DNA of 47,325 nt from positions 1 to 47,325 of the forward strand of contig CAZLFP010000006.1 of assembly GCA_964558935.1 (NCBI GenBank), read 5' to 3'. The position numbers were made by a program, and so were the translations under genes. Each line of letters starts with the position of its first letter. Positions within the stretch are counted from its first letter, which is position 1. This document shows, piece by piece, positions 1 to 47,325 of this stretch. This DNA is from an uncultured Gammaproteobacteria bacterium (GTDB taxonomy: Bacteria > Patescibacteriota > Patescibacteriia > 2-01-FULL-39-33). Under the pieces are notes generated by a model. The model saw only the letters and a list, made by a program, of their open reading frames with translations, was not told the DNA's origin and made no database searches.

Positions 1-49
1 CGTAACAAGGCACCCGTAGCGGAAGCTGTGGGTGGATCACCTCCTTTCT
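1..49 (+). rRNA. rrs: 16S rRNA 3' terminus (partial; gene begins upstream of window)
   Basis: CGTAACAAGG...GGATCACCTCCTTTCT is the conserved 16S 3' end including anti-SD CCTCC. Confidence 0.9.
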
Positions 50-143
50 AGGGAGTAATCGACAGATGTCTCATTGAGTGATCTGTTAATTAGTCGAAGA
101 TTAGTTAAGTTTTTGTCGCTTTTAAGTTGTTAAGTTGAAAAGA

Positions 144-169
144 CTGCCTTTATAAAGGGTGGTTTTTTT
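144..169 (+). terminator. hairpin plus T7 run downstream of 16S
   Basis: CTGCC...GGTGG stem with inner CCTT/AAGG pairing, then TTTTTTT at 163-169. Confidence 0.45.
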
Positions 170-197
170 GTTATTTAAGATATGTTAATATATATGA

Positions 198-1214
198 ATG
201 AATCAAAGTAAGGACAATTTATTTGCCAACCAACCCAAGTACCGCTTGGACCAGTTTTACCGAGCTTTATTTGATCCTCAGATTAAAGCTTGGGATGAGA
301 TAACAACCTTACCTCAGGCTTTAAGGAACCAATTAAATGAAAGCAAGCCTTTTTATGCTTTTGAAGCCAAAAAGATTTTAGAAGCTGAAGATAATTCTTC
401 ATATAAAGCTGTGTTTGAAACTCGGGATGAATTATTATTTGAAAGTGTGTTAATGAAAAACACCAGAGGTCAGTATACTATTTGTTTGTCCAGTCAGATT
501 GGTTGCAAAATGGGCTGCACTTTTTGCGCTACCGGACAAATGGGGTTTAAAAGAAATTTAACGGTTGAAGAAATCATTGACCAAGTCAGGTTCTGGCAAA
601 GATATGGAGATAAAGAGATTGAAGATTTCAGGATCAGTAATTTGGTGTTTATGGGTATGGGTGAACCTTTGGATAATTATGACAATGTAGTTAAAGCCAT
701 TGATTTGATTTTAGAATACACAGATATTGGCAAGACTAAGATTATAGTTTCAACAGTTGGTTTAATCGGGAAGTTGGAAAAGATTTTAACTGATCCGGCT
801 TGGCCTCAGGTTAGAATCGCCTTGTCCCTGCAAACTACGGATTATGCCACCAGAAAAGAATTAATCCCTGCAACCGAAAAAGATTTTTTTGACAAATTTA
901 AATCTTGGTCTCAAAGATATCTGAAAAAATACGGCAACCGGAATAATTACCTGACTTTTGAATATGTGATGATGAAAGGTAAAAATGACAGTTTAAAAGA
1001 TGCTGAGGGTTTAAGTCAGTATGCTCATGAGTGCCAGGTTGATAAGATAAACTTAATACCGTATAACTCAATTGGCTCTGATGTAAGTCGATCTGATTCT
1101 AAGAAGATAGAAGAGTTTAAAGAAAGATTGGAGGAGAAAGACTTGACTGTTACCATTAGAAAGAGTTTAGGCCAAGAGATTAAGGGAGCTTGTGGGCAAT
1201 TGGTTGGGAATTAA
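198..1214 (+). CDS. rlmN: 23S rRNA/tRNA A2503-type radical SAM methyltransferase RlmN
   Basis: radical-SAM CKMGCTFCATGQ (CxxxCxxC), RlmN/Cfr-like length, C-terminal GACGQL. Confidence 0.85.
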   Translation: MNQSKDNLFANQPKYRLDQFYRALFDPQIKAWDEITTLPQALRNQLNESKPFYAFEAKKILEAEDNSSYKAVFETRDELLFESVLMKNTRGQYTICLSSQIGCKMGCTFCATGQMGFKRNLTVEEIIDQVRFWQRYGDKEIEDFRISNLVFMGMGEPLDNYDNVVKAIDLILEYTDIGKTKIIVSTVGLIGKLEKILTDPAWPQVRIALSLQTTDYATRKELIPATEKDFFDKFKSWSQRYLKKYGNRNNYLTFEYVMMKGKNDSLKDAEGLSQYAHECQVDKINLIPYNSIGSDVSRSDSKKIEEFKERLEEKDLTVTIRKSLGQEIKGACGQLVGN

Positions 1215-1224
1215 AAAAAGAGTT

Positions 1225-1587
1225 TTATAACTCTTTTTTAAGTAACCGATAGACATCCTCAGGATACAATTCTCCTTTGTCTTTGCCCTTTAGTTTAGAT
1301 AAGCCGGTACAGCGAGCTACGTATTCGGCACAATCCGTACCACTCTTAATTTCAGATTCTAATTTTTGGTCATCAATATCTATGTTGTCCAAAAAGACAG
1401 CCTTTTTAAATTCCTGATCTTTTAACCTGTTTAAATCTGAAACTTTATACTTACCCTGACTGAAGCATTCATACACCTTGTTGTTTGAAACAATGCCGGT
1501 ATGCCAAAAACTGCCTTTGAAATTGGTTAAAGGCGGATAATCCTTAGGACGATCTTCCAAGGGAAGAAAAAAGATTTGTGAAGTCAT
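1225..1587 (-). CDS. hypothetical protein, possibly NlpC/P60-LRAT-like papain-fold hydrolase
   Basis: Start moved to ATG 1587 because the longer track ORF runs into tRNA-Pro. FWHTGIV...VYE and DCAEYVARC resemble the His / Cys motifs of LRAT-type hydrolases (weak). Confidence 0.5.
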   Translation of the reverse strand: MTSQIFFLPLEDRPKDYPPLTNFKGSFWHTGIVSNNKVYECFSQGKYKVSDLNRLKDQEFKKAVFLDNIDIDDQKLESEIKSGTDCAEYVARCTGLSKLKGKDKGELYPEDVYRLLKKEL

Positions 1588-1592
1588 AATTG

Positions 1593-1666
1593 TCGGGGTG
1601 AGAGGACTTGAACCTCCGGCCTCTTGGTCCCAAACCAAGCGCTCTAGCCAACTGAGCTACACCCCG
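1593..1666 (-). tRNA. tRNA-Pro (anticodon UGG)
   Basis: Cloverleaf read by hand: acceptor CGGGGTG/CACCCCG, anticodon arm CTTGG-TTTGGGA-CCAAG, T arm GGAGG-TTCAAGT-CCTCT. Confidence 0.9.
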
Positions 1667-1714
1667 TTAAAATAACAGTTAACAGCTTTAAAACCGTTAA
1701 CCGTTATTTGTCAG

Positions 1715-1786
1715 TGCCGAGGGGCAGGATCGAACTGCCGACACAAAGATTTTCAGTCTTCTGCTCTACCACTGAGCTACCTCGGC
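1715..1786 (-). tRNA. tRNA-Phe (anticodon GAA)
   Basis: Acceptor GCCGAGG/CCTCGGC, anticodon loop CTGAAAA, T arm GGCAG-TTCGATC-CTGCC. Confidence 0.9.
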
Positions 1787-1792
1787 CCACTG

Positions 1793-1866
1793 TGGGCAAT
1801 GGGGGACTCGAACCTCCGACCTCGTCGTTATCAGCGACGCGCTCTAACCAGCTGAGCTAATTGCCC
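1793..1866 (-). tRNA. tRNA-Ile (anticodon GAU)
   Basis: Acceptor GGGCAAT/ATTGCCC, anticodon arm CGTCG-CTGATAA-CGACG. Confidence 0.9.
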
Positions 1867-1881
1867 GAAATATACTACTCC

Positions 1882-1910
1882 AGTATAGCAAAAAAGGCTT
1901 AATTTGGCAA
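1882..1910 (-). promoter_or_regulatory. sigma70-like promoter of the tRNA Ile-Phe-Pro operon
   Basis: minus strand TTGCCA -17 nt- (TGC)TATACT, about 15 nt upstream of the tRNA-Ile 5' end. Confidence 0.55.
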
Positions 1911-1914
1911 GAGT

Positions 1915-2712
1915 TTAGACTTCTAGAATTTTTTTGGAGGCCATTAAACTTAAAGTACCGGCATATCTGCCTTTGCCCAAGAAAATCGGGTAAAAATCCT
2001 TGTCAGACTTAATCTGTTTTCTGTTGGCTGTACCTATTTTCTGACCCTTTGCAACCAATTTAAAATCTTTTAATTCTTTACTGGGCGTGAACTTATCTGA
2101 TACCTTGTAAATGTCAAAAATGGTGTATAGATCTTTGTTGGGGTAGGTGGTTTGCTGACCTTTTAAGACTCCCAGATTTCTTAAGATGGTTTTAACGTCT
2201 CTAACCGCTCTAGGATAATTACTCCCGGTTTTATCCGGACCGTATTCCAAAGCAAGGCCGGCTTTCACACTACCGATTAAAAAATTACCCTCACCAAAAA
2301 CCCTTTCTCTAGCCAGCATAACTTTCTTAATGGGAGTTATTCTTAATAACTGTTTGGTTTTGGAATTTAAATTAGTGATAACTGCAGCTTTATCAAAATT
2401 GGAATTGGTGGCATGAATGTCGATAACAATGTCAAAGTCTTTCAGTTCTTGTTTTAATTTGTAAGCCACCAAGTCTTCATGTCTGCCATTAGCTTTGCCG
2501 GGGAAAGCTCGATTCAAATCTTTTTGTATAAACCTTTTATTCAATTTAATGGCCGGTAGGTTGCCTAAAAAGAAAGCAATTAAGCCTTTCTCGTATTTTA
2601 AAGTTGCCAGTTTATCGATAACTTTCTGTCCAATAATTTCATCACCATGAACGCAACCCACAATGGCGATTTTAGGCTGGCCTTGTCCCAGTTGGTTGAT
2701 TTGATGTTTCAT
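1915..2712 (-). CDS. succinylglutamate desuccinylase/aspartoacylase (AstE/AspA) family zinc deacylase
   Basis: GCVHGDEIIG, DLNRAFPG and DIHAT motifs typical of the AstE/AspA branch of M14-like hydrolases. Confidence 0.75.
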   Translation of the reverse strand: MKHQINQLGQGQPKIAIVGCVHGDEIIGQKVIDKLATLKYEKGLIAFFLGNLPAIKLNKRFIQKDLNRAFPGKANGRHEDLVAYKLKQELKDFDIVIDIHATNSNFDKAAVITNLNSKTKQLLRITPIKKVMLARERVFGEGNFLIGSVKAGLALEYGPDKTGSNYPRAVRDVKTILRNLGVLKGQQTTYPNKDLYTIFDIYKVSDKFTPSKELKDFKLVAKGQKIGTANRKQIKSDKDFYPIFLGKGRYAGTLSLMASKKILEV

Positions 2713-2718
2713 TGTTTA

Positions 2719-2747
2719 ATTATAGCTAAATAGTTTGAGTTTACAAA
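2719..2747 (-). promoter_or_regulatory. promoter of the deacylase gene (leaderless layout)
   Basis: minus strand TTGTAA -16 nt- TATAAT, 6 nt, ATG at 2712. Confidence 0.4.
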
Positions 2748-2751
2748 GAGG

Positions 2752-2778
2752 AGAGCGCGAGCTTAAAACTCGCGCTCT
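2752..2778 (-). terminator. 10-bp GC-rich hairpin after ligase A
   Basis: AGAGCGCGAG-CTTAAAA-CTCGCGCTCT; only a weak U-rich tail on the minus strand. Confidence 0.5.
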
Positions 2779-2781
2779 AAT

Positions 2782-3576
2782 TCAGTTCTTGGCGGCTTCA
2801 CGGCAGATAATCAGGCAGAGTTTAGCCCAATTGACCATCAGCCGGATGTCGTCAGTCGTGTCAAACATCCTAAATTCGATCGCTCCATACTTGGAGATGC
2901 GAATCATGTCCCACCACATACCCAGATCCCGCTCAAACTGTTCGGTTCGAGCTCGCTGGTACAATCCGTGCAAATTGCGACAGGGAATCAGCTGAGGCGT
3001 GCGCTGGACATGCTGTTCAAACAGATGAACACGCTGACCCTGGCTGAAACTACCGATATCCACCAGATGATCGTAATGATCGATCAGGCGATCATAAACT
3101 CGGATAGCCGTTTTCAGATCCGGCATGCCAATTAGAATGTGGACGCTGGAGAGACGCCTAACCATGTCTCGACCGGCTTCAGACAGCCAGTTATTGGCAA
3201 TGTCTAGGTAGCGAGGATGATCTACGATCTGAGTCGGAATATCCGGTGGAGCAATCGGCCAGAAAACACGCTTAACTCCGACCGCTTGTTCCATTTCACC
3301 GGCCATCGCATCTATCTGTTTAATAGCTGCTTCCAACTCATGGCTCGAGCAGGGCTGAGCCAAACGTTCTTCAAAATGACTGACGTTGAATTCCGGTCCG
3401 AAGCAGTGCGACAGGCCATTGCAATGATGCATAACCCAGTCCATAACTGAGTCAATAGCTGGTACAGCTTGGTTGGTGGTTGGGTTAACCAGCTGGGATT
3501 CGCGTTCCCAGCCGATCTTCCAGGCATGATGGGGTTGAAACTGGAATTGTTCCACAAATCTTGTGATCTCTTTCAC
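2782..3576 (-). CDS. short GCS2/amidoligase-like carboxylate-amine ligase (glutamine-synthetase fold), paralog A
   Basis: GTG start 5 nt after GGAGG. KIGWERE, EER, VHILIGMPD and GAIEFRMFDTT resemble the G-x-E-x-E, HVHVG and T-x-E-x-R-x-x-D motifs of YbdK/GCS2-type ligases. About 100 aa shorter than YbdK. GC higher than the flanks. Confidence 0.55.
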   Translation of the reverse strand: MKEITRFVEQFQFQPHHAWKIGWERESQLVNPTTNQAVPAIDSVMDWVMHHCNGLSHCFGPEFNVSHFEERLAQPCSSHELEAAIKQIDAMAGEMEQAVGVKRVFWPIAPPDIPTQIVDHPRYLDIANNWLSEAGRDMVRRLSSVHILIGMPDLKTAIRVYDRLIDHYDHLVDIGSFSQGQRVHLFEQHVQRTPQLIPCRNLHGLYQRARTEQFERDLGMWWDMIRISKYGAIEFRMFDTTDDIRLMVNWAKLCLIICREAAKN

Positions 3577-3707
3577 GACTTCCTCCTATGTTGTTTAAGA
3601 CCAAGGGTGAGGTGTAATTACCTCAGACATATTCTTGATGTATAAATTAAGTTAGTAACTGGTCGATTAACCTAAATTCATTAAGAATATGTCTTAAGTA
3701 ATTAAAC

Positions 3708-3731
3708 AAAAAACTGACCCGGGTAGATCAG
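3708..3731 (-). terminator. intrinsic terminator of the Ile attenuator
   Basis: minus-strand RNA CUGAUCU-ACCC-GGGUCAG followed by UUUUUU (3713..3708), inside the 5' leader of ligase A. Confidence 0.6.
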
Positions 3732-3760
3732 TCGCGCTTGTAAAATTAAGACTAACCAAT

Positions 3761-3814
3761 CTACCTAAGATCAGGAATAATAATGTTAATAATAATTTGG
3801 TTAGCTTGTAACAT
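3761..3814 (-). CDS. leader peptide MLQANQIIINIIIPDLR (6 Ile codons)
   Basis: ATG 6 nt after a TATAAT box; 17 codons containing ATTx3-AAC-ATTx3; stop lies inside an antiterminator segment. Confidence 0.6.
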   Translation of the reverse strand: MLQANQIIINIIIPDLR

Positions 3815-3820
3815 AATTGT

Positions 3821-3848
3821 ATTATACCTTAAATCTGGGACTTGTCAA
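3821..3848 (-). promoter_or_regulatory. promoter of Ile leader / ligase A
   Basis: minus strand TTGACA (3848..3843) -16 nt- TATAAT (3826..3821). Confidence 0.6.
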
Positions 3849-3869
3849 ATAAAATAAAAGGGATATAAT
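3842..3869 (+). promoter_or_regulatory. promoter of the 62-aa gene, back-to-back with the ligase A promoter
   Basis: TTGTCA -16 nt- TATAAT; its -35 overlaps the minus-strand -35. Confidence 0.5.
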
Positions 3870-3896
3870 AATAGCAGGTAGTGAAAGGAGGTAGTA

Positions 3897-4085
3897 ATGG
3901 AAGACTTGCGCAAGAGAACGGAAGCCCAGATTCAAGAGATTTTGGGCGACGACAACATGTGGTATGCAGGTGAACGCTTAGGTCATTCACCCAACCCGAA
4001 CGAAGCGGCGATGCACTTTGTTAATCATGGCGGAGCAGCTGATTTTGCCCAACGCTGGGCAGAGTCGCATCGGGGCGTGGCGTAA
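3897..4085 (+). CDS. small hypothetical protein (62 aa)
   Basis: strong RBS GAAAGGAGG 6 nt before ATG; higher GC; no family recognised. Confidence 0.6.
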   Translation: MEDLRKRTEAQIQEILGDDNMWYAGERLGHSPNPNEAAMHFVNHGGAADFAQRWAESHRGVA

Positions 4086-4138
4086 GCCAGCCCCTTTAAT
4101 AGTCTTGACTTTTTTATGTAATTTAAGTTTAACATACT

Positions 4139-4164
4139 AACTAGCTGATGATAGGCTAGTTTTT
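4139..4164 (+). terminator. intrinsic terminator
   Basis: AACTAGC-9 nt loop-GCTAGTT then TTTC. Confidence 0.5.
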
Positions 4165-4184
4165 CTTAATTTAAGAGAAAGCTT

Positions 4185-4778
4185 ATGTCTGGTTATGGTT
4201 CAAATGACAATGTTGTTCAGGCAATAACCGATACCATAAAGAGATGGTTAAAGGATGATTTGAAATATAAATTTATAATTGGCCTTGATGGAAGAAGTGG
4301 GGTGGGTAAGACCAGTATTGCAAAACAAATAAAACAAAATTATAGGTGGATTGAGGTTGTTCATTTGGATTGTTTTATAAAAAAAATTAATCAAAAAAAG
4401 AAATTTGCAAGTATTAAAAATGACTCGGATTTAATTACAGCTGCTCAATGGTATGAGATTCAAAATTTAATGAAGACTATACATAATTTTAAAAATTCTA
4501 GTTCAAATAGCAAATGTTTAATTGTTGAAGGAATATTACTGCATGATATTCATAACAGATATAAGTGTTTTGATAAAATAATCCATTTGCAATTAAAAGA
4601 CAGTCAGGTTGAATTAAGAAATAAAATGAGAGCTTTAAGGAATTTTCAATCTTTATCTGATTTATCGTATACAGACAAAATTTGGCGAATATACAAACAG
4701 AAATATAATCCAGATAAAAATTCTGACTTAAATATTAATATTAGAATTGTTGACAAATTAATTGACGCCAATAAATAG
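4185..4778 (+). CDS. P-loop kinase, uridine-kinase-like
   Basis: Walker A GLDGRSGVGKTS; extremely AT-rich (12 G+C in 4381-4440). Confidence 0.5.
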   Translation: MSGYGSNDNVVQAITDTIKRWLKDDLKYKFIIGLDGRSGVGKTSIAKQIKQNYRWIEVVHLDCFIKKINQKKKFASIKNDSDLITAAQWYEIQNLMKTIHNFKNSSSNSKCLIVEGILLHDIHNRYKCFDKIIHLQLKDSQVELRNKMRALRNFQSLSDLSYTDKIWRIYKQKYNPDKNSDLNINIRIVDKLIDANK

Positions 4779-4816
4779 GGTGTTATACTAAAGATAAGAT
4801 TAATAAACACAAAATT

Positions 4817-5164
4817 ATGAGAGAAAAAATACCAGGTAGCAATGAGCAAATAAATGTTGATGCAGAAAATCAGGTGGAAAAAGGATCAGGTGACATTAAA
4901 GACCAGGAATATAATTCAATTATGGAAGAAATAGAATCAGCCTTTAAAAAGCAGGAAGAAATCGATGCTAAAGTAGATACTGGCGAATTAACAAGTGAAC
5001 AAGCTCAAGCTGAAATGAGAAAAATTCAAGAAGAAGTCGTTGATCCATTATTATACAAAAGAAGTGATAAGTTAGATGAATTGCTTGAAAATGGCACAAT
5101 AACTCAAGAACAGTTTGATGCCAATACGAATAGAATCATTAGCCCTGGCTTACTGGACTATTAA
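4817..5164 (+). CDS. hypothetical acidic coiled-coil protein
   Basis: long ORF, E/Q/K-rich, no recognisable domain. Confidence 0.45.
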   Translation: MREKIPGSNEQINVDAENQVEKGSGDIKDQEYNSIMEEIESAFKKQEEIDAKVDTGELTSEQAQAEMRKIQEEVVDPLLYKRSDKLDELLENGTITQEQFDANTNRIISPGLLDY

Positions 5165-5182
5165 AAGATTAGAAATGCTTTG

Positions 5183-5210
5183 AAATAATCTCTGTATTAG
5201 AGATTATTTT
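5183..5210 (+). terminator. intrinsic terminator
   Basis: AAATAATCTCT-GTATT-AGAGATTATTT with T run. Confidence 0.55.
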
Positions 5211-5214
5211 AAAT

Positions 5215-5243
5215 TTGACAGATTATAATTCTTAGATTACAAT
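5215..5243 (+). promoter_or_regulatory. promoter of the aromatic leader / pheA operon
   Basis: TTGACA -17 nt- TACAAT, 9 nt before the leader ATG. Confidence 0.6.
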
Positions 5244-5252
5244 TTAAATACA

Positions 5253-5315
5253 ATGAAAAAAATACATACAAACAATTGGTTTAGCTTTTATTTTACTGAC
5301 TGTATAGCCAGCTAG
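5253..5315 (+). CDS. leader peptide MKKIHTNNWFSFYFTDCIAS (W-F-S-F-Y-F)
   Basis: 20-codon ORF with 5 aromatic residues in a 6-codon stretch, stop inside the antiterminator stem, upstream of pheA. Confidence 0.65.
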   Translation: MKKIHTNNWFSFYFTDCIAS

Positions 5316-5342
5316 TTTTGTGTATATTGAGTAAAGAAGACT

Positions 5343-5367
5343 AACTGGCTGAAAGGTCGGTTTTTTT
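5343..5367 (+). terminator. attenuator terminator upstream of pheA
   Basis: AACTGGC-TGAAAG-GTCGGTT plus T run. Its 5' arm can instead pair with 5306-5318 (13-nt antiterminator with one mismatch and one wobble). Confidence 0.6.
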
Positions 5368-5384
5368 AATCATAAATAAGTATT

Positions 5385-5945
5385 ATGAAAATTGGAGTTT
5401 CCGGTGGTCCGGGCAGCTTCTCTGAAGAAGCGGCTGACTATTACTGCCATAAAAATAAATTGGCAGGTTATGAAATTAAGCATTTAATTTCCGTGGAAAA
5501 TGTTTTGCAAGCTTTGGAAAAAGATGAAATAGATATGGGGGTTTTTCCCATTGAAAATTCCAATGGTGGTATTGTGTATGAGGCAGTCTATGCCATGAGT
5601 CAGCATTTGTTTACAATCCAAAATCTGTTTGAAATAGATATTCGGCACAATCTCATTGCCCATCCTGAAGTTAATAAACAGGATATTACTTTAATTGCTT
5701 CTCATGACCAGGCTCTTAAACAGTGTAAGATGTATTTGAGAAGAGTTTGGCCAAAGGTGGAGATTAAGGAATGGGCAGATACGGCAGATTCTGTCAGAGC
5801 GATCAAAGACGGAGAACTGCCCAAGACTGCAGCCGGTATAGCTTCCAAAAAAGCGGCCGATCTGTATGGCATGCAGATTCTAGAAGAAGGTATCCAGGAT
5901 CTTAAATTCAATTTCACCACTTTTTTAGCGGTGACTAAGCAATAA
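5385..5945 (+). CDS. pheA: prephenate dehydratase domain protein (no ACT domain)
   Basis: GGPGSFSEEAA, PIENSNGG and SHDQALKQC motifs; ends right after NFTTF, where canonical PDTs have TRF. Confidence 0.75.
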   Translation: MKIGVSGGPGSFSEEAADYYCHKNKLAGYEIKHLISVENVLQALEKDEIDMGVFPIENSNGGIVYEAVYAMSQHLFTIQNLFEIDIRHNLIAHPEVNKQDITLIASHDQALKQCKMYLRRVWPKVEIKEWADTADSVRAIKDGELPKTAAGIASKKAADLYGMQILEEGIQDLKFNFTTFLAVTKQ

Positions 5946-5949
5946 TCAT

Positions 5950-6690
5950 ATGAAAATCGCAATCGTTGGCTTTGCCCGTTTCGGGCAGTTATGGGCCGAT
6001 TTAATGAAACAATTCGGACAAGTTATGGTTTTTAACCGATCTGACAAAGCTGATTTGGCTCAAGGTATGGAATTCTATACTTTTGACCGATTAGATAAAA
6101 TACAGGAGGCAGATTATATCTTTTGTTGCGTGGCTATGTCGGCCACTTTGGAAACTTTGGAAAGAATCAAGCCTTTTGTTAAAGATGGAGTAGTGGTTAT
6201 GGATGTATGCTCAGTTAAGGTTTTGCCTTGCCAATGGTTGGAAGAAGTTTTTGGTTCTGAAGCGGATCGGATAGAGATTATGGGGACTCACCCCATGTTC
6301 GGACCGGACAGTGCCAAAACTGGTTTAACAGATAAACAAATGGTATTGTGTCCTTTAAATATTAGTCAGGATAAGCTAGACTTTGTAAAAGGTATTTTTA
6401 ATGAATTGAAACTTAAAATTATCCAAACTACGCCTCAGGATCATGACCGACAGACAGCTTACAGTCTGGCCTTAGTTCATTATTTGGGGCGCGGCTTGGA
6501 TAGGCTGGATTTGGATTCCATTTACATTACCACGCTGGGCTTTGACCGCTTATTGGAAATTCACGGTAATGTGGTTAATGATTCCCAAGAGTTGTTTAAT
6601 GATTTGGAAAAACTGAATCCGTACGCTCAAGCTGCGAGACAGAAGTTAAGACAAGTTTTGGATGATCTGGAAACGGATCTAAACGGTTAG
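5950..6690 (+). CDS. tyrA: prephenate/arogenate dehydrogenase
   Basis: N-terminal Rossmann IAIVGFARFG, catalytic-region GTHPMFGP. Confidence 0.7.
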   Translation: MKIAIVGFARFGQLWADLMKQFGQVMVFNRSDKADLAQGMEFYTFDRLDKIQEADYIFCCVAMSATLETLERIKPFVKDGVVVMDVCSVKVLPCQWLEEVFGSEADRIEIMGTHPMFGPDSAKTGLTDKQMVLCPLNISQDKLDFVKGIFNELKLKIIQTTPQDHDRQTAYSLALVHYLGRGLDRLDLDSIYITTLGFDRLLEIHGNVVNDSQELFNDLEKLNPYAQAARQKLRQVLDDLETDLNG

Positions 6691-6709
6691 AAAAACCAAG
6701 GAGGAAGCA

Positions 6710-7879
6710 ATGGATATTCGCAGGGATCACATGCCGCCTTCATTGTTGCAAGAGTATGCAATTAAGGCCGGTCAAGAAGGAGTTGTTAGTTTGGCGATTG
6801 GGCAATCTGAAATGGAGCCACCTTCAGGATTGCTTAACCTAATCGTAGAGTACATTGTCAGAAAAGGCTATGCCCGTTACACGGCAGCGGTTGGAGATCG
6901 AGATGTCAGAAGCAAGTTGGTAGAACTTTTCAGCCGTCTGGGTGTTAAGGATTTGAATGTTGACCAAATAGCTATGAGTCACGGAGCCAAGCTACTGTTG
7001 GACGTATCCATGCGAGCCATGGCTGACATTGACGATGTGGTGATTTGGTTTTCCCCCGGCTATACTTACGGACGAACTGCCAAGCATAACCGAATTGAAT
7101 CCATCTGTTTGCCGACTGCAGATCATGGCTTCCGACCCGATCTGGAAGCTTTGAGCCGAGTGTTGGAGGATTTACCGGCTTGGAAAAAACCGATTGTCAT
7201 CGTTAACAATCCGGTTAATCCGACCGGTTGTGTCTGGCAAAAAGATGAACTTCAAGCTTTGGTGGAAATTCTGGCCAAGTACCGGGCCAAGGTGATTACG
7301 GATGAAACTTATGCTGATCTGGTTTTGGACGGTCCACCGATTACCTGTCTGGGTTCTTTTGATGACATTAGCGATCAAACCATTGTAATCCGTTCCGGTT
7401 CCAAAGAATTAAGAGCTCCGGCTTACCGGATTGGTTACATGGCTGTTCCTTTAAGCTACATGCCAAGAGTCAAGGACATTTTAAACGATTGTGTTGGCTG
7501 TCCTAATCTGTTGGCCAGACTGTCGGCTCCTTTCCTGTTGGAGCATCAAAGGTTCGCTCAGGAACAGTTGCCGGCTTTAAGAGCTAAATGTGGCTTGGTT
7601 GGAGAATGGTGCCGTCAGAATGGCCTGGTTCATGCTCCCATGGAAGGGGCTTTTTACAGCTTCATTGACTTTGATCCGATCTTGCAAGCCAAGGATTTTA
7701 AGGATACGATTGAATTGGCGGACCGCCTGCTGATTGAAGCCAAAGTCGGCATTATTCCGGGGCGAGCTTTCAGTTCGGCTCCCAAGCCGGATTGTGACAG
7801 CTGGGCCAGGATTTCCTTTGCCGGCGATAAGTTTGATTTGGTGGAGGGATTGGAGAGGATTAGCCGTTATATCGGCTGA
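6710..7879 (+). CDS. class I/II PLP-dependent aminotransferase
   Basis: NPVNPTG, SGSKELRAPAYRIGY (PLP lysine context); strong RBS AAGGAGG; GC above backbone. Confidence 0.8.
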   Translation: MDIRRDHMPPSLLQEYAIKAGQEGVVSLAIGQSEMEPPSGLLNLIVEYIVRKGYARYTAAVGDRDVRSKLVELFSRLGVKDLNVDQIAMSHGAKLLLDVSMRAMADIDDVVIWFSPGYTYGRTAKHNRIESICLPTADHGFRPDLEALSRVLEDLPAWKKPIVIVNNPVNPTGCVWQKDELQALVEILAKYRAKVITDETYADLVLDGPPITCLGSFDDISDQTIVIRSGSKELRAPAYRIGYMAVPLSYMPRVKDILNDCVGCPNLLARLSAPFLLEHQRFAQEQLPALRAKCGLVGEWCRQNGLVHAPMEGAFYSFIDFDPILQAKDFKDTIELADRLLIEAKVGIIPGRAFSSAPKPDCDSWARISFAGDKFDLVEGLERISRYIG

Positions 7880-7884
7880 AACTT

Positions 7885-7918
7885 GGTTGCTCCGGATCTG
7901 AAAAGATTCGGGGCAACC
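7885..7918 (+). promoter_or_regulatory. 15-bp hairpin right after the aminotransferase stop (no T run)
   Basis: GGTTGCTCCGGATCT-GAAA-AGATTCGGGGCAACC. Confidence 0.5.
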
Positions 7919-7937
7919 TCATATATAATTTAAAGAA

Positions 7938-7991
7938 ATGAAATATATAATTACAAATTGGTTTTTCTGGACTGATCATCCGGTCGGTTAG
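7938..7991 (+). CDS. leader peptide MKYIITNWFFWTDHPVG (W-F-F-W)
   Basis: 17-codon ORF. Homologous at DNA and peptide level to the 5253 leader (ACAAATTGGTTT, ACTGA). Its last codons CCG GTC GGT TAG form the antiterminator arm. Confidence 0.65.
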   Translation: MKYIITNWFFWTDHPVG

Positions 7992-8014
7992 TTTTTGAAA
8001 TATTTTTTTACTAC

Positions 8015-8037
8015 ACCGACCGTTTGGTCGGTTTTTT
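8015..8037 (+). terminator. attenuator terminator upstream of ligase B
   Basis: ACCGACC-GTTT-GGTCGGT plus T6. 8015-8022 can instead pair with 7981-7988 (8 Watson-Crick bp). Confidence 0.65.
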
Positions 8038-8107
8038 GTTTCCTGGTTTTGTCTTTTAATAGTTAAAAGGCAAAATGCGGCATCAAAAAAATGAGGAGGA
8101 ATCAAAC

Positions 8108-8911
8108 GTGCAGCAGTTCTTGGCTCTTTTCAATTTCAATCCGGATCATGCCTTCAAGGTAGGCGTTGAACGGGAATGTTTTCTAACCAAGAATGGTCAA
8201 ATTGTACCCATGGCTTTTGAAGTTCTAAGCCGGCTCAAGGCCAGTGTTAATGGACGGTCTCATTGCTATGGTTATGAGCTGTCGGCTTGTCAGTTGGAAG
8301 AGAGGACTTCCGGTCCGGTTATTCTGTCCGAGGTTGAAGCGGAATTGGAGCGTAATCATGAGGAGATTACGGCCATTTTAGAACCGCTTGGTTTAAAACG
8401 CTTATTTTGCGGAGCAGCACCCTTTGATGTACCATTGGATGTTTATCCGGACAAGCGTTACCAACGGATTACGTCTGATCAGTCGGTTGAATTTATCCGG
8501 GCGGCCTGTCGGGTGGCGGGTGTGCATATTCTAGTTGGCATGCCGGATGCTCAAACCGCCTTAAGGGTTTACAACCAAGTGATTCGGTATTTGCCTGAGC
8601 TGTTTGAATTGGGAGCTACGCCGGAGAGAATTGAAATCTACCGGCGCGCAGTACTCAAGAGTGAGCGTATTCAACTGTTTGAAGATTATCTGGTTGAAAC
8701 GTCTATTCCACCGGCTTACGCATCCTGGCAAGATTTTTACCACCGGGCAGTGGCAGATGGATTTGATTCTGACCCGCGTCGTTTGTGGGATTTCATTCGG
8801 ATTTCCAAGCATGGTGCCATTGAGTTTCGCACTTTTGACACCACTCAATCGATTCAACAAGTGCAAGATTGGGCCCATTACTGTTGGCAACTGTGTTTGA
8901 ACGCCGCCTAA
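8108..8911 (+). CDS. short GCS2/amidoligase-like carboxylate-amine ligase, paralog B
   Basis: GTG 8 nt after GGAGG preferred over the in-frame ATG 8075. Shares FxFxPxHAxKxGxERE, SHCxGxE, EER, VHILxGMPDxxTAxRVY and IRISKxGAIEFRxFDTT with the 2782..3576 protein. Confidence 0.55.
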   Translation: MQQFLALFNFNPDHAFKVGVERECFLTKNGQIVPMAFEVLSRLKASVNGRSHCYGYELSACQLEERTSGPVILSEVEAELERNHEEITAILEPLGLKRLFCGAAPFDVPLDVYPDKRYQRITSDQSVEFIRAACRVAGVHILVGMPDAQTALRVYNQVIRYLPELFELGATPERIEIYRRAVLKSERIQLFEDYLVETSIPPAYASWQDFYHRAVADGFDSDPRRLWDFIRISKHGAIEFRTFDTTQSIQQVQDWAHYCWQLCLNAA

Positions 8912-8915
8912 ATTA

Positions 8916-8948
8916 ACAGGAGATGATCTTGAGTCATCTCCTGTTTTC
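8916..8948 (+). terminator. intrinsic terminator
   Basis: perfect 11-bp stem ACAGGAGATGA/TCATCTCCTGT then TTTCTCTT. Confidence 0.7.
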
Positions 8949-8950
8949 TC

Positions 8951-8979
8951 TTGAAATTGTATCTTATATATGCTATACT
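8951..8979 (+). promoter_or_regulatory. promoter of the tRNA Pro-Pro-Gly cluster
   Basis: TTGAAA -17 nt- (TGC)TATACT. Confidence 0.55.
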
Positions 8980-8996
8980 CCAGATGTTGCAGATGC

Positions 8997-9070
8997 CGGG
9001 GTATAGCTCAGTTGGCTAGAGCGCTACGTTCGGGACGTAGAAGTCGTCCGTTCAAGTCGGATTACCCCGA
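8997..9070 (+). tRNA. tRNA-Pro (anticodon CGG)
   Basis: Acceptor CGGGGTA/TACCCCG, anticodon arm CTACG-TTCGGGA-CGTAG. Confidence 0.9.
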
Positions 9071-9079
9071 TTGGAATAA

Positions 9080-9153
9080 CGGGCTGTAGCTCAGTTGGCT
9101 AGAGTGCGCGCATGGGGTGCGTGAGGTCGTGGGTTCAAGTCCCGCCAGCCCGA
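9080..9153 (+). tRNA. tRNA-Pro (anticodon GGG)
   Basis: Acceptor CGGGCTG/CAGCCCG, anticodon arm CGCGC-ATGGGGT-GCGTG. Confidence 0.8.
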
Positions 9154-9162
9154 TATGTATTT

Positions 9163-9235
9163 GCGGGTATAGTATAATGGTTTATTATGCCAGCCTTCCA
9201 AGCTGGAGATACGGGTTCGATTCCCGTTACCCGCT
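9163..9235 (+). tRNA. tRNA-Gly (anticodon UCC)
   Basis: Acceptor GCGGGTA/TACCCGC, anticodon arm CCAGC-CTTCCAA-GCTGG. Confidence 0.85.
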
Positions 9236-9312
9236 TAAGTTAGTTTTAGATATCTCTATTTGTTTCATAAAAAGCTATGGATATTAGCATAAATATTGCT
9301 TGACAACCCAGC

Positions 9313-9341
9313 TTGACACATAAAAGGCCTTTTGCTAAGTT
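9313..9341 (+). promoter_or_regulatory. candidate promoter
   Basis: TTGACA -17 nt- (TGC)TAAGTT. Confidence 0.4.
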
Positions 9342-9368
9342 GATCTAATTCTGTTTTTAAAGAATTAT

Positions 9369-9872
9369 ATGGATCCATTTAGTCGAAAGGCTTTTTATTT
9401 CGGAGTTATGGCGCTCTTATGGCAATGGTTGTTTCCGCAATATGCCTGTGCCCAAGCTCCGGATAATCAATATTATATTCAATCCAGCATGCTGGCTGTG
9501 GCTAATTTATCTCAGCCCGAGTTGCATGATCCGCATGCCTATATTGAACCGCAGCGCTTGGTTAGAGCTGAAGATAGACAGCCCAAAAGAGTGATTTGGA
9601 TGGAAGTTACAGCTTATTCTTCCACTGTGGATCAGTGTGATTCCACTCCTTTTATCACCGCCAATGGCTCGCATGTCAAAGATGGTATTGTGGCTGCCAA
9701 TTCTCTGCCGTTTGGAACCAAAGTCAGGATTCCCGGCATGTATGGTGACAAGATCTTCAGTGTTGAAGACCGGATGAACAAAAAATATGATCATAGGCTG
9801 GATATTTGGATGGAAACTCGGCAAGAAGCTAAACAGTTTGGGGTCAGATATCTACAGATTGAGATATATTAA
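9369..9872 (+). CDS. secreted 3D-domain (MltA/RlpA-like double-psi barrel) protein
   Basis: signal peptide ...YACAQA; VTAYSS..DQCDSTPFITANG...FGTKVRIPG...VEDRMN...LDIWM. Confidence 0.7.
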   Translation: MDPFSRKAFYFGVMALLWQWLFPQYACAQAPDNQYYIQSSMLAVANLSQPELHDPHAYIEPQRLVRAEDRQPKRVIWMEVTAYSSTVDQCDSTPFITANGSHVKDGIVAANSLPFGTKVRIPGMYGDKIFSVEDRMNKKYDHRLDIWMETRQEAKQFGVRYLQIEIY

Positions 9873-9895
9873 AACACTCCTTCAAGGAGTGTTTT
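9871..9895. terminator. bidirectional terminator
   Basis: AAAACACTCC-TTCAA-GGAGTGTTTT. Confidence 0.6.
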
Positions 9896-9901
9896 AGTTT
9901 G

Positions 9902-9974
9902 AGGCCTGGGCGGGATTTGAACCCGCGATAATGGTTTTGCAGACCACTGCCTTAGACCACTTGGCTACCAGGCC
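9902..9974 (-). tRNA. tRNA-Cys (anticodon GCA)
   Basis: Acceptor GGCCTGG/CCAGGCC, anticodon arm GTGGT-CTGCAAA-ACCAT. Confidence 0.85.
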
Positions 9975-10033
9975 TTAATTCATGTCCAACTGAAACAGAT
10001 TTTAACATATATTGTCATAAATTTCAATCTACC

Positions 10034-10062
10034 TTGATTTTATGACTCTTTTTTGGTATACT
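10034..10062 (+). promoter_or_regulatory. infB promoter (leaderless layout)
   Basis: TTGATT -17 nt- TATACT, 8 nt before ATG 10071. Confidence 0.55.
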
Positions 10063-10070
10063 CTTTAAGT

Positions 10071-12050
10071 ATGAATGTAACAGAATTGGCTAGACAATTA
10101 AAAGTAACCACTGAGGAGCTGTTTGACAAACTGCCTCATCTTGGTTTTGATCTTGGCAGACGTGCCATTAAAGTGGATGACAAGATTGCCAACAAGATTA
10201 TTGAAGCCTGGAAAAGACAGGCTAAGATAGAAAATCAGAAGAAGAAAATAGCTGAGATTAGAGGTGAGGCAAAAAAGACCGAAGAAGTTGAGACTGACCA
10301 GCCAGTTAAAACCGTAGCCATCCCGAGTGTTTTAACGGTGAGAGAGTTTGCAGATAAATTAAAAATGCCCATTAACCAGATTTTGACTGAACTGATGAAA
10401 AATGGCGTTTTAGCCTCCATGAATGAAAGAATTGACTATGAGACAGCCAATATCGTAGGAGAAGAATTGGGTTTCCAGATTACAGAAGACCAAACAGACA
10501 ATAGCGACCAAGCTTCAGTTGTCGGCCAGAACAAGCTGAAAGAATCTTTGAAAACAGATACGGATTTAGTGGCTAGACCACCGGTTGTAGTAGTGATGGG
10601 CCATGTCGATCATGGCAAGACCAAGATTTTAGATTCCATTCGGGAAACCGATGTGGTAGCCGGTGAATCTGGTGGTATTACTCAGCATATTGGTGCTTAC
10701 CAAATTCATAAAAATGACAGATTAATCACTTTCATAGACACACCGGGTCATGAAGCTTTTACAGCTATGCGATCTAGAGGAGCCAGGGTGGCGGATATTG
10801 CCATTTTAGTCATTGCAGCAGATGATGGTATTAAGCCTCAGACCAAAGAAGCGATTAAAATTATTCAGGACGCAAAGATTCCTTTTGTGGTGGCAATTAA
10901 CAAAATCGACAAGCCGGAAGCAAATATTGAAAAGGTAAAACAGGAGTTGGCCAGTTTAAATTTATTACCTGAAGACTGGGGAGGCCAAGTCATTACCGTA
11001 CCGGTTTCAGCAATAAATGGTACCGGCATTAACGATTTATTGGAAACGGTGTTGTTAATGGCGGATATGGAAAAAGAATCCATTATGGCTAATTCTCAGC
11101 GTTTGGCCATTGGTACCATTGTGGAATCTCATGTAGATAAATCCGAAGGTCCGGTCGCCACCATTTTGGTTCAAGCCGGTACTCTTAAAGTGGGAGATCA
11201 GCTGGCCATGAATAACAGCTTGCTGGGCAAGGTCAGAGTGCTTAAGGACTACACCGGTCATACTGTTGATCAAGCGCTGCCGGGTACACCTGTTAAAATT
11301 CAGGGTTTAAAGTTGGCTCCGGAAGTCGGCTCTGTTTTGGAGGTGCCAGCCAATGTGAAAAATTTAAATAGAAATATTAAACAACAGCAAATACATCAGT
11401 CAAAAGATTTTTCTACCACAATTGCTCGCAGTGGAGAGGATGAGGGTGTACAGTATATTAATATAATAATCAAAGCTGATGTTTTGGGATCGGTTGAAGC
11501 AATTATTGAGTCTTTGGCCAAACTGGAAACTGATCAAATTAAGGTTAAGATTATCAGCAAAGGTTTAGGCACGATTACCGAAACCGATGTCTTAAGAGCA
11601 GAAGCTACTCAATCTAAGCTGATTGGTTTTCATGTTAAGCCGACAGTGGCGGTGAATGATTTAGCCAGAGACAAAGGTGTGGAGATTAAATATTATGAAG
11701 TCATTTACCATCTTATTGAAGAGATTGAAAAAGAAATTCAATCTTTAAAGAAGAAAGAAGTGGTTAATCTCTTAATTGGTAAATTAGAAGTATTAAAAAT
11801 ATTCAGAAAAGAAGCTAAAAACATGGTTATTGGGGGTAGAGTGATTGAAGGTGGACTATGTTTATGTGACCCGGTAATTGTGACCCGTCAGGGTGAAGCT
11901 ATTGGTTCCGGTCAGGTCAACCGTTTGGAATGTGCCAAACAGCAAGTTGACCAAGTCGGTTCCGGACAAGAGTGTGGTCTAAGCTACGAAGGTGATCCGG
12001 TCATTGAAGAAGGAGATGTTTTGGAATTCTACAAACAGGAAACAAAATAA
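10071..12050 (+). CDS. infB: translation initiation factor IF-2
   Basis: GHVDHGKT, DTPGH and NKID GTPase motifs. ATG 10071 preferred over the track TTG 10053, which lies inside the promoter. Confidence 0.9.
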   Translation: MNVTELARQLKVTTEELFDKLPHLGFDLGRRAIKVDDKIANKIIEAWKRQAKIENQKKKIAEIRGEAKKTEEVETDQPVKTVAIPSVLTVREFADKLKMPINQILTELMKNGVLASMNERIDYETANIVGEELGFQITEDQTDNSDQASVVGQNKLKESLKTDTDLVARPPVVVVMGHVDHGKTKILDSIRETDVVAGESGGITQHIGAYQIHKNDRLITFIDTPGHEAFTAMRSRGARVADIAILVIAADDGIKPQTKEAIKIIQDAKIPFVVAINKIDKPEANIEKVKQELASLNLLPEDWGGQVITVPVSAINGTGINDLLETVLLMADMEKESIMANSQRLAIGTIVESHVDKSEGPVATILVQAGTLKVGDQLAMNNSLLGKVRVLKDYTGHTVDQALPGTPVKIQGLKLAPEVGSVLEVPANVKNLNRNIKQQQIHQSKDFSTTIARSGEDEGVQYINIIIKADVLGSVEAIIESLAKLETDQIKVKIISKGLGTITETDVLRAEATQSKLIGFHVKPTVAVNDLARDKGVEIKYYEVIYHLIEEIEKEIQSLKKKEVVNLLIGKLEVLKIFRKEAKNMVIGGRVIEGGLCLCDPVIVTRQGEAIGSGQVNRLECAKQQVDQVGSGQECGLSYEGDPVIEEGDVLEFYKQETK

Positions 12051-12388
12051 TGTCAGACAGAATTCTCAAAGTTAATCAATTGATCAGACAGGCTTTGGGT
12101 CGGATTATAACTGAGGAGATAGAATTGCCGGCTAATACCATTTTGACCATTACCGGCGTTAAAACTGCCAGTGATCTGTCTCAAGCTAAAGTTTTTGTGA
12201 GTGTGATACCTGAAAGTCATGAGTACAAAGTGATGGGTATTTTAATTAAAGCAGCCAAGCATTTGCATTACTGCTTGAACCAAGAGGTTGTTTTAAAGAA
12301 AATTCCCAAATTGATTTTTGTGCCAGATCATACAGAAAACCAAGCTGAAGATATAGATAAGTTATTGGATAATCTACAGTTGAAATAA
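12050..12388 (+). CDS. rbfA: ribosome-binding factor A
   Basis: RbfA-like KH fold sequence (VTITGVKTASDLSQAKVFVS), start overlaps the infB stop. Confidence 0.8.
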   Translation: MSDRILKVNQLIRQALGRIITEEIELPANTILTITGVKTASDLSQAKVFVSVIPESHEYKVMGILIKAAKHLHYCLNQEVVLKKIPKLIFVPDHTENQAEDIDKLLDNLQLK

Positions 12389-12391
12389 AAT

Positions 12392-12420
12392 AATCCCGTT
12401 CTCGAATGAGAACGGGATTT
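12392..12420. terminator. bidirectional terminator
   Basis: AATCCCGTTCTC-GAAT-GAGAACGGGATT. Confidence 0.7.
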
Positions 12421-12423
12421 AGG

Positions 12424-13392
12424 TTAATTCGGAAACAGCCTTAAACCCTGACGGATCAGGGATTGGACGCGCCAAGGCCTGAGAATAGCAGCGCAACCCA
12501 AGGAGATACCGTCTGCGCCGGCCAAGTGGTAGTCATAAATATCTCGGACGGACAGAATGCCACCCCCGGCAATTAACGGCTTGGATCCTCCGGCTGACTT
12601 AACCTGTTTGACTAGTTGAATCACAATTGGCAGTAAGGGTTTACCGGACAAACCACCGCCACCTAAGTCGGCTAGAGGTGATTCTGCTGTTTTAAACAGG
12701 GTTGGCCAGTCTATTTCACCCTTACCCCAAGGCATGGTATTGGAAATTCCGATGACGTCACAGTAGGGTGAACGGTCAGCTGCCAATATGGCATCGATTG
12801 GACCAAGCGGACCGAAATTTGCCATAACAGGTATGGGCAGATCGGTAAAAATCTCAATCGTATCCAAGATTTCTTGAGCCAGCTTCACAGGATCTTCACC
12901 GGTGTTGGGACAGCCGGCATTAATCTGGATGCCAAAAGGCGCTTTGAAATCAGACAGCTCGCAATCTGAGAAAAGCTGAGCCATCTGACTGTACTCGTAC
13001 AGACGTTCAGTTTTGCCTTTAGTGACAGACATGATGGAAATCCAGAAGGGTTGGGTTCTCTCCTTCCAAGCTGGTTGAGCGAGTAGAAATGTCAAGCCGG
13101 GACCGGACAATCCAACTGAATTCAACACCAAGCCTTTGACTGGATACACTCGAATGCATTTTGGCATCCAAGCTTCGGGCGTAATACCATCTGGTTTAAG
13201 TGGCATATTGCCCGGCCTGGGCATAAGAGTGGTGGTTTTTGACACAAAAACAGCACCCTGAAAATTCGGTTTTAAAGGTCCAAGCCAACGATGAAACCAG
13301 TAACCTTCTCCCCAAAAGCCCTGAGCTCCGGATGAGGTAAAAACATTGCTGAAAGTCACTTTCTGTTGCAGATGCTTGTGCCAGAGTTGCAT
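12424..13392 (-). CDS. dihydroorotate dehydrogenase-like FMN TIM-barrel oxidoreductase
   Basis: KTTTLMPRPGN, NSVGLSGPG, INAGCPN, GGGGLSGKPL, AGGGI...GADGISLG. Start set to ATG 13392, 4 nt after AAGGAGGG. GC above backbone. Confidence 0.65.
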   Translation of the reverse strand: MQLWHKHLQQKVTFSNVFTSSGAQGFWGEGYWFHRWLGPLKPNFQGAVFVSKTTTLMPRPGNMPLKPDGITPEAWMPKCIRVYPVKGLVLNSVGLSGPGLTFLLAQPAWKERTQPFWISIMSVTKGKTERLYEYSQMAQLFSDCELSDFKAPFGIQINAGCPNTGEDPVKLAQEILDTIEIFTDLPIPVMANFGPLGPIDAILAADRSPYCDVIGISNTMPWGKGEIDWPTLFKTAESPLADLGGGGLSGKPLLPIVIQLVKQVKSAGGSKPLIAGGGILSVRDIYDYHLAGADGISLGCAAILRPWRVQSLIRQGLRLFPN

Positions 13393-13466
13393 GCTTCCCT
13401 CCTTTGGTTGGATAACTTTGGCTGGTACTAGGTTAGCAGATATTCTGTCGGCTGGCAAATGTGAAA

Positions 13467-13495
13467 TTGACAAACCGATTGGATCCGGTTAAGAT
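13467..13495 (+). promoter_or_regulatory. pyrC promoter
   Basis: TTGACA -17 nt- TAAGAT; the leader has an 8-bp hairpin AATCACTT/AAGTGATT. Confidence 0.45.
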
Positions 13496-13552
13496 ATGTT
13501 AATCACTTATGGGAAGTGATTTGAGGCTATTTGTTACTCAGGAGGGAAAAAC

Positions 13553-14593
13553 ATGCAGGAAGAAGTGATCTTAAGACGCCCGGATGATTGGCACGTACAT
13601 CTAAGATCTGGCGGTCTGTGCTATACGGCCAGTCTGTTTACGGCCAGAGTTTTTGCCAGAGCCATGGTCATGCCCAATTTAACAGACCAGGGCATGGTTT
13701 TAACGGCTGAACACATTCGCAAGTACCGAGCGGAGATTATGCAGAATGTATCTATTCTGCCTCACGATTTTGAACCGCTGATGACGGTCAGGCTAACTCC
13801 TCAGACCAAACCAGCTGACATTGAAAACTGTCAACAGGCTGGGGCGGTAGCGGCCAAACTGTATCCGGACGGGGTTACCACCGGATCTCAGGGCGGTATC
13901 AAAGATATTCGGTGTTTGGATGAGGTGTTGTCGGCCATGCAGGACCTGGACTTGGTCTTGTCGATCCACGCAGAAAAACCCAATTCAACCATTTGGGAAG
14001 CAGAAGCGGATTACATTCCGACTTTAGCCAAGCTCATTGAGCGTTTTCCCAAGCTCAGGATTGTCATTGAACATCTGTCTGACCATCGGATGGTAGACTT
14101 CTTTGTGACTACTCCTGAGACGGTGGCAGCTACAGTCACTCTGCATCACTTGTTGCTGACTTGTGACCGGGTCATGGAAAATGACCGAGTGGCTTATCCG
14201 CATCACTATTGCAAACCGGTTGCCAAACAGAATGAAGATCGAAACGCCTTAATTGAATTGGTACTGTCTCAACATCCCAGGGTCTTCTTTGGGAGTGATT
14301 CAGCGCCTCACCCCATGTTTAAGAAGTGTCATCCGCAACCGGCAGCTGGCGTTTTCTCTTCACCGGTTGTGTTGCCGATCTTGGTTGAGATTTTTAACCG
14401 CGTCGGTGAATACCATGTTCTGGACGATTTTCTGAGCTTGCATGGAGCGATGTTCTATCGTTTACCCATTAATGCTCAGACGATTAAACTCAAAAAGGCC
14501 AAGTGGCAAGTGCCTGAAACCATTGATTATCCGTGTGGCTGTGTTGTACCCTTTATGGCCGGCAAACAGATCGGCTGGAAAATCATGGATTAA
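13553..14593 (+). CDS. pyrC: dihydroorotase, class II (E. coli type)
   Basis: N-terminal RPDDWHVHLR metal motif, AKLYP, SIHAE, FGSDSAPH; RBS AGGAGGG. Confidence 0.85.
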   Translation: MQEEVILRRPDDWHVHLRSGGLCYTASLFTARVFARAMVMPNLTDQGMVLTAEHIRKYRAEIMQNVSILPHDFEPLMTVRLTPQTKPADIENCQQAGAVAAKLYPDGVTTGSQGGIKDIRCLDEVLSAMQDLDLVLSIHAEKPNSTIWEAEADYIPTLAKLIERFPKLRIVIEHLSDHRMVDFFVTTPETVAATVTLHHLLLTCDRVMENDRVAYPHHYCKPVAKQNEDRNALIELVLSQHPRVFFGSDSAPHPMFKKCHPQPAAGVFSSPVVLPILVEIFNRVGEYHVLDDFLSLHGAMFYRLPINAQTIKLKKAKWQVPETIDYPCGCVVPFMAGKQIGWKIMD

Positions 14594-14600
14594 ACGTTTC

Positions 14601-14629
14601 AAGCGTCGTTACATATCAGCGGCGCTTTT
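14601..14629 (+). terminator. intrinsic terminator
   Basis: AAGCGTCG...CGGCGCTT stem then TTTC. Confidence 0.45.
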
Positions 14630-14633
14630 CTAA

Positions 14634-14662
14634 TTGACAATTAGTTCTAGATTGACTACAAT
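14634..14662 (+). promoter_or_regulatory. nrnA promoter
   Basis: TTGACA -17 nt- TACAAT, 11 nt before ATG. Confidence 0.55.
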
Positions 14663-14673
14663 ACTTCATTGTT

Positions 14674-15624
14674 ATGTTAGATGATGTTATCAAAAAATTT
14701 AAGTCGAAATTGGATCAGGCTCAGACCATCCTATTACTTACCCATAAGGATCCGGATGGAGACGCGTGCGGTGCCATGTTGGCCATGTATTTATCATTGA
14801 CCAGCTTAGGCAAACAGGTTAGTATGCTAACTGCCAATGCACCTGCCAGTTATTATGCCTTTTTACCCAAGATTGAATTAATATCCCAAGCTCAAAGCGA
14901 TTTAGATCAAGCTTGGGATTTGGTCATGATTTTAGACTGTGGAGATTTTAAACATACTGGACTACCGGTTGCCAAGCTTCAAAAACACATGCTGGTTAAC
15001 ATTGATCATCATCAGTCTAATCAGAATTTTGGGACATACAACATAGTGGATGCCAGCTATAGTTCAACGTGTGAATTGGTGTACACCCTACTAACACAAA
15101 GTTTAGAGTCAATTACTCAGCCCATGGCCAACTGTTTGCTAACCGGCATCATGACAGATACCGGTGGTTTCAACAATGCTGCCACCTCAGCTCAATCTTT
15201 GCAGGTAGCGGCTGACTTAGTGGCTCGAGGAGCCAAGCTGAGCCAGATTACCGGTCAGATTACCAAAAATAAAAGTATTGCTGGCTTAAGGGTGTGGGGA
15301 ATTCTTTTTTCCAGATTATGCATCAACAAGCAATACAATCTTGCCTATACTTACATTTGGAATCATGAATTGGAACAGTATCATGTTAATCAGAATGAAA
15401 TTGACGGTTTTGTGAATTTTTTAAATGTCATCGCAGATGTAACAGCCGCTTTCTTCTTGCGTTTAGATGAAAATCAGGTTAAAGTAAGTATGCGCACTAA
15501 GCGAGATGATGTAAATTTATCCGATTTAGCTCAAATATTTGGCGGCGGAGGACATCAAAAGGCAGCCGGCTTTACCGTTGATTGGCAAATGACCAGTCAG
15601 CAGGGAAAATTACAAGTTATTTAA
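14674..15624 (+). CDS. nrnA: DHH/DHHA1 phosphoesterase (NrnA-like nanoRNase / pAp phosphatase)
   Basis: DPDGDACG, NIDHHQSN, GGGGHQKAAG. Confidence 0.8.
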   Translation: MLDDVIKKFKSKLDQAQTILLLTHKDPDGDACGAMLAMYLSLTSLGKQVSMLTANAPASYYAFLPKIELISQAQSDLDQAWDLVMILDCGDFKHTGLPVAKLQKHMLVNIDHHQSNQNFGTYNIVDASYSSTCELVYTLLTQSLESITQPMANCLLTGIMTDTGGFNNAATSAQSLQVAADLVARGAKLSQITGQITKNKSIAGLRVWGILFSRLCINKQYNLAYTYIWNHELEQYHVNQNEIDGFVNFLNVIADVTAAFFLRLDENQVKVSMRTKRDDVNLSDLAQIFGGGGHQKAAGFTVDWQMTSQQGKLQVI

Positions 15625-15633
15625 AATAAACAT

Positions 15634-16209
15634 ATGCATTTAATACCTACCGTGCTCGAAAAAACTCATTATGGTGAAAGGGCGTATGACATTTATTCCA
15701 GATTATTGAAAGATAGGATTATATTTTTGGGTACTCCCATCGATGATGCCGTGGCCAATACAATTATTGCCCAACTGTTGTTTTTGGATTCTCAAGATAC
15801 TAAGCAGGATATTAAGCTATACTTAAACTCACCCGGCGGTTCTGTGTCAGCTGGACTAGCTATTTATGATACCATTCAATACGTTAAAGCGGATGTTTCC
15901 ACCATTTGTATTGGTATGGCCGCTTCTATGGCTGCTGTTATTTTAGCCGGAGGCGCTAAAGATAAAAGATTGGCTTTGCCTCATTCTGAAGTTATGATCC
16001 ACCAAGTGATGGGCGGAGCGGAAGGACAAGCAACGGATATTAAAATTAGAGCCGAACATATTTTAAAAGTTAAGGAAAAATTGGATAAGGTTTTACAAAA
16101 ACATACAGGCAAGAGCTTAACCCAAATTGAAAAAGATACGGATAGGGATAAGTTCATGTCAGCGAATGAAGCCATTGAATATGGGATTATAGATAAGATT
16201 GTGGAGTAA
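15634..16209 (+). CDS. clpP: ATP-dependent Clp protease proteolytic subunit
   Basis: ClpP family sequence, GMAASMAA (active-site Ser), MIHQ (His). Confidence 0.9.
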
Positions 16210-16214
16210 AAAGA

Positions 16215-16241
16215 GCGGAGAACTCGGGTTCTCCGCCTTTT
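16215..16241. terminator. bidirectional terminator
   Basis: GCGGAGAAC-TCGG-GTTCTCCGC then CTTTT. Confidence 0.65.
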
Positions 16242-16243
16242 GA

Positions 16244-16702
16244 TTAAAGAGCGATGCCGTGGACGGCCAGGCTTTTATTTTTGAACCTGGCTTCCTTGGT
16301 TACCTCCTTAACCATGACTTGCTTAATGCACTCGGGCATCTGGTAGTCCTGTTCAGGAAGGTCCAATTCAACCTCGACCACTACCAGATCGATTAAGCTG
16401 TCTTGGTAGACATCGACTTCCCAGGTCAGGCCGTCTACCCCTTCGACCAGATGGCGAGTCTTGGAAATTTGTTTGCCCTGGGTGGCTGGCCACAACAGCT
16501 GGAACAGGCTGTCAGGAATTTCCTGCTCCAGTTCATGCCTGACCAGGCCGGAACCGCCCTTTTGAGTGGCAAAGCATTTGTTGCCTTTGCGCCGCAGGCG
16601 GACTTCCGGGTCACCCGTTGTTAGGTAGCCCTGTTGGATATCCTGGCCTGCTGTCAGGCCCTGGGGTGCTTCCGATAGCAGGAACTTTCTCTCGATCTCC
16701 AA
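16244..16702 (-). CDS. CYTH-domain protein (CyaB/ThTPase-type triphosphate tunnel metalloenzyme)
   Basis: EIERKFLL ExExK signature at the N-terminus. TTG 16702, 7 nt after GAAGGAG, preferred over ATG 16729. High GC. Confidence 0.7.
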   Translation of the reverse strand: MEIERKFLLSEAPQGLTAGQDIQQGYLTTGDPEVRLRRKGNKCFATQKGGSGLVRHELEQEIPDSLFQLLWPATQGKQISKTRHLVEGVDGLTWEVDVYQDSLIDLVVVEVELDLPEQDYQMPECIKQVMVKEVTKEARFKNKSLAVHGIAL

Positions 16703-16721
16703 TCTTTTTCTCCTTCTCTGT

Positions 16722-16784
16722 AAATCCATAAACTCTATGTTTATGGATTTATTTGAGAAGGGATCAGGTTTTTAGCCTGATCCC
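16722..16784 (-). promoter_or_regulatory. two strong hairpins between the 267-aa gene and the CYTH gene
   Basis: 12-bp AAATCCATAAAC/GTTTATGGATTT (16722-16750) and 9-bp GGGATCAGG/CCTGATCCC (16760-16784, spans the stop codon). Confidence 0.5.
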
Positions 16785-17575
16785 TGGTTGTTGAACTTCG
16801 CCACCAAGTCTTCGATGGTGGCGTTGAGAGGAAGCTCTTCTACCGGAATCTCTTCCAGAAGAGGTTCTTCCTCTTCTTCAACGATGGCGTTTTTGGCGAC
16901 CGCCACCGAGATTGCCCGGTACCCGCCGTGGTAGCCTCGGGTACGCTTAGCGGAGATTACTGTGCCGGCCACTCCGGTAACCCGGATGTTGCCAAGTTCC
17001 CAGCCTTTGGTCGGGTCGATCAGCTCAATGGCTCCGGGGTGATGAGCTCCGAAGATCAGTTTAGGATTCACCCAGAAGCCGTTGCGGATGGAAGCGTTAC
17101 TGGGGGTTCCAAAGCTGACAACCACCACTTCCGGATCATCCTGACTACCGGCTTGCTCGATTAAGTCGTCTAGGTCTTCCAGTTTTTGGTCAACCTGGTC
17201 GAGACGTTCAGCCGCTTTAGGCTTCCATTCCCGCAGGAATTCCATGGCTGCCGGTACTGACACACCCAGGGCTTCAGCTACGTCTACCCAGGTGTCGATG
17301 GGGCGGCCAATGCTGGTGACTTCGCCCAGTCCTTCGGTGAAGCGAGCGGTTTCCCAGCCTTCAAAGCCTTTGATGACTCGAACATCCGGAATAACTGCCA
17401 GCCGGTAGGTGGTACCGGACCATTTCCCACACTGGGAGTAGTCCGTTCCCTTGATGACTGCGATGCCAGGGATGTCCTTGCCTTTGAAACGGATGACTTC
17501 ATCACCTTTGATAAAGAGCAGCCAGGGGCTGCGTCCTCGACTCTTGATCTTGTTGGACCAGGTTACTTCCTGCAT
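16772..17575 (-). CDS. hypothetical protein (267 aa), acidic C-terminal tail
   Basis: ATG 17575 after AGGGAGGG; high GC; no family recognised. Confidence 0.6.
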   Translation of the reverse strand: MQEVTWSNKIKSRGRSPWLLFIKGDEVIRFKGKDIPGIAVIKGTDYSQCGKWSGTTYRLAVIPDVRVIKGFEGWETARFTEGLGEVTSIGRPIDTWVDVAEALGVSVPAAMEFLREWKPKAAERLDQVDQKLEDLDDLIEQAGSQDDPEVVVVSFGTPSNASIRNGFWVNPKLIFGAHHPGAIELIDPTKGWELGNIRVTGVAGTVISAKRTRGYHGGYRAISVAVAKNAIVEEEEEPLLEEIPVEELPLNATIEDLVAKFNNQGSG

Positions 17576-17576
17576 G

Positions 17577-17717
17577 TCATTTCCCTCCCTGTTGTTGGTG
17601 GATGCGCTGTTCCGCCGCTTCAATTTCCTTGCGGAGACGGGCCAGATAGGCATCCGCCTCTTGACGGGTGTACTCATGTTTTTTGACAGCGGTCATGCCG
17701 TACTGAGTCATTGCCAT
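17577..17717 (-). CDS. small helical hypothetical protein (46 aa, below ORF-track cutoff)
   Basis: AAAGGAG RBS; MAMTQYGMTAVKKHEYTRQEADAYLARLRKEIEAAEQRIHQQQGGK; its TGA stop is 1 nt from the next ATG. Confidence 0.5.
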   Translation of the reverse strand: MAMTQYGMTAVKKHEYTRQEADAYLARLRKEIEAAEQRIHQQQGGK

Positions 17718-17824
17718 CTCCTTTTGTTTTGTAATGTTCGCTGGTTTCGCCTTTTTGGGCTCATCAGCTCAAGCACACACTTGAGGACCAGTGGGCAGTT
17801 TATAGACTTGCCCGGGTCCGGGAG

Positions 17825-18394
17825 TCAGGCAGCGGCCTTGACTCTCATGAGCCGGAGAGCTTGGTAGACCGTCGTCTCCAAGCCCCGGTCTCCCCGCAGG
17901 AAGGTGTGGTTGGAGTGGCCGTGCCAGGCAGCCCGAGTCCGGCCTTCCAGAGCTTGAGCTTCCCCAAGGCTCTCAAAGCGGTGCTCGTTGTTGCCTTTGC
18001 CGTACAGCTCCGGCCGAGCCGTAGCCAGAGACTCCAGGTGGATCACTTGCTGGTACCGGTTAAGCACCAGCTCGAGATCCAGCCCGAAGCGTCGGCAGTA
18101 CTCGGCCTGACCGCCCGGCACGTAGGCTGCCCCGTCGAGCAGTCCCCGGTCGCACAGGATGGTTTGGCCACCCCGCTCCAGAGCCTCTTCCTCTTGCTGC
18201 AGCTGCAGTTTGAGGATGGCGGCCTGGAAGGCGTCTTGCCACTCTTGCGTCCAGACTTTGGGCGCAGGCATGGGGCCTTCCAGCAGGAGGGTGGCGGCTT
18301 CGGGTACTACCACCAGGCCGGGGGTATGGGCAGCGGCTTTCAGGACTGTGCTTTTACCGGCGCAGGGTCCGCCTGTCAGGACTATCATCTGCAT
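17825..18394 (-). CDS. P-loop NTPase, AAA_28/NadR-kinase-like
   Basis: Walker A LTGGPCAGKST; RBS AAGGAG; 40 G+C in 18061-18120. Confidence 0.65.
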   Translation of the reverse strand: MQMIVLTGGPCAGKSTVLKAAAHTPGLVVVPEAATLLLEGPMPAPKVWTQEWQDAFQAAILKLQLQQEEEALERGGQTILCDRGLLDGAAYVPGGQAEYCRRFGLDLELVLNRYQQVIHLESLATARPELYGKGNNEHRFESLGEAQALEGRTRAAWHGHSNHTFLRGDRGLETTVYQALRLMRVKAAA

Positions 18395-18438
18395 GGCTTT
18401 CTCCTTTTGTTTTTAAGGTTCCTCGTTTCTATTAGGGG

Positions 18439-18467
18439 AGTATATCACACTTTAAATATTTTGTCAA
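18439..18467 (-). promoter_or_regulatory. promoter of the ATPase-CYTH operon
   Basis: minus strand TTGACA -17 nt- TATACT. Confidence 0.55.
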
Positions 18468-18583
18468 GTATTTCGACATTTAATTATATAATATGCTTAT
18501 AAAAGTGGCTAATTTTAGTTAAAATAAATTAATAAAAAAAATATAAAAATCAATAAAAATAGGGTTAAAATAAAGTTATACAC

Positions 18584-18612
18584 TTGACATTCATTAAAAA
18601 AATATATATCAT
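18584..18612 (+). promoter_or_regulatory. candidate promoter of the TrmB-like regulator
   Basis: TTGACA -17 nt- TATCAT. Confidence 0.35.
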
Positions 18613-18692
18613 TAAAATATTGACGAAAAAACCGACATTTATTAAAAAAAATAATAAAATATCTAAATAATTAGCTAAATTTAAACAAAAAT

Positions 18693-19409
18693 ATGGTATT
18701 AGATCAGTATTTGCAAAAAATCGGGTTAAATGACAAACAGGCTAAAGTATATTTGGCTGGTTTGCAATTGGGTCCGGCTTCCATTCAACAGTTATCCAAA
18801 GCTTCCGGTATTAAAAGAAGTACTGTTTATGAGGTGATGGATGATTTAATTGACCAGAACATGTTTACGGTCAGCCAAAAAGGCAAAAGAAAGGTTTTCA
18901 CGGTTCAAGAACCAGATAATCTGTTATTGTATTTAAAACAAAAAGAAAAAGTTTTGGAACAGATTATGCCTGATTTGGAAGCTTTAAAGAATTCTGAAAC
19001 CAAAAAACCGGCTATCCGGGTGTATGAAGGTATAGACGGTTTAAAGCAGATTTATGAGGATATGATTAAAAAACCGGGTGAAATTACAGCTATGGCTGCT
19101 CCTAAGCAGAAAATAGCTGCCACTTTGTTGGATTATTTGGTGGAAGATTGGAAAGATAGGAGAATTAAGAATGGGATTAAATTAAGAATGATCAGTTCCG
19201 GTAAAAATAAGAAGGATCAGGAAGAATTGAAGGAAATTAAATATTTGCCTGAGAAAAACTATCCTTTTTCAGTTGGTATCTATACTTATCGGAAAAAAGT
19301 GGCTTTTGTGTCTTACCAGCCTCAGGAAATGATTGGTTTAGTCTTAAGAAGTGAGGAGATTAACAAGACCATTAAGCTGATTTTTGAAATGTTGTGGCAA
19401 ATTAAATAA
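18693..19409 (+). CDS. TrmB-family winged-helix transcriptional regulator
   Basis: N-terminal HTH: LGLNDKQAKVYLAGLQLGPASIQQLSKASGIKRSTVYEVMDDL. Confidence 0.7.
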   Translation: MVLDQYLQKIGLNDKQAKVYLAGLQLGPASIQQLSKASGIKRSTVYEVMDDLIDQNMFTVSQKGKRKVFTVQEPDNLLLYLKQKEKVLEQIMPDLEALKNSETKKPAIRVYEGIDGLKQIYEDMIKKPGEITAMAAPKQKIAATLLDYLVEDWKDRRIKNGIKLRMISSGKNKKDQEELKEIKYLPEKNYPFSVGIYTYRKKVAFVSYQPQEMIGLVLRSEEINKTIKLIFEMLWQIK

Positions 19410-19641
19410 GATTGACTTAAACTTTAAATCATGCTAAGATAAAGACACTAAATAATTATTAAAGTTTAAGGAATAAGTACTAAGCTCGGCTATGGCATAG
19501 AGAATTTTGGCTAAATTAGATATGACAGTAGATATCTTTTCTCTTGATATACCAGTATCAACCTCAAATTTATCATTAAATTTAGTTAAATTGTCTTAAT
19601 TTAGCTGTTTTAGTCTGTTCCTTAAATTCAAGGACCATTAT

Positions 19642-21168
19642 ATGGAACATATTTTTATGTATGCATTGGTAATGTTAGCTTTAGGCATGGGTTTTGGTCT
19701 TGGCTATTATACTCGTAAGATTTTACTGCAAAACCGTAAGGATTCAGTGGAAGCCAGAATTGAGAGCATGTTAACAGAGGCTAAAGCTAAGCAAAAGGAA
19801 ATCTTGTTGAATGCTCAAGAAAGGGCTTTGAAGGTGTTTGAAGACGCTAAGAATGATGCCAAACAAACTCGCAGAGAATTGGAGAATAATAAAAAAAGAT
19901 TGGAAAAAAGGGAATCTTTGTTTGACCAGAAGCTGTTGGATTTGGAAAACAAAAAACAAGAGTTGGTTGACAAAGCTGAAAAGGTTAACCGCATTAAGGA
20001 AGAGGTTAACAAAATTAAAGAAGAGCAGTTTGCTAAATTGGAGAAGATCGCCGGTTTGACCAAAGCTCAAGCTGAAGAAATTTTAATGGAGAATACTGAG
20101 AAAGCGATTGCAGACAATTTGGTTCATCGAATCAACAAACTTGAACAAGAAGCTTCAGATGAGTTGGATCGCAAAGCCAAGGAAATTTTGTCGTTAGTCA
20201 TTGAAAGATGTTCATCTTCACATGCTCAAGAAAACACTTCCTCAGTCATTGATCTGCCATCAGATGAAATGAAGGGTCGAATTATTGGACGAGAAGGTAG
20301 AAACATTCGAACTATTGAACAGCAGACCGGAGTGGAAATTATAATTGACGATACGCCTCAAGCCATTACTTTGTCTTCTTTTTCACCGCTGAGAAGACAA
20401 GTTGCCAAACTAGCCATTGAGAAACTGATTTTCGACGGTAGGATTCATCCTGCCAGAATTGAAGAAGCGATTAAAGAAGCGAAAGAAGAAATTGCAGTGG
20501 ATATTAAGAAAGCAGGTGAAAATGCGGTCTATGAGGTGGGAGTGGCCGGTTTGGATCCCAAGTTGGTTCAGATTCTAGGTAGATTAAAATATCGTACCAG
20601 TTATGGCCAAAATATTCTAAATCATTCCACGGAAGTGGCTAATCTGTCTGCTTTACTGGCTGAAGAGTTGGGGGCAGATGTGGCCATTGCCAAGAAAGCC
20701 GGCTTACTGCATGATATTGGTAAGGCAGTCGATCATGAAGTTCAAGGTACTCATCCGGAAATTGGTAGAGATATTTGTAAGAAATTTAATATCTCTGAAG
20801 AAGTTATTAAACCGGTGCTGGAACATCATAATGACCGACCTTCAACTTTAGAGGGTATTATTGTCAAAGTAGCGGACGCCATCTCTGGCGCCAGACCAGG
20901 AGCCAGAAAAGACAGTTACGAGAACTATCTGCAGAGATTAGATGAATTGGAAGGAATTGCCAAGGGTTTTGCCGGCGTAGAAAAGGCTTATGCCATTCAA
21001 GCTGGAAGAGAAGTTAGAGTTTTTGTCATACCAGAAGAAGTGGACGATTTGGCGGCTAATAAATTAGCCAAGCAAGTGGCGGAAAAGATTGAAGCTGAAT
21101 TAAAATACCCAGGAGAAATTAAAGTTAATGTGATAAGGGAAACTCGGGTAACTGAGTTTGCCAGATAA
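19642..21168 (+). CDS. rny: ribonuclease Y
   Basis: N-terminal TM helix, coiled coil, KH (GRIIGREGRNIR), HD (LLHDIGK). Confidence 0.9.
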   Translation: MEHIFMYALVMLALGMGFGLGYYTRKILLQNRKDSVEARIESMLTEAKAKQKEILLNAQERALKVFEDAKNDAKQTRRELENNKKRLEKRESLFDQKLLDLENKKQELVDKAEKVNRIKEEVNKIKEEQFAKLEKIAGLTKAQAEEILMENTEKAIADNLVHRINKLEQEASDELDRKAKEILSLVIERCSSSHAQENTSSVIDLPSDEMKGRIIGREGRNIRTIEQQTGVEIIIDDTPQAITLSSFSPLRRQVAKLAIEKLIFDGRIHPARIEEAIKEAKEEIAVDIKKAGENAVYEVGVAGLDPKLVQILGRLKYRTSYGQNILNHSTEVANLSALLAEELGADVAIAKKAGLLHDIGKAVDHEVQGTHPEIGRDICKKFNISEEVIKPVLEHHNDRPSTLEGIIVKVADAISGARPGARKDSYENYLQRLDELEGIAKGFAGVEKAYAIQAGREVRVFVIPEEVDDLAANKLAKQVAEKIEAELKYPGEIKVNVIRETRVTEFAR

Positions 21169-21177
21169 ATATAAGAG

Positions 21178-21984
21178 ATGTTAAAAGTTATCTTCATCGG
21201 TGACATTATCGGCAAGATCGGGCGTAAAGCCGTGATCCAACATTTAAATTCTTTAAAAAAGAAATATCTTCCAGATTTAGTTTTAGCCAACGGAGAAAAC
21301 ATTGCCCATGGCATTGGTTTTACTCATCATACCTTGGCTGAAGTGAGAGAAGCTGGAGTAGATTTATTCACTTCCGGTAATCATGCCTGGTCCAAGGGCA
21401 GTGCCGATGCCATTTTAGACGATCCGGATCCGATGATTATTCGACCCGCCAATTATCCCAAGAAAAAGTCCGGTCTGGGTCTAAAAACTTTGTCTGTTAA
21501 AAAAATTAGCCAAAATAAGATACTTGTGGTAAACTTACTAGGTAAGGTTTTTATCGATGAACCGGTCACTTGTCCTTTCAAGTCTTTGGAGCGGATTGCT
21601 CAGGAGTATCAAGATTACATTATTGTAGTAGATTTTCATGCTGAAGCCACTTCAGAAAAACTGGCGATGGGTCATTTTGCAGCCGGCAAGGTAGCAGCTG
21701 TCTTAGGCACTCATACTCATGTTCCAACCTGCGATGCTCGCATCTTAGACCGGGGAACCGGCTACGTTTCAGATATCGGTATGGTCGGTTACTATGATTC
21801 CGTAATCGGAGCTGACAAAAGACAGGTGATTAATATGTTTCTAAAAGAAGGAACCAGCTCCAAAAAGCATGATTTACCTGAGACGGGAGAATGTCAGTTT
21901 AATGCTGTTTATCTGGAAATAGATGTAAAAACCAAACAAACCAAAAAAATCATCCGCGTTGATGATATTGTCAAAGTTAATTAA
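21178..21984 (+). CDS. ymdB: YmdB-family metallophosphoesterase
   Basis: IFIGDIIGKIGR, NGENIAHG, FHAEATSEK; conserved rny-ymdB pairing. Confidence 0.85.
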   Translation: MLKVIFIGDIIGKIGRKAVIQHLNSLKKKYLPDLVLANGENIAHGIGFTHHTLAEVREAGVDLFTSGNHAWSKGSADAILDDPDPMIIRPANYPKKKSGLGLKTLSVKKISQNKILVVNLLGKVFIDEPVTCPFKSLERIAQEYQDYIIVVDFHAEATSEKLAMGHFAAGKVAAVLGTHTHVPTCDARILDRGTGYVSDIGMVGYYDSVIGADKRQVINMFLKEGTSSKKHDLPETGECQFNAVYLEIDVKTKQTKKIIRVDDIVKVN

Positions 21985-21997
21985 TAACGCAATTCTT

Positions 21998-22177
21998 ATG
22001 TCTTATTTTGACGATGGTGCTGACCAAGCTATGCCAGCTACAGATCAGCCAACAGAAGCCGCTCCCGAAACTACTGACACTCCCATGTCAGAACCGGCAG
22101 CAGCTCCTGAAGCTCCAGCAGAAACACCAGCTGAGGAATCAACTGAGTCTCCTGCTGAAGATACTCCTTCCATGTAA
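21998..22177 (+). CDS. small acidic Pro/Glu/Thr/Ala-rich protein
   Basis: ATG 21998 chosen (the upstream part of the track ORF overlaps ymdB); low-complexity sequence, no RBS. Confidence 0.35.
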   Translation: MSYFDDGADQAMPATDQPTEAAPETTDTPMSEPAAAPEAPAETPAEESTESPAEDTPSM

Positions 22178-22208
22178 TTAATTAATTAAATTAATTAAAG
22201 GAGGCTTT

Positions 22209-22547
22209 ATGAACAGAGCCGAATTAGCAGAAAAAATCGCTGAAGCAGTCGGTATTACCAGAGTTCAAGCCGAAGAAGCTTTAAAGGCGTTTGTGGATAT
22301 AACCATTGACACCTTAAAAGCTGACGGTGAAGTAACTTTAGCCGGTTTTGGTACTTTTTCTGCCAGACGTCGTAAAGGACGTGAGGGTATTAACCCTCGA
22401 AATCCTCAAGAGAAGATTACCATTCCTTCAGTGGTGGTGGCTAAATTCAAAGCTGGAAAGAATCTTAAGGAAGCCCTTAAGAACGAAGGTGGAGCTCCAG
22501 CTGCTGAACCTGAAGTTGAAACACCTGGTGAATCAACAGAAGAATAG
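22209..22547 (+). CDS. hup: HU-family DNA-binding protein with acidic C-terminal tail
   Basis: MNRAELAEKIA..., GFGTFSARRRKGREGINPRNPQEKITIP; RBS AAAGGAGG. Confidence 0.9.
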   Translation: MNRAELAEKIAEAVGITRVQAEEALKAFVDITIDTLKADGEVTLAGFGTFSARRRKGREGINPRNPQEKITIPSVVVAKFKAGKNLKEALKNEGGAPAAEPEVETPGESTEE

Positions 22548-22604
22548 ATAGGATGTAAAAAATTCTTCACATTATGTGGGGAGTTTTTTATTTTAAAAAG
22601 ATAA

Positions 22605-22638
22605 AGAGGCAACTCTGATGCGTATCAGTGTTGCCTCT
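22605..22638 (-). terminator. terminator of the small membrane-protein gene
   Basis: AGAGGCAAC...GTTGCCTCT 9-bp stem with inner CTGAT/ATCAG; U-rich tail on the minus strand. Confidence 0.55.
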
Positions 22639-22653
22639 GGGGGAGTGTTCTCT

Positions 22654-22902
22654 CTAGTCGCTAAACAGCGACTCGAGAGATGCTCCCTCGGGAATGTCTA
22701 TGGTCACGGTCTCTGGCATCTCCGTGACCACCGAGGGCTGTGCTTCCATGACCACGATGTGGCCATGGGTCGAGGATTCCTGCTGACTGTAGCAGTACAG
22801 CAGAATCCCAATAATTATGACTAAGCAGGTACACCCAATCATAAATAGTCCAATGACGCAGCGCACTGCGTCAACAATGACGGAAAAAGCACTTTTTCCC
22901 AC
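22654..22902 (-). CDS. small single-pass membrane protein
   Basis: GTG start after AGAGGAG; one hydrophobic helix; higher GC. Confidence 0.55.
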   Translation of the reverse strand: MGKSAFSVIVDAVRCVIGLFMIGCTCLVIIIGILLYCYSQQESSTHGHIVVMEAQPSVVTEMPETVTIDIPEGASLESLFSD

Positions 22903-22950
22903 GTTTTTTTCTCCTCTTTTCCAAATGGACCATCCATTTAGAATATATTA

Positions 22951-22979
22951 ATTATAGCATATATTCTGTATTTTGTCAA
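22951..22979 (-). promoter_or_regulatory. promoter
   Basis: minus strand TTGACA -17 nt- TATAAT. Confidence 0.6.
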
Positions 22980-22999
22980 TGATGAATTAGTTAGCTAGT

Positions 23000-23028
23000 T
23001 TGACAAATTATATAAATTATGCTATTAT
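23000..23028 (+). promoter_or_regulatory. promoter of the dockerin-protein gene
   Basis: TTGACAAATTAT... -17 nt- (TGC)TATTAT, followed by the ATTGTTCTTT motif. Confidence 0.55.
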
Positions 23029-23122
23029 ATAATTGTTCTTTGTACAAATAAAACAACACTCCGTAAGGGGTTTAGAATAAAAACAAGAAGCGGAATGAGC
23101 AAGGTGTCCAAGGAGAATGAAT

Positions 23123-24298
23123 ATGAAGAAGATTGTTTTGGTTCTGGTGATGGCTCTGTTTTCTATGATAGCCTCGGCCCAATTTGACTTCACCTTCGAT
23201 ATCGAAGGTCAGGGCCAGGTTGTGGCGAACCCCCCGGGTCCCTACACCAACCCGACCAATGTCGTGTTGTATTTTATTCCGGATCCGGGCTGGCATTTGT
23301 TCTCGGTAATTAACCTCGATCTGTCCTACACGATCGACGGTTACCGCGTCGCCAGGGTAGAGATTGGCAGCGACAGGCTTATCCGGGTTCGTTTCGTTGA
23401 GATCCCGGTACTCGAGGTGACTAGTCACATAGTTGCCAATGGTCAGTACCACTCCTACGCCGAGACAGTGGATGTTGAGTTGAGGGTAGACCATTTGGCT
23501 GGCAATTCGCTGGTTTATCGCCCCCTCATCATCCACACGGTGCCTGAGGGAGCTCAGGTTGAAGGGCTGTATAGCTATTCCGGTTACAGTGAGCCGAGCG
23601 TTTTTCAGCCGATCGGCGGAAATGAGGTAAACATACTATGGGAGACCGGCTACGTCGGCATCAGTTCCAGTAGCTTTCCTCTGACTGTTCATTATCGTCT
23701 GCGTTTGCCGGCCGGCATGGAAGGTTCCCAAACCTTTACTGCACAAGTCGAGCACAGTGGCTACTACACAGTTCGTAGTCCTCTGAACGAAGTTGTGCTG
23801 CAACCCGCCGAACAGGCAGTCACGCTGAATGGTGGCGTCTCTTTCCAAGGACGCAACGCCGGCGAGAGAGGCATGGTCGACTATCTGATGTTGACTTTGC
23901 TGGATCCGTTGACTTTTGTCGAGCTGGATCAGTGTACTGTCCGGACGGATCTGGATGGTGAGTTTTTCGGCGCTGTCTTTACAGTGTCGGATGGGGATTA
24001 TGTGCTCAACGTTAAGGGTAGTAATACCTTGGCGGTTGAAACATTTGTTTCCTTGAGCAGTCAGGTTCCGGTCAATGGAGCCTGGATGACGGACCAGGAG
24101 CTTCCAGTCGGCGATGCCAATGGTGATAACTTTATCACTATGCTGGACTTCGCCATCATGGCTCAAAGTTTTGGTATGGATCGTTTTCAAGAGGATTTCG
24201 ATCCTCGGGGCGATTTCAATGGCGACGGCGCCATTACTATGCTGGACTTCTCCCTGCTGGCCAACAACTTCGGCCAATGCGGGGCCGGAGTTCAGTGA
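23123..24298 (+). CDS. secreted protein with C-terminal type-I dockerin-like duplicated Ca-binding repeats
   Basis: Signal peptide MKKIVLVLVMALFSMIASAQ. GDANGDNFITMLDFAIMAQSFG and GDFNGDGAITMLDFSLLANNFG. N-terminal InlB-B-repeat-like segment. High GC. Confidence 0.75.
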   Translation: MKKIVLVLVMALFSMIASAQFDFTFDIEGQGQVVANPPGPYTNPTNVVLYFIPDPGWHLFSVINLDLSYTIDGYRVARVEIGSDRLIRVRFVEIPVLEVTSHIVANGQYHSYAETVDVELRVDHLAGNSLVYRPLIIHTVPEGAQVEGLYSYSGYSEPSVFQPIGGNEVNILWETGYVGISSSSFPLTVHYRLRLPAGMEGSQTFTAQVEHSGYYTVRSPLNEVVLQPAEQAVTLNGGVSFQGRNAGERGMVDYLMLTLLDPLTFVELDQCTVRTDLDGEFFGAVFTVSDGDYVLNVKGSNTLAVETFVSLSSQVPVNGAWMTDQELPVGDANGDNFITMLDFAIMAQSFGMDRFQEDFDPRGDFNGDGAITMLDFSLLANNFGQCGAGVQ

Positions 24299-24307
24299 TC
24301 AAAACAA

Positions 24308-24342
24308 GGCGGATCAACACGGATGTTGATTCGCCTTTTCTT
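24308..24342 (+). terminator. intrinsic terminator
   Basis: 12-bp stem GGCGGATCAACA/TGTTGATTCGCC then TTTTCTT. Confidence 0.65.
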
Positions 24343-24345
24343 ATC

Positions 24346-24374
24346 TTGATTTTTTCTAATTTCTATGCTATACT
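24346..24374 (+). promoter_or_regulatory. promoter of the tRNA Arg-Lys pair
   Basis: TTGATT -17 nt- (TGC)TATACT. Confidence 0.55.
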
Positions 24375-24392
24375 CTAACTTAGTTTAACTTT

Positions 24393-24469
24393 GCACTCAT
24401 AGCTCAATTGGATAGAGCACTTGGCTTCGGACCAAGGGGTTGGAGGTTCGAGTCCTTCTGGGTGCGCCA
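24393..24469 (+). tRNA. tRNA-Arg (anticodon UCG), CCA encoded
   Basis: Acceptor GCACTCA/TGGGTGC, anticodon arm CTTGG-CTTCGGA-CCAAG, 3' GCCA. Confidence 0.85.
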
Positions 24470-24472
24470 CTC

Positions 24473-24545
24473 GCCCTTATAGCTCAGTCGGTAGAGCAGC
24501 TGCCTCTTAAGCAGACGGTCGGGGGTTCGAATCCCTCTGGGGGCA
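24473..24545 (+). tRNA. tRNA-Lys (anticodon CUU)
   Basis: Acceptor GCCCTTA/TGGGGGC, anticodon loop CTCTTAA. Confidence 0.85.
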
Positions 24546-24580
24546 CAAAAAAACACTCAGCTTTGTAGCTGAGTGTTTTG
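24546..24580. terminator. bidirectional terminator
   Basis: AACACTCAGC-TTTGTA-GCTGAGTGTT flanked by A and T runs. Confidence 0.65.
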
Positions 24581-24581
24581 G

Positions 24582-25661
24582 TTATTCAGTGATATCCAAA
24601 GTTTCAACCGCTTTTTCAAACAGACCCTTGCTGTAGCTTTTGGAATAGGTATTGTTATCAAAAGTTTTCTTGTCTATCTCACCCTTTTTGTACAGAGCTA
24701 GAAGAGCGTTATCCATGGTTACCATACCGTTTTTGGCACTGGTCTGAATTGCGGTTTTAATCTGTGAGACTTTATTTTCTCTGATCAGATTGGCAATAGC
24801 CGGTGTGTTGGTTAAAATTTCTCTGGCTGCCACTCGACCGCCACCTTTTTTAGGCAGAAGTCTTTGAGAGATTACTCCTTTTAGAGTAATGGAGATTTGC
24901 ATTCTAACTTGATTTTGTTGGTGGGGTGGAAAAATATCTATAATTCTATCAATAGTTTGAGCTGCCGAGTAAGTATGTAAAGTCGCAAATACCAGGTGTC
25001 CGGTTTCAGCTAAAGTAATGGTGGTGGCAATTGTTTCCAGGTCTCTCATTTCTCCCACCATAATAACATTAGGATCCTGTCTTAAAGCATGGATCAAGCC
25101 GCCCTGAAAAGTCAGCATGTCAGTGCCCAACTGTCTTTGGCGAATAATGCTTTTGTCCGGTTTAAACAAGAATTCAATCGGATCTTCCAGGGTAACAATA
25201 TTCATGCTTCTATCATGATTGATGTAATTAATCATGGCAGCCAGGGAAGTGGATTTACCGCAGCCAGTCGGACCAGTGAAGAGAATCAGGCCTCGATTTA
25301 AATTGCATAAATCGTAAATTATGGGTGGCATGGCAATATCATCCATGGTAGGTATTTGGGAAGGAATGGTTCTGGCTGCCAAACCAATATTGCCCTTTTC
25401 CCAATGAATATTAATTCTGAATCTAGAACCATCTTCAATCTGGTGGGCAAAATCCAATTCTTTTTCAAGGGTGAACTTTTTAAAGCGTTCCGGAGTTAAA
25501 ACTTCAGTTACCATAGTCTCAATCTCTTGGGCAGATAACGCTTGTTTGCTAATGGCTGTTAATTCCCCATCTATTCTCAAATATGGGGGCAAGTCAGTCA
25601 CTAAATGTAAATCAGAAGCTTGTTTCTTAACAGCTTGTTTTAAATAGTCGTTTAAGGACAT
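24582..25661 (-). CDS. pilT: type IV pilus retraction ATPase PilT
   Basis: Walker A GPTGCGKST, PilT-type length, IANLIRENK motif. Confidence 0.85.
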   Translation of the reverse strand: MSLNDYLKQAVKKQASDLHLVTDLPPYLRIDGELTAISKQALSAQEIETMVTEVLTPERFKKFTLEKELDFAHQIEDGSRFRINIHWEKGNIGLAARTIPSQIPTMDDIAMPPIIYDLCNLNRGLILFTGPTGCGKSTSLAAMINYINHDRSMNIVTLEDPIEFLFKPDKSIIRQRQLGTDMLTFQGGLIHALRQDPNVIMVGEMRDLETIATTITLAETGHLVFATLHTYSAAQTIDRIIDIFPPHQQNQVRMQISITLKGVISQRLLPKKGGGRVAAREILTNTPAIANLIRENKVSQIKTAIQTSAKNGMVTMDNALLALYKKGEIDKKTFDNNTYSKSYSKGLFEKAVETLDITE

Positions 25662-25667
25662 AGGATA

Positions 25668-26360
25668 TTATTTCCAATTTTTTATAATCAGAGCTTGTTC
25701 AGCGGCCTTAATCTGAGCTTCTTGCTTGCTGGAACCGATGCCGGTTGTTACCAATTCTCTGTCCAGATACAAGCCAACTTTAAAGATCTTAGCATGATCG
25801 GGACCGGAAGAAGACATGACCTTGTAGTTGGGAGTGACACCCAGTTGTTCCTGAGCTTTTTCCTGGAAACTGCTTTTGGGGTCAACATAGAGCTTTTTAG
25901 AAATGATTTCTTCCAGTTCGTTTAGAATATTGTTTTGAATGAATTTGGAAGCTACTTTCATGCCTTGGTCTAAATAAATGGCTCCAATAATGGCTTCCAT
26001 GGCATTGGATAGAATAAATTGTCTGGCTTTGGAATCTTTGTCTTTGGATTCACCCTTGCTCATCTGAATGAATTTTTCTATTTCCAATTTAACGGCAATT
26101 CTAGACAGATTAATACGATTGACCAAACTGGCTCGCCAGTTGGTTAACTCACCTTCCGGGTTGGGATAGTTTTGGTATAGATGTTCAGTTACCACCAATT
26201 CTAGAACAGCATCGCCTAAAAATTCCATTCTCTCATTGTGATTGAGTTTGTATTCCGGGTGTTCGTTGAGATAGGAGCGATGGGTGGTTGCTTCAATAAT
26301 TAAATCTCGGTTCTTAAATTTAACACCGAGTTGTTTTTCAAGTTGAGTCAAATCTTTCAT
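25668..26360 (-). CDS. rnc: ribonuclease III
   Basis: NERMEFLGDAVLE signature plus C-terminal dsRBD. Confidence 0.9.
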   Translation of the reverse strand: MKDLTQLEKQLGVKFKNRDLIIEATTHRSYLNEHPEYKLNHNERMEFLGDAVLELVVTEHLYQNYPNPEGELTNWRASLVNRINLSRIAVKLEIEKFIQMSKGESKDKDSKARQFILSNAMEAIIGAIYLDQGMKVASKFIQNNILNELEEIISKKLYVDPKSSFQEKAQEQLGVTPNYKVMSSSGPDHAKIFKVGLYLDRELVTTGIGSSKQEAQIKAAEQALIIKNWK

Positions 26361-26361
26361 A

Positions 26362-26817
26362 CTATTTTGCTGGTTCTTTAGTTTCAGTTGTCTTGTCTAT
26401 GTCTTTTGTTCCCATTTGTTTGTAGATGGCACCTAAAACGCCATTGACGAATTTACCGGCTGACTCACCGCCAAAGGTTTTAGCCAGTTCAATGGCTTCA
26501 TTAATGGCGACTTTAGCCGGAATATTCTTGTCAAACTTCAGTTCGTAAATTCCGACTCTTAGAATATTTCGGTCAATGATGGTGATTTGTTCCAAAGGCC
26601 ATTCAGGAGCGAATTGGGTAATTAACTCATTGATTTCAGTAATGTTCTCCTTAACCCCTTTGATTAAATTAAAAGCAAACCCATCGTCGTCAAATTGAGG
26701 GGCAAAAATTTCTTGGTTTTGCTTGAGAACTTCTTCCACTTGTTCCTGTTGATGGTTGAAATCCCAGCGGTACAGGCTTTGAACAGCAATGGTTCGCGCT
26801 AAATGGCGATTAGACAT
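26362..26817 (-). CDS. nusB: transcription antitermination factor NusB
   Basis: NusB family sequence ([13 protein letters not shown]..., INEAIELAK). Confidence 0.85.
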
Positions 26818-26900
26818 ATTAGTAACGGATTAGCCGTTAACTGTTAACCGCTAATCGAGTGGATCGACCAACGGTAAAAGGTCAACGTGACTACTAATGA

Positions 26901-27137
26901 TTATTTATTCTCTTGTTTTTCCTTTCTTTCTTTGGCTTTTTGAGCTGCAGTTTTCTTCTTAGCTTTTAAAGTTATGGCTTGTTTACCTCGGTAAGTGCCG
27001 CAGTGACTGCAAGCATGATGAGGCTTTTTGGGTTGGCCGCATTTTGAACATTTAACAAGTTTAGTTTTAGCTAAGGCAAAATGGGAAGCTCTTCTTTTCT
27101 TGGAACTTTTAGTCCGTTTCTGAGTAGGATGAGGCAT
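26901..27137 (-). CDS. rpmF: 50S ribosomal protein L32 with Lys-rich C-terminal extension
   Basis: MPHPTQKRTKSSKKRRASH..., CSKCG...CSHCG zinc ribbon. Confidence 0.85.
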   Translation of the reverse strand: MPHPTQKRTKSSKKRRASHFALAKTKLVKCSKCGQPKKPHHACSHCGTYRGKQAITLKAKKKTAAQKAKERKEKQENK

Positions 27138-27208
27138 AAATCTAGTCTAGAATTAATACTTATTGCTGATTAAATTCTAACAGGTTTTTATGCATTTGGC
27201 AAGATGGA

Positions 27209-27237
27209 TTGACAGTCTTAAAATTATATGTTATTGT
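27209..27237 (+). promoter_or_regulatory. candidate promoter
   Basis: TTGACA -17 nt- TATTGT. Confidence 0.4.
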
Positions 27238-27279
27238 GCAACAGCTTGAGTAACACCAGTCAAAACAAGGAGATGCTAA

Positions 27280-27603
27280 GTGACTAACAAATCTGTGGTC
27301 GAAACCAGGATTGGCTTGCCCAGCAACGTTTTCTATGTTGGCACGGTTGTCCAGATCCAGAAGCAGCGTTTTTTGGATCAACCGGTGGAAATCTCAATTG
27401 AAACCATTGTGCGGGTCGAATTGGCGTATTTGCCTGAGGAGAATAAGTTCGACCCCAGGTTGCATTACCTGACAAATACCGGTCGGAATATTGCTTTTGA
27501 CCGCCAGGCCAAGAAGTTCTACGAGCTGTGTAAAGTAGAGGGAGGGGACGGCAATCCTCAACTGGCGACTTTGATGGTCCAAGTCTTTCGGCTCGGACGT
27601 TAG
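27280..27603 (+). CDS. hypothetical protein (107 aa)
   Basis: GTG 7 nt after AAGGAG; higher GC; followed by a strong terminator; preferred over two overlapping minus-strand ORFs. Confidence 0.55.
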   Translation: MTNKSVVETRIGLPSNVFYVGTVVQIQKQRFLDQPVEISIETIVRVELAYLPEENKFDPRLHYLTNTGRNIAFDRQAKKFYELCKVEGGDGNPQLATLMVQVFRLGR

Positions 27604-27611
27604 CTATTTCA

Positions 27612-27643
27612 CGCTTGGTTGCTTTAGGCAACCGGGCGTTTTT
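27612..27643 (+). terminator. intrinsic terminator
   Basis: 11-bp stem CGCTTGGTTGC/GCAACCGGGCG then TTTTT. Confidence 0.65.
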
Positions 27644-28613
27644 AAATTGGCTTTAATTCTTTTAAAAACTTTCTTAAGTTTAGGGGTAGGTTGCTGGAAT
27701 ACTCATATCTTTTTCTATCCGGTCCGACAAAAGATAGATAACTGGCGTGTAAGAAGATTCTGTCCAGATCGGCTGTTTTTATTTTTTTCTTAAAATACAA
27801 CCTGTCTCCCACGATCGGGGTGTCATGGGCTAACATATGCACCCTGATCTGATGAGTTCTACCGGTTAGAATTTCTACTTCCAGTAAGGTATAGTTCTTG
27901 TATTTATGGATCACGGTATAATTGGTCACAGCCTTTTTGTCTGAAGTATCAAATTTTCTGTCTTTCTTTTTGGGATGAGCCGCAAACAGACCTTTCTTGG
28001 TTTTGGATCTGCCGATATAGAAATCAATGGTACCTTCATCTGCTTCAATTTCTCCATAGACCAGGGCAGTGTATTTTTTAACCAATTTTCTTTTTTTGAA
28101 TTTGTCTTTTAAGAAGTTAAACCAGTCTTGGTTGAGAGGAATGATCATGAGGCCGGAAACATCTTTATCCAGTCTGTGTACAATACCGGCTCTGTTGGGA
28201 TCATCTCCAACCTGTTCAATGGCAGGATATTCTTGTTTTAACCAGTCGACTAAAGTGTTGGTTTCGTTTTGGTCGGTAGGATGAACCAGGAGTCCGGCCG
28301 GTTTGTTTATAACCAGATAATTATCATTTTCTGCGACAATTTTTATTTTTTTAAACAAGGCTTTGGAAGTTGAAGTCTTCACCGGTTTGAGCGGTCGGTC
28401 TTTAACTTGATGCTGAGAACTTGAGATGGTTATTTTGTCTCCTTCTTTTAGAAAATGATGGACACTGGTTGCTTTTCCATTAATTAAAACAGATTGATCT
28501 AAAATCATTTTTTTGATTTGAGATCTGGTAATAGCTTGTAGTTCTTGAACTAAGAACTTATCCAGTCTTTGACCCTGTTCTTGACCGGTAATGATTAAAT
28601 TCTTTTTTAACAT
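27642..28613 (-). CDS. RluA/RluD-family pseudouridine synthase
   Basis: N-terminal S4 domain, catalytic HRLDKDVSGL. Confidence 0.85.
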   Translation of the reverse strand: MLKKNLIITGQEQGQRLDKFLVQELQAITRSQIKKMILDQSVLINGKATSVHHFLKEGDKITISSSQHQVKDRPLKPVKTSTSKALFKKIKIVAENDNYLVINKPAGLLVHPTDQNETNTLVDWLKQEYPAIEQVGDDPNRAGIVHRLDKDVSGLMIIPLNQDWFNFLKDKFKKRKLVKKYTALVYGEIEADEGTIDFYIGRSKTKKGLFAAHPKKKDRKFDTSDKKAVTNYTVIHKYKNYTLLEVEILTGRTHQIRVHMLAHDTPIVGDRLYFKKKIKTADLDRIFLHASYLSFVGPDRKRYEYSSNLPLNLRKFLKELKPI

Positions 28614-28616
28614 GGA

Positions 28617-28645
28617 TTGACTTAATTAAGTATATATATTATGCT
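28617..28645 (+). promoter_or_regulatory. candidate promoter
   Basis: TTGACT -17 nt- TATGCT. Confidence 0.4.
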
Positions 28646-28687
28646 TGGGTTGAGAAGTATGGTGTCAATACCTCAGGAGGCTAGAAC

Positions 28688-29008
28688 ATGTTAACACAGC
28701 ACGTGGTTGAGGTTATTCGGACCGGGCACTACTATCTCATGCCTGAACATCCGAATTGGATCGCTAAAGTGGTTAATGCAGATCCGGCTTGCTGTCAGGC
28801 TCATGTGGTGGTGCTGGATTTCCAAACCGGCAAACTGCATACACCGGGTGGTTTAAGTTTCTGCATCTTTAATCCCAAGCCTTTGAGTAAAACCGAGCTG
28901 GGAGGTTACGTCGCTTCAGCCTTGATGCATTTGGAGATCAGTGCCGGGCAAGCAGATGTCAACAGCGACCAGATCAAGGATCTAAAGCTAGCTGTTGAAC
29001 AGTTCTAA
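28688..29008 (+). CDS. hypothetical protein (106 aa)
   Basis: RBS CAGGAGG; higher GC. Confidence 0.55.
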   Translation: MLTQHVVEVIRTGHYYLMPEHPNWIAKVVNADPACCQAHVVVLDFQTGKLHTPGGLSFCIFNPKPLSKTELGGYVASALMHLEISAGQADVNSDQIKDLKLAVEQF

Positions 29009-29023
29009 ACAGAGGAGGGACAC

Positions 29024-29275
29024 ATGGCCAGATTAGTGGAGGAGGGTGGATACTATTACTTCCAAGGATGCAACCTACTCATCTGTCGAGTTGATCAGGT
29101 ATTTGAGGATGGTAGGTTTGACGGTCTAGTTCTAAATCTCGAGACTGGTCGCATCATGCCTTTGGTAGCAGCCACCAGCCAGTGTTTAGATCTGGACCAT
29201 TCTTTCGAATCTTTAATGCCGGATTTGAAACAGCGGGCACTTCGAGCTGTGTCACAGTCTATTACAGATTTCTAA
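29024..29275 (+). CDS. hypothetical protein (83 aa), likely paralog of the preceding gene
   Basis: RBS GAGGAGGG; shares G-x-YY ... VVLDFQTGK / LVLNLETGR with the 28688 protein. Confidence 0.55.
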   Translation: MARLVEEGGYYYFQGCNLLICRVDQVFEDGRFDGLVLNLETGRIMPLVAATSQCLDLDHSFESLMPDLKQRALRAVSQSITDF

Positions 29276-29294
29276 CATTGTAACTCACTTCGTG

Positions 29295-30809
29295 TTAACG
29301 GGGTGAGTTATTTTCATGTAACCTTCTCTTTCTCTCATCTTCGTAAAAAGCAATATCTGGATGTAGCTTCTTTAGATCTTTATCTGTTAATTCATCTAGC
29401 TTTTGAGCCTGTTTTGTTAAATAATCAGGATCGTTTTTCTTAGGATCTTCCAACACTTCAGCCAGCAGGGCGTTTAAAATCAGACCAACTCTGGGGCCGG
29501 GTTTGAGGCTGAGGAGTTGCATGAGTTCATCGCCTTTTATGGCTAGCATTTTGGGAGTTATGGGATCTAAAACGACTTCCTTAAACCTTCTTTCCAATTC
29601 CTGCAGTTTCCAAGGTTTGGCTTTAGGTCTGCCCATGCCCAGTCTGTCGCAGATTCTAAGGTTGATGAAATCATCTATCTTGTCTGTACCCAATCTGTTG
29701 AGCAATCTTCTGACTCCAGCGTCTGAGACCAGGTCTAGGGCGTAATAGAACATGTGGTATCTGACCAGATGAGTGACGTCTTTGATAATGTCATTTTTAA
29801 AACCCAGTCTTCTCAAAATTTGTCTGACCATTTTGGCGCCTTCAATGTCATGGTTGTAGAAGGTGGCTTCTTTACCTTCTCCGCCCTTGGTTTGCGGCTT
29901 GGCAATGTCATGGAAGAGTGCAGCCAGTCGGATGTTTAAATCATAATTTCTTTGAGCGGCAAAACCCAAGGCTCTGGCGTTGTGGTCAAAAACTTCGTAA
30001 ATATGAGCTTTATTCTGTTTCACACCTAAGCCGGCTTCCAGTTCCGGTATTAAAGCTTTGAGCAAGCCCAACTCTTGCATTAATCTAATGCCCTGTTCCG
30101 CCCGGTCAGACAGAATGATTTTAGTCAATTCCTGGTTGATTCTTTCTTGAGCGATCTTGGTAATCTGGTTTGCTTTGTCTTGGATAGTTTGCTTGGTTTT
30201 GGTTTCAATTTTGAAATCTAATTGACAAGCTTGTCTGACCGCTCTGAGCATCCGAGTGTAGTCTTCTTGAAATCTGAGTTTGGGATCTCCAATGGCCCGT
30301 ATCTTTTTATTCTGCAAATCTGACAGACCTTTGAATTTATCAACTAATTTTTGCGTATTTAAATTCCAGGCCAAAGCATTAATGGTAAAATCCCGTCTGC
30401 CCAAATCTTGTTCGATGGGTAAGTCTTTATCTGATTGTATTTCAAAGTCTTTATAACCGCCTGACATACCGGCATGTTCAGTTCTGGGCAGTGCGATGTC
30501 AATGGGTTCAAAATTTTCATCTGTATGTTTGGGTATAAACTTAAAGACTCCAAAACTTTTACCCACCAAGTTAACCTTACCGAGTTTGCTTAATGTTTTT
30601 TCAAGATCAGAAGTTTTAACATGTCTGATGACAAAATCGTAGTCTTTGGTTGGTTTGTCAAGCAGAATGTCTCTCACAGCACCCCCGACCAAAAAGATTT
30701 CAGCCTCAGGAAAGGTGGTCATGAGTTGTGATAGAAATTCAAATTCAGGCTGGCTGAAAGTGATTTTTTGCCAGTGTTTCAATTTGGTTTGAGCTTGAGC
30801 TTGGGTCAT
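29295..30809 (-). CDS. cca: CCA-adding tRNA nucleotidyltransferase with HD domain
   Basis: GGAVRD..DYDF polymerase-beta motif, LFHDIAKP HD motif. Confidence 0.85.
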   Translation of the reverse strand: MTQAQAQTKLKHWQKITFSQPEFEFLSQLMTTFPEAEIFLVGGAVRDILLDKPTKDYDFVIRHVKTSDLEKTLSKLGKVNLVGKSFGVFKFIPKHTDENFEPIDIALPRTEHAGMSGGYKDFEIQSDKDLPIEQDLGRRDFTINALAWNLNTQKLVDKFKGLSDLQNKKIRAIGDPKLRFQEDYTRMLRAVRQACQLDFKIETKTKQTIQDKANQITKIAQERINQELTKIILSDRAEQGIRLMQELGLLKALIPELEAGLGVKQNKAHIYEVFDHNARALGFAAQRNYDLNIRLAALFHDIAKPQTKGGEGKEATFYNHDIEGAKMVRQILRRLGFKNDIIKDVTHLVRYHMFYYALDLVSDAGVRRLLNRLGTDKIDDFINLRICDRLGMGRPKAKPWKLQELERRFKEVVLDPITPKMLAIKGDELMQLLSLKPGPRVGLILNALLAEVLEDPKKNDPDYLTKQAQKLDELTDKDLKKLHPDIAFYEDERKRRLHENNSPR

Positions 30810-30881
30810 TCCGATTTTTGCTTGAGGAGTTTAAATGTAGTATAATAGTATTGTATTAGAAATAGGTATAAAAATCAATTT

Positions 30882-31928
30882 ATGAAATTAAAAGTGGCTA
30901 TTTTGGCAGTTGCTGTTAACCTGGTTTTAGCCGTATCTAAGGTGATGATTGGTTGGTGGACAAAATCGGTGGCTATTTTAGCAGACGGCATTAATTCTTC
31001 TGCCGATGTTTTCACTTCAACCATCAATTTTTTTGGCATTAAAATGGCCTCGAAGCCGGAAGATGAAGGCCATCCTTACGGTCATCACAAATTTGAAGTG
31101 GTCTCAGCTTCAATAATCATCCTCTTTCTTTTTTTAACCGGTGGTTGGATTTTGTATGAAGCTTACCAAGGCTTTGTTAATCCTCAACAAGTGTCCATTA
31201 GTTATTTGGCTTTGGCAATCATGCTGGGGTCAATTGTGTTAAACGCCATCATGTCTTGGTTGAAAGTGTATTACGGTAAAAAAGAAAATTCCGTATCATT
31301 GGTTTCAGACGGTATTCATACCAGAACGGATGTCTTGTCATCGGTCGGTGTTTTAATTGGCTTGTTACTGTACCCGTACTGGCCTTATGCCGATGCTCTG
31401 GCTGCGGTTATTATTGGTTTGTATATTCTAAAGGAAGCCATTGGTTTAGGCAGAGAAGCAGCCGATTCCCTGTTGGATGCTTCAGCTGATCCTGAGGTGA
31501 TAGCTAAGATTGAGAGAATTGTCAGTGATGAAAAAATAGAATTGGCGAATTTAAAGACTCAGAAAAAAGGAGCGGTGATAACTGCCAATTTGGAAATTAA
31601 ACTGGCTAAGAATTTAAAAGTGGCAGAAGCCACTGAGATTTCAAATGATTTGAGAAAAAAGTTAATGGACCAGATTAATAATTTGGAATATGTGGCCATC
31701 CAAATCGGCAGTCATGATGTGGTGGAAAGCTATTATCGGTCTCAGAAAACTTTAGGTTTAGGTGAAGGTTTTGGTTGGAGAAGGCAAGGACAGGACGATG
31801 GTCAAGCTTCCGGTCCGGGTGGATATTGTGTTTGTCCCAATTGTGGCAAGAAAGTTAGACATGACAGAGGTAAGCCTTGTTCCAAAATGGTGTGCGAGGA
31901 GTGTAACCAGAAGATGAAAAGGGAATGA
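30882..31928 (+). CDS. cation diffusion facilitator transporter with C-terminal Cys-rich tail
   Basis: 6 TM helices, DGINSSADV / DGIHTRTDV metal-site motifs; tail CVCPNCG...CSKMVCEEC. Confidence 0.8.
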   Translation: MKLKVAILAVAVNLVLAVSKVMIGWWTKSVAILADGINSSADVFTSTINFFGIKMASKPEDEGHPYGHHKFEVVSASIIILFLFLTGGWILYEAYQGFVNPQQVSISYLALAIMLGSIVLNAIMSWLKVYYGKKENSVSLVSDGIHTRTDVLSSVGVLIGLLLYPYWPYADALAAVIIGLYILKEAIGLGREAADSLLDASADPEVIAKIERIVSDEKIELANLKTQKKGAVITANLEIKLAKNLKVAEATEISNDLRKKLMDQINNLEYVAIQIGSHDVVESYYRSQKTLGLGEGFGWRRQGQDDGQASGPGGYCVCPNCGKKVRHDRGKPCSKMVCEECNQKMKRE

Positions 31929-31941
31929 TTTATTTTTTAAG

Positions 31942-31968
31942 AAAAAAGCGGCAATATGCCGCTTTTTT
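31942..31968. terminator. bidirectional terminator
   Basis: AAAAAA-GCGGCA-ATA-TGCCGC-TTTTTT. Confidence 0.7.
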
Positions 31969-31971
31969 GGG

Positions 31972-32045
31972 TGGACACTAGAAGAGTCGAACTTCTGACC
32001 TCGTCCACGTCAAGGACGCGCTCTAACCAACTGAGCTAAGTGTCC
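31972..32045 (-). tRNA. tRNA-Val (anticodon GAC)
   Basis: Acceptor GGACACT/AGTGTCC, anticodon arm CGTCC-TTGACGT-GGACG. Confidence 0.9.
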
Positions 32046-32056
32046 ATATTTTGCAG

Positions 32057-32129
32057 TAGGCCAGGGTGGGATTGAACCACCGACCCCAACGTTATAAGCG
32101 TTGTGCTCTAACCCCTGAGCTACTGGCCC
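32057..32129 (-). tRNA. tRNA-Ile (anticodon UAU)
   Basis: Acceptor GGGCCAG/CTGGCCT (G1-U72), anticodon arm CAACG-CTTATAA-CGTTG, T arm GGTGG-TTCAATC-CCACC. Confidence 0.8.
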
Positions 32130-32140
32130 TTATAGAGAAG

Positions 32141-32169
32141 AGTATAGCATGGTTTGGGTAAAAAATCAA
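32141..32169 (-). promoter_or_regulatory. promoter of the tRNA Ile(UAU)-Val pair
   Basis: minus strand TTGATT -17 nt- (TGC)TATACT. Confidence 0.55.
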
Positions 32170-32171
32170 GG

Positions 32172-33308
32172 CTACATTTTACTCTTAATTTCTTCTACAA
32201 TCTGTTTTTGAGCTTCAATTAAGGAAATATTATGCAGAGTGAATTTAGCTGTTTCTTGACTGCCTTTGGCTTCAAATTTCTTAGCTAAGAATCTGGCATC
32301 ATGATTTTTAATCGAATAAACAATACTCTTAATGGCATTATCTCCATTATTTTTAACCTCGTAGTTTAAAATAACCACCTCAGCCCGTGGCAGAGAGACA
32401 ATTAATTCATCAATCACGTCATGAAGTTCAGCCGGAGTGGTTTGAGTGTCAATAAAATCTTGTAAAGATATGTTGGACCAGACCAGTCTATCTTCCAGAC
32501 TGCTGCTTAATCTGGTTAAGACCTGACCCCATAATTTTAAAGTTGAAACATATCTGTTCTGGTAGATGTGTCGAATGATTTTTTCTCTGTCTGCTCCTTG
32601 GTCAATTAGATGACTGGCAGTTTCCAAAGTTTTGGATTTAATGTTATGGCTTTTAAAGTTTTTGGTGGCGCAGATTAATCCGGTTAAAAGATTGGTGGCC
32701 ATGTTATTGGTTATCTTGTCAGGAATCAGTTTTTTAATCAGAGCATAGACTATTTCTGACGTGGAGGCTGAGGTTAATTGGATTAAATTAATTTCTGCGT
32801 ACTGTTCATTCTGAGCAGAGCTGTCCAGATTAATAATCGGTCTGGCAGCAAAGAAGTCCAGGTTGTTTGAGTAAATGTGACCTAAAGATTCCAGATCTTG
32901 AGTGTCCAAGGTAATAATTAAGTCATATTTATACCGGCTTAATTCCGTATGGATTTTTTTTAGCTCAAAGTTGGAGTGCTTGGGATCCAAATGTATTTTA
33001 AGCCGATCCTCAGTTTTCTCGTAATAAATTTCAGAAATGGGATTTTCTTTGGTATTGATGCTTAAAGTCACTTTTTGTAAATTAGTCAATTCCGGTTTGA
33101 CTTCTTGTACGTCTAAAAATTCCAATTTCTGGCACAGCTTAAAATCTGAACAAACCAGATCTACCTGTTTGTGCATTTTTTCCAAGGCCTGTTTTAAAGC
33201 TAGGCCACTGCCCAGGGCATCGCCGGTGTAATCTTGTTTAAAGACGATTAAAACAGACTTATTTTTTTGTATTAAGTCAATAATTTGTTGCTGGATTGTC
33301 AGTGCCAT
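32172..33308 (-). CDS. DHH-family-like protein with degenerate catalytic motifs
   Basis: DYTGDALGS in place of DxDGD, NLDSSAQ in place of DHH, AKGSQETAKF in place of GGGH. Confidence 0.65.
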   Translation of the reverse strand: MALTIQQQIIDLIQKNKSVLIVFKQDYTGDALGSGLALKQALEKMHKQVDLVCSDFKLCQKLEFLDVQEVKPELTNLQKVTLSINTKENPISEIYYEKTEDRLKIHLDPKHSNFELKKIHTELSRYKYDLIITLDTQDLESLGHIYSNNLDFFAARPIINLDSSAQNEQYAEINLIQLTSASTSEIVYALIKKLIPDKITNNMATNLLTGLICATKNFKSHNIKSKTLETASHLIDQGADREKIIRHIYQNRYVSTLKLWGQVLTRLSSSLEDRLVWSNISLQDFIDTQTTPAELHDVIDELIVSLPRAEVVILNYEVKNNGDNAIKSIVYSIKNHDARFLAKKFEAKGSQETAKFTLHNISLIEAQKQIVEEIKSKM

Positions 33309-33426
33309 AAAAGCTATGTGCTTAATTGGTTAATATTAAAGCAAAAACCTGAGAATGTCAATTTAGCTTGAAAAATAGCTAAAAATTAAGTAAGATACTA
33401 GTATTATATAGTTAACTTCTAAATAG

Positions 33427-36054
33427 ATGGCTAAATTGGATTTACCCAAAGCCTATGAGGCTAAGGGTGTCGAGGACAATATTTATCTGGCCTGGGAAAA
33501 AGCCGGCTTATTTAACCCGGATAATTTGTCTGAAGCTCAAAAACCGTTTGTTATTTCCATGCCTCCACCTAATGCCACCGGTATTTTACATACCGGTCAT
33601 GCCACCATGCTGGCCATCCAGGATCTAATGGTTCGTTACCACAGAATGAAAGGAGACAAAGCTCTATGGGTGCCGGGTACGGATCATGCTTCCATTGCCA
33701 CTCAGACTAAAGTGGAAAAGATTATTGCTAAAGAAGGTACCAACCGCCATGAATTGGGTAGAGAAAAATTTTTAGATAGAGTAGATAAATTTGTGGAAGA
33801 GTCCAGGAATACCATTAAGACTCAGGTTAGGAAAATGGGTTCTTCTTGCGATTGGTCCAGAGAGAGGTTTACACTTGATCAGGGCTTGTCTGAGGCTGTC
33901 CAGGCCGCTTTTATTAAAATGTATGAGGATGGGTTAATCTACCGCGGAGACAGAGTGGTTAACTGGTGTCCGAGATGTCATTCTACTTTGGCAGATGATG
34001 AGATTGAATATGTGGATCAGCAAGCTAAATTCTATACTTTTAAATATTCTAAGGATTTTCCTTTTAGCATTGCGACCACTCGTCCGGAGACCAAGATCGG
34101 AGATACGGCAGTAGCGGTTCATCCTTCTGACGACCGGTATAAAGAATATATTGGCCAGACTTTTGAGGTAGAGTTTGTGGGTGTTCCTCTTAAGATTAAA
34201 GTGATTGCCGATCATAATGTGGATCCGGAATTTGGAACCGGAGCTTTAGGTGTGACTCCCGCTCATTCTCATGTTGACTACCAGATGGCGATTGAAAACG
34301 ATTTGGAGATTGTTAAGGTGATTGACGAAGACGGCAAGATCCATGACGGTTTTGGCCAGTATTCCGGTAAGAGTGTGGAAGAAGCCAGAGACATGATTGT
34401 AGCTGAGCTTAAAAAACAAGGACTTTTGGAGAAGGAAGAAGACATGGAGAATAAGTTGTCTGTTTGCTATCGTTGTGATGCTCCCATTGAACCTTTGCCT
34501 TCCAAGCAGTGGTTTGTAGCGGTAGATAAGAAGTTTAAGTTGCAAGCTAAACAGAAATTAAACTGGGATAAAGATGAAGCCAGTCTTAAGGAACTATCTT
34601 TGCATGTAGTTAAATCCGGTTTAATTAAAATAGTGCCGGAACGTTTTGAAAAAACTTATTACCATTGGATGGAGAATTTGCACGATTGGTGCATTTCCCG
34701 TCAGATTTGGTATGGTCATCGAATTCCGGTTTGGTACAAGCAAGATGATAGGGAAGATATTGTAGTCGGTAAAGATAAGCCGGAAGGTAATTATGTTCAA
34801 GATGAAGATACCCTAGACACTTGGTTTTCTTCTGCTTTGTGGACTTTTTCCACTTTAGGCTGGCCTGAGAAAACCAAAGATTTGGAACTGTATCATCCGA
34901 CTCAGGTGATGGAAACCGGTTATGACATTCTGTTCTTCTGGGTAGCCCGTATGATTATTATGACCACCTATTGTTTGAATGAAATTCCGTTTGAAACCGT
35001 ATATTTGCATGGCTTGGTTCGGGATGAAAAAGGCGTTAAGATGAGTAAGTCTTTGGATAATGCTTTAGATCCTTTGGATGAGATAGACAAATACGGCACA
35101 GATGCTTTAAGGCTGTCCATGTTAATTGGAGTAACTCCCGGTAATGATTTTAAATTGTTTGACCAGAAAATTGCTGCCTACCGTAACTTTGTCAATAAGC
35201 TATGGAATATTTCCAGATATGTTTTAACTTCGGTTGAAGAGGTTAAATTAATGGAAAAAGAACCGGCAGGCAAGACTCTGGCAGATAAATGGATCTTGTC
35301 CAGATTAAATACCACTATCGCAGAAGTCAACAAGCAGATGGATGAGTACCAGTTTTCTGCTGCCGGTGAAAGTTTGCAGCAGTTTACTTGGAATGAATTG
35401 GCGGACTGGTATTTGGAAATTGCTAAAGTTGAAGGAGATAAGGATGAGATCTTGCTTTACATTTTGCAAGTTGTTTTGAAACTCTGGCATCCGTTCTGTC
35501 CGTTTGTGACTGAAGAATTATGGAAAAACTGTAAGGCAGATAAAATGCTCATTGTTTCATCATGGCCTCAAGCTGGAGAAAAAGATGAGATTGCAGAGAA
35601 GGACTTGGAAGTTGTTAAGGAAGTCATTACTGGCATTCGGTCTTTAAGAAGTGAAAACAGAATTGAACCGGTTAAGCTGGTTAAGGTTCTGGTGGTTAAC
35701 AAGAAGCCTGAGATAATAGATAATCAGGTGGAGATTATTCAGAAACTGGCTCGTTGTGAAAAGATTGAAGTTAAAGAAGTTTCAGACAAACCGGAGAATA
35801 GCTTGGAAACTCAAATCGGAGAGACCAAGATATATTTAGATCGTTCTGGTATAATAGACACAGATAAAGAAAGAAGCAGATTAAACAAAGAAATTAAAGA
35901 GGTAACTGGTTATATTCAGACCATTACTTCTAAATTAGAAGGTGAGTTTTCTCAGAATGCTCCGGAAAAAGTTATTGCCAATGAAAAAGACAAACTGGAA
36001 GCTCAAAAAGACAAGCTTCAAAAGTTGGAAGAACAATTAAGTAATCTCAAATAA
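33427..36054 (+). CDS. valS: valine--tRNA ligase
   Basis: PPPNATGILHTGHA (HIGH), KMSKS, C-terminal coiled coil. Confidence 0.95.
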   Translation: MAKLDLPKAYEAKGVEDNIYLAWEKAGLFNPDNLSEAQKPFVISMPPPNATGILHTGHATMLAIQDLMVRYHRMKGDKALWVPGTDHASIATQTKVEKIIAKEGTNRHELGREKFLDRVDKFVEESRNTIKTQVRKMGSSCDWSRERFTLDQGLSEAVQAAFIKMYEDGLIYRGDRVVNWCPRCHSTLADDEIEYVDQQAKFYTFKYSKDFPFSIATTRPETKIGDTAVAVHPSDDRYKEYIGQTFEVEFVGVPLKIKVIADHNVDPEFGTGALGVTPAHSHVDYQMAIENDLEIVKVIDEDGKIHDGFGQYSGKSVEEARDMIVAELKKQGLLEKEEDMENKLSVCYRCDAPIEPLPSKQWFVAVDKKFKLQAKQKLNWDKDEASLKELSLHVVKSGLIKIVPERFEKTYYHWMENLHDWCISRQIWYGHRIPVWYKQDDREDIVVGKDKPEGNYVQDEDTLDTWFSSALWTFSTLGWPEKTKDLELYHPTQVMETGYDILFFWVARMIIMTTYCLNEIPFETVYLHGLVRDEKGVKMSKSLDNALDPLDEIDKYGTDALRLSMLIGVTPGNDFKLFDQKIAAYRNFVNKLWNISRYVLTSVEEVKLMEKEPAGKTLADKWILSRLNTTIAEVNKQMDEYQFSAAGESLQQFTWNELADWYLEIAKVEGDKDEILLYILQVVLKLWHPFCPFVTEELWKNCKADKMLIVSSWPQAGEKDEIAEKDLEVVKEVITGIRSLRSENRIEPVKLVKVLVVNKKPEIIDNQVEIIQKLARCEKIEVKEVSDKPENSLETQIGETKIYLDRSGIIDTDKERSRLNKEIKEVTGYIQTITSKLEGEFSQNAPEKVIANEKDKLEAQKDKLQKLEEQLSNLK

Positions 36055-37260
36055 ATGTCAAAAGTAATCACTGACAAAAAAAAGATCAATGATCTTTTAA
36101 CTCGGGGAGTGGAAAATATTTATCCGGATCAAAAGAAATTGGAAGAATTGTTGTTATCCGGCAAACAACTTAGATTGTACTGCGGTTATGATCCAACCGC
36201 TTCTTCTTTGCATATCGGCCATGGCATTACCATCCGCAAACTGGCCAAGTTTTTGGAATTGGGCCATCATGTGATGTTTCTGTTTGGAGATTTTACCGGT
36301 ACGATTGGAGATCCGACAGATAAATCTGCCACCAGAAAACCTTTAACACTCGAACAAGTTAAAGACAACTTAAAAGGTTGGAAAAAGCAGATTCAGAATA
36401 TCATTGATATACATAAGGTGGACTTTCAGTTTAATTCCCGATGGTTAAAGAAGTTGTCATTAGCGGATGCCGTAAATATTTCATCTCACTTTACGGTTCA
36501 ACAAATGTTGGACAGGGATATGTTTGACAAAAGATTAAAAGAAGGCAAACCAATTCATCTGCATGAATTCTTTTATCCTCTGTTGCAAGCCTATGACTCC
36601 GTGGCTATGGATGTGGATTTGGAAATCGGTGGTAATGACCAAACTTTTAACATGTTGGCTGGCAGAACTTTAATGAAAGCGGTTAAGAGTAAAGAAAAGA
36701 TGGTTTTAACCACTAAATTATTGGAAGATCCGACCGGTAAAAAAATGGGCAAGTCTGAAGGTAATATGATTAGATTGGACGATAGGCCTGAAGATATGTT
36801 TGGTAAGGTCATGTCATGGCCGGATGAAATGATTGTTCCAGCTTTTGAGATTCTAACCGACATTGAAATGGATCAGGTTGATGAGTATGCCAAGCAGATG
36901 AAAGATTCCAAATTTAATCCTCGAGATCTTAAAGTCGCATTGGCCCATGCGGTGGTGTCCACTTTCTTGGGAGAAACTCAGGCAGATTTGGCTCAACATG
37001 ATTTTGAAAGAGTTTTTGTGGAAAAGAAACAACCTTCAGACATGCCGGAAGTGACTGTAGGGGAAGATATGATGGGAGTTTTGGATCTGTTTGTATTTAC
37101 CAATTTGGCTCCCAGCAATTCTCAGGTCAGAAGACTGATTAAAGAAGGAGCAATTAAAATTAATGATCAAAAAGTGACCAATCCGGAGTTGGAAGTTAAG
37201 ATTGAAGACGGTATGATTTTGCAAAAGGGCAAGAAGAATTTTGTTAAGATCAAGATATAG
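36055..37260 (+). CDS. tyrS: tyrosine--tRNA ligase
   Basis: LHIGHG (HIGH), KMGKS, C-terminal S4 domain. Confidence 0.9.
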   Translation: MSKVITDKKKINDLLTRGVENIYPDQKKLEELLLSGKQLRLYCGYDPTASSLHIGHGITIRKLAKFLELGHHVMFLFGDFTGTIGDPTDKSATRKPLTLEQVKDNLKGWKKQIQNIIDIHKVDFQFNSRWLKKLSLADAVNISSHFTVQQMLDRDMFDKRLKEGKPIHLHEFFYPLLQAYDSVAMDVDLEIGGNDQTFNMLAGRTLMKAVKSKEKMVLTTKLLEDPTGKKMGKSEGNMIRLDDRPEDMFGKVMSWPDEMIVPAFEILTDIEMDQVDEYAKQMKDSKFNPRDLKVALAHAVVSTFLGETQADLAQHDFERVFVEKKQPSDMPEVTVGEDMMGVLDLFVFTNLAPSNSQVRRLIKEGAIKINDQKVTNPELEVKIEDGMILQKGKKNFVKIKI

Positions 37261-37273
37261 GTAGACATATAAT

Positions 37274-37298
37274 AAACACGGTTTTAGGACCGTGTTTT
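37274..37298. terminator. bidirectional terminator
   Basis: AACACGGT-TTTAGG-ACCGTGTT then TT. Confidence 0.6.
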
Positions 37299-37760
37299 AA
37301 GATTCAATTTTTCTTTTAAATCCTTTAACCTGGCATAAAAGCCTTTGGAATGAATGGATCTTAATCTTAAAGCCTGGGTATCATAATGATGCAGCCATTC
37401 ATGCAGAAGAGTATCCAAAAAAGTTTTAGGAGCCAAAATTTGTCCTCTGACCGCGGTTCGGTTGGTAATGTAAATATATTTGGAACCGGTTTGGTAGTAG
37501 CCGTACTGCCTTAAAACCACCCTGTTGTTTCTTTTTCTGTGGTATTGCTTGGCATCTGCAATTGTCAGCTGGATAATATCTATTTGAGCCAAATCAGACA
37601 ATTCATCCAATAATTGTTCTCCCAGAACTTGCCGGTCTTCAGCTTCCAAACAGATTAAAAGTTGGTTGGCTAAATGGCAGGCATGTTTAGACACTGGAAA
37701 TCTGACCCTGGTGAGGCGGTTGCTGCGGTAGTAGTTGAATTGCGAGATTAACTGTCTCAT
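37284..37760 (-). CDS. putative zinc metallopeptidase (HExxH; SprT/YgjP-like)
   Basis: LLHEWLHH motif near the C-terminus. Confidence 0.45.
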   Translation of the reverse strand: MRQLISQFNYYRSNRLTRVRFPVSKHACHLANQLLICLEAEDRQVLGEQLLDELSDLAQIDIIQLTIADAKQYHRKRNNRVVLRQYGYYQTGSKYIYITNRTAVRGQILAPKTFLDTLLHEWLHHYDTQALRLRSIHSKGFYARLKDLKEKLNLKTRS

Positions 37761-37788
37761 TGACGAGGTGTATGTTTAGTGCTAGAAT
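37760..37788 (+). promoter_or_regulatory. candidate promoter
   Basis: TTGACG -17 nt- TAGAAT. Confidence 0.4.
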
Positions 37789-37820
37789 TGGATCTAGGTT
37801 CAACCAGCGGGAGGTAAGCT

Positions 37821-37985
37821 ATGACTTTACAGCATCTGTACATTGGCATGCTATTTTTGGCGGTTATATTTGAGAACGTGGGCGACGATTACCCCACAGT
37901 CAAGCGTCCTTTTCATATAATTGCTTTGACGCTACTTTTTTCTTCCTTGGCGGTCATCTTACTTCATGGCTTGTTTCAAACCTAA
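37821..37985 (+). CDS. small two-helix membrane protein (54 aa, below ORF-track cutoff)
   Basis: RBS GGGAGG 6 nt before ATG; MTLQHLYIGMLFLAVIF...ALTLLFSSLAVILLHGLFQT; terminator follows immediately. Confidence 0.5.
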   Translation: MTLQHLYIGMLFLAVIFENVGDDYPTVKRPFHIIALTLLFSSLAVILLHGLFQT

Positions 37986-38009
37986 AACGCAACATCGTGT
38001 TGCGTTTTT
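37986..38009. terminator. bidirectional terminator
   Basis: AACGCAACA-TCG-TGTTGCGTT then TTT. Confidence 0.7.
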
Positions 38010-38010
38010 C

Positions 38011-39600
38011 TTATTCCACAATTTCGTCTCTTTTGTCATGTATGAAAGAGAGAGTGCTGTCGAAAAATTCAACCAACATCTTAAAGGGTGTTTCAATTAT
38101 AACATCCATGATAAATAAAAGCACATTGACGCGGGAGAAGTTGGTTGAGATTAATCTGCCCACTCGGATAATCGGTAGGGAGAAGAAATCGAAGATGAAA
38201 TTAGTCAGATTGTCCTTTCTGGGCATAACACTGTACTGTTTGGCTAAAGATCTCAATCTAAAGCCAAAGAAGCTGACCAAGGTTAAAAAGAAAATAAACA
38301 AAAAGCCACTTAAAATATTAAAGTCCAGTATGTTTAAAGCGTAAATGATCAGACCAAAGGATAGAGTAAACATGATAACATACACTACGTTTAAAGCTAA
38401 AAAACTGACTGAATTTCTTTTCATGGTTTTTTTGGCTTTGAAAATAATTTTTCTGTCCTGTCCGTAGATTATTTTCTTGATCTCGTTAACAATAGTCTGA
38501 GTATTCTTAATACCCGGCACGCGTATTGTCATGGCTATGAAAAACATGAGAATGGGATGAAACACCACGTTTATGGCTAATGCTTTCCAATAAATATGGT
38601 TTAAGACAAACCAATCAAAGGGTAGTTCTATGGCAAAAGCCAAAATGGTTTTGGTGAAAAAAATATATACGATGACTCTTAAAATCGTGCCAATCAACTT
38701 GCTCTGGGTGACTTGGTAATTGTGGACTGCCAAATCTTCGATTTTTTCTTCCAAAGTTTCCTCATTGGTCATTATTTGTTCGATTTGTGCTTGGTTCGTT
38801 TCCACCAATTGTCTTAAAACTAGAAAGAACACGGATTGTGGTTTAACGGTGCGGGTTAGCTGGAAGTTGAGAGGATGCTTCAAGTTTATTTCAATCTTGT
38901 TTTTGACAATATTGATGCTGCGACAGAAAGGTCGAATAGTGTCTTTTGTCAGTTCAGTCCAATTGGGCACATACAGATTTAACAGTTTGTAAGTTAAGGT
39001 GACACTGTCTGCTCTGTCTAGGGTTTTTAAAGTTGAGATGTAGATCTGTAAATTTTTATCTTTGTCAGTCACATCTGTCTTTACAAAACTTAAATGATCC
39101 ACCAGGTGAGAGTACATTAGATTGACGATAGCTGTATCTTTGTCAGAGCCAAATAACATGTCATTAATTTCACAAGATGCCAAATCCAGCACCCATTCAC
39201 TTAGTTTGTTGGCTTTGGGTAATTTGTTGACTTGCAGGTGGTGAATAATGGCTAAATACTTGTCTACAACCTGAGCCAGTTGGTCAATGATGGTTTCTGG
39301 CAGGGTGTTGTTGGGCAGATAGCCGGCTCGAATGAATTCATATATTAAAGCCTTACTGATTTTATGGGCTCGTTTTTCTTGTAACAGGATAATCTGTCTT
39401 TTCAGTAGTCTTTTTAAAGAATTGCGGGTAATGAGATGTTCCTCATTATAGTCCATGACATTCCTGATTTTTTCATAAAAAAAACCGAGCCGAGATGCCA
39501 GATGGCTCAGTTTGATTTTCTCGGCTTCCGGATCATGAAAGGTCTTGTCTGGCTGTTTAAAAACATTAATCAGCCATTGGATTTGTGAGTTGATTTTCAT
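38011..39600 (-). CDS. hypothetical multi-pass membrane protein (529 aa)
   Basis: about 330-aa soluble N-terminal region plus 4-5 C-terminal TM helices; backbone GC. Confidence 0.7.
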   Translation of the reverse strand: MKINSQIQWLINVFKQPDKTFHDPEAEKIKLSHLASRLGFFYEKIRNVMDYNEEHLITRNSLKRLLKRQIILLQEKRAHKISKALIYEFIRAGYLPNNTLPETIIDQLAQVVDKYLAIIHHLQVNKLPKANKLSEWVLDLASCEINDMLFGSDKDTAIVNLMYSHLVDHLSFVKTDVTDKDKNLQIYISTLKTLDRADSVTLTYKLLNLYVPNWTELTKDTIRPFCRSINIVKNKIEINLKHPLNFQLTRTVKPQSVFFLVLRQLVETNQAQIEQIMTNEETLEEKIEDLAVHNYQVTQSKLIGTILRVIVYIFFTKTILAFAIELPFDWFVLNHIYWKALAINVVFHPILMFFIAMTIRVPGIKNTQTIVNEIKKIIYGQDRKIIFKAKKTMKRNSVSFLALNVVYVIMFTLSFGLIIYALNILDFNILSGFLFIFFLTLVSFFGFRLRSLAKQYSVMPRKDNLTNFIFDFFSLPIIRVGRLISTNFSRVNVLLFIMDVIIETPFKMLVEFFDSTLSFIHDKRDEIVE

Positions 39601-39721
39601 ACTTAAACGACTTTATTCTAGCAGAATTTGGGTTTTTTGTAAAGGGTTTGACTCTTTGTTTGTGATTAGGTTTAATAAAGTCAGTGGCTTGTTGTTGAGA
39701 CTGTTAACGTAGGAGGAAAGA

Positions 39722-39904
39722 ATGTTTATTTACAACGTTGGCGCTATTGATCCACCTGAAGAACCCACTGATTCTGACGATGAATCACAGCAGGTGGTTT
39801 GCAACTATTGCAATCGGCGACTGGCTAGAAGCCAGGCTTGTTGCATCAATGGTCACTTCTTTCATTTTGAGTGTGCCGCTGCATCCATAGAGGGTTGTGA
39901 CTAA
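39722..39904 (+). CDS. small Cys/His-rich protein (60 aa)
   Basis: RBS TAGGAGG; CNYC-x8-CC-x3-H-x2-H-x-EC; higher GC. Confidence 0.5.
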   Translation: MFIYNVGAIDPPEEPTDSDDESQQVVCNYCNRRLARSQACCINGHFFHFECAAASIEGCD

Positions 39905-39914
39905 TTTCACTTAA

Positions 39915-39946
39915 CAGGCAATAGTCAAGTTGCCTGTTTTCTTTTT
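39915..39946 (+). terminator. intrinsic terminator
   Basis: CAGGCAA-8 nt-TTGCCTG then TTTTCTTTTT. Confidence 0.6.
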
Positions 39947-39988
39947 AAAATATGGTGTATAATTAAGGCGTTACTCATAATAGATCGT

Positions 39989-40234
39989 ATGGCAACTAAA
40001 AAAACCACAGCTAAGAAGGCTAGCTCTTCCGCCAAGTGCTGCACCGAAGATAAGATGCAAGAGGTTAAAAAGGTAGCGGATGAATTAATGGCTAAGATGA
40101 AGGAGGCCAAGAAAAAGTTTAACCAGATGGACCAGGCAACTCGTAAGAAAATCATTGCTGGCGCTGCTGGTGTTGTAGCGTTGTTGGCTGGTATTAAAAT
40201 GGCAAGAGGTATGAAAAAGAAGAAAAAGAAATAG
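39989..40234 (+). CDS. Lys-rich protein with C-terminal hydrophobic helix
   Basis: Preferred over the antisense ORF 39925..40275 because it sits between an extended -10 box (TGTATAAT) and a terminator. Confidence 0.5.
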   Translation: MATKKTTAKKASSSAKCCTEDKMQEVKKVADELMAKMKEAKKKFNQMDQATRKKIIAGAAGVVALLAGIKMARGMKKKKKK

Positions 40235-40283
40235 CAGGCATAAAAAATGACCTTGTTCCGGAGGGATGAGGTCATTTTTTTGT

Positions 40284-40931
40284 TTAGTTATCCGGTGCCA
40301 GGATTATGACATTGCCGGCCGGGTATTGGTTAAGATCGGGAATGGTTTCAATCTTAGCTTCCCAGAGTCCCATGGAAATTCCTCTTTGAAAAGTATCCCA
40401 ATTTAAAATGGCATGCCGGTAATTATTCTTATCCAAGGCATAAACATCGTTTTTGCCGGCTTGTTTAATCAGTTTCATAGTCTCTAATGAGTTATTTAAT
40501 AATTTTTCATAGAAATCACTTGGTATATTATGACCCGGACATGATTTGTAAGTGGCATAGTCACGATGGAATTTCAAGTTTTCAAAAGGAATATTGTGCT
40601 TGATGCTTAAATCTTCGATGAGATTCTTTAAAGAATTCAATTGAGCCTGAGATGGTTCCTGAGTGTCAAAATTACCGGTTAAACAAATACCAATGCTGTC
40701 ATAATTCTTGTTTTGTTGAGTGGTGTGAGCGCCCGGTTCCCAATCTGCTCGGCCTTGGTAGACTCTGCCGTCAGCGGTAATGAAATACTGGTAGCCGATA
40801 TAATAACCCAAAGCTGATTTAAAATTCCAGAGCTGTTTATGGTAATTGTTTACCGCTTCAAAAGTGGTGGTGTCTCTGTCTGTTAAAGTGTGATGGAGTA
40901 CAATGTAATTTTTTTGGTATTGGGTAGGCAT
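40284..40931 (-). CDS. N-acetylmuramoyl-L-alanine amidase (amidase_2/PGRP fold)
   Basis: IVLHHT..., GYQYFI..DG.VYQGR, GAHT, SIGICLTGNF, CPG. Confidence 0.8.
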   Translation of the reverse strand: MPTQYQKNYIVLHHTLTDRDTTTFEAVNNYHKQLWNFKSALGYYIGYQYFITADGRVYQGRADWEPGAHTTQQNKNYDSIGICLTGNFDTQEPSQAQLNSLKNLIEDLSIKHNIPFENLKFHRDYATYKSCPGHNIPSDFYEKLLNNSLETMKLIKQAGKNDVYALDKNNYRHAILNWDTFQRGISMGLWEAKIETIPDLNQYPAGNVIILAPDN

Positions 40932-40999
40932 ATTTGACGGCTATTTCTTAATTTGTTAAAACTATATTAATCTATATTAACTCAAATTAGCCAATTCAC

Positions 41000-41215
41000 A
41001 TGCAAATGTCAAATAACCCAGAAGAGTTTTCCGTGATTTTCAAAGGCAGTGGTTTAAAAGAATTGGAAGAAATCGCCAAGATGTATGGCACTTCCAAGGG
41101 AGAAATTATTGTCAAAGCCATTAAATTGCTTAAGTTGACCAAAGTGAAAGGTCAGGGTCAAGCTTTCCTTAAGGAGTCCAACCGAGAAATTTCCATAGAT
41201 ACGGATAGGTTTTAA
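41000..41215 (+). CDS. small protein, possible ribbon-helix-helix
   Basis: LEEIAKMYGTSKGEIIVKAIKLL resembles a CopG/RHH helix pair (weak). Confidence 0.4.
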   Translation: MQMSNNPEEFSVIFKGSGLKELEEIAKMYGTSKGEIIVKAIKLLKLTKVKGQGQAFLKESNREISIDTDRF

Positions 41216-41219
41216 TCAT

Positions 41220-41588
41220 ATGACTTTAAAAATGGATTTAACCAAACATATTTATGACGGTGAACCGGATCAGGTTCCAGAGCCGGATTATGATGAAACC
41301 ACTGAAGAAACAACTGAGGAATACATTATAGATTCTCAGCTTGAACCGGAAGAAAATATCAGTCAAATTCCGGGCGTGGCCATTAAAAGAGAAAATGCTC
41401 GTTCTCAGATAGCTTATCTGTACGTAGCTTCTTTTTTAGCCATAATCGTTTTAATATTCTTTTATGCATATTTTAAAAGTTCTCAGGTTAATGATTTAAA
41501 AGATCTGTTGGTGACGGTTTCCGGTATTTTGTCCGGTCCTTTGGGTTTCATAATTGGCTATTATTTTAAGGTTGAGGATGAGAAATAG
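41220..41588 (+). CDS. membrane protein with acidic N-terminus and 2 TM helices
   Basis: starts 4 nt after the preceding stop; two hydrophobic helices. Confidence 0.55.
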   Translation: MTLKMDLTKHIYDGEPDQVPEPDYDETTEETTEEYIIDSQLEPEENISQIPGVAIKRENARSQIAYLYVASFLAIIVLIFFYAYFKSSQVNDLKDLLVTVSGILSGPLGFIIGYYFKVEDEK

Positions 41589-41606
41589 GTAAGTGTTTAT
41601 ATCTAA

Positions 41607-41631
41607 TAACACGGTTAAAAACCGTGTTTTT
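41607..41631 (+). terminator. intrinsic terminator
   Basis: AACACGG-TTAAAAA-CCGTGTT then TTTT. Confidence 0.65.
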
Positions 41632-41684
41632 TGTTATATTAAGCTATTTTTTAGCTTATTTAAGATAATAAATGTCAGTAAGTA

Positions 41685-41713
41685 TTGACAAAAACGTTAA
41701 AATATGATATACT
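41685..41713 (+). promoter_or_regulatory. promoter of the high-GC surface-protein cassette
   Basis: TTGACA -17 nt- TATACT, followed by ATTGTTCTTT at 41720. Confidence 0.55.
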
Positions 41714-41783
41714 ATGCATATTGTTCTTTACAACTACTTTCCGCTGAGGAGCGGAATCCGCGGATGGCGGATGGAGATTGACC

Positions 41784-42044
41784 ATGAAGGATGGTATCTT
41801 GTACTCGTTGCTGGTGGTTCTGGCGGTTTCGGCGATCTATCACGTTGTGGTGGTGCCGTTGACCACGGAGCCGCAGCCACGGCAGTTCCCTGAGAACGCC
41901 ACGGTCTTTCAGGCCAACCCGGAAACGGGTGAGTGGCAGGAGATCGAGAAGGTCAAGGTTAACGTCTCGTCGCAAGACGGGCGTGACCAAAACCCGACTT
42001 CGGAAGAGACCGGATCCATTTCGGTCAACTTCCGGCTTTACTAG
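41784..42044 (+). CDS. small membrane-anchored/secreted protein
   Basis: ATG 41784 after GGAG; N-terminal hydrophobic helix; high GC. Confidence 0.55.
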   Translation: MKDGILYSLLVVLAVSAIYHVVVVPLTTEPQPRQFPENATVFQANPETGEWQEIEKVKVNVSSQDGRDQNPTSEETGSISVNFRLY

Positions 42045-42071
42045 TAGTATCCGACCCTTTCCAGTGGGAAC

Positions 42072-42905
42072 ATGGTGTTCCTGCAGACCAGGTTGATCAT
42101 GATGACGGCCGGGGTTGGTGGCTCGCCGGTGCTCCCGTATCAGTCGACGGGCAATCTGTCTATCGAAGAAGTACGGTTCGGACATCGGTCGGAAGATCGG
42201 TTCATCCGAGGCTTCTACGATGGTCAGTGGGTCGACTTCTCGTCGATACAGGAGGCTGTTGACCTTAGGTGTCAGGCCGTTGAGCTCGGCTATGGCGAGT
42301 ACGACGGCTTCGTTATCAGCCAGTACGGACAATTCCGTATTTACGGACAAGGTCCGAACAATACTCGGATCAACCGGACGCTCCAGCACGAGGCCGTGCG
42401 TGCCATGCATGGCACGCAGTTGCACTTGGCTAACCTCTGGGTTTCCGGCCAGGTTCACATGAGCTCGGCTGAAACCTTGGTGATGCAGAACTGCATCGTG
42501 ACTGCGGCTGGCGGTGCGTATGCAGTCGGCGCTTTCGGTGTCGATTACGTGTACCTTAGCCAGTGCCTAATCAAGGGTGCTGGCGTCTCCACCGAGTACG
42601 GTCAGGCCATGAACATAGGCGTCCGTGGTGCTGATGCGATTGAGATTCACAACTCGGTCGTCGAAGATGCCAACATAGCCTTTTATGATGCCAGCCAGAT
42701 GTATCTTAACGGCATTTGCTACTATAACGTAGCTTATGTCACGTACGAAGATGATATTCCCTTGTACATATCGTCTTCGAACGTGTTCGAGGCAGATCCG
42801 CTGATCGAATACGACGGTCAGCGTTGGCATATCGATCCCAACTCTCCTTGCATCGGCACGGGGAGCGCGATGGGGGCCGCCGATATCGGTCCCAACTTCG
42901 ACTAA
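42072..42905 (+). CDS. right-handed parallel beta-helix repeat protein
   Basis: Repetitive NCIV/SQCLI/HNSVV rungs; C-terminal ADPLIEYDG..WHIDPNSPCIGTG typical of beta-helix proteins. Start uncertain (no clear RBS, no signal peptide). Confidence 0.6.
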   Translation: MVFLQTRLIMMTAGVGGSPVLPYQSTGNLSIEEVRFGHRSEDRFIRGFYDGQWVDFSSIQEAVDLRCQAVELGYGEYDGFVISQYGQFRIYGQGPNNTRINRTLQHEAVRAMHGTQLHLANLWVSGQVHMSSAETLVMQNCIVTAAGGAYAVGAFGVDYVYLSQCLIKGAGVSTEYGQAMNIGVRGADAIEIHNSVVEDANIAFYDASQMYLNGICYYNVAYVTYEDDIPLYISSSNVFEADPLIEYDGQRWHIDPNSPCIGTGSAMGAADIGPNFD

Positions 42906-42912
42906 CCATTAC

Positions 42913-42959
42913 CACCCCTTCTTCTCACACCGAGTGAGGAGGAGGGGTGTTTTCTTTTT
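42913..42959 (+). terminator. 16-bp-stem terminator, copy 1 of an identical 47-bp repeat
   Basis: CACCCCTTCTTCTCAC-ACCGA-GTGAGGAGGAGGGGTG-TTTTCTTTTT. Confidence 0.8.
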
Positions 42960-42987
42960 GTCTAATTTAATTTATTATCTCTATGTA

Positions 42988-43016
42988 TTGACAAATTATT
43001 AATAATATGTTAGTCT
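42988..43016 (+). promoter_or_regulatory. promoter
   Basis: TTGACAAATTAT... -17 nt- (TGT)TAGTCT, followed by ATTGTTCGTT at 43022. Confidence 0.45.
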
Positions 43017-43129
43017 ATTCTATTGTTCGTTGATAATTTAATCAGGCCTTAACTGGATTGCTAAAGTGGCAATCCGGAAACAATAGATGACCATTCTTAA
43101 GAGCAATGGTCAGACAAAGGAGGATCGTG

Positions 43130-44539
43130 ATGAAACAGGTTGTTGCGTGTCTTGGTATCCTATTCATTGGCTTGTCCGCTTGGGCAGAGCCGAATCTGAC
43201 CGAGGTCGGAGACCAGTTTTTGCGTCAAGTGGATCATGCTGTGTTTTGTCTGAGCAAGTTGGATCTACCGCCGGGTGCACCTCCCAGGAACTACGATTTC
43301 ACGTTCCAGGTTGAGAACGGCGAGATCAATGCTCGGATGGAGGGATTGGCACCGGCAAGATACAATTTCTACAGCTCGCTGGGCAGCAATGGCTCACCCA
43401 CCGTTCTGTTTACCAGCGAGCACCAGACGATCGTGGTTGCAGCCGGTCAGACCACCCATGTTGAAGTGGTCTACAAGTTGCTTGACGACTATCCGGTGCA
43501 GATGCGGTTTCAGTATCCGGTTGGCCCGGAATTGACTTCAGGCCGTATTGTCTTGCCGGATGGATCTGAACTTATGGTTGGCGTTGTCAGCCAAGAAGAT
43601 CTGGGCAACGGTTATTACGACGTTGTTATCCAGGCGGGATTGCCCATTCATTTCCAAGGCGGTCGTCTGGAGATGACCACTGTTATGGGTACCGAGTGGG
43701 TTGGCCAGATCAGTGGCGTTGACATGGTTAACCAGATACCTTCGCGTGTGCCGGCCAGCGTCAATGTTGATACGGACGGCTCTGTCTGTATTGATACGGT
43801 CACTTTCGAACATCAGCAGACTGGCATTTCCACCAACACGGATCGTCACTACTCGTGTCTACAAGCGGCGGTGGATGATCCGGAGGTGACTGACATTCTT
43901 CTGGATGAAGGTTTTTTCACTGGCTTTGAGTTGGCCTATAATGCTGAGGATACCCGCCAGCTAACCATTACCGGAGCAGGTTATGGTAAGACCTGGGTCC
44001 ACTCAATTAGCATTATCGGTCATCCGGATCGTGAAATAGCCATCCAGGACATGACCATTTGTGGTGACATGGAAAATCCCGGTATCCGAGTCGCCAGTTA
44101 TGCACGATTGAAGGTACAGCGCTGCTTCTTCCGCGCTCTCAAGGATTGCATGGAGATTATTTTCTCCTATGTTAACCTTGAGAATTGCCATTTTGACGCT
44201 TCTGTCCAGAACAGTGCCACCATAAACAATGGCATCTTGGAGCATAACATCTATATGATTAGCTCTCAGGTGACTATTGACAAGTGCGTCTTAGTCGGAC
44301 CGGTGACGCGTGTTCTGGGTTTCTATTTGGCAGCGGATCATGGCTTGTCAGACGGCCATTTCCTACAGGTTTTGGATACCGTATTTGTCCGGTTCCAGAA
44401 CAGTTCTGCATACAACTACGAACAGTTGATGGAGGTACCGGTTTCTCTGTTGACACTGGAGAACTCAAGTGAAGTCCAAGTTCGGGGCGATCTCAAAGAG
44501 TTCCTGATGGAGTTCTATCCCGGTATCGGGGTATACTAG
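43130..44539 (+). CDS. secreted protein with C-terminal parallel beta-helix region
   Basis: ATG 43130 6 nt after AAGGAGG; signal peptide MKQVVACLGILFIGLSAWA; LQAAVDD...ITGAGYGKT...QRCFF..ENCHF..DKCVL rungs. Confidence 0.65.
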   Translation: MKQVVACLGILFIGLSAWAEPNLTEVGDQFLRQVDHAVFCLSKLDLPPGAPPRNYDFTFQVENGEINARMEGLAPARYNFYSSLGSNGSPTVLFTSEHQTIVVAAGQTTHVEVVYKLLDDYPVQMRFQYPVGPELTSGRIVLPDGSELMVGVVSQEDLGNGYYDVVIQAGLPIHFQGGRLEMTTVMGTEWVGQISGVDMVNQIPSRVPASVNVDTDGSVCIDTVTFEHQQTGISTNTDRHYSCLQAAVDDPEVTDILLDEGFFTGFELAYNAEDTRQLTITGAGYGKTWVHSISIIGHPDREIAIQDMTICGDMENPGIRVASYARLKVQRCFFRALKDCMEIIFSYVNLENCHFDASVQNSATINNGILEHNIYMISSQVTIDKCVLVGPVTRVLGFYLAADHGLSDGHFLQVLDTVFVRFQNSSAYNYEQLMEVPVSLLTLENSSEVQVRGDLKEFLMEFYPGIGVY

Positions 44540-44548
44540 AGTTTTTAG

Positions 44549-44595
44549 CACCCCTTCTTCTCACACCGAGTGAGGAGGAGGGGTGTTTTCTTTTT
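44549..44595 (+). terminator. terminator, copy 2 of the identical 47-bp repeat
   Basis: 47/47 identical to 42913-42959. Confidence 0.8.
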
Positions 44596-44612
44596 TATGC
44601 TATACTCAATAT

Positions 44613-45842
44613 ATGAAATATGATGTGTGTGTCATTGGAGGTGGTCCGGCTGGTCTAATGGCAGCCGGCCAAGCCAGCGAGTTAGGAGCTCGTGTTATTG
44701 TAATTGAAAAAAATCCTAAGGTTGGAGCTAAATTACTCATTACCGGTAAAGGCAGATGTAATCTGACACATAATTCAGATAATGTTAGGGATTTGGTTAA
44801 AGAGTTTGGAGACAATGGTAAGTTTCTTTTTTCTTGTTTTAATGCTTTTGGAGTTAAGGAGACAATTTCTTTTTTTGAAGACTTGGGTGTTAAGACTAAG
44901 GTGGAAAGAGGAGACAGAGTTTTTCCGGTCTCAGACCGATCTATGGATGTTCTAAAAGCTTTGGTTGCTGTTTTGAAGAAGAATAGAGTAGAGATTAAGG
45001 TTAATTCGGTTGTAGATAAAATAATTAAGCAGGATGATTTAATTGAAAAAGTTGTTTTAAAGAATAAATCCGAAATTGTGGCAGATAAATACATTCTTTG
45101 TACCGGCGGTAAATCATATCCGGGTACTGGTTCCACCGGAGACGGGTATACTTGGTTGAAGAAGTTGGGTCATGAGATTACTCCTTTAAGGCCAGGCTTG
45201 GTTCCTGTTATAGTTAAAGAATCTTGGATTAAGGAATTGGAAGGTTTGAGTTTGAAAAATGTGGAAATCAGTTTGTATTTAAAGGACAAGAAAGTGGATT
45301 CGAGGTTTGGTGAGGCTTTGTTTACTGACAATGGCTTGTCTGGCCCGATTGTTTTGGATTTAAGTAAGAAGATTGGTGAGTTATTGCCTAAAGATTTAAA
45401 ACTAAGAATAGATTTTAAACCGGCACTCGATGTTAAGGCTCTGGATCTGAGATTGCAAAGAGATTTTCAAAAGTTTCAGAATAAATTGTTTAGAAACAGT
45501 TTGGATGAACTGTTGCCTAAAAAATTAATTCCTGTATTTATTAAATTATCTGAAATAGATCCTAATATTAAAGTTAACAGAATTTCCAAAGAAAACAGAA
45601 AAACTCTTTTAAGGTTGTTAAAAGAGTTTACTTTGAGTGTTAAATCTTTAGATTCTTATGCTAAAGCGATTATTACTTGTGGAGGAGTGAAGTTGGCTGA
45701 AGTCGATCCCAAAACCATGCAGTCGAAATTAATTCCCAACCTATATTTAGCCGGTGAGATTTTAGACGTTGACGGTCCAACCGGTGGATATAATTTGCAA
45801 GTCTGTTGGAGCACCGGTTATGTGGCTGGCCAATCTATCTGA
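44613..45842 (+). CDS. NAD(P)/FAD-dependent oxidoreductase, BaiN/HI0933 family
   Basis: YDVCVIGGGPAGLMAA dinucleotide motif, family-typical length. ATG 44613 lies 6 nt after (TGC)TATACT. Confidence 0.8.
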   Translation: MKYDVCVIGGGPAGLMAAGQASELGARVIVIEKNPKVGAKLLITGKGRCNLTHNSDNVRDLVKEFGDNGKFLFSCFNAFGVKETISFFEDLGVKTKVERGDRVFPVSDRSMDVLKALVAVLKKNRVEIKVNSVVDKIIKQDDLIEKVVLKNKSEIVADKYILCTGGKSYPGTGSTGDGYTWLKKLGHEITPLRPGLVPVIVKESWIKELEGLSLKNVEISLYLKDKKVDSRFGEALFTDNGLSGPIVLDLSKKIGELLPKDLKLRIDFKPALDVKALDLRLQRDFQKFQNKLFRNSLDELLPKKLIPVFIKLSEIDPNIKVNRISKENRKTLLRLLKEFTLSVKSLDSYAKAIITCGGVKLAEVDPKTMQSKLIPNLYLAGEILDVDGPTGGYNLQVCWSTGYVAGQSI

Positions 45843-46416
45843 ATCTAACAGGTATTTCCAATTGGTCATCATGTTCCGCTAAGCCGGAAGGATTATCTTT
45901 CATGATTATCAACAGCCCGCCATCTGTGTCTGGTGTTTCAAATTCAATTGTACCTGAATAGTTGACAAAGCTGTCTGTCATCCATTCAGATTGAGCGGTC
46001 ACATAGCTGTTAACCAAGTCATTATTATTGTCATCCAACAGTTTGATTGGCATATCTCCTTCAAAGAACCAACTACCCACCGCTTGACCGGCAATGTTTA
46101 GTGGACTGGATATAATCTGATTGGGCCTGGGGCTGCTGATATTAATATAGGCTGTTTTTTCAAGTTCATTACCGATATCTTCAGTGTATAATTGTTGGTT
46201 ATACCGACACTGTCTGGGATATGATTCCATCACCAGACCGGTTTTTGCCGCACAGGAAAAGAAATCCGTTACTTTTTGTTCAGTTGGTTTAATGGCAACC
46301 GGTTGATCGGTCTGACAGATTGGACAGCCTTGAGGGTTGTATTTAATAGCAAAAGTGATGGCTGCTGAGATTATGATTATGCCCATGAGAGTCAGAACTA
46401 GTGTCTTTTTTTTCAT
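45835..46416 (-). CDS. membrane-anchored Gmad2-like Ig-domain protein
   Basis: N-terminal TM helix; ISSPLNIAGQAVGSWFFEGDMPIKLLDDNNN resembles the Gmad2 immunoglobulin-like domain. Confidence 0.6.
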   Translation of the reverse strand: MKKKTLVLTLMGIIIISAAITFAIKYNPQGCPICQTDQPVAIKPTEQKVTDFFSCAAKTGLVMESYPRQCRYNQQLYTEDIGNELEKTAYINISSPRPNQIISSPLNIAGQAVGSWFFEGDMPIKLLDDNNNDLVNSYVTAQSEWMTDSFVNYSGTIEFETPDTDGGLLIIMKDNPSGLAEHDDQLEIPVRFR

Positions 46417-46424
46417 ATGTTTTT

Positions 46425-47129
46425 TTAAATTAATCTTGTTTGTTGCTCTGTTTTTTGTAACTTAGTCGCGGCATAGGAAAGAGCACCGTCCAATAAAGCT
46501 CTTAAGATTACAAAACCAATGATTGCCACATATTCGAGATATGGAATAATGAGTGCAAAAGGAGTGATAAATATGCCGTAAGTGGAAAACAAGGCGATGG
46601 TAATGATATTGATGGCAAAAGACAAACCTTGGTCAATGTACGGTTGTTGTTTTTTGGAGTACTTATATTGATTAATGCCTAAATACAAAATTTTAGCTAA
46701 GAAATAGGCAAAGATAGCAATCAAGATTTGACTGTTGATTGAATGATAAATCAATTTTACTTCTTGGTTGGTAATAGTGGTGATGTGTAAATAACTGGTG
46801 GTGGCAATGGTTAGAGTTAAGACACTGAAGAAACCGATAATCACCAAGCCGATGATGGTTTTTTCCAGGATGATTTCATTTTTATGATCTTTGCTGTGGT
46901 AATACTGTCTGACATCTTTTTCTGACATGAGAGATAAACTTACCAGATAAATGATGAAATCAATTATTAGTTCGGCAATGAAAATCAGAAAAACAGCCAA
47001 AAAAGAGAGATTGCCAATTAAATAAAAAACAATGATCAAAAGATGGGGGATGGCAGCCGCATAAAAAATGGGAGCAGTCAGAAAGTCTTTGGGAGGTATG
47101 ATTTGTTTGTTGTGGTTTTTTCTGTCCAT
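46425..47129 (-). CDS. hypothetical integral membrane protein (about 6 TM)
   Basis: long ORF, repeated hydrophobic helices. Confidence 0.6.
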   Translation of the reverse strand: MDRKNHNKQIIPPKDFLTAPIFYAAAIPHLLIIVFYLIGNLSFLAVFLIFIAELIIDFIIYLVSLSLMSEKDVRQYYHSKDHKNEIILEKTIIGLVIIGFFSVLTLTIATTSYLHITTITNQEVKLIYHSINSQILIAIFAYFLAKILYLGINQYKYSKKQQPYIDQGLSFAINIITIALFSTYGIFITPFALIIPYLEYVAIIGFVILRALLDGALSYAATKLQKTEQQTRLI

Positions 47130-47210
47130 ACTTTCATTTTAGCAGATAATCTACTGAGAATAAATGGGATGTGGTATAATAATATGAGATAAATCATAAA
47201 ATCTAACTTT

Positions 47211-47325
47211 ATGAGAAAAGTTTGTTTTTGGGGAGTGGTCACTTTAGCATTGGTTTTCGGCGTAGTTGTTAATTCAACTCAAGCCGCTTACACACCTGCT
47301 CAGGGTGACATTATTAAAACCGCCA
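47211..47325 (+). CDS. secreted protein, N-terminal fragment (runs off window)
   Basis: MRKVCFWGVVTLALVFGVVVNSTQA signal-peptide-like start. Confidence 0.45.
   Translation, partial: MRKVCFWGVVTLALVFGVVVNSTQAAYTPAQGDIIKTA

Follow-up and report, generated by a model that had tools for sequence, protein, structure and literature searches.

Why should a single patescibacterial genome carry two related ligases, each behind a short open reading frame, one rich in isoleucine codons and the other in aromatic codons? The genes lie in the window analysed here (the whole stretch of 47,325 nucleotides). Paralog A (2782..3576, minus strand) encodes 264 residues and paralog B (8108..8911, plus strand) 267; a short GS/GCL-fold carboxylate-amine ligase is predicted for A and a short GS/GCL-fold ligase for B. 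Both start with GTG, 5-8 nt downstream of a strong Shine-Dalgarno sequence (AGGAGG before position 3576 for A, GAGGAGG at 8093-8099 for B). They are 35% identical over 270 columns (BLASTP, E 5e-53). The preliminary description had placed two paralogous genes at these positions and quoted five motifs common to both proteins; all five are seen in the alignment, and the paralogy holds.

Profile searches placed B in the Pfam GCS2 family (34.9 bits, cut-off 21), a model that A did not reach. Both gave weak NCBIfam YbdK/GshA matches, the highest to haloarchaeal-type glutamate-cysteine ligase and YbdK models, and the best scores (71-79 bits) missed every family cut-off (176-409). AlphaFold (AF2) models had a pLDDT of 94.6 for A and 89 for B. 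With these models Foldseek ranked YbdK (1r8g/1tt4, TM 0.72-0.73) above plant GCL and glutamine synthetase; YbdK was the best match of A at TM 0.72, and 1r8g that of B at TM 0.73 (E 1e-10), with 14-16% identity in the alignments. E21, R22, E23, E57, E64, H140, R231, E239 and R241 (B numbering) are present in both proteins and, except for E57, identical at the aligned positions of YbdK.

A and B thus share with E. coli YbdK/GCS2, haloarchaeal GshA and mycobacterial EgtA the GS/GCL fold and the Glu, His and Arg residues that bind metal and nucleotide. They differ from YbdK/GCS2 in their low identity and in lacking about 100 C-terminal residues: HMM matches cover model positions ~2-255 of 290-380, and the family profile aligns to YbdK residues ~30-279 of 372-396. 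The preliminary description had proposed both the fold and the shortening, and both are supported; it had also named a non-ligase fold as grounds for rejection, which fails since HMM and structure searches agree on GCS2/YbdK. All 380 homologs of B (250-290 aa) come from Patescibacteria wherever the source names an organism. A and B are best explained as a Patescibacteria-specific, C-terminally shortened branch within the YbdK/GCS2 glutamine-synthetase-fold superfamily. In the absence of an enzyme assay, we are nonetheless highly confident of the fold and of the activity class, ATP-dependent carboxylate-amine ligase.

Predicted leader peptides and attenuators of A and B

Upstream of A, on the minus strand, is a sigma-70 promoter (3821..3848, TTGACA-16-TATAAT) that matches 12 of 12 consensus positions. 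It is followed by a leader peptide (3761..3814, MLQANQIIINIIIPDLR, then a stop codon) with six ATT (Ile) codons. The ATG of the leader lies 6 nt downstream of the -10 box without a Shine-Dalgarno sequence, from which we infer that the mRNA is probably leaderless. In the attenuator (3706..3774) an antiterminator strand, 3774-3752, can pair with 3735-3714, and the terminator hairpin, 3733..3712, runs into a T-run. In folding predictions, a ribosome occupying the first Ile codons gave the antiterminator (-24.2 kcal/mol), and one that had reached the stop codon gave the terminator alone.

Upstream of B, on the plus strand, a TATAAT -10 box (7924..7929) precedes by 8 nt the start of a second leader peptide (7938..7991, MKYIITNWFFWTDHPVG, then a stop codon). 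Its attenuator (7970..8038) comprises a 1:2 hairpin (7970..7989), an antiterminator (~7981-7993 with ~8010-8022) and a terminator (8015..8032 with a T-run to 8038, ACCGACC-GTTT-GGTCGGT-TTTTTG). In folding predictions, stalling at W8, F9 or F10 allowed the antiterminator to form (-23.4 and -16.1 kcal/mol), and a ribosome positioned on W11 or on the stop codon left the terminator in place. We found no good -35 box for this leader, so read-through from the preceding aminotransferase gene is also possible.

Anatomy and ribosome-position folding therefore bear out the proposal, made in the preliminary description, of separate leader-peptide attenuators with different codon specificities, Ile for A and Trp/Phe for B. 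The predicted elements resemble the E. coli trp, pheA, ilvGMEDA, ilvBN, thr, his and leu attenuators in their short ORF with a run of sensed codons, in the succession of 1:2 hairpin, 2:3 antiterminator and 3:4 terminator with a T-run, and in a stop codon inside the antiterminator strand. Unlike those, they precede a ligase whose role is unknown rather than an enzyme that makes the amino acid, and their leaders start 6-9 nt past the -10 box without a Shine-Dalgarno sequence, probably on leaderless mRNA. None of the leaders matched an Rfam leader family, and we found no report of leader-peptide attenuators in Patescibacterium hosts.

The two leaders are not equally well supported. The closest relatives of B carry homologous aromatic leaders upstream. 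For A, a search of 1.84 billion cluster representatives gave no ortholog above 36% identity; with no conservation to compare, its Ile leader rests only on its anatomy and its likeness to the aromatic leaders. We scanned the whole 47 kb window, on both strands, for ATG mini-ORFs with a terminator downstream; six identical residues within 8 consecutive positions occurred only in the Ile leader and in one poly-Lys ORF that lies antisense inside a gene. Chance ATT repeats are nevertheless possible in AT-rich spacers. Leader A ends, before its stop codon, in PDLR, and aromatic leaders of relatives have a similar tail, TDLR.

A itself differs from the family at 29 of 74 conserved columns and keeps the catalytic Glu/His/Arg set. 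Judged from sequence, its leader has Ile codons where relatives have aromatic ones, and conserved residues outside the catalytic set have changed as well. A is best explained as a recent, fast-diverged and putatively neofunctionalised duplicate confined to this lineage.

Predicted tryptophan sensors and gene neighbours in relatives

We surveyed 80 Patescibacteria loci, of which 78 could be evaluated for an upstream sensor. In 68 of these 78 the ligase, or the operon that contains it, is preceded by a predicted tRNA-charging sensor, which is a Trp T-box in some and a leader peptide with Trp/aromatic codons in others. The lack of any association between orthologs and leaders, which the preliminary description would have taken as a refutation, is thus clearly ruled out. 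T-box riboswitches account for 53 of the 80 loci, and the specifier was UGG (Trp) in all 45 leaders where it could be evaluated. In 15 genome loci leader peptides rich in Trp/aromatic codons replace the T-box, with terminators downstream (L001-L004, L009, L024, L039, L053, L054, L059, L067, L068, L075, L080 and, as probable only, L041). Six metagenomic relatives of B also have aromatic leaders (L081, L082, L085-L088). No recognisable sensor was present in 10 of the 80 loci.

The T-boxes score far below the Rfam gathering score (23-39 bits against 93), although the Rfam T-box model aligned all their elements (E 1.9e-7). With the Trp T-boxes of Firmicutes (trpS, trp operon, rtpA) they share stem II with its S-turn, the stem IIA/B F-box, stem III, the T-box sequence, which has a UGGN bulge, both an antiterminator and a terminator, and a purine after the UGG specifier. 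They differ in a short Stem I (~53 nt, compared with 85 in the Rfam model), with the specifier in a 5-nt bulge, and in controlling the ligase rather than trpS next door, which is unregulated. Compensatory changes occur in 11 of 13 Stem I pairs. A similarly built T-box before a SerA-like gene, which reads UCG, served to check the frame in which the bulge is read. The antiterminator bulge (UGGC/UGGU) matches a G73 discriminator, found in all 12 neighbouring tRNA-Trp genes inspected. No T-box occurs in the window itself.

As most relatives have a T-box predicted to read tRNA-Trp, we place the ligase family in a tryptophan-limitation regulon. This refines the amino-acid specificity first proposed: the Ile codons of A and the Trp/Phe codons of B stand, while the family-wide signal is tryptophan, to which Phe/Tyr codons were added in the clade of B. 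That A and B are regulated by tRNA charging is very probable, albeit predicted without transcription data.

The neighbouring genes have a similar bias. A TrpRS gene (TIGR00233, 306 bits) is near the ligase in 33 of the 80 loci, and in L034, L036, L058 and L069 two TrpRS copies flank it; tRNA-Trp genes occur in 20 of the 80 loci, and of the 40 tRNA genes detected there 20 are tRNA-Trp. An AstE/AspA-type deacylase lies immediately downstream of the ligase in 51 of the 80 loci. The window has a gene of the same protein cluster next to A (1915..2712, minus strand; zinc deacylase, Pfam PF24827, 68 bits), and its product shares 53-55% identity with the ligase partners of L001-L003. The interval between the two genes contains a strong hairpin (2778..2752) as well as a promoter-like site (2746..2719), so that co-transcription is uncertain, and no hydrolase adjoins B in this genome. 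Elsewhere the partner position holds a GGACT cyclotransferase, a C26 or class II amidotransferase-type (GATase_4) hydrolase or an M20 deacylase. Most operons consist of the ligase and a hydrolase and nothing more; in some, a GNAT acyltransferase is fused to the ligase and an M20 deacylase lies upstream.

A possible capture and salvage role, and its alternatives

What would a ligase do under such control? We propose that A and B are shortened ligases gated by the charging of one tRNA and belong to an amide capture/salvage module, a reading to which we give a probability of about 0.6. The mini-ORF would be translated, probably from leaderless mRNA, and serve as a ribosome-mediated attenuator. 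Stalling at Ile codons (A) or Trp/Phe codons (B) would favour the antiterminator and let RNA polymerase enter the ligase gene, and a ribosome at the stop codon would cover the antiterminator strand so that the terminator forms. In most relatives the T-box reading tRNA-Trp would take over as sensor. The ligase may then convert the sensed hydrophobic amino acid, or a compound closely derived from it, into an amide conjugate, most probably a gamma-glutamyl one, from which the partner hydrolase, here of AstE/AspA type, would free the amino acid; together they would supply the cognate aminoacyl-tRNA synthetase. This specific chemistry is inferred, not shown, and remains tentative. A ligase that uses up a scarce amino acid seems counter-productive, and a ligase and hydrolase acting on the same bond would make a futile cycle unless something else intervenes.

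PuuA/PuuD, BtrJ/BtrG and glutathionylspermidine synthetase/amidase likewise combine an ATP-dependent amide ligase with an activity that breaks gamma-glutamyl or acyl amide bonds (C26, GGACT, amidase). PuuA and PuuD act in putrescine gamma-glutamylation and BtrJ and BtrG in protective gamma-glutamylation, and glutathionylspermidine synthetase/amidase is bifunctional; their roles lie in amine catabolism, antibiotic biosynthesis or thiol/polyamine storage. The likeness is an analogy of gene content only, and none of these systems is known to be under tRNA-charging control. We could find neither a described GCS2 member in a comparable context (tRNA-charging sensors, deacylase, tRNA-Trp, TrpRS) nor, in the searchable literature, a description of the ligase module. 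The pattern points to an undescribed amino-acid supply module in ultra-small Patescibacteria, the chemistry of which is unknown.

An unlikely alternative is that the ligase protects an amino group, in the manner of ArgA/ArgE, DapD/DapE, LysX/LysK or BtrJ/BtrG. An acyl or gamma-glutamyl group would be placed on a host-derived precursor, an unlinked step would convert it, and a deacylase would yield Trp (Ile for A); with that step in between, the hydrolase would not simply reverse the ligase. All the alternative partners are of deprotecting type (AstE/AspA, M20 ArgE/DapE/LysK-like, GGACT, C26, GATase_4), the GNAT-ligase fusions with an upstream M20 deacylase fit, and the control resembles that of a supply pathway. 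Against this, the operons, mostly ligase plus hydrolase, contain no conserved candidate for the intermediate step, and amino-acid biosynthesis is generally absent from Patescibacteria.

Uncharged tRNA, the signal that T-boxes and leaders sense, would also accumulate if an amino-acid analogue or natural inhibitor blocked the cognate synthetase, and the ligase, once switched on, might inactivate the inhibitor by amide formation. The four loci with two TrpRS copies recall the duplicate synthetases known from resistance, and the fused GNAT domains weakly match resistance acetyltransferase models. We found no resistance-specific marker, however, and a stable spread over many Patescibacteria classes beside housekeeping tRNA-Trp and TrpRS genes argues for core physiology, which makes detoxification improbable. 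Ordinary gamma-glutamylcysteine ligases of YbdK/GshA/EgtA type, making a low-molecular-weight thiol behind unrelated upstream elements, are a slightly poorer prospect still: their models and structures are the best matches, but the family cut-offs are missed, the C-terminal third of YbdK is lacking, and the sensors read Trp, aromatic or Ile codons, never Cys, beside tRNA-Trp and TrpRS genes.

It is very improbable that the target of the ligase is a protein or part of the translation apparatus, with gamma-glutamyl addition of the kind known from Pup ligase/Dop, RimK and tubulin glutamylases and an M14/AstE-like or GGACT partner to reverse it, so that translation would be tuned in response to uncharged tRNA-Trp. 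In favour of this, the fold superfamily also contains the Pup ligase PafA and its deamidase Dop, some M14 enzymes are deglutamylases, GGACT acts on gamma-glutamyl-epsilon-lysine, and linkage to tRNA-Trp and TrpRS genes is tight; yet no gene for a Pup-like or other substrate protein is conserved nearby, and the PDB search puts A and B nearest YbdK/GCL. Equally little speaks for mini-ORFs that arose by chance in AT-rich spacers, with hairpins as plain terminators or stabilisers and ligases constitutive or otherwise regulated: leader A is unique, simple ATT/TAA repeats do occur in such spacers (as at the start of L002) and no -35 box was found for leader B, but only a switch would make sense of a terminator between promoter and gene, more than 20 relatives have conserved aromatic leaders, Trp T-boxes hold the same place in 53 other loci, folding gave the expected alternative structures, and the window-wide scan found no comparable ORFs.

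A third predicted attenuator before the aromatic genes

A further attenuator (5215..5369, plus strand), which the preliminary description had not included, lies between A and B. It has a promoter (5215..5243), a leader peptide (5253..5315, MKKIHTNNWFSFYFTDCIAS, then a stop codon) and a terminator (5343..5362 with a T-run), and ribosome-position folding gave antiterminator or terminator as expected. It stands before genes, all on the plus strand and matched by Pfam and NCBIfam, for prephenate dehydratase (5385..5945, without an ACT domain), prephenate dehydrogenase (5950..6690) and a class I/II aminotransferase (6710..7879). Its leader is almost identical to that of L001 (NNWFSFFFTD), and the metagenomic contig L082 has the same order of prephenate dehydrogenase, aminotransferase, leader and ligase.

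Two short predicted ligases of the GS/GCL fold

The two genes that the preliminary description had taken for paralogs, paralog A (264 aa, 2782..3576, minus strand) and paralog B (267 aa, 8108..8911, plus strand), were confirmed at these positions. Their products are related, with 35% identity over 270 columns (E 5e-53), and every motif quoted in that description was present in the alignment of A with B. Both genes start with GTG a few bases 3' of a strong Shine-Dalgarno sequence, and because the GTG of B lies just past this sequence, a start at 8108 is preferable to the upstream ATG at 8075.

B matched the Pfam GCS2 family (PF04107) with 34.9 bits (E 1.4e-8), above the gathering score of 21 bits, and 17 of the 23 family members tested matched the same model. 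A had no Pfam match at E ≤ 0.1, so did not reach the PF04107 gathering score; it is assigned to the GCS2/YbdK group through its fold and its relationship to B as a paralog. Both proteins fell below the cut-off (176.4 bits) of the NCBIfam YbdK model TIGR02050 (B, 71.3 bits; A, 40.3 bits), and gave sub-threshold NCBIfam matches to YbdK-family and haloarchaeal-type glutamate-cysteine ligase models. These matches spanned only the first ~255 of 290–380 model positions. Amidoligase_2 (PF12224) was matched by 10 of the 23 family members (best E 4.4e-6) and by neither A nor B. When a profile of the family was compared with PDB sequences, only YbdK was found (1r8g, 1tt4; E about 0.005), aligned over residues about 30–279. 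At 264 and 267 aa, A and B lack the full-length YbdK architecture (about 370 aa including the C-terminal region). The profile alignments and structure models agree with the earlier view of both as short carboxylate-amine ligases of the GS fold, about 100 residues under YbdK in length. The enzyme comes from a known superfamily, yet it fails several tests of membership of YbdK proper.

AlphaFold (AF2) models of A (pLDDT 94.6, pTM 0.91) and B (pLDDT 89, pTM 0.87) were both matched best by YbdK in Foldseek searches (1r8g/1tt4; E 1e-10 and 2e-8, TM 0.72–0.73), followed by plant GCL (2gwc), the GshF ligase domain and glutamine synthetases. Both proteins are therefore predicted to possess a glutamine-synthetase/GCL-type catalytic fold. 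A and B both retain the family-invariant motifs GxERE, YELS..QLEE, VH.h.GM, IRIS and G.IEFR, which align with GIELE, ..LE, HVHVG, IRPS and GTVEVR in YbdK. The residues of the catalytic set are identical in YbdK except for E57, the first Glu of the second motif, which aligns with Asp. As judged from these alignments, the Glu/His/Arg set for metal, ATP and acyl-phosphate chemistry is conserved, while ligation itself is inferred. Named members of the YbdK family carry out ATP-dependent γ-Glu-Cys ligation, whereas for A and B such an activity is only an inference.

The family is small and restricted. A search with B gave 380 matches, nearly all of 250–290 aa, and wherever a source named an organism it was, without exception, a member of the Patescibacteria. 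An exhaustive search with A returned 168 clusters.

Predicted leader-peptide attenuators in the window

Upstream of A, a perfect promoter (TTGACA-16-TATAAT, 3848..3821, minus strand) is followed six bases later by the ATG of leader A, MLQANQIIINIIIPDLR and a stop codon (3814..3761, minus), in which six of seven consecutive codons specify Ile, all six being ATT. A terminator hairpin and T-run follow (3733..3712, minus). The alternative antiterminator (3774–3752 pairing with 3735–3714, minus) occupies the 5' arm of this terminator, and its own 5' strand is made up of the final codons of the leader and the bases just after them. When a ribosome was set on the first Ile codons in silico, the antiterminator had the lowest energy of all folds (-24.2 kcal/mol); once the ribosome was moved to the stop codon, the terminator alone was left. 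Another promoter close to consensus (TTGTCA-16-TATAAT, 11/12; 3821–3869, plus) stands back-to-back with that of leader A and is directed at a 62-aa ORF (3897–4085, plus) without a family match. Between A and its AstE-like partner gene (1915..2712, minus) there is a 12-bp GC-rich hairpin without a proper T-run together with a promoter-like site (10/12; 2719–2778, minus), and the deacylase gene may have a transcription start of its own.

Leader B, MKYIITNWFFWTDHPVG and a stop codon (7938..7991, plus), contains the run W-F-F-W and begins eight bases past a TATAAT box (7924..7929, plus). A search for its -35 box found none that was convincing, and a promoter of its own is not established. Its attenuator comprises a 1:2 hairpin (7970..7989, plus), an antiterminator (about 7981–7993 with 8010–8022, plus) and a terminator with T-run (8015..8032, plus). 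Stalling at W8, F9 or F10 gave the antiterminator on folding, and a ribosome at W11 or the stop codon gave the terminator. Directly 3' of the stop codon of the preceding aminotransferase gene is a long imperfect hairpin without a T-run, GGTTGCTCCGGATC...GATTCGGGGCAACC (7884–7918, plus). It may terminate the upstream operon or, alternatively, allow read-through into leader B.

A third attenuator, absent from the preliminary description, precedes the genes for prephenate dehydratase (PDT), prephenate dehydrogenase (PDH) and the aminotransferase (5385..7879, plus). It has a promoter (11/12, 5215..5243, plus), a leader peptide, MKKIHTNNWFSFYFTDCIAS and a stop codon (5253..5315, plus), containing W-F-S-F-Y-F, and a terminator (5343..5362, plus). 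This peptide, MKKIHTNNWFSFYFTDCIAS, is almost identical to the leader that stands before the ligase itself in a related genome (L001). The PDT (5385–5945, plus) has only 186 aa, corresponding to the catalytic domain without the C-terminal ACT regulatory domain that PDT usually carries; the leader peptide may have taken over its feedback control.

None of the three leader mini-ORFs (starting at 3814, 5253 and 7938) has a Shine-Dalgarno sequence, while the structural genes have strong ones. Because the mini-ORFs also start 6–9 nt past their -10 boxes, their mRNAs are inferred to be probably leaderless. A scan of the whole window for a mini-ORF with a terminator gave nothing comparable, except for a poly-Lys ORF antisense to a gene. 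At the Rfam gathering threshold the window gave only tRNAs, with no leader or riboswitch family in 2782–8911, and no T-box was detected by core motif on either strand or by Rfam match. Moving the ribosome along the leader toggled the predicted fold between antiterminator and terminator for A, the PDT operon and B, and likewise for the leaders of four relatives (L001, L004, L009 and L067). The clustered-codon ORF, terminator and mutually exclusive antiterminator of a leader-peptide attenuator are thus present, and the response to tRNA charging is inferred.

Sensors upstream of related ligases

Eighty genome loci encoding relatives (L001–L080), all from Patescibacteria MAGs, were fetched. In most of them the ligase is preceded by a conserved RNA with the T-box sequence AAGGUGGCACCGCG, followed by a terminator. 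The strict core motif, GGUGGNANC[AG]CG, occurred 56 times in the 80 loci. Automatic assignment placed 44 occurrences directly before a ligase, and the addition of two mis-assigned ones brought this to 46 loci; with distal copies and variants counted, 53 of the 80 have a T-box. No core motif was found before the tryptophanyl-tRNA synthetase (TrpRS) genes in these loci. The Rfam T-box model RF00230 aligned the K-turn, a shortened stem I, stem II with its S-turn, the IIA/B F-box, stem III and the antiterminator. Scores were 23–39 bits against a gathering score of 93, which was not reached, with E-values of 1.9e-5 to 0.27 when 38 kb were searched and of 1.9e-7 when the search was local. At the gathering threshold, 15 related loci gave only tRNAs, and the T-box was seen only at E-value thresholds.

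T-boxes with an unusually short stem I are widespread in Patescibacteria (L005–L079, about 100–330 nt before the ligase gene; among them L019:84-420 and L013:874-1101), and standard annotation misses them because their scores are far below the Rfam gathering threshold. Further core motifs with a different upstream architecture occur at L064:~1093 and L066:~521 (both minus), where the regulated genes lie outside the fetched DNA. The mini-ORFs MxSAxVEIRxPP and MSAARRLSR, which turn up repeatedly among relatives and could be taken for conserved peptides, are frame artefacts of the T-box stem II and pseudoknot region.

Stem I is a short hairpin with compensatory changes in 11 of 13 pairs and a 5-nt bulge on its 3' side, which reads N-UGG-G in all 45 evaluable leaders. 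The specifier is Trp. Its reading frame was verified with a T-box of the same short-stem-I architecture in one of the fetched loci (L074, 430–830), which lies upstream of a SerA-like 409-aa gene (825..2054) and has the bulge U-UCG-G, that is, Ser. Reading the specifier as Leu (UUG/CUG), with the frame moved one base 5' from UGG, was rejected: UGG is invariant whereas the base that opens the bulge is not (U 36, C 7, A 1), the specifier of one locus (L038) would become AUG, the frame is set by the Ser control, the discriminator fits tRNA-Trp, and the neighbouring genes are those for tRNA-Trp and TrpRS. In 36 leaders the antiterminator bulge reads UGGC and in 10 it reads UGGU; both are compatible with G73, the discriminator base of every one of the 12 neighbouring tRNA-Trp genes inspected.

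The loci closest to B have no T-box, and leader peptides followed by terminators stand there instead. The leaders found in genome loci read NNWFSFFFTD (L001), NGWQFFFFTE (L002), NNWRSEMTD (L003), GNFFFWLNTD (L004), NNFWWTWQ (L009), SQNWRKG (L054), KKLAWWAYRN (L067) and YTFIYWFGF (L080). Those on metagenomic contigs read SFFFIYFYFF (L081), NNYYFWFTG (L082), NSWFFFFTD (L085 and L086), NNVFFFWYFTD (L087) and KFFSFWFFAD (L088). For the B type, aromatic leaders are conserved in more than 20 relatives. On one of these contigs (L082) the gene order PDH, aminotransferase, leader, ligase is repeated.

Counting sensors upstream of the ligase or its operon over the 80 loci gave 53 T-boxes and 15 Trp/aromatic leader peptides, with two loci cut by a contig end and 10 in which none was recognised. 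A single gene family is therefore under tRNA-charging control through two unrelated mechanisms, with tryptophan as the common denominator. Indirectly but strongly, this argues that the leaders in the window are functional sensors, their read-through response being inferred. Folding in silico and conservation together support tRNA-charging-dependent attenuation of A/B-type genes, again with the read-through response inferred, and also support GS-fold ligases with an intact catalytic set as their products, for which catalysis is inferred.

Both kinds of regulator, classical attenuators and T-boxes, are already known, and it is the function of the ligase module that may be new. Full-text literature, which did not extend to the 2009 amidoligase survey (Iyer et al.), yielded no GCS2/amidoligase enzyme under T-box or leader-peptide control. 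Nor were T-box or leader-peptide elements found described in Patescibacteria, some of the papers retrieved being judged by title and abstract only. For the evolution of regulation, the family offers the same gene under a T-box in some lineages and under leader-peptide attenuators in others. Several hundred proteins that are currently annotated as 'hypothetical' or 'glutamate-cysteine ligase family' also acquire a physiological context through the regulatory signal.

Partner genes, possible chemistry and the origin of paralog A

An AstE/AspA-type deacylase gene lies directly downstream of the ligase on the same strand in 51 of the 80 loci, and the gene after A is of this type. Other loci have a downstream GGACT/AIG2 γ-glutamyl cyclotransferase (8 loci), a peptidase C26/class I amidotransferase (three genome loci, and the metagenomic contigs L087 and L088), a class II amidotransferase (GATase_4, two loci) or an M20 ArgE/DapE-type deacylase (9 loci). 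The M20 gene lies directly upstream where the arrangement was checked, and the ligase in these loci frequently carries a fused GNAT domain. Where the M20 deacylase gene comes first in the operon, it is preceded by a ..Q.NNWHHNH..-type leader. The GNAT domain was seen fused to or directly upstream of the ligase at L059:4458-5861 and in L024, L027, L039 and L075; such GNAT-ligase loci have the M20 gene in front and the NNWHHNH-type leader before the operon. Two further neighbour clusters, 15 (339 aa) and 9 (326 aa), had no Pfam, NCBIfam or PDB-sequence matches. A group II PLP-dependent decarboxylase, closest to models of tyrosine/histidine decarboxylases, lies near the ligase in six loci (for example L018:6448-7845).

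TrpRS (TIGR00233, 306 bits) is encoded within 5 kb of the ligase in 33 of the 80 loci, and two TrpRS-type genes lie within this distance in L034, L036, L058 and L069. A fusion of chorismate mutase type II with a SAM-dependent methyltransferase (about 385 aa) was observed beside TrpRS in 14 loci (for example L008:3203-4354), in several of them directly downstream and in the same orientation. A tRNA-Trp gene is present in 20 of the 80 loci, accounting for 20 of the 40 tRNA genes found there. It often lies directly 3' of the deacylase gene on the same strand and may be co-transcribed under T-box control; tRNA-Trp(CCA) adjoins the ligase-deacylase pair at, for instance, L025:6716-6790, L036:6700-6771 and L076:6598-6673. 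An enzyme pair of unknown function, encoded beside the genes for tRNA-Trp and TrpRS, emerges as what tryptophan-tRNA sensing chiefly controls throughout the phylum.

Members of the Patescibacteria (candidate phyla radiation) are ultra-small symbionts, for the most part uncultured, and are unable to make most amino acids. How they acquire them is, to our knowledge, largely unknown, and the ligase-hydrolase pair offers a candidate, well defined and open to testing, for a role in acquiring amino acids or in their homeostasis. The partner enzymes are all inferred to cleave γ-glutamyl or N-acyl amides, and because of this we infer that the ligase would probably form such an amide with the sensed hydrophobic amino acid or a derivative of it, from which the partner would then release the amino acid. 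As a tentative proposal, to which we give about one chance in four, the pair would constitute an unrecognised system, induced by uncharged tRNA, for the ATP-driven 'trap and release' of membrane-permeant hydrophobic amino acids. These would be held as charged γ-glutamyl or acyl conjugates and released to the cognate synthetase, replacing the missing biosynthesis, with specificity co-evolving with the leader codons. A plain make-and-break cycle would be futile, and this is the main weakness of the leading view, in which the ligase forms the amide and the partner releases the amino acid. Capture or salvage of an amino acid remains open, as do a protecting-group step in a conversion, the inactivation of an analogue and the modification of a protein. 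If 'trap and release' does operate, its targets would be Trp, Phe/Tyr in sub-lineages and, in this genome, also Ile.

The Ile specificity would belong to a diverged duplicate. In an exhaustive HMMER search of 1.84 billion cluster representatives, A had no ortholog above 36% identity; a word-index search gave three matches, and its nearest relatives are B and the orthologs of B. With 53–55% identity, the AstE-like gene that follows A is an ordinary ortholog of the partner genes in L001–L003, and B has diverged from the ligases of these loci to the same extent as the AstE-like gene from their partners. At columns at least 90% conserved in the family (n=74), A differs at 29 and B at 5, the catalytic residues of A being kept. 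Leader A aligns with the aromatic leaders and ends in PDLR before its stop codon, compared with TDLR in L001, L003 and L087, and each change from Phe (TTT) to Ile (ATT) requires a single base. We infer, as the simplest history, that A arose by duplication in this lineage and that the sensed amino acid, and probably the substrate as well, then changed. The duplicate has apparently been retargeted from aromatic amino acids to isoleucine, both in its leader codons and in many conserved non-catalytic residues of the enzyme. Apart from its anatomy, the Ile leader is supported by this history alone, leader A being without an ortholog for a check of conservation.

The tRNA genes of the window show a parallel arrangement. 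On the same strand after the A/AstE pair are tRNA-Ile(GAU), tRNA-Phe(GAA) and tRNA-Pro(UGG) (1592–1866, minus), mirroring the position of tRNA-Trp in relatives, so that the Ile-controlled A is followed by the tRNA that reads the ATT codons of its leader. After B are tRNA-Pro(CGG), tRNA-Pro(GGG) and tRNA-Gly (8997–9235, plus). A tRNA-Pro(GGG) gene likewise follows the ligase-AstE pair in L001 and L002. Elsewhere in the window, ARAGORN identified a tRNA-Ile with the anticodon UAU, which is rare in bacteria, at 32056–32129 (minus), adjoining tRNA-Val(GAC).

Follow-up and report, generated by a model that had tools for sequence, protein, structure and literature searches.

The window analysed here, a stretch of 47,325 nt with 58% A+T, comes from a genome of the Patescibacteria (CPR) whose IF-2 shares no more than 71% identity with any known sequence. 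On its minus strand, a promoter, a short ORF with a run of Ile codons and an intrinsic terminator precede a gene that we refer to as ligase A; the features of this locus are listed in Table 1 together with two related leaders from the same window. Perfect TTGACA-N16-18-TATAAT sequences occur twice in the window against 0.05 expected. The ATG of the short ORF (3814..3812, minus strand) lies 6 nt past the -10 element, and the promoter and ATG layout proposed in an earlier reading of the sequence (the original prediction) is thus correct base by base. Judging from this layout, transcription would start at or adjoining the A of the ATG at 3814 and give a leaderless mRNA. Homologous leaders, described below, likewise have their ATG 6–16 nt past the -10 element and no Shine-Dalgarno sequence.

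The 17-codon ORF lies 184 nt upstream of the GTG start of ligase A. It reads ATG TTA CAA GCT AAC CAA ATT ATT ATT AAC ATT ATT ATT CCT GAT CTT AGG TAG (3814..3761), that is, with the six ATT codons that had been predicted, and encodes MLQANQIIINIIIPDLR; the second triplet of Ile codons, codons 11–13, occupies 3784..3776. AUU is the main Ile codon of the genome (62% of Ile codons). The sequence ATTATTATTNNNATTATTATT is unique in the window, with 0.02 occurrences expected, and the Ile density of the leader, six of seven residues, compares with a maximum of four of seven among the 10,425 seven-residue windows of the 29 long ORFs. A scan of the window for short ORFs that contain a codon run and lie ahead of a hairpin and U-run returned only the Ile leader, one poly-Lys ORF and the paralogous leader located at 5253.

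Table 1. Features of the ligase A locus and related leaders in the window.
Feature	Position	Strand	Description
Promoter	3821..3848	-	-35 TTGACA 3848..3843, 16-nt spacer, -10 TATAAT 3826..3821; 12/12 consensus match
Leader mini-ORF	3761..3814	-	17 codons and UAG; MLQANQIIINIIIPDLR then stop
Segment 1	3797..3807	-	AAGCUAACCAA; anti-antiterminator 5' strand; within ORF, codons 3-6
Regulatory codon run	3776..3796	-	AUU x3, AAC, AUU x3 (codons 7-9 and 11-13)
Element 'a'	3768..3774	-	CUGAUCU, codons Pro-Asp-Leu; 1 nt past last Ile codon
Segment 2	3752..3765	-	GGUAGAUUGGUUAG; holds stop codon UAG 3763..3761; partner is segment 1 or segment 3
Segment 3	3722..3735	-	CGACUGAUCUACC; antiterminator with segment 2, or core ACUGAUCU 3732..3725 as terminator 5' arm
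Terminator 3' arm and U-run	3708..3720	-	GGGUCAG 3720..3714, U6 3713..3708, then GUUU
Long imperfect hairpin	3612..3707	-	96 nt; 32-nt arms, 84% complementary; precedes ligase A ribosome-binding site
Ligase A gene	2782..3587	-	Shine-Dalgarno AGGAGG 3587..3582; GTG start 3576; 264 aa
Leader B	7938..7991		MKYIITNWFFWTDHPVG; precedes ligase B, same window
Leader C	5253..5315		MKKIHTNNWFSFYFTDCIAS; precedes prephenate dehydratase, prephenate dehydrogenase and aminotransferase; same window

Ligase A is a short YbdK/GCS2-like carboxylate-amine ligase, as indicated by weak matches to the NCBIfam YbdK/GCS2 models, and the closest solved structures are those of YbdK (1R8G and 1TT4, E about 1e-5). The statement of the original prediction that the controlled gene is not an ilv gene is therefore correct. 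Because the gene has its own terminator at 2778..2752, it is monocistronic. A search with the single protein sequence returned only two homologues; the family was reached only with a 16-sequence profile and comprises 201 proteins at E <= 1e-20, nearly all of them unnamed and almost all from Patescibacteria. Ligase A keeps the invariant residues of this family and differs at several nearly invariant ones; its identity to family members is at most 37%, compared with 47–59% for ligase B. The genes next to these ligases are often peptidase-like (AstE/AspA, peptidase C26 and GGACT), and the partners are hydrolases or cyclotransferases whose substrates are N-acyl and gamma-glutamyl compounds. Ligase A is not known to be linked to isoleucine. 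Indirect hints that the regulated gene may take part in supplying or metabolising the sensed amino acid come from these partners and from the prephenate dehydratase gene that follows a paralogous leader. Among 5.8 billion proteins there was no orthologue of ligase A, and an exact-sequence look-up returned no other contig; two short-peptide-pattern scans of 185,579 representative genomes also gave no relatives, which is weak evidence of absence. Because the databases hold no orthologue of ligase A or its leader, the Ile run is a single observation.

The leader RNA can form the three competing pairings that had been predicted, and a fourth that had been overlooked. The core of helix 1:2 is an exact 8-bp inverted repeat (CUAACCAA, 3804..3797, with UUGGUUAG, 3759..3752), and the energy of the 1:2 duplex is -14.0 kcal/mol. 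In helix 2:3, UAGAUUGGUU (3763..3754) pairs with GACUGAUCUA (3733..3724) over 10 bp with three G-U pairs, exactly as first described, and the helix extends to 12 bp (3765..3754 with 3733..3722; -13.1 kcal/mol). The terminator, CUGAUCU-ACCC-GGGUCAG followed by U6 (3731..3708), was also found by a terminator scan (scan stem 3733..3712 and U6-G-U3), and by itself this short hairpin has only -8.7 kcal/mol compared with -13.1 for helix 2:3. The fourth pairing arises from element 'a': CUGAUCU is present twice, at 3774..3768 within the ORF and at 3731..3725 as the terminator 5' arm, and the copy within the ORF can pair with the terminator 3' arm (-8.6 kcal/mol). Because of this duplication, the whole leader has as its minimum-free-energy fold a single long hairpin that ends at the U-run; the 107-nt leader has a fold z of -3.2. 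The second partner of the 3' arm also implies that a stalled ribosome would have to cover 'a' in order to release the arm.

We folded the leader with a ribosome masking the RNA at successive positions. The terminator 3' arm was paired with P ~1 everywhere except when the A site was on Ile codons 11–13, where the probability of pairing reached a minimum of 0.02 for leading-edge offsets of +9 to +14. The original prediction that a ribosome stalled on the Ile codons opens the terminator thus holds in the folding model for the second Ile triplet but not for codons 7–9, where a stall is predicted to bring no relief of termination. Its other half, that a ribosome reaching the stop codon allows termination, agrees with the model, in which the 3' arm would then stay paired. 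In a more permissive model, in which pairs may span the ribosome, relief was weak and restricted to codon 11 (P 0.28–0.38, offsets of at least +12); we judged such spanning pairs unlikely on steric grounds. Among the 15 leaders of the family introduced below, nine have the same narrow opening window at the 3' end of the codon run and five have a terminator that never opens in the equilibrium model; in a sixth, L009, the terminator is deviant.

Sequence, folding and comparison suggest the following mechanism, with five interacting pieces: segment 1, 'a', segment 2, segment 3 and the terminator 3' arm with the U-run behind it. Transcription would start at or adjoining the A of the ATG, and the ORF would be translated as a leaderless mRNA. 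If no ribosome is present, the RNA would adopt either helix 1:2 together with the short terminator or a long hairpin in which 'a' paired with the 3' arm stacks on helix 2:3; because both folds would set a closed stem against the U-run, transcription would stop at ~3708. If a ribosome is at the stop codon, it would cover 'a' and segment 2, the short terminator would form and transcription would again stop. Only if the ribosome stalls with its A site at Ile codons 11–13 would segment 1 and 'a' be covered and segment 2 be free. Helix 2:3 (-13.1 kcal/mol) would then be expected to prevail over the short terminator (-8.7 kcal/mol), leaving the 3' arm single-stranded and allowing RNA polymerase to read through into the ligase A gene.

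The design of this leader recurs in 14 others, associated with the same ligase family or with associated operons. In each, a strong promoter leads into a near-leaderless mini-ORF that carries a codon run, combined with an alternative-pairing switch and an intrinsic terminator. Besides leader B and leader C, they precede distant ligase homologues (L001, L007/L027, L009, L012, L013, L014, L018 and L032) and GATase-ligase operons (L011, L026 and L031). In paralogues and the wider family the mini-ORF and the switch are kept, with aromatic runs and not the Ile-rich ones for which the original prediction looked: the codon runs specify Phe, Trp or Tyr in all 14, and Ile only in the ligase A leader. 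The mini-ORFs vary from 17 to 36 codons, with the Ile leader and leader B both at 17, and the distance from the ATG to 'a' ranges from 33 to 63 nt, yet it is a multiple of three in 15 of 15 leaders. In the 13 leaders counted, 57 of 104 codons at the run are aromatic in frame compared with 17 and 33 of 104 in the other two frames. The mini-ORF thus appears to evolve by whole codons, a pattern in the sequences that supports its translation.

In an alignment-free permutation test of cognate against non-cognate duplex energies, the duplexes of all four helices were stronger when both strands came from the same leader than when they came from different ones (p = 0.002 for helix 1:2, 0.007 for 'a' with the 3' arm and <5e-5 for each of the other two). 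Pair counts were taken from a hand-built block alignment that was fitted around the pairings and is thus biased towards them; in it, 4, 5, 3 and 2 of 8 pairs have double compensatory changes in helix 1:2, helix 2:3, the terminator and 'a' with the 3' arm, respectively. For example, CUAAC/GUUAG in helix 1:2 is replaced by UCAAC/GUUGA. With the same alignment, helix 2:3 is 91.7% paired and the terminator helix, in 12 leaders, 95.8%, in both cases with none of 500 shuffles as high, while 91.7% of the cells of the 'a':3'-arm pairing are paired and 13 of 500 shuffles are as high. Aligning the complete leaders with MAFFT gave a result of insufficient quality for structural analysis, which was rejected. 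The covariation that had been proposed as a check is thus seen in all helices; because no orthologue of ligase A is in the databases, this conservation is that of paralogues and the wider family. Compared with the Rfam 15 families, amino-acid leaders and T-box included, the ligase A leader had no match at the gathering score.

Five homologous ligase loci (L016, L017, L025, L033 and L037) lack the mini-ORF and have a T-box leader with a terminator at the same position. Because a T-box senses uncharged tRNA, this replacement supports, at the level of sequence, a functional equivalence with the leader-peptide switch. In all T-box homologues the T-box bulge carries UGGC, and the Stem I internal loop has [A/G]UUGGG on its 3' side. 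Tentatively, the specifier fits UGG (Trp) and a tRNA with G73; AUU/GUU or UUG are also possible. G73 is linked to tRNA-Trp, and the tRNAs for Ile and Phe in the window have A73.

The core of the original prediction, an Ile leader peptide that governs the choice between antiterminator and terminator ahead of a non-ilv gene, is supported by the recurrence of the design, the covariation, the whole-codon evolution of the mini-ORF, the replacement by T-boxes and the folding model. We consider it likely that the leader is a ribosome-mediated transcription attenuator that reports how much charged tRNA-Ile is available and regulates the monocistronic gene for a YbdK/GCS2-like ligase in a member of the Patescibacteria (CPR). 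For this attenuator we infer where transcription starts, that terminated transcripts end at 3708, that the ORF is translated and that there is a response to Ile. The Ile leader would be a paralogue of the aromatic (Phe/Trp/Tyr) leader family, which would control the same ligase family and, in the source genome, a prephenate dehydratase operon, with its run rewritten wholesale to AUU. Because the run has been rewritten and ligase A has strongly diverged, the sensed amino acid appears to have switched, and a switch of the ligase A substrate probably accompanied it. More tentatively, and with about as much doubt as confidence, if not slightly more, we suggest that the leaders constitute a CPR family of leaderless 'double-lock' attenuators, in which the terminator 3' arm can pair with either of two 5' partners, of which one would be silenced only by the stalled ribosome, and that module and ligase were duplicated within one genome and re-targeted from aromatic amino acids to Ile by rewriting of the codon run.

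The alternative that survives best, while unlikely, is that the leader is a decayed or non-specific derivative of an aromatic leader, that is, a leaky translation-dependent terminator in which the Ile run carries no specific signal and expression is mainly set by promoter strength and leakage. This would fit an Ile run seen once with orthologues absent from the databases, a ligase that is a fast-evolving orphan paralogue, and the weak relief in the permissive ribosome model. Decay would not be expected, however, to leave the four helices, the ORF length of leader B, the frame of 'a' and the promoter all intact or the invariant residues of the ligase in place. Moreover, six in-frame AUU codons resemble a directed replacement of a UUU/UUC run rather than drift, and no long ORF in the window comes near the Ile density of the leader.

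We regard as improbable an RNA-only switch, which would bind a ligand, a protein or a tRNA directly, with an incidental ATG and reading frame and the AU- or U-rich stretch serving as the loop of helix 1:2. The codon run does sit in that loop, U-rich loops would give Phe codons in some frames, and no Shine-Dalgarno sequence precedes the ATG. Under this alternative, however, indels upstream of 'a' need not be whole-codon in 15 of 15 leaders, nor would the ATG always be found 6–16 nt past the -10 element; the runs mix UUY, UGG and UAY and are coherent only at the amino-acid level, and the leader has no Rfam match.

Marginally less probable still is that the mini-ORF encodes a functional small peptide, a precursor or substrate of the ligase and its hydrolase partners, with the terminator setting the ratio of peptide to enzyme in a RiPP-like manner. 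A short hydrophobic peptide gene does adjoin that of an ATP-dependent ligase, and often a peptidase-like gene as well, and the peptides have in common the pattern N...aromatic...T-D. Those conserved Asn and Thr-Asp codons, however, are RNA-pairing segments, and Thr-Asp gives way to Thr-Gly precisely in the leaders whose terminator arm has GCCAGU or GCCGGU in place of GUCAGU; apart from this, the N- and C-terminal residues show no conservation, not even between L007 and L027, which are near-identical. In addition, the five homologous ligases with a T-box dispense with the mini-ORF, and leader C is followed directly by prephenate dehydratase and not by a ligase. A chance juxtaposition of AT-rich low-complexity sequence with a promoter-like site and a hairpin, the outcome that the original prediction named as its refutation and that the base composition of the window might favour, is barely credible given the expectations of 0.05 for perfect promoters and 0.02 for the ATT repeat and the z of the fold, and is already contradicted by 14 homologous leaders with the same parts and covarying helices.

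As a ribosome-mediated attenuator, the Ile leader resembles the classical enterobacterial leader-peptide attenuators, among them trpL, ilvL/ivbL, thrL, hisL and leuL. Shared features are a short ORF in which codons for the sensed amino acid stand in tandem, helices 1:2, 2:3 and 3:4 that exclude one another, an intrinsic terminator ahead of the structural gene, and an outcome that depends on where the ribosome stalls. The Ile leader differs in that its ORF is leaderless or nearly so and lacks a Shine-Dalgarno sequence, and in that the regulatory codons are not part of segment 1 but come downstream of it. Its ORF also carries a second copy of the terminator 5' arm, so that the antiterminator would work only if the ribosome covers this copy too. 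Moreover, it has no match to an Rfam leader family, its host belongs to the Patescibacteria, and the gene that it would control encodes an uncharacterised YbdK/GCS2-like ligase and not an ilv product. The likeness extends to the controlled gene for leader C, which, like the enterobacterial attenuator pheL (reviewed in PMC3082878), precedes a prephenate dehydratase gene. Outside the Proteobacteria, the leucine-rich attenuator peptide of the Staphylococcus aureus ilv operon, a Gram-positive branched-chain leader, similarly controls read-through by a peptide rich in branched-chain codons (PMC5794164). Such Gram-positive leaders belong to ilv/leu biosynthetic operons and have a conventional ribosome-binding site, whereas the regulatory codons here are purely Ile and the controlled ligase is of unstudied role.

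Mycobacterial leaderless polycysteine short ORFs (Canestrari et al., bioRxiv 10.1101/834739) are alike in being leaderless, in having a run of codons for one amino acid, and in occurring as several paralogous copies per genome that make up a ribosome-sensed regulon; according to that paper, they exert translational control by exposing a sequestered ribosome-binding site. By contrast, between the Ile leader ORF and ligase A there is an intrinsic terminator with its U-run. When we sought sequestration of the ligase A Shine-Dalgarno sequence by folding, it was weakly paired in the minimum-free-energy fold and unpaired in the centroid. Translational attenuation of the mycobacterial type was therefore set aside, given the intervening terminator and a Shine-Dalgarno sequence that is not strongly sequestered. 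The T-box (RF00230) likewise reads tRNA charging, switches a terminator and takes the same genomic position in five ligase loci; the Ile leader, however, has no T-box sequence or Stem I, and would sense through the translating ribosome rather than by direct tRNA binding.

CPR bacteria are uncultured and host-dependent and have reduced genomes, and to our knowledge almost nothing is known about their gene regulation. In the full-text literature, we found no paper that joins leader peptides or T-boxes with Patescibacteria/CPR and none that joins T-boxes with carboxylate-amine ligases. The Ile leader would thus represent a textbook attenuation mechanism, in variant form, in a phylum for which we found no precedent in the literature. 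If this is correct, a conserved family of ribosome-sensed attenuators would indicate that CPR bacteria monitor how far individual tRNAs are charged, and the sensed amino acid (Phe, Trp or Tyr, and Ile for ligase A) would predict what the ligase works on or supplies. If the double-lock reading is also correct, leader codons and T-box specifiers would be a built-in label of the substrate specificity of a ligase module; the module, a ligase with a gamma-glutamyl/N-acyl hydrolase or cyclotransferase, is widespread in CPR and may serve amino-acid scavenging. Aromatic and Ile paralogues side by side would provide a natural example of attenuator specificity rewritten by codons while the RNA switch was kept, and the terminator-arm copy carried by the ORF makes for a variant of the textbook attenuation model that can be put to the test.

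The space between the terminator and the ligase A ribosome-binding site contains a long imperfect hairpin of -35 kcal/mol (z = -4.2). With the E-value limit raised to 10, Rfam gave only spurious microRNA/sRNA matches, which are located on this hairpin. A search of the window for a second copy of its arm found none; the arm is unique, and thus the hairpin is no repeated element. The other leaders have shorter hairpins in its place.

The leader preceding ligase A, a gene for a short YbdK/GCS2-like carboxylate-amine ligase, was originally predicted to be a leaderless Ile-run leader peptide attenuator. As an observation the prediction holds: the promoter, spacer, start codon and mini-ORF with six ATT codons were read base for base, all three helices are in place, and the terminator was recovered by a promoter/terminator scan. 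The leader promoter scores 12/12 in the promoter scan, and perfect TTGACA-N16-18-TATAAT promoters occur twice in 47 kb vs 0.05 expected. The ATT repeat of the leader ORF occurs once in the window vs 0.02 expected, Ile reaches at most four per seven-residue window among 29 long ORFs, and the fold of the 107-nt leader has a z of -3.2, with only 1 of 200 shuffles not beaten. Because these counts lie far from expectation and the fold is this stable, the promoter, ATT repeat, Ile density and fold are not due to chance. AUU is the commonest Ile codon (62% of Ile codons).

Features of the leader under study, of the other leaders (L-numbers, metagenome loci with ligase homologues) and of neighbouring genes
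Feature	Position	Strand	Sequence or remark
-35	3848..3843	-	TTGACA, then 16-nt spacer
-10	3826..3821	-	TATAAT, 6 nt before ATG 3814
Mini-ORF	3814..3761	-	MLQANQIIINIIIPDLR, stop; six ATT codons
Element 'a'	3774..3768	-	CUGAUCU
Terminator	3733..3712	-	then UUUUUUGUUU
Terminator 5' arm	3731..3725	-	CUGAUCU
Imperfect hairpin	3707..3612	-	96 nt, 32-nt arms; -35 kcal/mol, z = -4.2
Shine-Dalgarno	3587..3582	-	AGGAGG
Ligase A	3576..2782	-	GTG start, 264 aa
Terminator after ligase A	2778..2752		strong
tRNA-Ile(GAU), tRNA-Phe, tRNA-Pro	1592..1866	-	directly downstream of AstE-like gene
tRNA-Ile, anticodon UAU	32056..32129	-	unusual means of reading AUA
Divergent promoter	3842..3869	+	-35 TTGTCA 3842..3847
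62-aa ORF	3897..4085	+	good ribosome-binding site
RlmN/Cfr-family gene	198..1214	+	radical-SAM 23S rRNA methyltransferase
Leader C -35	5215-5220	+	TTGACA
Leader C -10	5238-5243	+	TACAAT
Leader C mini-ORF	5253..5315	+	MKKIHTNNWFSFYFTDCIAS, stop
Leader C terminator	ends 5367	+	directly 5' of prephenate dehydratase
Prephenate dehydratase, prephenate dehydrogenase, aminotransferase	5385..7879	+	behind leader C
Leader B -10	7924-7929	+	TATAAT
Leader B mini-ORF	7938..7991	+	MKYIITNWFFWTDHPVG, stop; precedes ligase B
Leader B terminator	ends 8037	+	ACCGACC-GUUU-GGUCGGU + U6
Ligase B	8108..8911	+	GTG start 8108, 267 aa; second ligase paralogue, 35% identical to ligase A
L001 mini-ORF			MKQYRNNYYFWFTGLSG
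L007 mini-ORF			MNYRINKINSWFFFFTDTEVG
L009 mini-ORF			...NFFFFYFFFAPS...
L011 mini-ORF			MQSINVKNTGKFFWFFTGLGG; 5' of GATase-ligase operon
L012 mini-ORF			MIRIQANNWFFGFYFTDPRTS
L013 mini-ORF			MNKFRLNNWRSEMTDLRVR
L014 mini-ORF			MLRTQFNNWFSFFFTDLRPVEFDLRA
L018 mini-ORF			...SWWTG...
L026 mini-ORF			MKNIKRANSFFGFYFFTDHKVS; 5' of GATase-ligase operon
L027 mini-ORF			near-identical to L007
L031 mini-ORF			METIKSNNVFFFWYFTDLRG; 5' of GATase-ligase operon
L032 mini-ORF			MINIAQGNFFFWLNTDHLAIS
L016 T-box	453..676		43.6 bits
L017 T-box	1..110		25.5 bits
L025 T-box	1189..1371		28.8 bits
L033 T-box	2169..2385		24.8 bits
L037 T-box	2365..2598		25.4 bits

The three predicted pairings (1:2, the anti-antiterminator; 2:3, the antiterminator, with segment 2 around the stop codon; and the terminator, whose 5' arm lies in segment 3) are all present, but a fourth had been missed. 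The terminator 5' arm is duplicated within the mini-ORF as element 'a', which encodes Pro-Asp-Leu 1 nt past the last Ile codon, and the 3' arm GGGUCAG is a possible partner of either copy. Because both copies can pair with it, the minimum free energy fold of the entire leader is a single long hairpin in which a:3'-arm is stacked on 2:3 with the U-run directly at its end (-21.7 kcal/mol for the two helices; -24.4 overall), and 2:3 therefore blocks a terminator-like stem only when 'a' is unavailable. With segment 1 and 'a' covered, 2:3 (-13.1 kcal/mol) is stronger than the short terminator (-8.7 kcal/mol).

To place the ribosome, RNA up to its leading edge (first nt of the A-site codon + 9 to 14 nt) was removed, and the pairing probability (P) of the six bases preceding the U-run was read out. 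At all offsets, only an A site on Ile codons 11-13 lowered P (minimum 0.02); at every other codon it stayed at ~1.0. Thus, the predicted freeing of segment 2 by an Ile-stalled ribosome stands in this model for codons 11-13 but not for the rest of the run, and termination with the ribosome at the stop codon agrees with the P of ~1.0 there. A similarly narrow opening at the 3' end of the run was found in leaders B and C, L001, L007, L014, L026, L031 and L032; in L011, L012, L013, L018 and L027 the terminator never opens at equilibrium in mask folding, and the terminator of L009 differs from those of the other leaders. If pairs spanning the ribosome are allowed, segments 1 and 2 pair again behind it, and relief in the leader under study is restricted to codon 11 (P 0.28-0.38, offsets >= +12); we consider such pairs sterically improbable because few nucleotides are free on each side of the 70S ribosome.

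Sequence, folding and comparison together make it likely that the leader is an Ile-sensing ribosome-mediated attenuator of ligase A, as originally proposed, refined by element 'a' and by the restriction to codons 11-13. Transcription would start at the ATG, the mini-ORF would be translated, and a closed stem beside the U-run would terminate transcription. A ribosome starved for Ile-tRNA on codons 11-13 would cover segment 1 and 'a' and leave segment 2 free, giving read-through; termination would follow when the ribosome has reached the stop codon or is absent. The extra copy 'a' would make the default state doubly off and limit productive stalling to the final codons of the run.

The leader's parts and their mutual exclusivity, conservation, covariation and codon phase were established from the sequence and by computation. 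Cognate and non-cognate duplex energies of 13 leaders were compared by a permutation test that needs no alignment; pair counts come from a block alignment covering 12 leaders, which was built by hand and anchored on the pairings, so that these counts lean towards structure. A shift of the partner strand by 1-3 columns dropped pairing to 4-45% for every helix.

Pairing statistics of the four helices (energies in kcal/mol; shuffles, those with a covariation score as high)
Helix	Cognate	Non-cognate	p	Cells paired	Pairs changed on both sides	Shuffles
1:2	-11.8	-9.5	0.002	77%	4/8	5/500
2:3	-16.1	-11.4	<5e-5	92%	5/8	0/500
a:3'-arm	-8.8	-7.1	0.007	92%	2/8	13/500
Terminator	-12.9	-8.7	<5e-5	96%	3/8	0/500

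The ATG-to-'a' spacing varies from 33 to 63 nt and is a multiple of 3 in 15/15 leaders; therefore, indels came in whole codons. Within the eight codons before 'a' in 13 leaders, Phe, Trp and Tyr account for 57/104 codons in frame vs 17/104 and 33/104 in the other frames, and the runs mix UUY, UGG and UAY, being coherent at the amino-acid level only. That the mini-ORF makes a functional peptide is argued against by the restriction of peptide conservation outside the run to RNA-pairing positions: the conserved Asn codon AAC is part of segment 1, Thr-Asp (ACU GAC) is 'a', and 'a' becomes Thr-Gly (ACU GGY) exactly where GCCAGU or GCCGGU replaces GUCAGU in the terminator arm.

The loci and their flanks were taken from a metagenome scan for ligase homologues. 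All 12 locus leaders have a strong promoter, a mini-ORF and an intrinsic terminator, with the ATG 6-16 nt past the -10 and no Shine-Dalgarno sequence. Of 15 leaders in total, 14 carry aromatic codons at the run position (just one or two in L013 and L018); of these 14, only leader C, like leader B a paralogue of the leader under study, precedes a bona fide phenylalanine pathway gene; it resembles a Phe/Tyr-type attenuator serving an operon for aromatic amino acids. Covariation, which was to be sought among orthologous leaders, was found across this wider family, but ligase A has no close relative in the protein database search, and the Ile-specific leader is a singleton within a well-supported CPR leader family. 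Odd features of the L001 contig lie at 1840..2300 and 3582..3900; its leader is preceded by a tandem repeat rich in A (CTAAAAATATAAAAAA...) and by a long G-rich tract, and the contig ends in a 23S rRNA 3' fragment whose top score, 283 bits, is with the archaeal LSU model.

Five further homologues have a T-box leader and terminator at the leader position. Their Rfam T-box scores are all below the gathering score of 93; all five contain the GGUGGCACC core. Stem I is much reduced, the T-box bulge reads UGGC, and [A/G]UUGGG is conserved and may be a Trp specifier. Such CPR T-box leaders ahead of the ligase would escape standard annotation; in L037 the called gene start falls within the T-box. The alternation of T-boxes and codon runs in one ligase family is hard to explain other than by tRNA-charging control.

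As predicted, the controlled gene is not an ilv gene: ligase A weakly matches YbdK/GCS2 carboxylate-amine ligases, and the solved structures nearest to the family profile are those of YbdK (1R8G, 1TT4; E ~1e-5). It is monocistronic because a strong terminator follows it; the next gene, for an AstE/AspA-like deacylase, has its own promoter. In a profile search the family numbered 201 proteins at E <= 1e-20, the named homologues being CPR; IF-2 of the window shares <=71% identity with any protein in the databases, and the named ones among its matches are Patescibacteria, Buchananbacteria and Falkowbacteria. Ligase B is a typical member (47-59% identity to ligases with aromatic leaders) and ligase A is <=37% identical to all members, ligase B included, keeping the invariant residues with several nearly invariant ones altered, e.g. 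the YELSACQ block. The simplest reading is that ligase and leader were duplicated and that the specificity of both then changed.

The ligase partner is an AstE/AspA-like deacylase in this window, L014, L032, L034 and the P0116 contig, a class-I glutamine amidotransferase/peptidase C26 in L009, L010/L031, L011 and L026, a GGACT-type gamma-glutamyl cyclotransferase in L033 and L037, and a second GCS2 ligase in L012 and L018. This suggests, speculatively, a make-and-cleave cycle in which the ligase forms an amide bond with ATP and the partner cleaves gamma-glutamyl or N-acyl amides. If both are induced when a given amino acid runs short, as we speculate, the pairing would suggest that the module serves conjugate-based acquisition or salvage of that amino acid.

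The leader is a variant of a known attenuation mechanism. It shows every sequence-level feature tested for the classical trp/phe/ilv attenuators and would work in the same way, but differs from them in its leaderless ORF, duplicated terminator 5' arm, regulated gene and phylum. Among leaderless elements, the mycobacterial polycysteine short ORFs come closest; these are reported to act on a ribosome-binding site, not on a terminator (10.1101/834739). Here, a terminator would be acted on. The leader matches no curated RNA family in Rfam, and in full-text literature of incomplete coverage no paper turned up that connects Patescibacteria or CPR to either leader peptides or T-boxes, nor any that connects T-boxes to carboxylate-amine ligases; the CPR leader family is apparently undescribed so far.

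The imperfect hairpin, which lies downstream of the terminator and ahead of the ligase ribosome-binding site, accounts for spurious microRNA matches in the Rfam search; its arm sequence occurs only once in the window, and 3613..3597 is an alternative partner for its 3' arm. Counterpart hairpins in other leaders are shorter, with compensatory changes in the L007/L027 pair. The -35 of the divergent promoter overlaps that of the leader base for base, and the two may compete for RNA polymerase; the 62-aa ORF that it drives has no Pfam or NCBIfam match. Elsewhere in the window, the RlmN/Cfr-family gene falls slightly short of the cut-off of the RlmN model (273 vs 290 bits) and scores far under the Cfr cut-offs.

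Follow-up and report, generated by a model that had tools for sequence, protein, structure and literature searches.

The locus examined here raises the question of whether a short open reading frame (ORF) crowded with aromatic codons, located upstream of genes for phenylalanine and tyrosine synthesis, controls those genes by transcription attenuation in an uncultivated bacterium of the Candidate Phyla Radiation (CPR; Patescibacteria). The window, meaning the whole 47,325-nt stretch of DNA that was analyzed, has a G+C content of 33% and is contained in three sequence runs, all of them DNA from a microbial-mat metagenome. RNA runs were sought for two relatives (L116 and L171), and none was found. 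Based on sequence comparison and folding models, the element is read, with a probability of roughly 0.8, as a ribosome-mediated (leader-peptide) transcription attenuator that would sense the supply of charged tRNA-Phe and tRNA-Tyr for an operon encoding prephenate dehydratase (PDT), prephenate dehydrogenase (PDH), and an aminotransferase. The original prediction, that an aromatic leader peptide chooses between an antiterminator and a terminator, was supported computationally by a conserved reading frame, compensatory changes in the helices, and a dependence of the predicted fold on ribosome position.

Promoter, leader ORF, and operon

The features of the leader and of the genes downstream are as follows.

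5215..5220, + strand, -35 box TTGACA (direct reading and promoter scan)
5238..5243, + strand, -10 box TACAAT, with a 17-nt spacer to the -35 box and ending 9 nt before the ATG at 5253
5253..5315, + strand, leader ORF MKKIHTNNWFSFYFTDCIAS, 20 codons plus TAG, ATG start
5277..5294, + strand, putative regulatory codon run TGG TTT AGC TTT TAT TTT (W F S F Y F)
5295..5301, + strand, region 1 (ACUGACU), inside the ORF, pairing with region 4 in the ribosome-free fold
5305..5319, + strand, region 2 (UAGCCAGCUAGUUUU), 5' strand of the antiterminator, containing the stop codon (5313-5315)
5337..5351, + strand, region 3 (AAGACUAACUGGCUG), 3' strand of the antiterminator, with its 5343-5350 part doubling as the terminator 5' arm
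5355..5362, + strand, region 4 (GGUCGGUU), 3' arm of the terminator (terminator scan and hairpin folding)
5361..5367, + strand, T7 run, where early termination is predicted, 17 nt upstream of the PDT start
5385..5945, + strand, PDT, catalytic domain only, 186 amino acids, no ACT domain (PF00800, 4.8e-44)
5950..6690, + strand, PDH (PDH_N, 8.3e-18)
6710..7879, + strand, class I/II aminotransferase (PF00155, 8.2e-37)

Every element of the proposed TTGACA-17 nt-TACAAT-9 nt-ATG layout was found in its place, and the ORF at 5253-5315 translates as had been claimed, giving MKKIHTNNWFSFYFTDCIAS and then a stop. The promoter at 5215-5243 scored 11/12 in a promoter scan and was among the three best in positions 3500-9500. 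Among CPR loci, an aromatic leader consisting of promoter, mini-ORF, and terminator precedes the orthologous PDT gene in 27 of the 75 examined, in 12 distinct short versions (the one in the window included) and three longer ones. No Shine-Dalgarno sequence precedes the ATG at 5253, and the promoter spacing implies that the leader transcript, approximately 115 nt in length, would start at this AUG or about 0 to 4 nt from it. The mini-ORF is apparently leaderless, because a Shine-Dalgarno sequence is absent and the -10 box ends 6 to 9 nt before the ATG in all of the versions.

The genes downstream code for PDT, PDH, and an aminotransferase, and the regulatory codons therefore match the products of the pathway, phenylalanine and tyrosine. 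No chorismate mutase (CM_1 or CM_2) was found in the window by tBLASTn. Separately, previously unreported aromatic leaders, regarded as independent analogues of the CPR one, were observed by the same type of search in Chloroflexi loci, where they precede an AroH-type chorismate mutase. The leader had also been offered as the explanation for a PDT that can do without an ACT feedback domain. This argument was rejected, since PDTs of 185 to 199 amino acids without ACT are the rule across the whole clade, including 48 loci (42 distinct upstream sequences) that have no leader.

Three features that characterize this class of attenuator were found, namely, a cluster of cognate codons in a 5' leader ORF (W-F-S-F-Y-F before PDT, PDH, and the aminotransferase), an intrinsic terminator with no promoter between the ORF and the first gene, and, by thermodynamic modeling, an alternative antiterminator helix in which the terminator 5' arm takes part.

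Alternative helices and predicted ribosome control

A terminator scan identified the hairpin AACTGGCT-GAAA-GGTCGGTT at 5343-5362 (-7.7 to -8.0 kcal/mol), which is weak, with 8 bp that include two or three G-U pairs (about -8 kcal/mol). The hairpin and the T residues at 5361-5367 are both present as proposed, but describing 5343-5367 as a stem plus T7 counts two T residues twice, because the run's first two residues also form the end of the 3' arm. Pairing of 5306-5318 (AGCCAGCTAGTTT) with 5338-5350 (AGACTAACTGGCT) was confirmed by hand over 13 positions, with a C/A mismatch at 5312/5344 and a U-G wobble at 5317/5339. The duplex between regions 2 and 3 (2:3) reached -16.5 kcal/mol, compared to -6.3 ± 2.3 kcal/mol for shuffled sequences, none of which (0/1,000) was as stable. 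The minimum free energy of 5250-5385 was -29.6 kcal/mol (shuffles, -21.7 ± 3.2 kcal/mol; z = -2.4). Folding of this segment recovered the alternative helix, but the structure was larger than had been described: it is a nested hairpin in which the helix of 5305-5319 with 5337-5351 is joined by a second one, between 5295-5301 and 5355-5361 (1:4).

In the proposed mechanism, a sigma70-type promoter would place the 5' end of the RNA at the AUG at 5253 or immediately ahead of it, and the ribosome would therefore load directly onto this end. When phenylalanine and tyrosine are plentiful, the ribosome would pass W-F-S-F-Y-F, reach the TAG at 5313, and cover region 2 (5305-5319); region 3 would then pair with region 4, and the hairpin at 5343-5362 with its U-run would cause the polymerase to terminate at approximately 5367. 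When Phe-tRNA or Tyr-tRNA is scarce, the ribosome would stall at the last aromatic codons (5286-5294), covering region 1 and leaving region 2 free to pair with region 3 over 13 to 15 bp. At about -16 kcal/mol, this helix would be stronger than the terminator (-8 kcal/mol), region 4 would stay single stranded, and the polymerase would continue into the operon. In an untranslated leader, the 1:4 helix atop 2:3 would form one long hairpin abutting the U-run, which probably also terminates transcription, so the default state would be "off."

Ribosome positions were modeled by footprint-masked equilibrium folding. In 10 of the 12 versions, the terminator probability was approximately 0 with the first aromatic codon in the A site and at least 0.8 with the A site at the stop, a result that is sensitive to the assumed footprint of +12 nt; the model gave no switch in the remaining two (L082 and L166). 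For the window's own leader, the model left the terminator 3' arm unpaired solely when Y or the final F occupied the A site. Several relatives have a terminator that is more stable than the antiterminator, and for these the 3' arm was never predicted to be free at equilibrium; there, the switch would have to be kinetic, a respect in which the Escherichia coli trp leader is similar. Summarizing the switch by the median regulatory codon gave a mixed result, and per-codon scans are the fairer view because the equilibrium switch point shifts by one or two codons between versions. The conserved Asn-Asn-Trp ahead of the Phe run is unaccounted for by the attenuation model.

Conservation, paralogous modules, and competing explanations

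Eleven further distinct short versions, all from CPR metagenomes, contained both the mini-ORF and the alternative helix, whose absence from orthologous loci would have spoken against the prediction, and they contained the terminator as well. The module is missing from 48 of the 75 related loci and is therefore dispensable. Short-version peptides share the core NNWF.F.F(T/A)D, and the mini-ORFs have 18 to 22 codons with 3 to 6 Phe, 0 to 2 Tyr, and usually 1 Trp. A TTGAC-type -35 box located 16 to 17 nt from the -10 box, a distance of 6 to 9 nt between the -10 box and the ATG, and a terminator hairpin of -7.7 to -19.7 kcal/mol followed by T5-7 (per-sequence hairpins) were kept in 12/12 versions, and the leader stop codon lies inside region 2 in every one. 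The hairpin with its T5-7 lies 15 to 30 nt from PDT (79 nt in one version), and the gap between U-run and gene is 15 to 30 nt and promoter free in 11/12. Genes upstream of the module differ among the relatives (Fic, prenyltransferase, HTH, TrmB, and others), so the module travels with PDT.

A scan of the whole window revealed three modules of one design and no others. The two additional modules, each located before a YbdK-like gene, are as follows.

7924..8037, + strand, module 2 (Trp/Phe), before the YbdK-like gene at 8075-8911
7924-7929, + strand, -10 box TATAAT of module 2
7938-7991, + strand, module 2 ORF MKYIITNWFFWTDHPVG, with W-F-F-W codons
7970-7989, + strand, region 1:2 hairpin of module 2
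8015-8037, + strand, module 2 terminator ACCGACC-GUUU-GGUCGGU plus T-run
3848..3708, - strand, module 3 (Ile), before the YbdK-like paralog at 3576-2782
3848-3843 and 3826-3821, - strand, module 3 promoter, TTGACA and TATAAT (12/12 match in the promoter scan)
3814-3761, - strand, module 3 ORF MLQANQIIINIIIPDLR, with I-I-I-N-I-I-I codons
3733-3712, - strand, module 3 terminator plus T-run

Both modules have a -10 box 6 to 9 nt before the ATG and no Shine-Dalgarno sequence, and in both the positions predicted to permit read-through fall exactly on their own regulatory codons; in module 2, a free terminator 3' arm was predicted solely when F, F, or W occupied the A site. A homologue of module 3 is present in L081.

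These data contradict the reading of the leader as a chance arrangement, in which the hairpin and T-run would be the terminator of the upstream gene at 4817-5164 and the ORF a random frame in AT-rich DNA. Open frames of this length (20 codons) are not unusual at this G+C content, and promoter-like sites were no more common than in shuffles (17 found versus 14.9 expected). The upstream gene, however, has its own hairpin at approximately 5186-5212, ahead of the promoter, the module is kept beside PDT in relatives with unrelated upstream genes, and the same design occurs three times in the window and nowhere else in it. The upstream-terminator reading was rejected on the basis of the separate hairpin and the conservation with PDT, and coincidence is considered extremely unlikely. 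Judged by sequence comparison, the module does exceed chance, since the whole of it recurs before an orthologous gene despite differing upstream neighbors.

The leader ORF also bears the marks of a coding sequence. All 12 versions keep frame 0 open, and stops number 23 and 21 in the other two frames. Of 27 C residues that interrupt the T-run across these versions, 22 occupy codon position 3 (TTC/TAC), and of 20 interrupting A residues, 13 occupy codon position 2 (TAT); placement of the interruptions where Phe and Tyr codons survive is, on the aligned sequences, a coding signature. This bears on the alternative of an RNA-only attenuator (riboswitch-, T-box-, or TRAP/PyrR-like), in which the choice would fall to an RNA-binding protein, a tRNA, or a ligand, and the U-rich RNA would contain the ORF only by accident. 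Conservation of the alternative helices and the ease with which Phe-rich frames arise from U-rich tracts are consistent with such a device. Against it stand the fixed distance of the ATG from the -10 box, the open frame, the placement of the stop always within region 2, the preservation of Phe and Tyr codons by the U-run interruptions, and the change of codon identity from aromatic to Ile in the paralogous modules with the fold retained. The leader, moreover, has no conserved unpaired aptamer-like core in its approximately 115 nt. Rfam scans of the whole window at the gathering threshold and of eight relatives without the leader returned tRNAs only, and a permissive scan of 5150-5450 (E ≤ 10) returned only insignificant matches, of which the best was Bacteroid-trp (24.3 bits versus a gathering score of 49). 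Riboswitches were rejected for lack of an Rfam match, and the T-box (RF00230) was rejected because it gave no match under either the gathering threshold or the permissive one (E ≤ 10) and is about 200 to 300 nt long, versus approximately 115 nt for the leader. Control by RNA alone is accordingly rated as quite improbable.

An unguided alignment analyzed with RNAalifold gave the nested 1:4 plus 2:3 fold, with double changes in 9 of 17 pairs. In helix 1 (1:4; alignment columns 49-55 with 118-124), 84.5% of the cells were paired and four pairs had double changes, and helix 2 (2:3) was conserved with compensatory changes. The 12 versions are mutually related, and shuffle statistics thus overstate their independence: cells of the consensus fold were paired in 85.3% of cases, compared to 79.9 ± 1.3% in shuffles (0/500) and 19 to 44% with slid partners, the 2:3 duplex was more stable than shuffles (≤4% reaching it) in 9/12 versions, and the 1:4 duplex was more stable (≤2.2% reaching it) in 10/14. 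In L161 and L178, ACUGAC:GUCAGU has become ACUGGC:GCCAGU, which replaces the encoded Asp with Gly, and the ACUGAC segment is, by this covariation, constrained at the RNA level. When the terminator was examined column by column in a single fixed register, its covariation was indistinguishable from that of shuffles; per-sequence hairpins were used because the stems sit in different registers among the sequence classes. A cross-leader matrix of region 2 by region 3 energies set the class formed by the window and L081 apart from the rest and gave no clean test of cognate versus noncognate pairing.

The covariation also bears on the possibility that the product is a functional small hydrophobic peptide or a trans-acting small RNA, with the terminator ending that gene and PDT reached by incidental read-through without sensing. 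Conservation extends to N-N-W, to T-D, and to the length of approximately 20 codons, the AAC/AAT changes being synonymous, and trans-acting leader peptides and attenuator RNAs have been described, e.g., peTrpL/rnTrpL in Sinorhizobium. The T-D pair, however, is encoded by the same ACUGAC that covaries with the terminator arm and becomes T-G, which argues that the constraint there is on the RNA. The promoter-free gap of 15 to 30 nt in 11/12 versions means that PDT transcription must cross the terminator, and the occurrence of an Ile-codon version of the architecture before another gene argues for codon sensing. A role in trans would supplement attenuation, not substitute for it, and as a replacement for attenuation this account is improbable.

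A TnaC-like mechanism was likewise weighed, in which a conserved nascent peptide would arrest the ribosome on a free aromatic amino acid and control the terminator in place of codon starvation. The conserved Trp is flanked by N-N with an Asp nearby, changes at the Asn codons are synonymous, and in the footprint model the Trp codon lies too far upstream for a productive stall, all of which would suit an arrest peptide. The Asp, however, is replaced by Gly, Arg, or Ser following the RNA covariation, Trp is missing from 2 of the 12 versions (L168 and L177), and the dominant conserved feature is the run of 3 to 6 Phe codons. Induction of a biosynthetic operon by excess product would also have the wrong regulatory sign, and nascent-peptide arrest is considered very improbable.

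Relation to known leaders and implications for CPR bacteria

Leader-peptide attenuation is a textbook mechanism, and most documented cases come from proteobacteria, actinobacteria, and a small number of additional phyla. The resemblance to the E. coli pheA-type leader put forward in the original prediction holds by analogy, not by homology, as Phe_leader (RF01859) was not matched even at E ≤ 10. Both leaders have a short ORF with an internal Phe run, a terminator just before a prephenate dehydratase gene, mutually exclusive pause, antiterminator, and terminator pairings, and a stop near the antiterminator strand. They differ in that there is no sequence or covariance-model similarity; pheL is led by a Shine-Dalgarno sequence, whereas the CPR leader has none and has a -10 box 6 to 9 nt from the ATG. 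Unlike those of pheL, the codons of the CPR leader are mixed (Phe/Tyr/Trp), which suits an operon for both Phe and Tyr, and its regions 1 and 4 pair to give one long, nested hairpin. The CPR PDT is a bare catalytic domain, whereas pheL-pheA regulates a CM-PDT-ACT P-protein. pheL has been reported almost only in gammaproteobacteria, with a few cases in Bacteroides and Desulfobacterium (PMC3082878). The Bacteroidete tryptophan peptide leader RNA (Bacteroid-trp; RF01692) is another leader-peptide attenuator that has aromatic codons and occurs outside the proteobacteria, but the CPR leader falls outside that family (E = 1.4).

The attenuator proposed here also resembles E. coli trpL (Yanofsky model, as outlined in PMC4007540) in having regulatory codons at or before segment 1, a stop beside segment 2, a 2:3 antiterminator, and a 3:4 terminator with a U-run. 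The trp leader forms separate 1:2 and 3:4 hairpins, whereas segments 1 and 2 of the CPR leader are so similar to segments 3 and 4, respectively, that in the untranslated state 1:4 and 2:3 nest into one hairpin. Leaderless leader peptides are known from Deinococcus deserti (PMC4007540) and from ilvB of Corynebacterium diphtheriae (PMC5784534), and a preprint describes leaderless poly-Cys short ORFs in mycobacteria (bioRxiv 10.1101/834739). Their peptides share with the CPR leader the lack of a Shine-Dalgarno sequence, richness in cognate codons, and a position before amino acid biosynthesis or tRNA-synthetase genes, and they start at the transcript 5' end, as is predicted for the CPR leader. 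The phyla differ, and their starts were mapped by dRNA-seq, whereas the CPR start is predicted from promoter spacing. No Phe/Tyr leader before PDT is reported in the accessible portions of this leaderless literature on D. deserti, corynebacteria, and mycobacteria. No report of leader-peptide attenuation in the CPR, or Patescibacteria, was found in the literature. The predicted switch is of a known kind, but it is a new family, without an Rfam match, in a phylum for which none had been described.

A short YbdK-like "amidoligase" family is widespread in CPR genomes. tBLASTn searches with the two amidoligases against the collected CPR loci gave no match, and comparison of amidoligase leaders was confined to L081; a PDB sequence search with the amidoligase returned nothing significant. 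The three modules may form a codon-specific attenuation regulon, in which aromatic codons would serve Phe and Tyr synthesis and Trp/Phe and Ile codons one YbdK-like paralog each, with the family acting as amino acid-specific supply or salvage enzymes, a tentative proposal that we regard as doubtful.

If the attenuator is real, tiny host-dependent bacteria would couple transcription and translation tightly enough for attenuation, would use leaderless translation for sensor ORFs, and would exert active control over a partial Phe/Tyr pathway beginning at prephenate. If the attenuation logic holds for the other modules, each YbdK-like paralog would be induced by a shortage of one particular charged tRNA, and the leader codons would amount to a free functional annotation, tying the paralogs to aromatic amino acids and isoleucine. 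Should the regulon exist, it would represent a new route of amino acid acquisition in reduced genomes, in which leader codons would predict the substrate of each paralog.

Anatomy of the leader and its downstream genes

Direct reading of positions 4800 to 5700 located the promoter, the ATG spacing, and the open reading frame (ORF) exactly where the original prediction had placed them (5215-5315), as it did the terminator hairpin entering a T tract. The genes behind this leader encode prephenate dehydratase (PDT; catalytic domain only), prephenate dehydrogenase, and a class I/II aminotransferase.

Features of the PDT leader
5215-5220, + strand, -35 box TTGACA (direct reading of 4800-5700)
5238-5243, + strand, -10 box TACAAT, 17-nt spacer from the -35 box and 9 nt to the ATG at 5253
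5253-5315, + strand, leader ORF MKKIHTNNWFSFYFTDCIAS (translation)
5343-5362, + strand, hairpin AACTGGCT-GAAA-GGTCGGTT, running into T7 and classed as terminator-like by the scan
5361-5367, + strand, T7 tract (sequence reading)

In a consensus scan, the promoter scored 11/12; terminator-like sites were enriched in the region (17 versus 5.0 ± 2.4 in shuffles), and promoter-like sites were not (17 versus 14.9). The terminator was weak, at about -8 kcal/mol. It might have belonged to the upstream gene (4817-5164), but that gene has its own AU-rich hairpin (~5186-5212) 5' of the promoter, which rules out the hairpin at 5343 as its terminator.

The PDT start codon was not preceded by a Shine-Dalgarno sequence (aaataagtattATG, 5368-5387), as in PDT orthologues. 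A strong AGGAGG (3577-3600) precedes the start at 3576 (- strand) of an amidoligase-like gene; the genome thus uses Shine-Dalgarno sequences, although neither the leader ORFs nor PDT has one. Directly 3' of the aminotransferase stop codon, a 10-bp hairpin (GCUCCGGAUCU...AGAUUCGGGGC, 7890-7915) lacks a T-run; it may serve in RNA processing or stability, or as a weak terminator separating the operon from a second leader.

Conservation, coding signature, and alternative RNA helices

The nearest PDT homologues were all from Patescibacteria/CPR metagenome-assembled genomes and metagenomes, with a second tier (~40% identity) from Chloroflexi; the window itself was found in microbial-mat metagenome DNA runs. 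Scanning of the DNA 5' of PDT in fetched loci (L-numbers) revealed a homologous mini-ORF in the closest relatives, and promoter and terminator accompanied it in 11 relatives' versions.

Leader peptides upstream of PDT in related loci
L081, MKKIHTNNWFSFYFTDYIAR
L082, MMLQIINNWFFFIFTDRRIS
L086, MKKIVVNNWFFFYFTDPRVG
L002, MIVKINNWFFFFFFADRRIS
L161, MKQARITTNWYFFFNFTGKRSS
L166, MKQSIIKNNWFFFFSRLVRIS
L168, MILSNTNFFYFFTRYLAG
L170, MITRIIANNWFFFYFTGPRIS
L177, MMKIQTNNLFGFYFFTDPRIS
L178, MKQTLITTNWYSFSFFTGKRSG
L179, MILQIINNWFFFFYFTDRRIS

Every version had a TTGAC-type -35 box, a TAnnnT -10 box ending just 6 to 9 nt 5' of the ATG, no Shine-Dalgarno sequence before that ATG, a leader of 18 to 22 codons whose stop codon was embedded in the segment pairing with the terminator 5' arm, and a hairpin (-7.7 to -19.7 kcal/mol) followed by T5-7. 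The T-run lay 15 to 30 nt from the PDT start (79 nt in L168), and an Asn-Asn-Trp motif was conserved in the peptides. Genes 5' of the module differed among loci (Fic, prenyltransferase, HTH/SocA, TrmB, and others), which indicates that the module belongs to PDT. Of 75 CPR-type loci in which ≥200 nt preceded PDT, 27 carried an aromatic leader and terminator (14 distinct peptides, three of a longer type ~300 nt 5' of PDT), and the leader was absent from 48 (42 distinct upstream sequences).

The ATG frame was open in 12/12 short versions (the window and 11 relatives). In the other two frames, stops numbered 23 (spread over 12/12 versions) and 21 (over 10/12). Of the 27 C interruptions of the T tract in the aromatic run, 22 fell at codon position 3 (TTC, TAC), and of the 20 A interruptions, 13 fell at position 2 (TAT), the pattern predicted by selection for Phe/Tyr codons and not by a mere U-rich tract. 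ACUGAC (region 1, 5295-5301 in the window) encodes a conserved Thr-Asp 3' of the run. Loci L161 and L178 have Thr-Gly (ACUGGC) there, and it is in exactly these loci that ACUGGC/GCCAGU replaces ACUGAC/GUCAGU in the terminator arms, so this codon is under RNA-level constraint.

Complementarity of 5306-5318 to 5338-5350 was as originally described (13 positions, one mismatch, one wobble). The fold of 5250-5385 (-29.6 kcal/mol; shuffles, -21.7 ± 3.2; z = -2.4) contained this helix within a more extensive pairing of 5305-5319 (region 2) with 5337-5351 (region 3), together with pairing of 5295-5301 (ACUGACU, within the ORF) with the terminator 3' arm at 5355-5361 (region 4). These four interrelated segments recurred in all leaders, region 1 resembling region 3 and region 2 resembling region 4. 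The window 2:3 duplex reached -16.5 kcal/mol versus -6.3 ± 2.3 with shuffled region 2 (0/1,000 as stable), and in 9/12 versions at most 4% of shuffles reached native stability.

The alternative helices were kept in orthologous loci, with compensatory changes: the consensus fold (RNAalifold, unguided MAFFT alignment) was a nested 1:4 plus 2:3 structure with double changes in 9 of its 17 pairs. In this structure, 85.3% of cells paired versus 79.9 ± 1.3% in column shuffles (0/500 reached this value) and 19 to 44% when partners were slid 1 to 3 columns, and the covariation score was 0.313 versus 0.215 (0/500), figures that overstate independence as the aligned sequences are related. The terminator in one fixed register was uninformative because the register differs between sequence classes; by per-sequence search, each sequence had its own terminator hairpin.

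Ribosome position and paralogous modules

A ribosome footprint (-15 to +12 relative to the A-site first base) was masked at each codon, and pair probabilities were computed. In 10/12 versions, the modeled probability of the 3:4 terminator was ~0 as long as the A site had not moved beyond the first aromatic codons and rose to 0.8 to 1.0 after the ribosome had cleared the aromatic run and stood at the stop; the predicted switch point lay within the run or at its end. When shuffled leaders were joined to the native terminator, the probability was ≤0.2 in just 0 to 8% of cases. Under a stricter criterion, whether the five bases preceding the U-run were paired to anything, those of the window were predicted to be free at two ribosome positions only, with the A site on Tyr (5289) or on the last Phe (5292). 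Every other state, the ribosome-free one included, had them paired to region 3 or region 1. Several relatives had an equally narrow free interval in the model; in others the terminator always won at equilibrium, so that these would need to switch kinetically.

A whole-window scan found only three modules of this architecture, the other two preceding paralogous genes (8075-8911, +, and 2782-3576, -; 35% identical).

Features of the second and third modules
7924-8037, + strand, second module: TATAAT at 7924-7929, 8 nt, ATG at 7938
7938-7991, + strand, second-module ORF MKYIITNWFFWTDHPVG (translation)
7970-7989, + strand, second-module region 1:2 hairpin
8015-8037, + strand, second-module terminator ACCGACC-GUUU-GGUCGGU plus T6, 37 nt before gene 8075-8911
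3848-3708, - strand, third module: promoter 12/12, TTGACA-16-TATAAT, 6 nt, ATG at 3814
3814-3761, - strand, third-module ORF MLQANQIIINIIIPDLR, six Ile codons (translation)
3733-3712, - strand, third-module terminator plus T-run, before gene 3576-2782

The second module lacks a clear -35 box, so transcription continuing from the aminotransferase gene may also enter it. Both extra modules formed the same nested hairpin in the ribosome-free state, and the predicted read-through window fell at F-F-W in the second and at an Ile codon in the third. The Ile leader recurred in L081 as MQYNQTNQIIINIIIPDLR (minus strand, ~265-206 in locus coordinates). The same scaffold with different regulatory codons lends strong support to codon sensing by the ribosome.

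On the 85%-related contig L081, the divergent Ile and aromatic leaders were only ~185 nt apart. Their counterparts in the window were separated by ~1.26 kb (3974-5238), a region that contains ORFs at 4185-4778 (P-loop/AAA_18 kinase-like) and 4817-5164 (weakly SHOCT-like), is AT-rich (33.5% G+C in 4001-6000), and looks like an insertion.

The two paralogs showed only subthreshold matches to YbdK-type carboxylate-amine ligase/glutamate-cysteine ligase models, and a PDB sequence search found no relative. They belong to a short (~255 to 285 aa) and essentially unnamed YbdK/GCS2/amidoligase-like family, whose members occur widely across CPR genomes. Attenuation logic predicts amidoligase induction under amino acid shortage, which would be odd for a ligase.

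Other leaders and relation to known attenuators

The same scan, extended to all retrieved loci, revealed longer aromatic leaders in Falkowbacteria-like relatives (e.g., MIKNITKGFYFFWFYFFSKETNLL in L017). Their carriers were more distant CPR relatives (PDT 53 to 57% identical). The stretch between leader and PDT in L017 contained a 57-aa ORF (2728-2901) preceded by a Shine-Dalgarno sequence, and a second hairpin. Three Anaerolineales (Chloroflexi) loci had leaderless-type aromatic leaders, e.g., MLKSTRWFAFYFYYGFRDSVAVGGA, directly 5' of an AroH-type chorismate mutase (Pfam CM_1, E = 8e-46).

Aromatic leaders of other types
L017:2544-2680, L115:2034-2180, and L117:1014-1160, 24 to 29 codons plus terminator, ~300 nt 5' of PDT
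L065:3940-4068, L072:6126-6257, and L140:3387-3519, Chloroflexi leaders with strong terminators (~-21 kcal/mol)

By tBLASTn, no chorismate mutase was found in the window's operon or anywhere in the 47 kb; a CM_2 chorismate mutase lay within the PDT operon at L170:2073-2351, L177:1551-1820, and L178:1563-1832.

Five PDT relatives lacking the leader peptide shared a TTGACTTTT...TATAAAT promoter and 5' untranslated regions of 7-nt periodic repeats (AAAACCU, UAAUCCA, or GAUUGCA types; L003:~500-573, L004:~2930-3000, L005:~100-151, L006:~2860-2960, L012:~2940-3000), which may be a protein-binding array or translation enhancer. A Berkelbacteria-type relative whose PDT is 76% identical has, in place of the leader before PDT, 570 nt of G+C-rich, hairpin-rich intergenic DNA (L162:932-1500; same in L163) that matched no Rfam family. 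A possible cysteine leader peptide was seen in L022, another CPR genome, as a mini-ORF with four consecutive Cys codons (MYMKSFKSQICCCCSIL; minus strand, positions 61-200 on the reverse complement) between a weak promoter-like site and a weak terminator.

The window leader probably functions as a Yanofsky-type four-segment attenuator, with Escherichia coli pheL-pheA as the nearest named example. Rfam scans gave no membership in Phe_leader, Bacteroid-trp, or T-box. pheL has been reported in gammaproteobacteria, with few cases in Bacteroides and Desulfobacterium (PMC3082878). Unlike pheL, the window leader has leaderless geometry, mixed Phe/Tyr/Trp codons before an operon making both Phe and Tyr, a nested 1:4 clamp, and a bare-domain PDT as its predicted target. 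By dRNA-seq, leaderless leader peptides have been documented in Deinococcus deserti (14 predicted; PMC4007540) and at Corynebacterium diphtheriae ilvB (PMC5784534); a literature search found no paper connecting CPR/Patescibacteria with leader-peptide attenuation.

The suggestion that the leader explains why PDT can do without an ACT domain was not borne out. ACT-less PDTs (185 to 199 aa) were the norm across the whole clade, including many leader-free loci, so the missing domain is not accounted for by the leader, and no more than a coexistence of the two can be claimed. The observations were confirmed, and the core interpretation, an aromatic leader-peptide attenuator, is supported, with a probability of about 0.8. 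It would represent a new family within an established class of regulators, from a phylum lacking an earlier description of one, and it gives a useful lead on the amidoligase paralogs.

What the first reader, a model, noticed from the sequence alone, without database searches (positions are those of the whole stretch)
7885..8037. Second, homologous aromatic leader attenuator placed in front of ligase B
ORF 7938..7991 encodes MKYIITNWFFWTDHPVG. It resembles the 5253 leader at both peptide level (T-N-W-F-x-F/W ... T-D) and DNA level (ATGAAA, ACAAATTGGTTT, ACTGA).

Its last codons, CGGTCGGT (7981-7988), pair perfectly over 8 bp with ACCGACCG (8015-8022). The same 8015-8021 segment is the 5' arm of the terminator ACCGACC-GTTT-GGTCGGT plus T6. 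The terminator 3' arm GGTCGGTTTTTT is identical to that of the pheA attenuator.

So a duplicated aromatic attenuator appears to have been recruited to control a ligase of unknown function. A 15-bp hairpin with no T run (7885-7918) separates it from the aminotransferase, so read-through from the pheA operon is possible. The TATAAT at 7924 has no good -35.
Basis: partly seen in the sequence, partly recalled or inferred. Interest (0 to 1): 0.8.

Follow-up and report, generated by a model that had tools for sequence, protein, structure and literature searches.

The report
Trp/Phe leader-peptide attenuator before orphan ligase
A short Trp/Phe-rich leader gene with switchable RNA hairpins sits in front of an uncharacterised glutamate-cysteine-ligase-like enzyme in a Patescibacteria-type (CPR) genome. 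The same enzyme family is controlled elsewhere by tryptophan T-boxes, so it appears to be switched on by aromatic (chiefly tryptophan) starvation.

Summary
ORF 7938-7991 encodes MKYIITNWFFWTDHPVG. Its last codons pair with 8010-8022. That stretch overlaps the 5' arm of a terminator (8015-8021/8026-8032 plus T6).

The element is conserved. All 16 distinct loci in the leader-bearing group (ligase 46-59% identical) carry a Trp/Phe/Tyr-rich leader ORF plus a terminator, usually with their own TTGACA/TATAAT promoter and in unrelated gene contexts. Cognate antiterminator pairing is stronger than non-cognate pairing (-21.2 vs -14.7 kcal/mol; 0 of 20,000 permutations reached it).

More distant orthologues replace the leader. 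In 47 of 59 loci a divergent T-box takes its place, with an invariant UGG (Trp) in the specifier position. Others have pure-Trp leaders (WW, WWLW).

The window holds three homologous attenuators:
- an Ile-rich one before a paralogous ligase A,
- an aromatic one before PDT-PDH-aminotransferase,
- this one before ligase B.

So this is a classical ribosome-mediated attenuator of a family absent from Rfam. Its link to the ligase is old, not a recent recruitment. Downstream leaders in tandem arrangements, including this one, lack a good -35, so read-through from upstream is likely. The ligase's chemistry remains unknown; it has a gamma-glutamyl-amine ligase fold.

The parts
7885..7918 (+). 15-bp stem-loop just after the aminotransferase stop codon (7877-7879). 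No T run follows. It occupies the place where a -35 would sit. Probably a leaky terminator or a stabiliser.
   Evidence: -26.7 kcal/mol, z -7.5. An analogous hairpin follows the aminotransferase in L107.
7924..7929 (+). TATAAT -10 hexamer, 8 nt before the leader ATG. This is the same geometry as the strong promoters of orthologous leaders, but here there is no -35 (best total 8/12).
7938..7991 (+). Leader ORF encoding MKYIITNWFFWTDHPVG*
   Evidence: Peptide-level conservation in orthologous loci.
7959..7970 (+). Regulatory codons TGG TTT TTC TGG (Trp-Phe-Phe-Trp)
   Evidence: W is present in nearly all ligase leaders.
7971..7977 (+). Segment 1, ACTGATC (Thr-Asp-His codons). It pairs with segment 2 as a 1:2 hairpin (-6.5 kcal/mol) or with segment 4 in untranslated RNA.
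7981..7992 (+). Segment 2, CGGTCGGTTAGT (last codons plus the stop codon TAG at 7989-7991). This is the 5' strand of the antiterminator.
8010..8022 (+). Segment 3, the 3' strand of the antiterminator. Positions 8015-8021 (ACCGACC) double as the terminator 5' arm.
8026..8037 (+). Segment 4, GGTCGGT, plus the T run (terminator 3' arm and U tract)
8093..8099 (+). GAGGAGG ribosome-binding site of ligase B, 8 nt before GTG 8108
8108..8911 (+). Ligase B: a 267-aa GCS2/YbdK-like carboxylate-amine ligase. This is the regulated gene.
8915..8945 (+). 13-bp terminator that ends the ligase B transcription unit
5215..5366 (+). Homologous attenuator 1. It comprises promoter TTGACA-17-TACAAT, leader 5253-5315 (MKKIHTNNWFSFYFTDCIAS*) and terminator 5343-5366. 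It lies before PDT (5385-5945), PDH (5950-6690) and the aminotransferase (6710-7879).
3705..3848 (-). Homologous attenuator 3 (isoleucine type). It comprises promoter TTGACA 3848-3843 / TATAAT 3826-3821, leader 3814-3761 (MLQANQIIINIIIPDLR*) and terminator 3733-3708. It lies before ligase A (3576-2782) and an AstE/AspA-like deacylase (2712-1915).

Best explanation
The element at 7938-8037 is a ribosome-mediated (leader-peptide) transcription attenuator. It makes expression of ligase B (8108-8911) depend on the supply of charged tRNA-Trp and tRNA-Phe.

**Shown from sequence and comparison.** A 17-codon ORF carries Trp-Phe-Phe-Trp at codons 8-11. Its last codons and stop codon (segment 2, 7981-7992) can pair with 8010-8022 (segment 3). 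Segment 3 overlaps the 5' arm of an intrinsic terminator (8015-8021 with 8026-8032, then T6).

**Inferred mechanism.**
- With ample Trp/Phe-tRNA, the ribosome runs to UAG (7989-7991) and covers segment 2. Segments 3:4 then form and transcription stops at about 8037.
- With scarce Trp- or Phe-tRNA, the ribosome stalls at 7959-7970. It covers segment 1 but leaves segment 2 free, so the 2:3 antiterminator (-16.1 kcal/mol, against -11.8 for the terminator) forms and RNA polymerase reads into the ligase.
- Untranslated RNA folds into a long nested 1:4 + 2:3 hairpin followed by the U tract (-30.1 kcal/mol). This should also terminate.
- The 1:2 hairpin (ACUGAUC/GGUCGGU) followed by UAGUUUUU may act as the pause site that couples transcription to translation.

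**Source of transcripts.** They probably come mainly by read-through from the upstream, separately attenuated PDT-PDH-aminotransferase operon, past the T-less hairpin at 7885-7918. A weak -10-only promoter (TATAAT 7924-7929) may add near-leaderless transcripts. If so, ligase B is gated twice.

**The regulated enzyme.** Ligase B has a gamma-glutamyl-amine ligase fold. Its regulation across the group marks it as part of a tryptophan/aromatic starvation response. Its substrates are unknown.
For: **Anatomy in the window.** Searches show the ORF, the terminator and the overlapping antiterminator; the fold has z = -4.27.

**Ribosome-position folding**.
- For this leader: stalled at F10 or W11, segment 4 is unpaired and 2:3 forms (-16.1). 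At the stop codon, the compact terminator forms (-11.8). Free RNA gives the long hairpin (-30.1).
- Across 15 family members: a ribosome at the stop codon gives the terminator in 15 of 15. A mid-run stall frees segment 4 in 11 of 15.

**Conservation.**
- All 16 distinct loci in the leader-bearing group (ligase 46-59% identical) carry a leader plus terminator, in unrelated contexts.
- These leaders use synonymous TTT/TTC codons and differ in flanking sequence, which argues for selection on the peptide.

**Alignment-free covariation**. Cognate segment 2:3 duplexes average -21.2 kcal/mol against -14.7 for non-cognate pairs; 0 of 20,000 permutations reached the cognate value.

**Promoters**. Scores of 10-12 out of 12 end 6-12 nt before the ATG in most first leaders. 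The downstream leaders of tandem arrangements (window L2, L107_2, L028b, L033b) score only 5-8 out of 12.

**Same regulatory logic by other devices.**
- T-box-like leaders stand upstream of more distant orthologues in 47 of 59 loci.
- They carry an invariant UGG in an unpaired 3' bulge, flanked by covarying helices; 11 of 13 pairs show compensatory changes.
- Pure-Trp leaders occur in L099, L079 and L035.
- tRNA-Trp genes lie next to three of these loci.

**Other points.**
- No promoter-like site lies between 8037 and 8108.
- Two more attenuators on the same scaffold are in the window, one with Ile codons before paralogous ligase A.
Against: - There are no transcript or expression data of any kind. 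All energetics are computed.
- Leader 2 has neither a Shine-Dalgarno sequence nor a good promoter. Its translation on a read-through transcript is therefore assumed, not shown.
- In 4 of 15 family members the thermodynamic model does not free segment 4 at the mid-run stall.
- MAFFT plus RNAalifold on 13 leaders recovers only the weakly covarying 1:4 pairing. Support for the 2:3 helix rests on per-sequence folds and the permutation test.
- The leader holds only four regulatory codons, of two kinds. The relative weight of Trp and Phe is not determined.
- It is not obvious why a ligase, which consumes an amine substrate, should be induced by starvation.
Confidence: 0.8

Rival explanations
1. Recent local duplication. 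On this view a pheA-type, phenylalanine-sensing attenuator was copied within this genome and placed in front of an unrelated ligase.
For: - The two window leaders share ATGAAA, AATTGGTTT, ACTGA and an identical 3' arm, GGTCGGTTTTTT.
- Both lie in one 3-kb stretch.
Against: - Ligase orthologues in many lineages have this leader without any pheA operon nearby.
- The window's pheA-operon leader (NNWFSFYFTD) is closer to the ligase leader of L037 (NNWFSFFFTD) than to the window's own leader 2.
- More distant orthologues use Trp T-boxes or WW leaders.
- L107 shows the same two-leader layout with diverged sequences, so the arrangement is inherited.
Confidence: 0.08
2. The hairpins are ordinary operon-end terminators and the 17-codon ORF is not translated. 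Any regulation would then act on RNA only, or through a protein (TRAP-like), or there would be none.
For: - Leader 2 has no Shine-Dalgarno sequence and no good promoter.
- The terminator at 8015-8037 could simply end the aminotransferase transcript.
Against: - A run of rare aromatic codons recurs at the same distance from the terminator in about 20 diverged leaders, with synonymous codon variation. The stop codon always lies inside segment 2.
- The same scaffold carries an Ile run before paralogous ligase A.
- The Rfam search found no known RNA-only element.
Confidence: 0.08
3. The leader is a TnaC-like arrest peptide. It would sense free tryptophan in the ribosome tunnel and induce the ligase when Trp is abundant.
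For: - Conserved W...(T/A)-D spacing is reminiscent of the W12/D16 of TnaC (from my own knowledge of TnaC).
- Trp is the common denominator of the family.
Against: - Termination here is intrinsic and has a competing antiterminator, rather than being Rho-dependent.
- There is no conserved Pro at the last codon.
- The ACTGAC (Thr-Asp) conservation is explained at RNA level by pairing with segments 2 and 4.
- Orthologues use T-boxes, which respond to uncharged tRNA. That implies induction by starvation, not by excess.
Confidence: 0.04

Closest known systems
E. coli trp operon leader (trpL) attenuator
   Same: - A short ORF with Trp codons.
- Four segments forming 1:2, 2:3 (antiterminator) and 3:4 (terminator plus U tract).
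- The stop codon is placed so that a terminating ribosome masks segment 2.
   Different: - No sequence or Rfam relationship.
- Mixed Trp/Phe codons.
- The -10 hexamer of family members lies 6-12 nt from the ATG, giving a near-leaderless leader mRNA.
- Untranslated RNA forms a nested 1:4 + 2:3 hairpin rather than 1:2 + 3:4.
- The target is not a biosynthetic trp gene.
- The host is a Patescibacteria-type (CPR) genome.
Phe_leader (Rfam RF01859; pheA/pheST leaders of gamma-proteobacteria)
   Same: - An aromatic codon run in a leader peptide upstream of an intrinsic terminator.
- One copy in this window precedes a prephenate dehydratase.
   Different: - It scores 17.6 bits against a gathering score of 55 (E 1.3).
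- A reverse-strand hit scores about the same, so this is a chance-level match and not a member.
Bacteroid-trp leader (Rfam RF01692)
   Same: A leader-peptide attenuator for an aromatic amino acid outside the Proteobacteria.
   Different: The window's leader 1 scores 24.3 bits against a gathering score of 49 (E 1.1). Leader 2 has no hit at all. Not a member.
T-box riboswitch (Rfam RF00230)
   Same: - It is the functional analogue.
- More distant orthologues of ligase B carry a T-box-like leader, with a Trp (UGG) codon in the specifier position, at the same place before the gene.
   Different: - The window's element has no T-box motif. It senses tRNA charging through translation.
- The T-boxes of the orthologues themselves score below Rfam's gathering threshold (28-45 bits against 93) and have a very short Stem I.
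YbdK / GCS2 carboxylate-amine ligases (PF04107; PDB 1r8g, 1tt4)
   Same: - The regulated protein matches PF04107 (34.7 bits against a cut-off of 21).
- Its AlphaFold model (pLDDT 89.9) matches YbdK at TM 0.71-0.74.
- The family alignment keeps near-invariant E21-R22-E23, invariant E57, E64, H140 and E239, and near-invariant R241.
   Different: - It is about 100 residues shorter.
- It has 15-16% identity to YbdK.
- It falls far below every NCBIfam equivalog cut-off (78.6 bits against 409).
- It forms a Patescibacteria-centred clade with amino-acid-specific regulation.

Membership tests
Ribosome-mediated (leader-peptide) transcription attenuators | A short ORF with a cluster of codons for the regulating amino acid(s) | tested here: met
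   The ORF is 17 codons with W-F-F-W at codons 8-11. Homologous leaders have 3-7 aromatic residues within 7 positions.
Ribosome-mediated (leader-peptide) transcription attenuators | An intrinsic terminator between the leader ORF and the structural gene | tested here: met
   A 7-bp G+C-rich stem at 8015-8032 followed by T6. It is 71 nt upstream of GTG 8108.
Ribosome-mediated (leader-peptide) transcription attenuators | An antiterminator that excludes the terminator, and whose 5' strand is masked by a ribosome at the leader stop codon but left free by a ribosome stalled at the regulatory codons | tested here: met
   Constrained folds. Pairing of 7981-7992 with 8010-8022. Cognate pairing beats non-cognate pairing; 0 of 20,000 permutations reached the cognate value.
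Ribosome-mediated (leader-peptide) transcription attenuators | Conservation of the ORF and of its regulatory codons in related genomes | tested here: met
   All 16 distinct loci in the leader-bearing group (ligase 46-59% identical) have such a leader.
Ribosome-mediated (leader-peptide) transcription attenuators | A 1:2 pause hairpin that couples transcription to translation | tested here: inconclusive
   A 7-bp ACUGAUC/GGUCGGU hairpin (-6.5 kcal/mol) followed by UAGUUUUU is predicted, and similar ones occur in most members. Pausing itself cannot be tested here.
Ribosome-mediated (leader-peptide) transcription attenuators | Termination and read-through that respond to the level of charged tRNA in vivo or in vitro | not testable with these tools
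   No transcriptome data or assay is available.
Rfam Phe_leader (RF01859) / Bacteroid-trp (RF01692) | A score at or above the family's gathering threshold | tested here: not met
   17.6 bits against 55, and 24.3 bits against 49. Nothing reaches the gathering threshold in the whole window.
T-box riboswitch (RF00230) - the window element | The T-box sequence (GGUGGNACCGCG) and a Stem I with a specifier loop | tested here: not met
   No T-box hit in 7850-8120 even at E up to 10.
T-box riboswitch (RF00230) - leaders of the more distant ligase orthologues | The T-box motif, a terminator, a Stem I with a codon plus a purine at the 3' end of an internal loop, and an Rfam score at the gathering threshold | tested here: inconclusive
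   The motif is present in 47 of 59 loci. Full-length RF00230 alignments were obtained in 8 of 8 loci tested, but at 28-45 bits against a gathering score of 93. An unpaired bulge ending in invariant UGG followed by G is flanked by covarying helices. The bulge base N in UGGN is C or U, which fits G73 of the tRNA-Trp genes nearby.
TnaC-type arrest peptides | Conserved W-x3-D-x7-P immediately before the stop codon, together with Rho-dependent termination | tested here: not met
   There is no conserved terminal Pro: the leaders end in VG*, AS*, RG*, IS*. An intrinsic terminator is present. The TnaC features listed are from my own knowledge.
GCS2/YbdK carboxylate-amine ligases (the regulated gene) | A Pfam PF04107 match and a glutamine-synthetase-type fold with conserved acidic and His residues | tested here: met
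   (34.7 bits against 21). (TM 0.71-0.74 to 1r8g/1tt4). Conserved E/H/R columns.
GCS2/YbdK carboxylate-amine ligases (the regulated gene) | Orthology to a characterised enzyme (NCBIfam equivalog cut-off), or demonstrated gamma-glutamyl ligase activity | tested here: not met
   The best NCBIfam score is 78.6 bits against a cut-off of 409. Activity cannot be tested here.

The most novel reading that the evidence does not exclude
Patescibacteria may carry a set of small GCS2-like ligases that are each specific for one amino acid, usually paired with an enzyme able to cleave a gamma-glutamyl or N-acyl amide.

**The paired enzymes seen:**
- AstE/AspA-like deacylase
- Ntn amidotransferase-like hydrolase
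- gamma-glutamyl cyclotransferase
- C26 gamma-glutamyl hydrolase
- M20 peptidase

**The regulation seen.** Each ligase is switched on by starvation for its own amino acid, through interchangeable devices:
- Trp/aromatic: a Trp T-box, or WW / WFFW leaders.
- Ile: an IIINIII leader before ligase A in this window.
- Tyr: a YYYYAY leader before a second GCS2 gene in L099.

**What it would mean.** These ligase-hydrolase modules would be an unrecognised route by which ultra-small, biosynthesis-poor bacteria acquire, trap or salvage individual amino acids. One possibility is an ATP-driven route resembling the gamma-glutamyl cycle. The modular attenuator scaffold with swapped sensing codons would be their regulatory signature.
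Probability: 0.35. Interest if true: 0.85.

Novelty: new member of a known kind. Interest (0 to 1): 0.62.

Why it matters
1. **Regulation in CPR bacteria.** Patescibacteria-type (CPR) genomes use classical leader-peptide attenuation. They use one modular scaffold whose sensing codons are swapped between operons. The full-text searches found no paper on this, and Rfam has no model for it.
2. **A functional label for an orphan enzyme.** Three independent sensors of tRNA charging converge on one GCS2-like ligase family: aromatic leaders, pure-Trp leaders and Trp T-boxes. This turns 'hypothetical protein' into a testable claim about tryptophan/aromatic starvation. Paralogues labelled Ile and Tyr offer built-in specificity controls.
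3. **Amino-acid supply in CPR bacteria.** These bacteria are thought to depend on hosts for amino acids. Starvation-induced ligase-hydrolase pairs could therefore bear on how they obtain them.
4. **A divergent T-box class.** It uncovers Trp T-boxes with a very short Stem I that current Rfam thresholds miss.

Tried and rejected
- **Genome-contig scan with ligase B.** It returned only distant actinobacterial homologues (26-36% identity).
- **Rfam.** No family reaches its gathering score. The Phe_leader and Bacteroid-trp hits are at chance level.
- **MAFFT plus RNAalifold on 13 leaders.** The alignment puts the terminator arms out of register. It recovers only the 1:4 pairing, with little covariation. 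I therefore used per-sequence constrained folds and an alignment-free permutation test in place of a covariance model.
- **Search for homologues of ligase A.** It found only the window's own protein and two aromatic-type relatives. Whether ligase A orthologues carry Ile leaders or Ile T-boxes could not be tested.
- **TnaC-like sensing of free Trp.** Considered and rejected; see the rival explanations.
- **A Leu-rich ORF plus terminator in L030 (1785-1880).** It precedes an unrelated 158-aa protein and is not counted as a family member.
- **Literature searches.** Searches for leader peptides or T-boxes in Patescibacteria/CPR, and for T-box plus carboxylate-amine ligase, returned nothing. Only Iyer et al. 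2008 (PMC2588565) is relevant. It notes ligases of GCS2 size next to amidotransferase-like peptidases or AIG2-type cyclotransferases.
Full report
**Check of the observation**

- ORF 7938-7991 translates to MKYIITNWFFWTDHPVG*. The earlier leader, 5253-5315, gives MKKIHTNNWFSFYFTDCIAS*.
- CGGTCGGT (7981-7988) is complementary to ACCGACCG (8015-8022).
- The terminator scan lists ACCGACC-GTTT-GGTCGGT followed by TTTTT at 8015-8037.
- RNAfold of 7930-8040 pairs 7981-7992 with 8010-8022, nested inside a pairing of 7969-7978 with 8025-8034. The energy is -30.1 kcal/mol, z = -4.27, and 0 of 200 shuffles fold as well.
- The 7885-7918 hairpin has 15 bp (-26.7 kcal/mol, z -7.5) and no T run after it.
- TATAAT at 7924-7929 has no acceptable -35.
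- GGYCRGTTTT occurs exactly three times in the 47 kb (0.55 expected), each time as the 3' arm of an attenuator terminator.

**Gene context**

- Leader 1 precedes three genes: a short prephenate dehydratase (5385-5945), a prephenate dehydrogenase (5950-6690) and a class I/II aminotransferase (6710-7879).
- Leader 2 precedes an ORF that matches GCS2 (PF04107). Its likely start is GTG 8108, 8 nt after GAGGAGG.
- The closest database relatives of this ligase come from Falkowbacteria, Buchananbacteria, Microgenomates and 'Patescibacteria group' assemblies. The window therefore comes from a Patescibacteria-type (CPR) genome.
- The AlphaFold model is confident (pLDDT 89.9). Its best structural matches are YbdK (TM 0.71-0.74), plant glutamate-cysteine ligase, GshF, glutamine synthetases and gamma-glutamylmethylamide synthetase. 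All of these make gamma-glutamyl amides.
- The ligase is far below every NCBIfam equivalog cut-off. It is not an orthologue of a characterised enzyme.

**Conservation of the leader-ligase link**

I fetched contigs that encode ligase homologues and 80 further loci from metagenomes. Every distinct locus in the leader-bearing group (ligase 46-59% identical to ligase B) carries a short aromatic-rich ORF followed by a hairpin and a T run. It lies upstream of the ligase, or of a two-gene operon of GATase-I/Peptidase_C26 plus ligase.

| Locus | Leader peptide |
|---|---|
| L017 | MNYRINKINSWFFFFTDTEVG* |
| L022 | METIKSNNVFFFWYFTDLRG* |
| L023 | MKNHSSKFFSFWFFADPRASDFI* |
| L025 | MINIAQGNFFFWLNTDHLAIS* |
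| L037 | MLRTQFNNWFSFFFTDLRPVEFDLRA* |
| L072 | MIRIQANNWFFGFYFTDPRTS* |

Others are listed.
- The neighbouring genes are unrelated between loci.
- Most leaders have their own promoter (10-12 of 12 matches). Its -10 ends only 6-12 nt before the ATG, so the leader mRNA would be leaderless or nearly so.
- Contig L107 repeats the window's full layout with diverged sequences: leader 1 (MKQARITTNWYFFFNFTGKRSS*), PDT, PDH, aminotransferase, hairpin, leader 2 (MKIKIKTNNWWQFFFTEERFS*), ligase.
- Aromatic leaders also precede PDT operons in a Berkelbacteria contig and a Falkowbacteria contig.

The class therefore controls two kinds of target: the terminal Phe/Tyr pathway and this ligase.

**Evidence for the switch**

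- *Folding with the ribosome's footprint masked.* For leader 2:
  - stalled at F10 or W11, the 2:3 helix forms (-16.1 kcal/mol) and segment 4 is unpaired;
  - at the stop codon, the compact terminator forms (-11.8);
  - with no ribosome, the long nested hairpin forms (-30.1).
- *The family as a whole.* Among 15 members, a ribosome at the stop codon gives the terminator in 15. A mid-run stall frees segment 4 in 11.
- *Covariation without an alignment.* The segment 2 and segment 3 sequences differ greatly between loci. Each segment 2 nevertheless pairs best, or nearly best, with its own segment 3. Cognate duplexes average -21.2 kcal/mol and non-cognate ones -14.7; 0 of 20,000 permutations reach the cognate mean.
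- *The 1:2 hairpin.* ACUGAUC/GGUCGGU (-6.5 kcal/mol) followed by UAGUUUUU, with equivalents in most members, is a plausible pause site. That role is inferred.
- *Limits of the alignment-based method.* A MAFFT/RNAalifold consensus recovers only the 1:4 pairing, with little covariation. The 2:3 evidence is therefore per-sequence, not alignment-based.

**Where the transcripts come from**

- First leaders have strong promoters.
- The downstream leaders in tandem arrangements score only 5-8 of 12. These are window leader 2, L107 leader 2, L028b and L033b.
- No promoter-like site lies between 8037 and 8108.
- The simplest reading is that ligase B is the last gene of a read-through unit gated twice, by leader 1 and by leader 2. 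The perfect TATAAT, at the family's usual 8-nt distance from the ATG, may add a weak contribution.
- This reading needs leader 2 to be translated from an internal AUG without a Shine-Dalgarno sequence. That is not shown.

**Which amino acid is sensed**

More distant orthologues (40-48% identical) lack the leader. Instead they carry the T-box motif GGUGG[C/U]ACC[A/G]CG and a terminator in 47 of the 59 loci with enough upstream sequence.
- Rfam's T-box model aligns full-length in 8 of 8 loci tested, but below its gathering score (28-45 bits against 93; E from 7e-7 to 1e-2).
- RNAalifold on 35 Stem I segments gives two helices, with compensatory changes at 11 of 13 pairs. Between them lies an unpaired 3' bulge ending in an invariant UGG followed by G. 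This is the position of a specifier codon plus purine.
- The variable base of the T-box bulge (UGGN) is C or U. That fits a G73 discriminator, which the tRNA-Trp(CCA) genes next to three of these loci have. I assigned the anticodons and discriminator bases by reading the alignments.
- Other orthologues have pure-Trp leaders:
  - L099: ...TSWWTG...
  - L079: ...LAWWLWEN...
  - L035/L036: a single W on the same ACTGAC...GGTCAGTTTT scaffold.
- All 66 ligases from these loci are closer to ligase B than to the window's paralogue, ligase A.

Tryptophan is thus the common effector of the ligase B family. The window's W-F-F-W leader would respond to Trp and Phe.

**A third attenuator, and what it implies**

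On the minus strand, a 12/12 promoter (3848-3821) lies 6 nt before ORF 3814-3761, which encodes MLQANQIIINIIIPDLR*. A long hairpin and the terminator GACTGATC...GGTCAGTTTTTT follow.
- This element precedes a 264-aa protein that has no Pfam hit but is 35% identical to ligase B (E 5e-53).
- An AstE/AspA-like deacylase follows that protein.
- The scaffold is the same and only the sensing codons have changed.
- In L099, a YYYYAY leader plus terminator precedes a second, larger GCS2-family gene.

Across 63 loci, the genes next to the ligase are non-homologous enzymes, most of which can cleave gamma-glutamyl or N-acyl amides:

| Neighbouring enzyme | Loci |
|---|---|
| AstE/AspA-like deacylase | 26 |
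| Class-II amidotransferase-like (Ntn) | 7 |
| GGACT/AIG2 gamma-glutamyl cyclotransferase | 6 |
| GATase-I/Peptidase_C26 | 5 |
| M20/M42 peptidase | 5 |
| GNAT acetyltransferase | 5 |

Similar neighbourhoods for ligases of GCS2 size were noted by Iyer et al. 2008 (PMC2588565).

My inference, with low confidence, is that these are amino-acid-specific ligase-hydrolase modules induced by starvation for their cognate amino acid. The chemistry, and why a ligase helps under starvation, remain open.

**Comparison with known systems, and verdict**

- The mechanism is the classical trpL/pheL type.
- Membership of any Rfam leader family was tested and failed.
- The full-text searches found no paper on leader peptides or T-boxes in Patescibacteria/CPR.
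- I class the element as a new member of a known kind.
The link to the ligase is ancient rather than a recent recruitment. The family's effector is mainly Trp.
- The interest lies less in the attenuator itself than in the consistent regulatory label it puts on an orphan enzyme family of CPR bacteria.

Noticed in passing
window 1915-3848, minus strand: A third homologous attenuator with an isoleucine-rich leader (3814-3761, MLQANQIIINIIIPDLR*), a 12/12 promoter and a GGTCAGTTTTTT terminator. It precedes 'ligase A' (3576-2782; no Pfam hit; 35% identical to ligase B) and an AstE/AspA-like deacylase (2712-1915).
   Followed up: partly
L038-L106 (for example L045 2641-2874, L054 1065-1292): A divergent class of T-box leaders with a very short Stem I and an invariant UGG (Trp) in the specifier position. 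They lie upstream of ligase orthologues in 47 of 59 loci. All score below Rfam's gathering threshold, so standard annotation would miss them.
   Followed up: partly
L099 3848-3919 and 4082-5395: A tyrosine-rich leader (MNTKTHIATYYYYAYTSPQSRVV*) plus terminator upstream of a second, 437-aa GCS2-family gene. The same contig has a WW leader (2757-2831) before the ligase B orthologue, and an M20 peptidase upstream.
   Followed up: partly
L028 414-690; L033 427-730: Two aromatic leaders in tandem, each with its own terminator, in front of one ligase gene. L028a resembles the PDT-operon leader of L107, and L028b resembles its ligase leader. It looks as if the operon between them had been lost, or in the window's lineage inserted.
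   Followed up: no
window 5385-5945: The prephenate dehydratase is only 186 aa and has no ACT regulatory domain. Versions of about 188 aa are widespread and 60-85% identical across CPR lineages. No shikimate or trp genes lie in the window, so the source of prephenate is unclear.
   Followed up: no
window 32056-32129, minus strand: A tRNA-Ile with a UAU anticodon (ARAGORN). This is uncommon in bacteria, which usually read AUA with a lysidine-modified CAU tRNA.
   Followed up: no
L108 4600-4960; L109 4018-4636: Between the aromatic leader/terminator and the PDT genes lie G+C-rich inserts. They encode small Cys-rich proteins that look like zinc ribbons (CxxC motifs). Their function is unknown.
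   Followed up: no
L044 2426-2497, L084 2539-2611, L071 4627-4697: tRNA-Trp(CCA) genes lie directly beside T-box-regulated ligase genes in three unrelated contigs.
   Followed up: partly
L030 1785-1880: A leucine-rich short ORF (..ILGLLLVLL..) with a promoter and a strong terminator, upstream of a 158-aa internally repeated protein of unknown function. It may be another leader type, or it may be chance.
   Followed up: no
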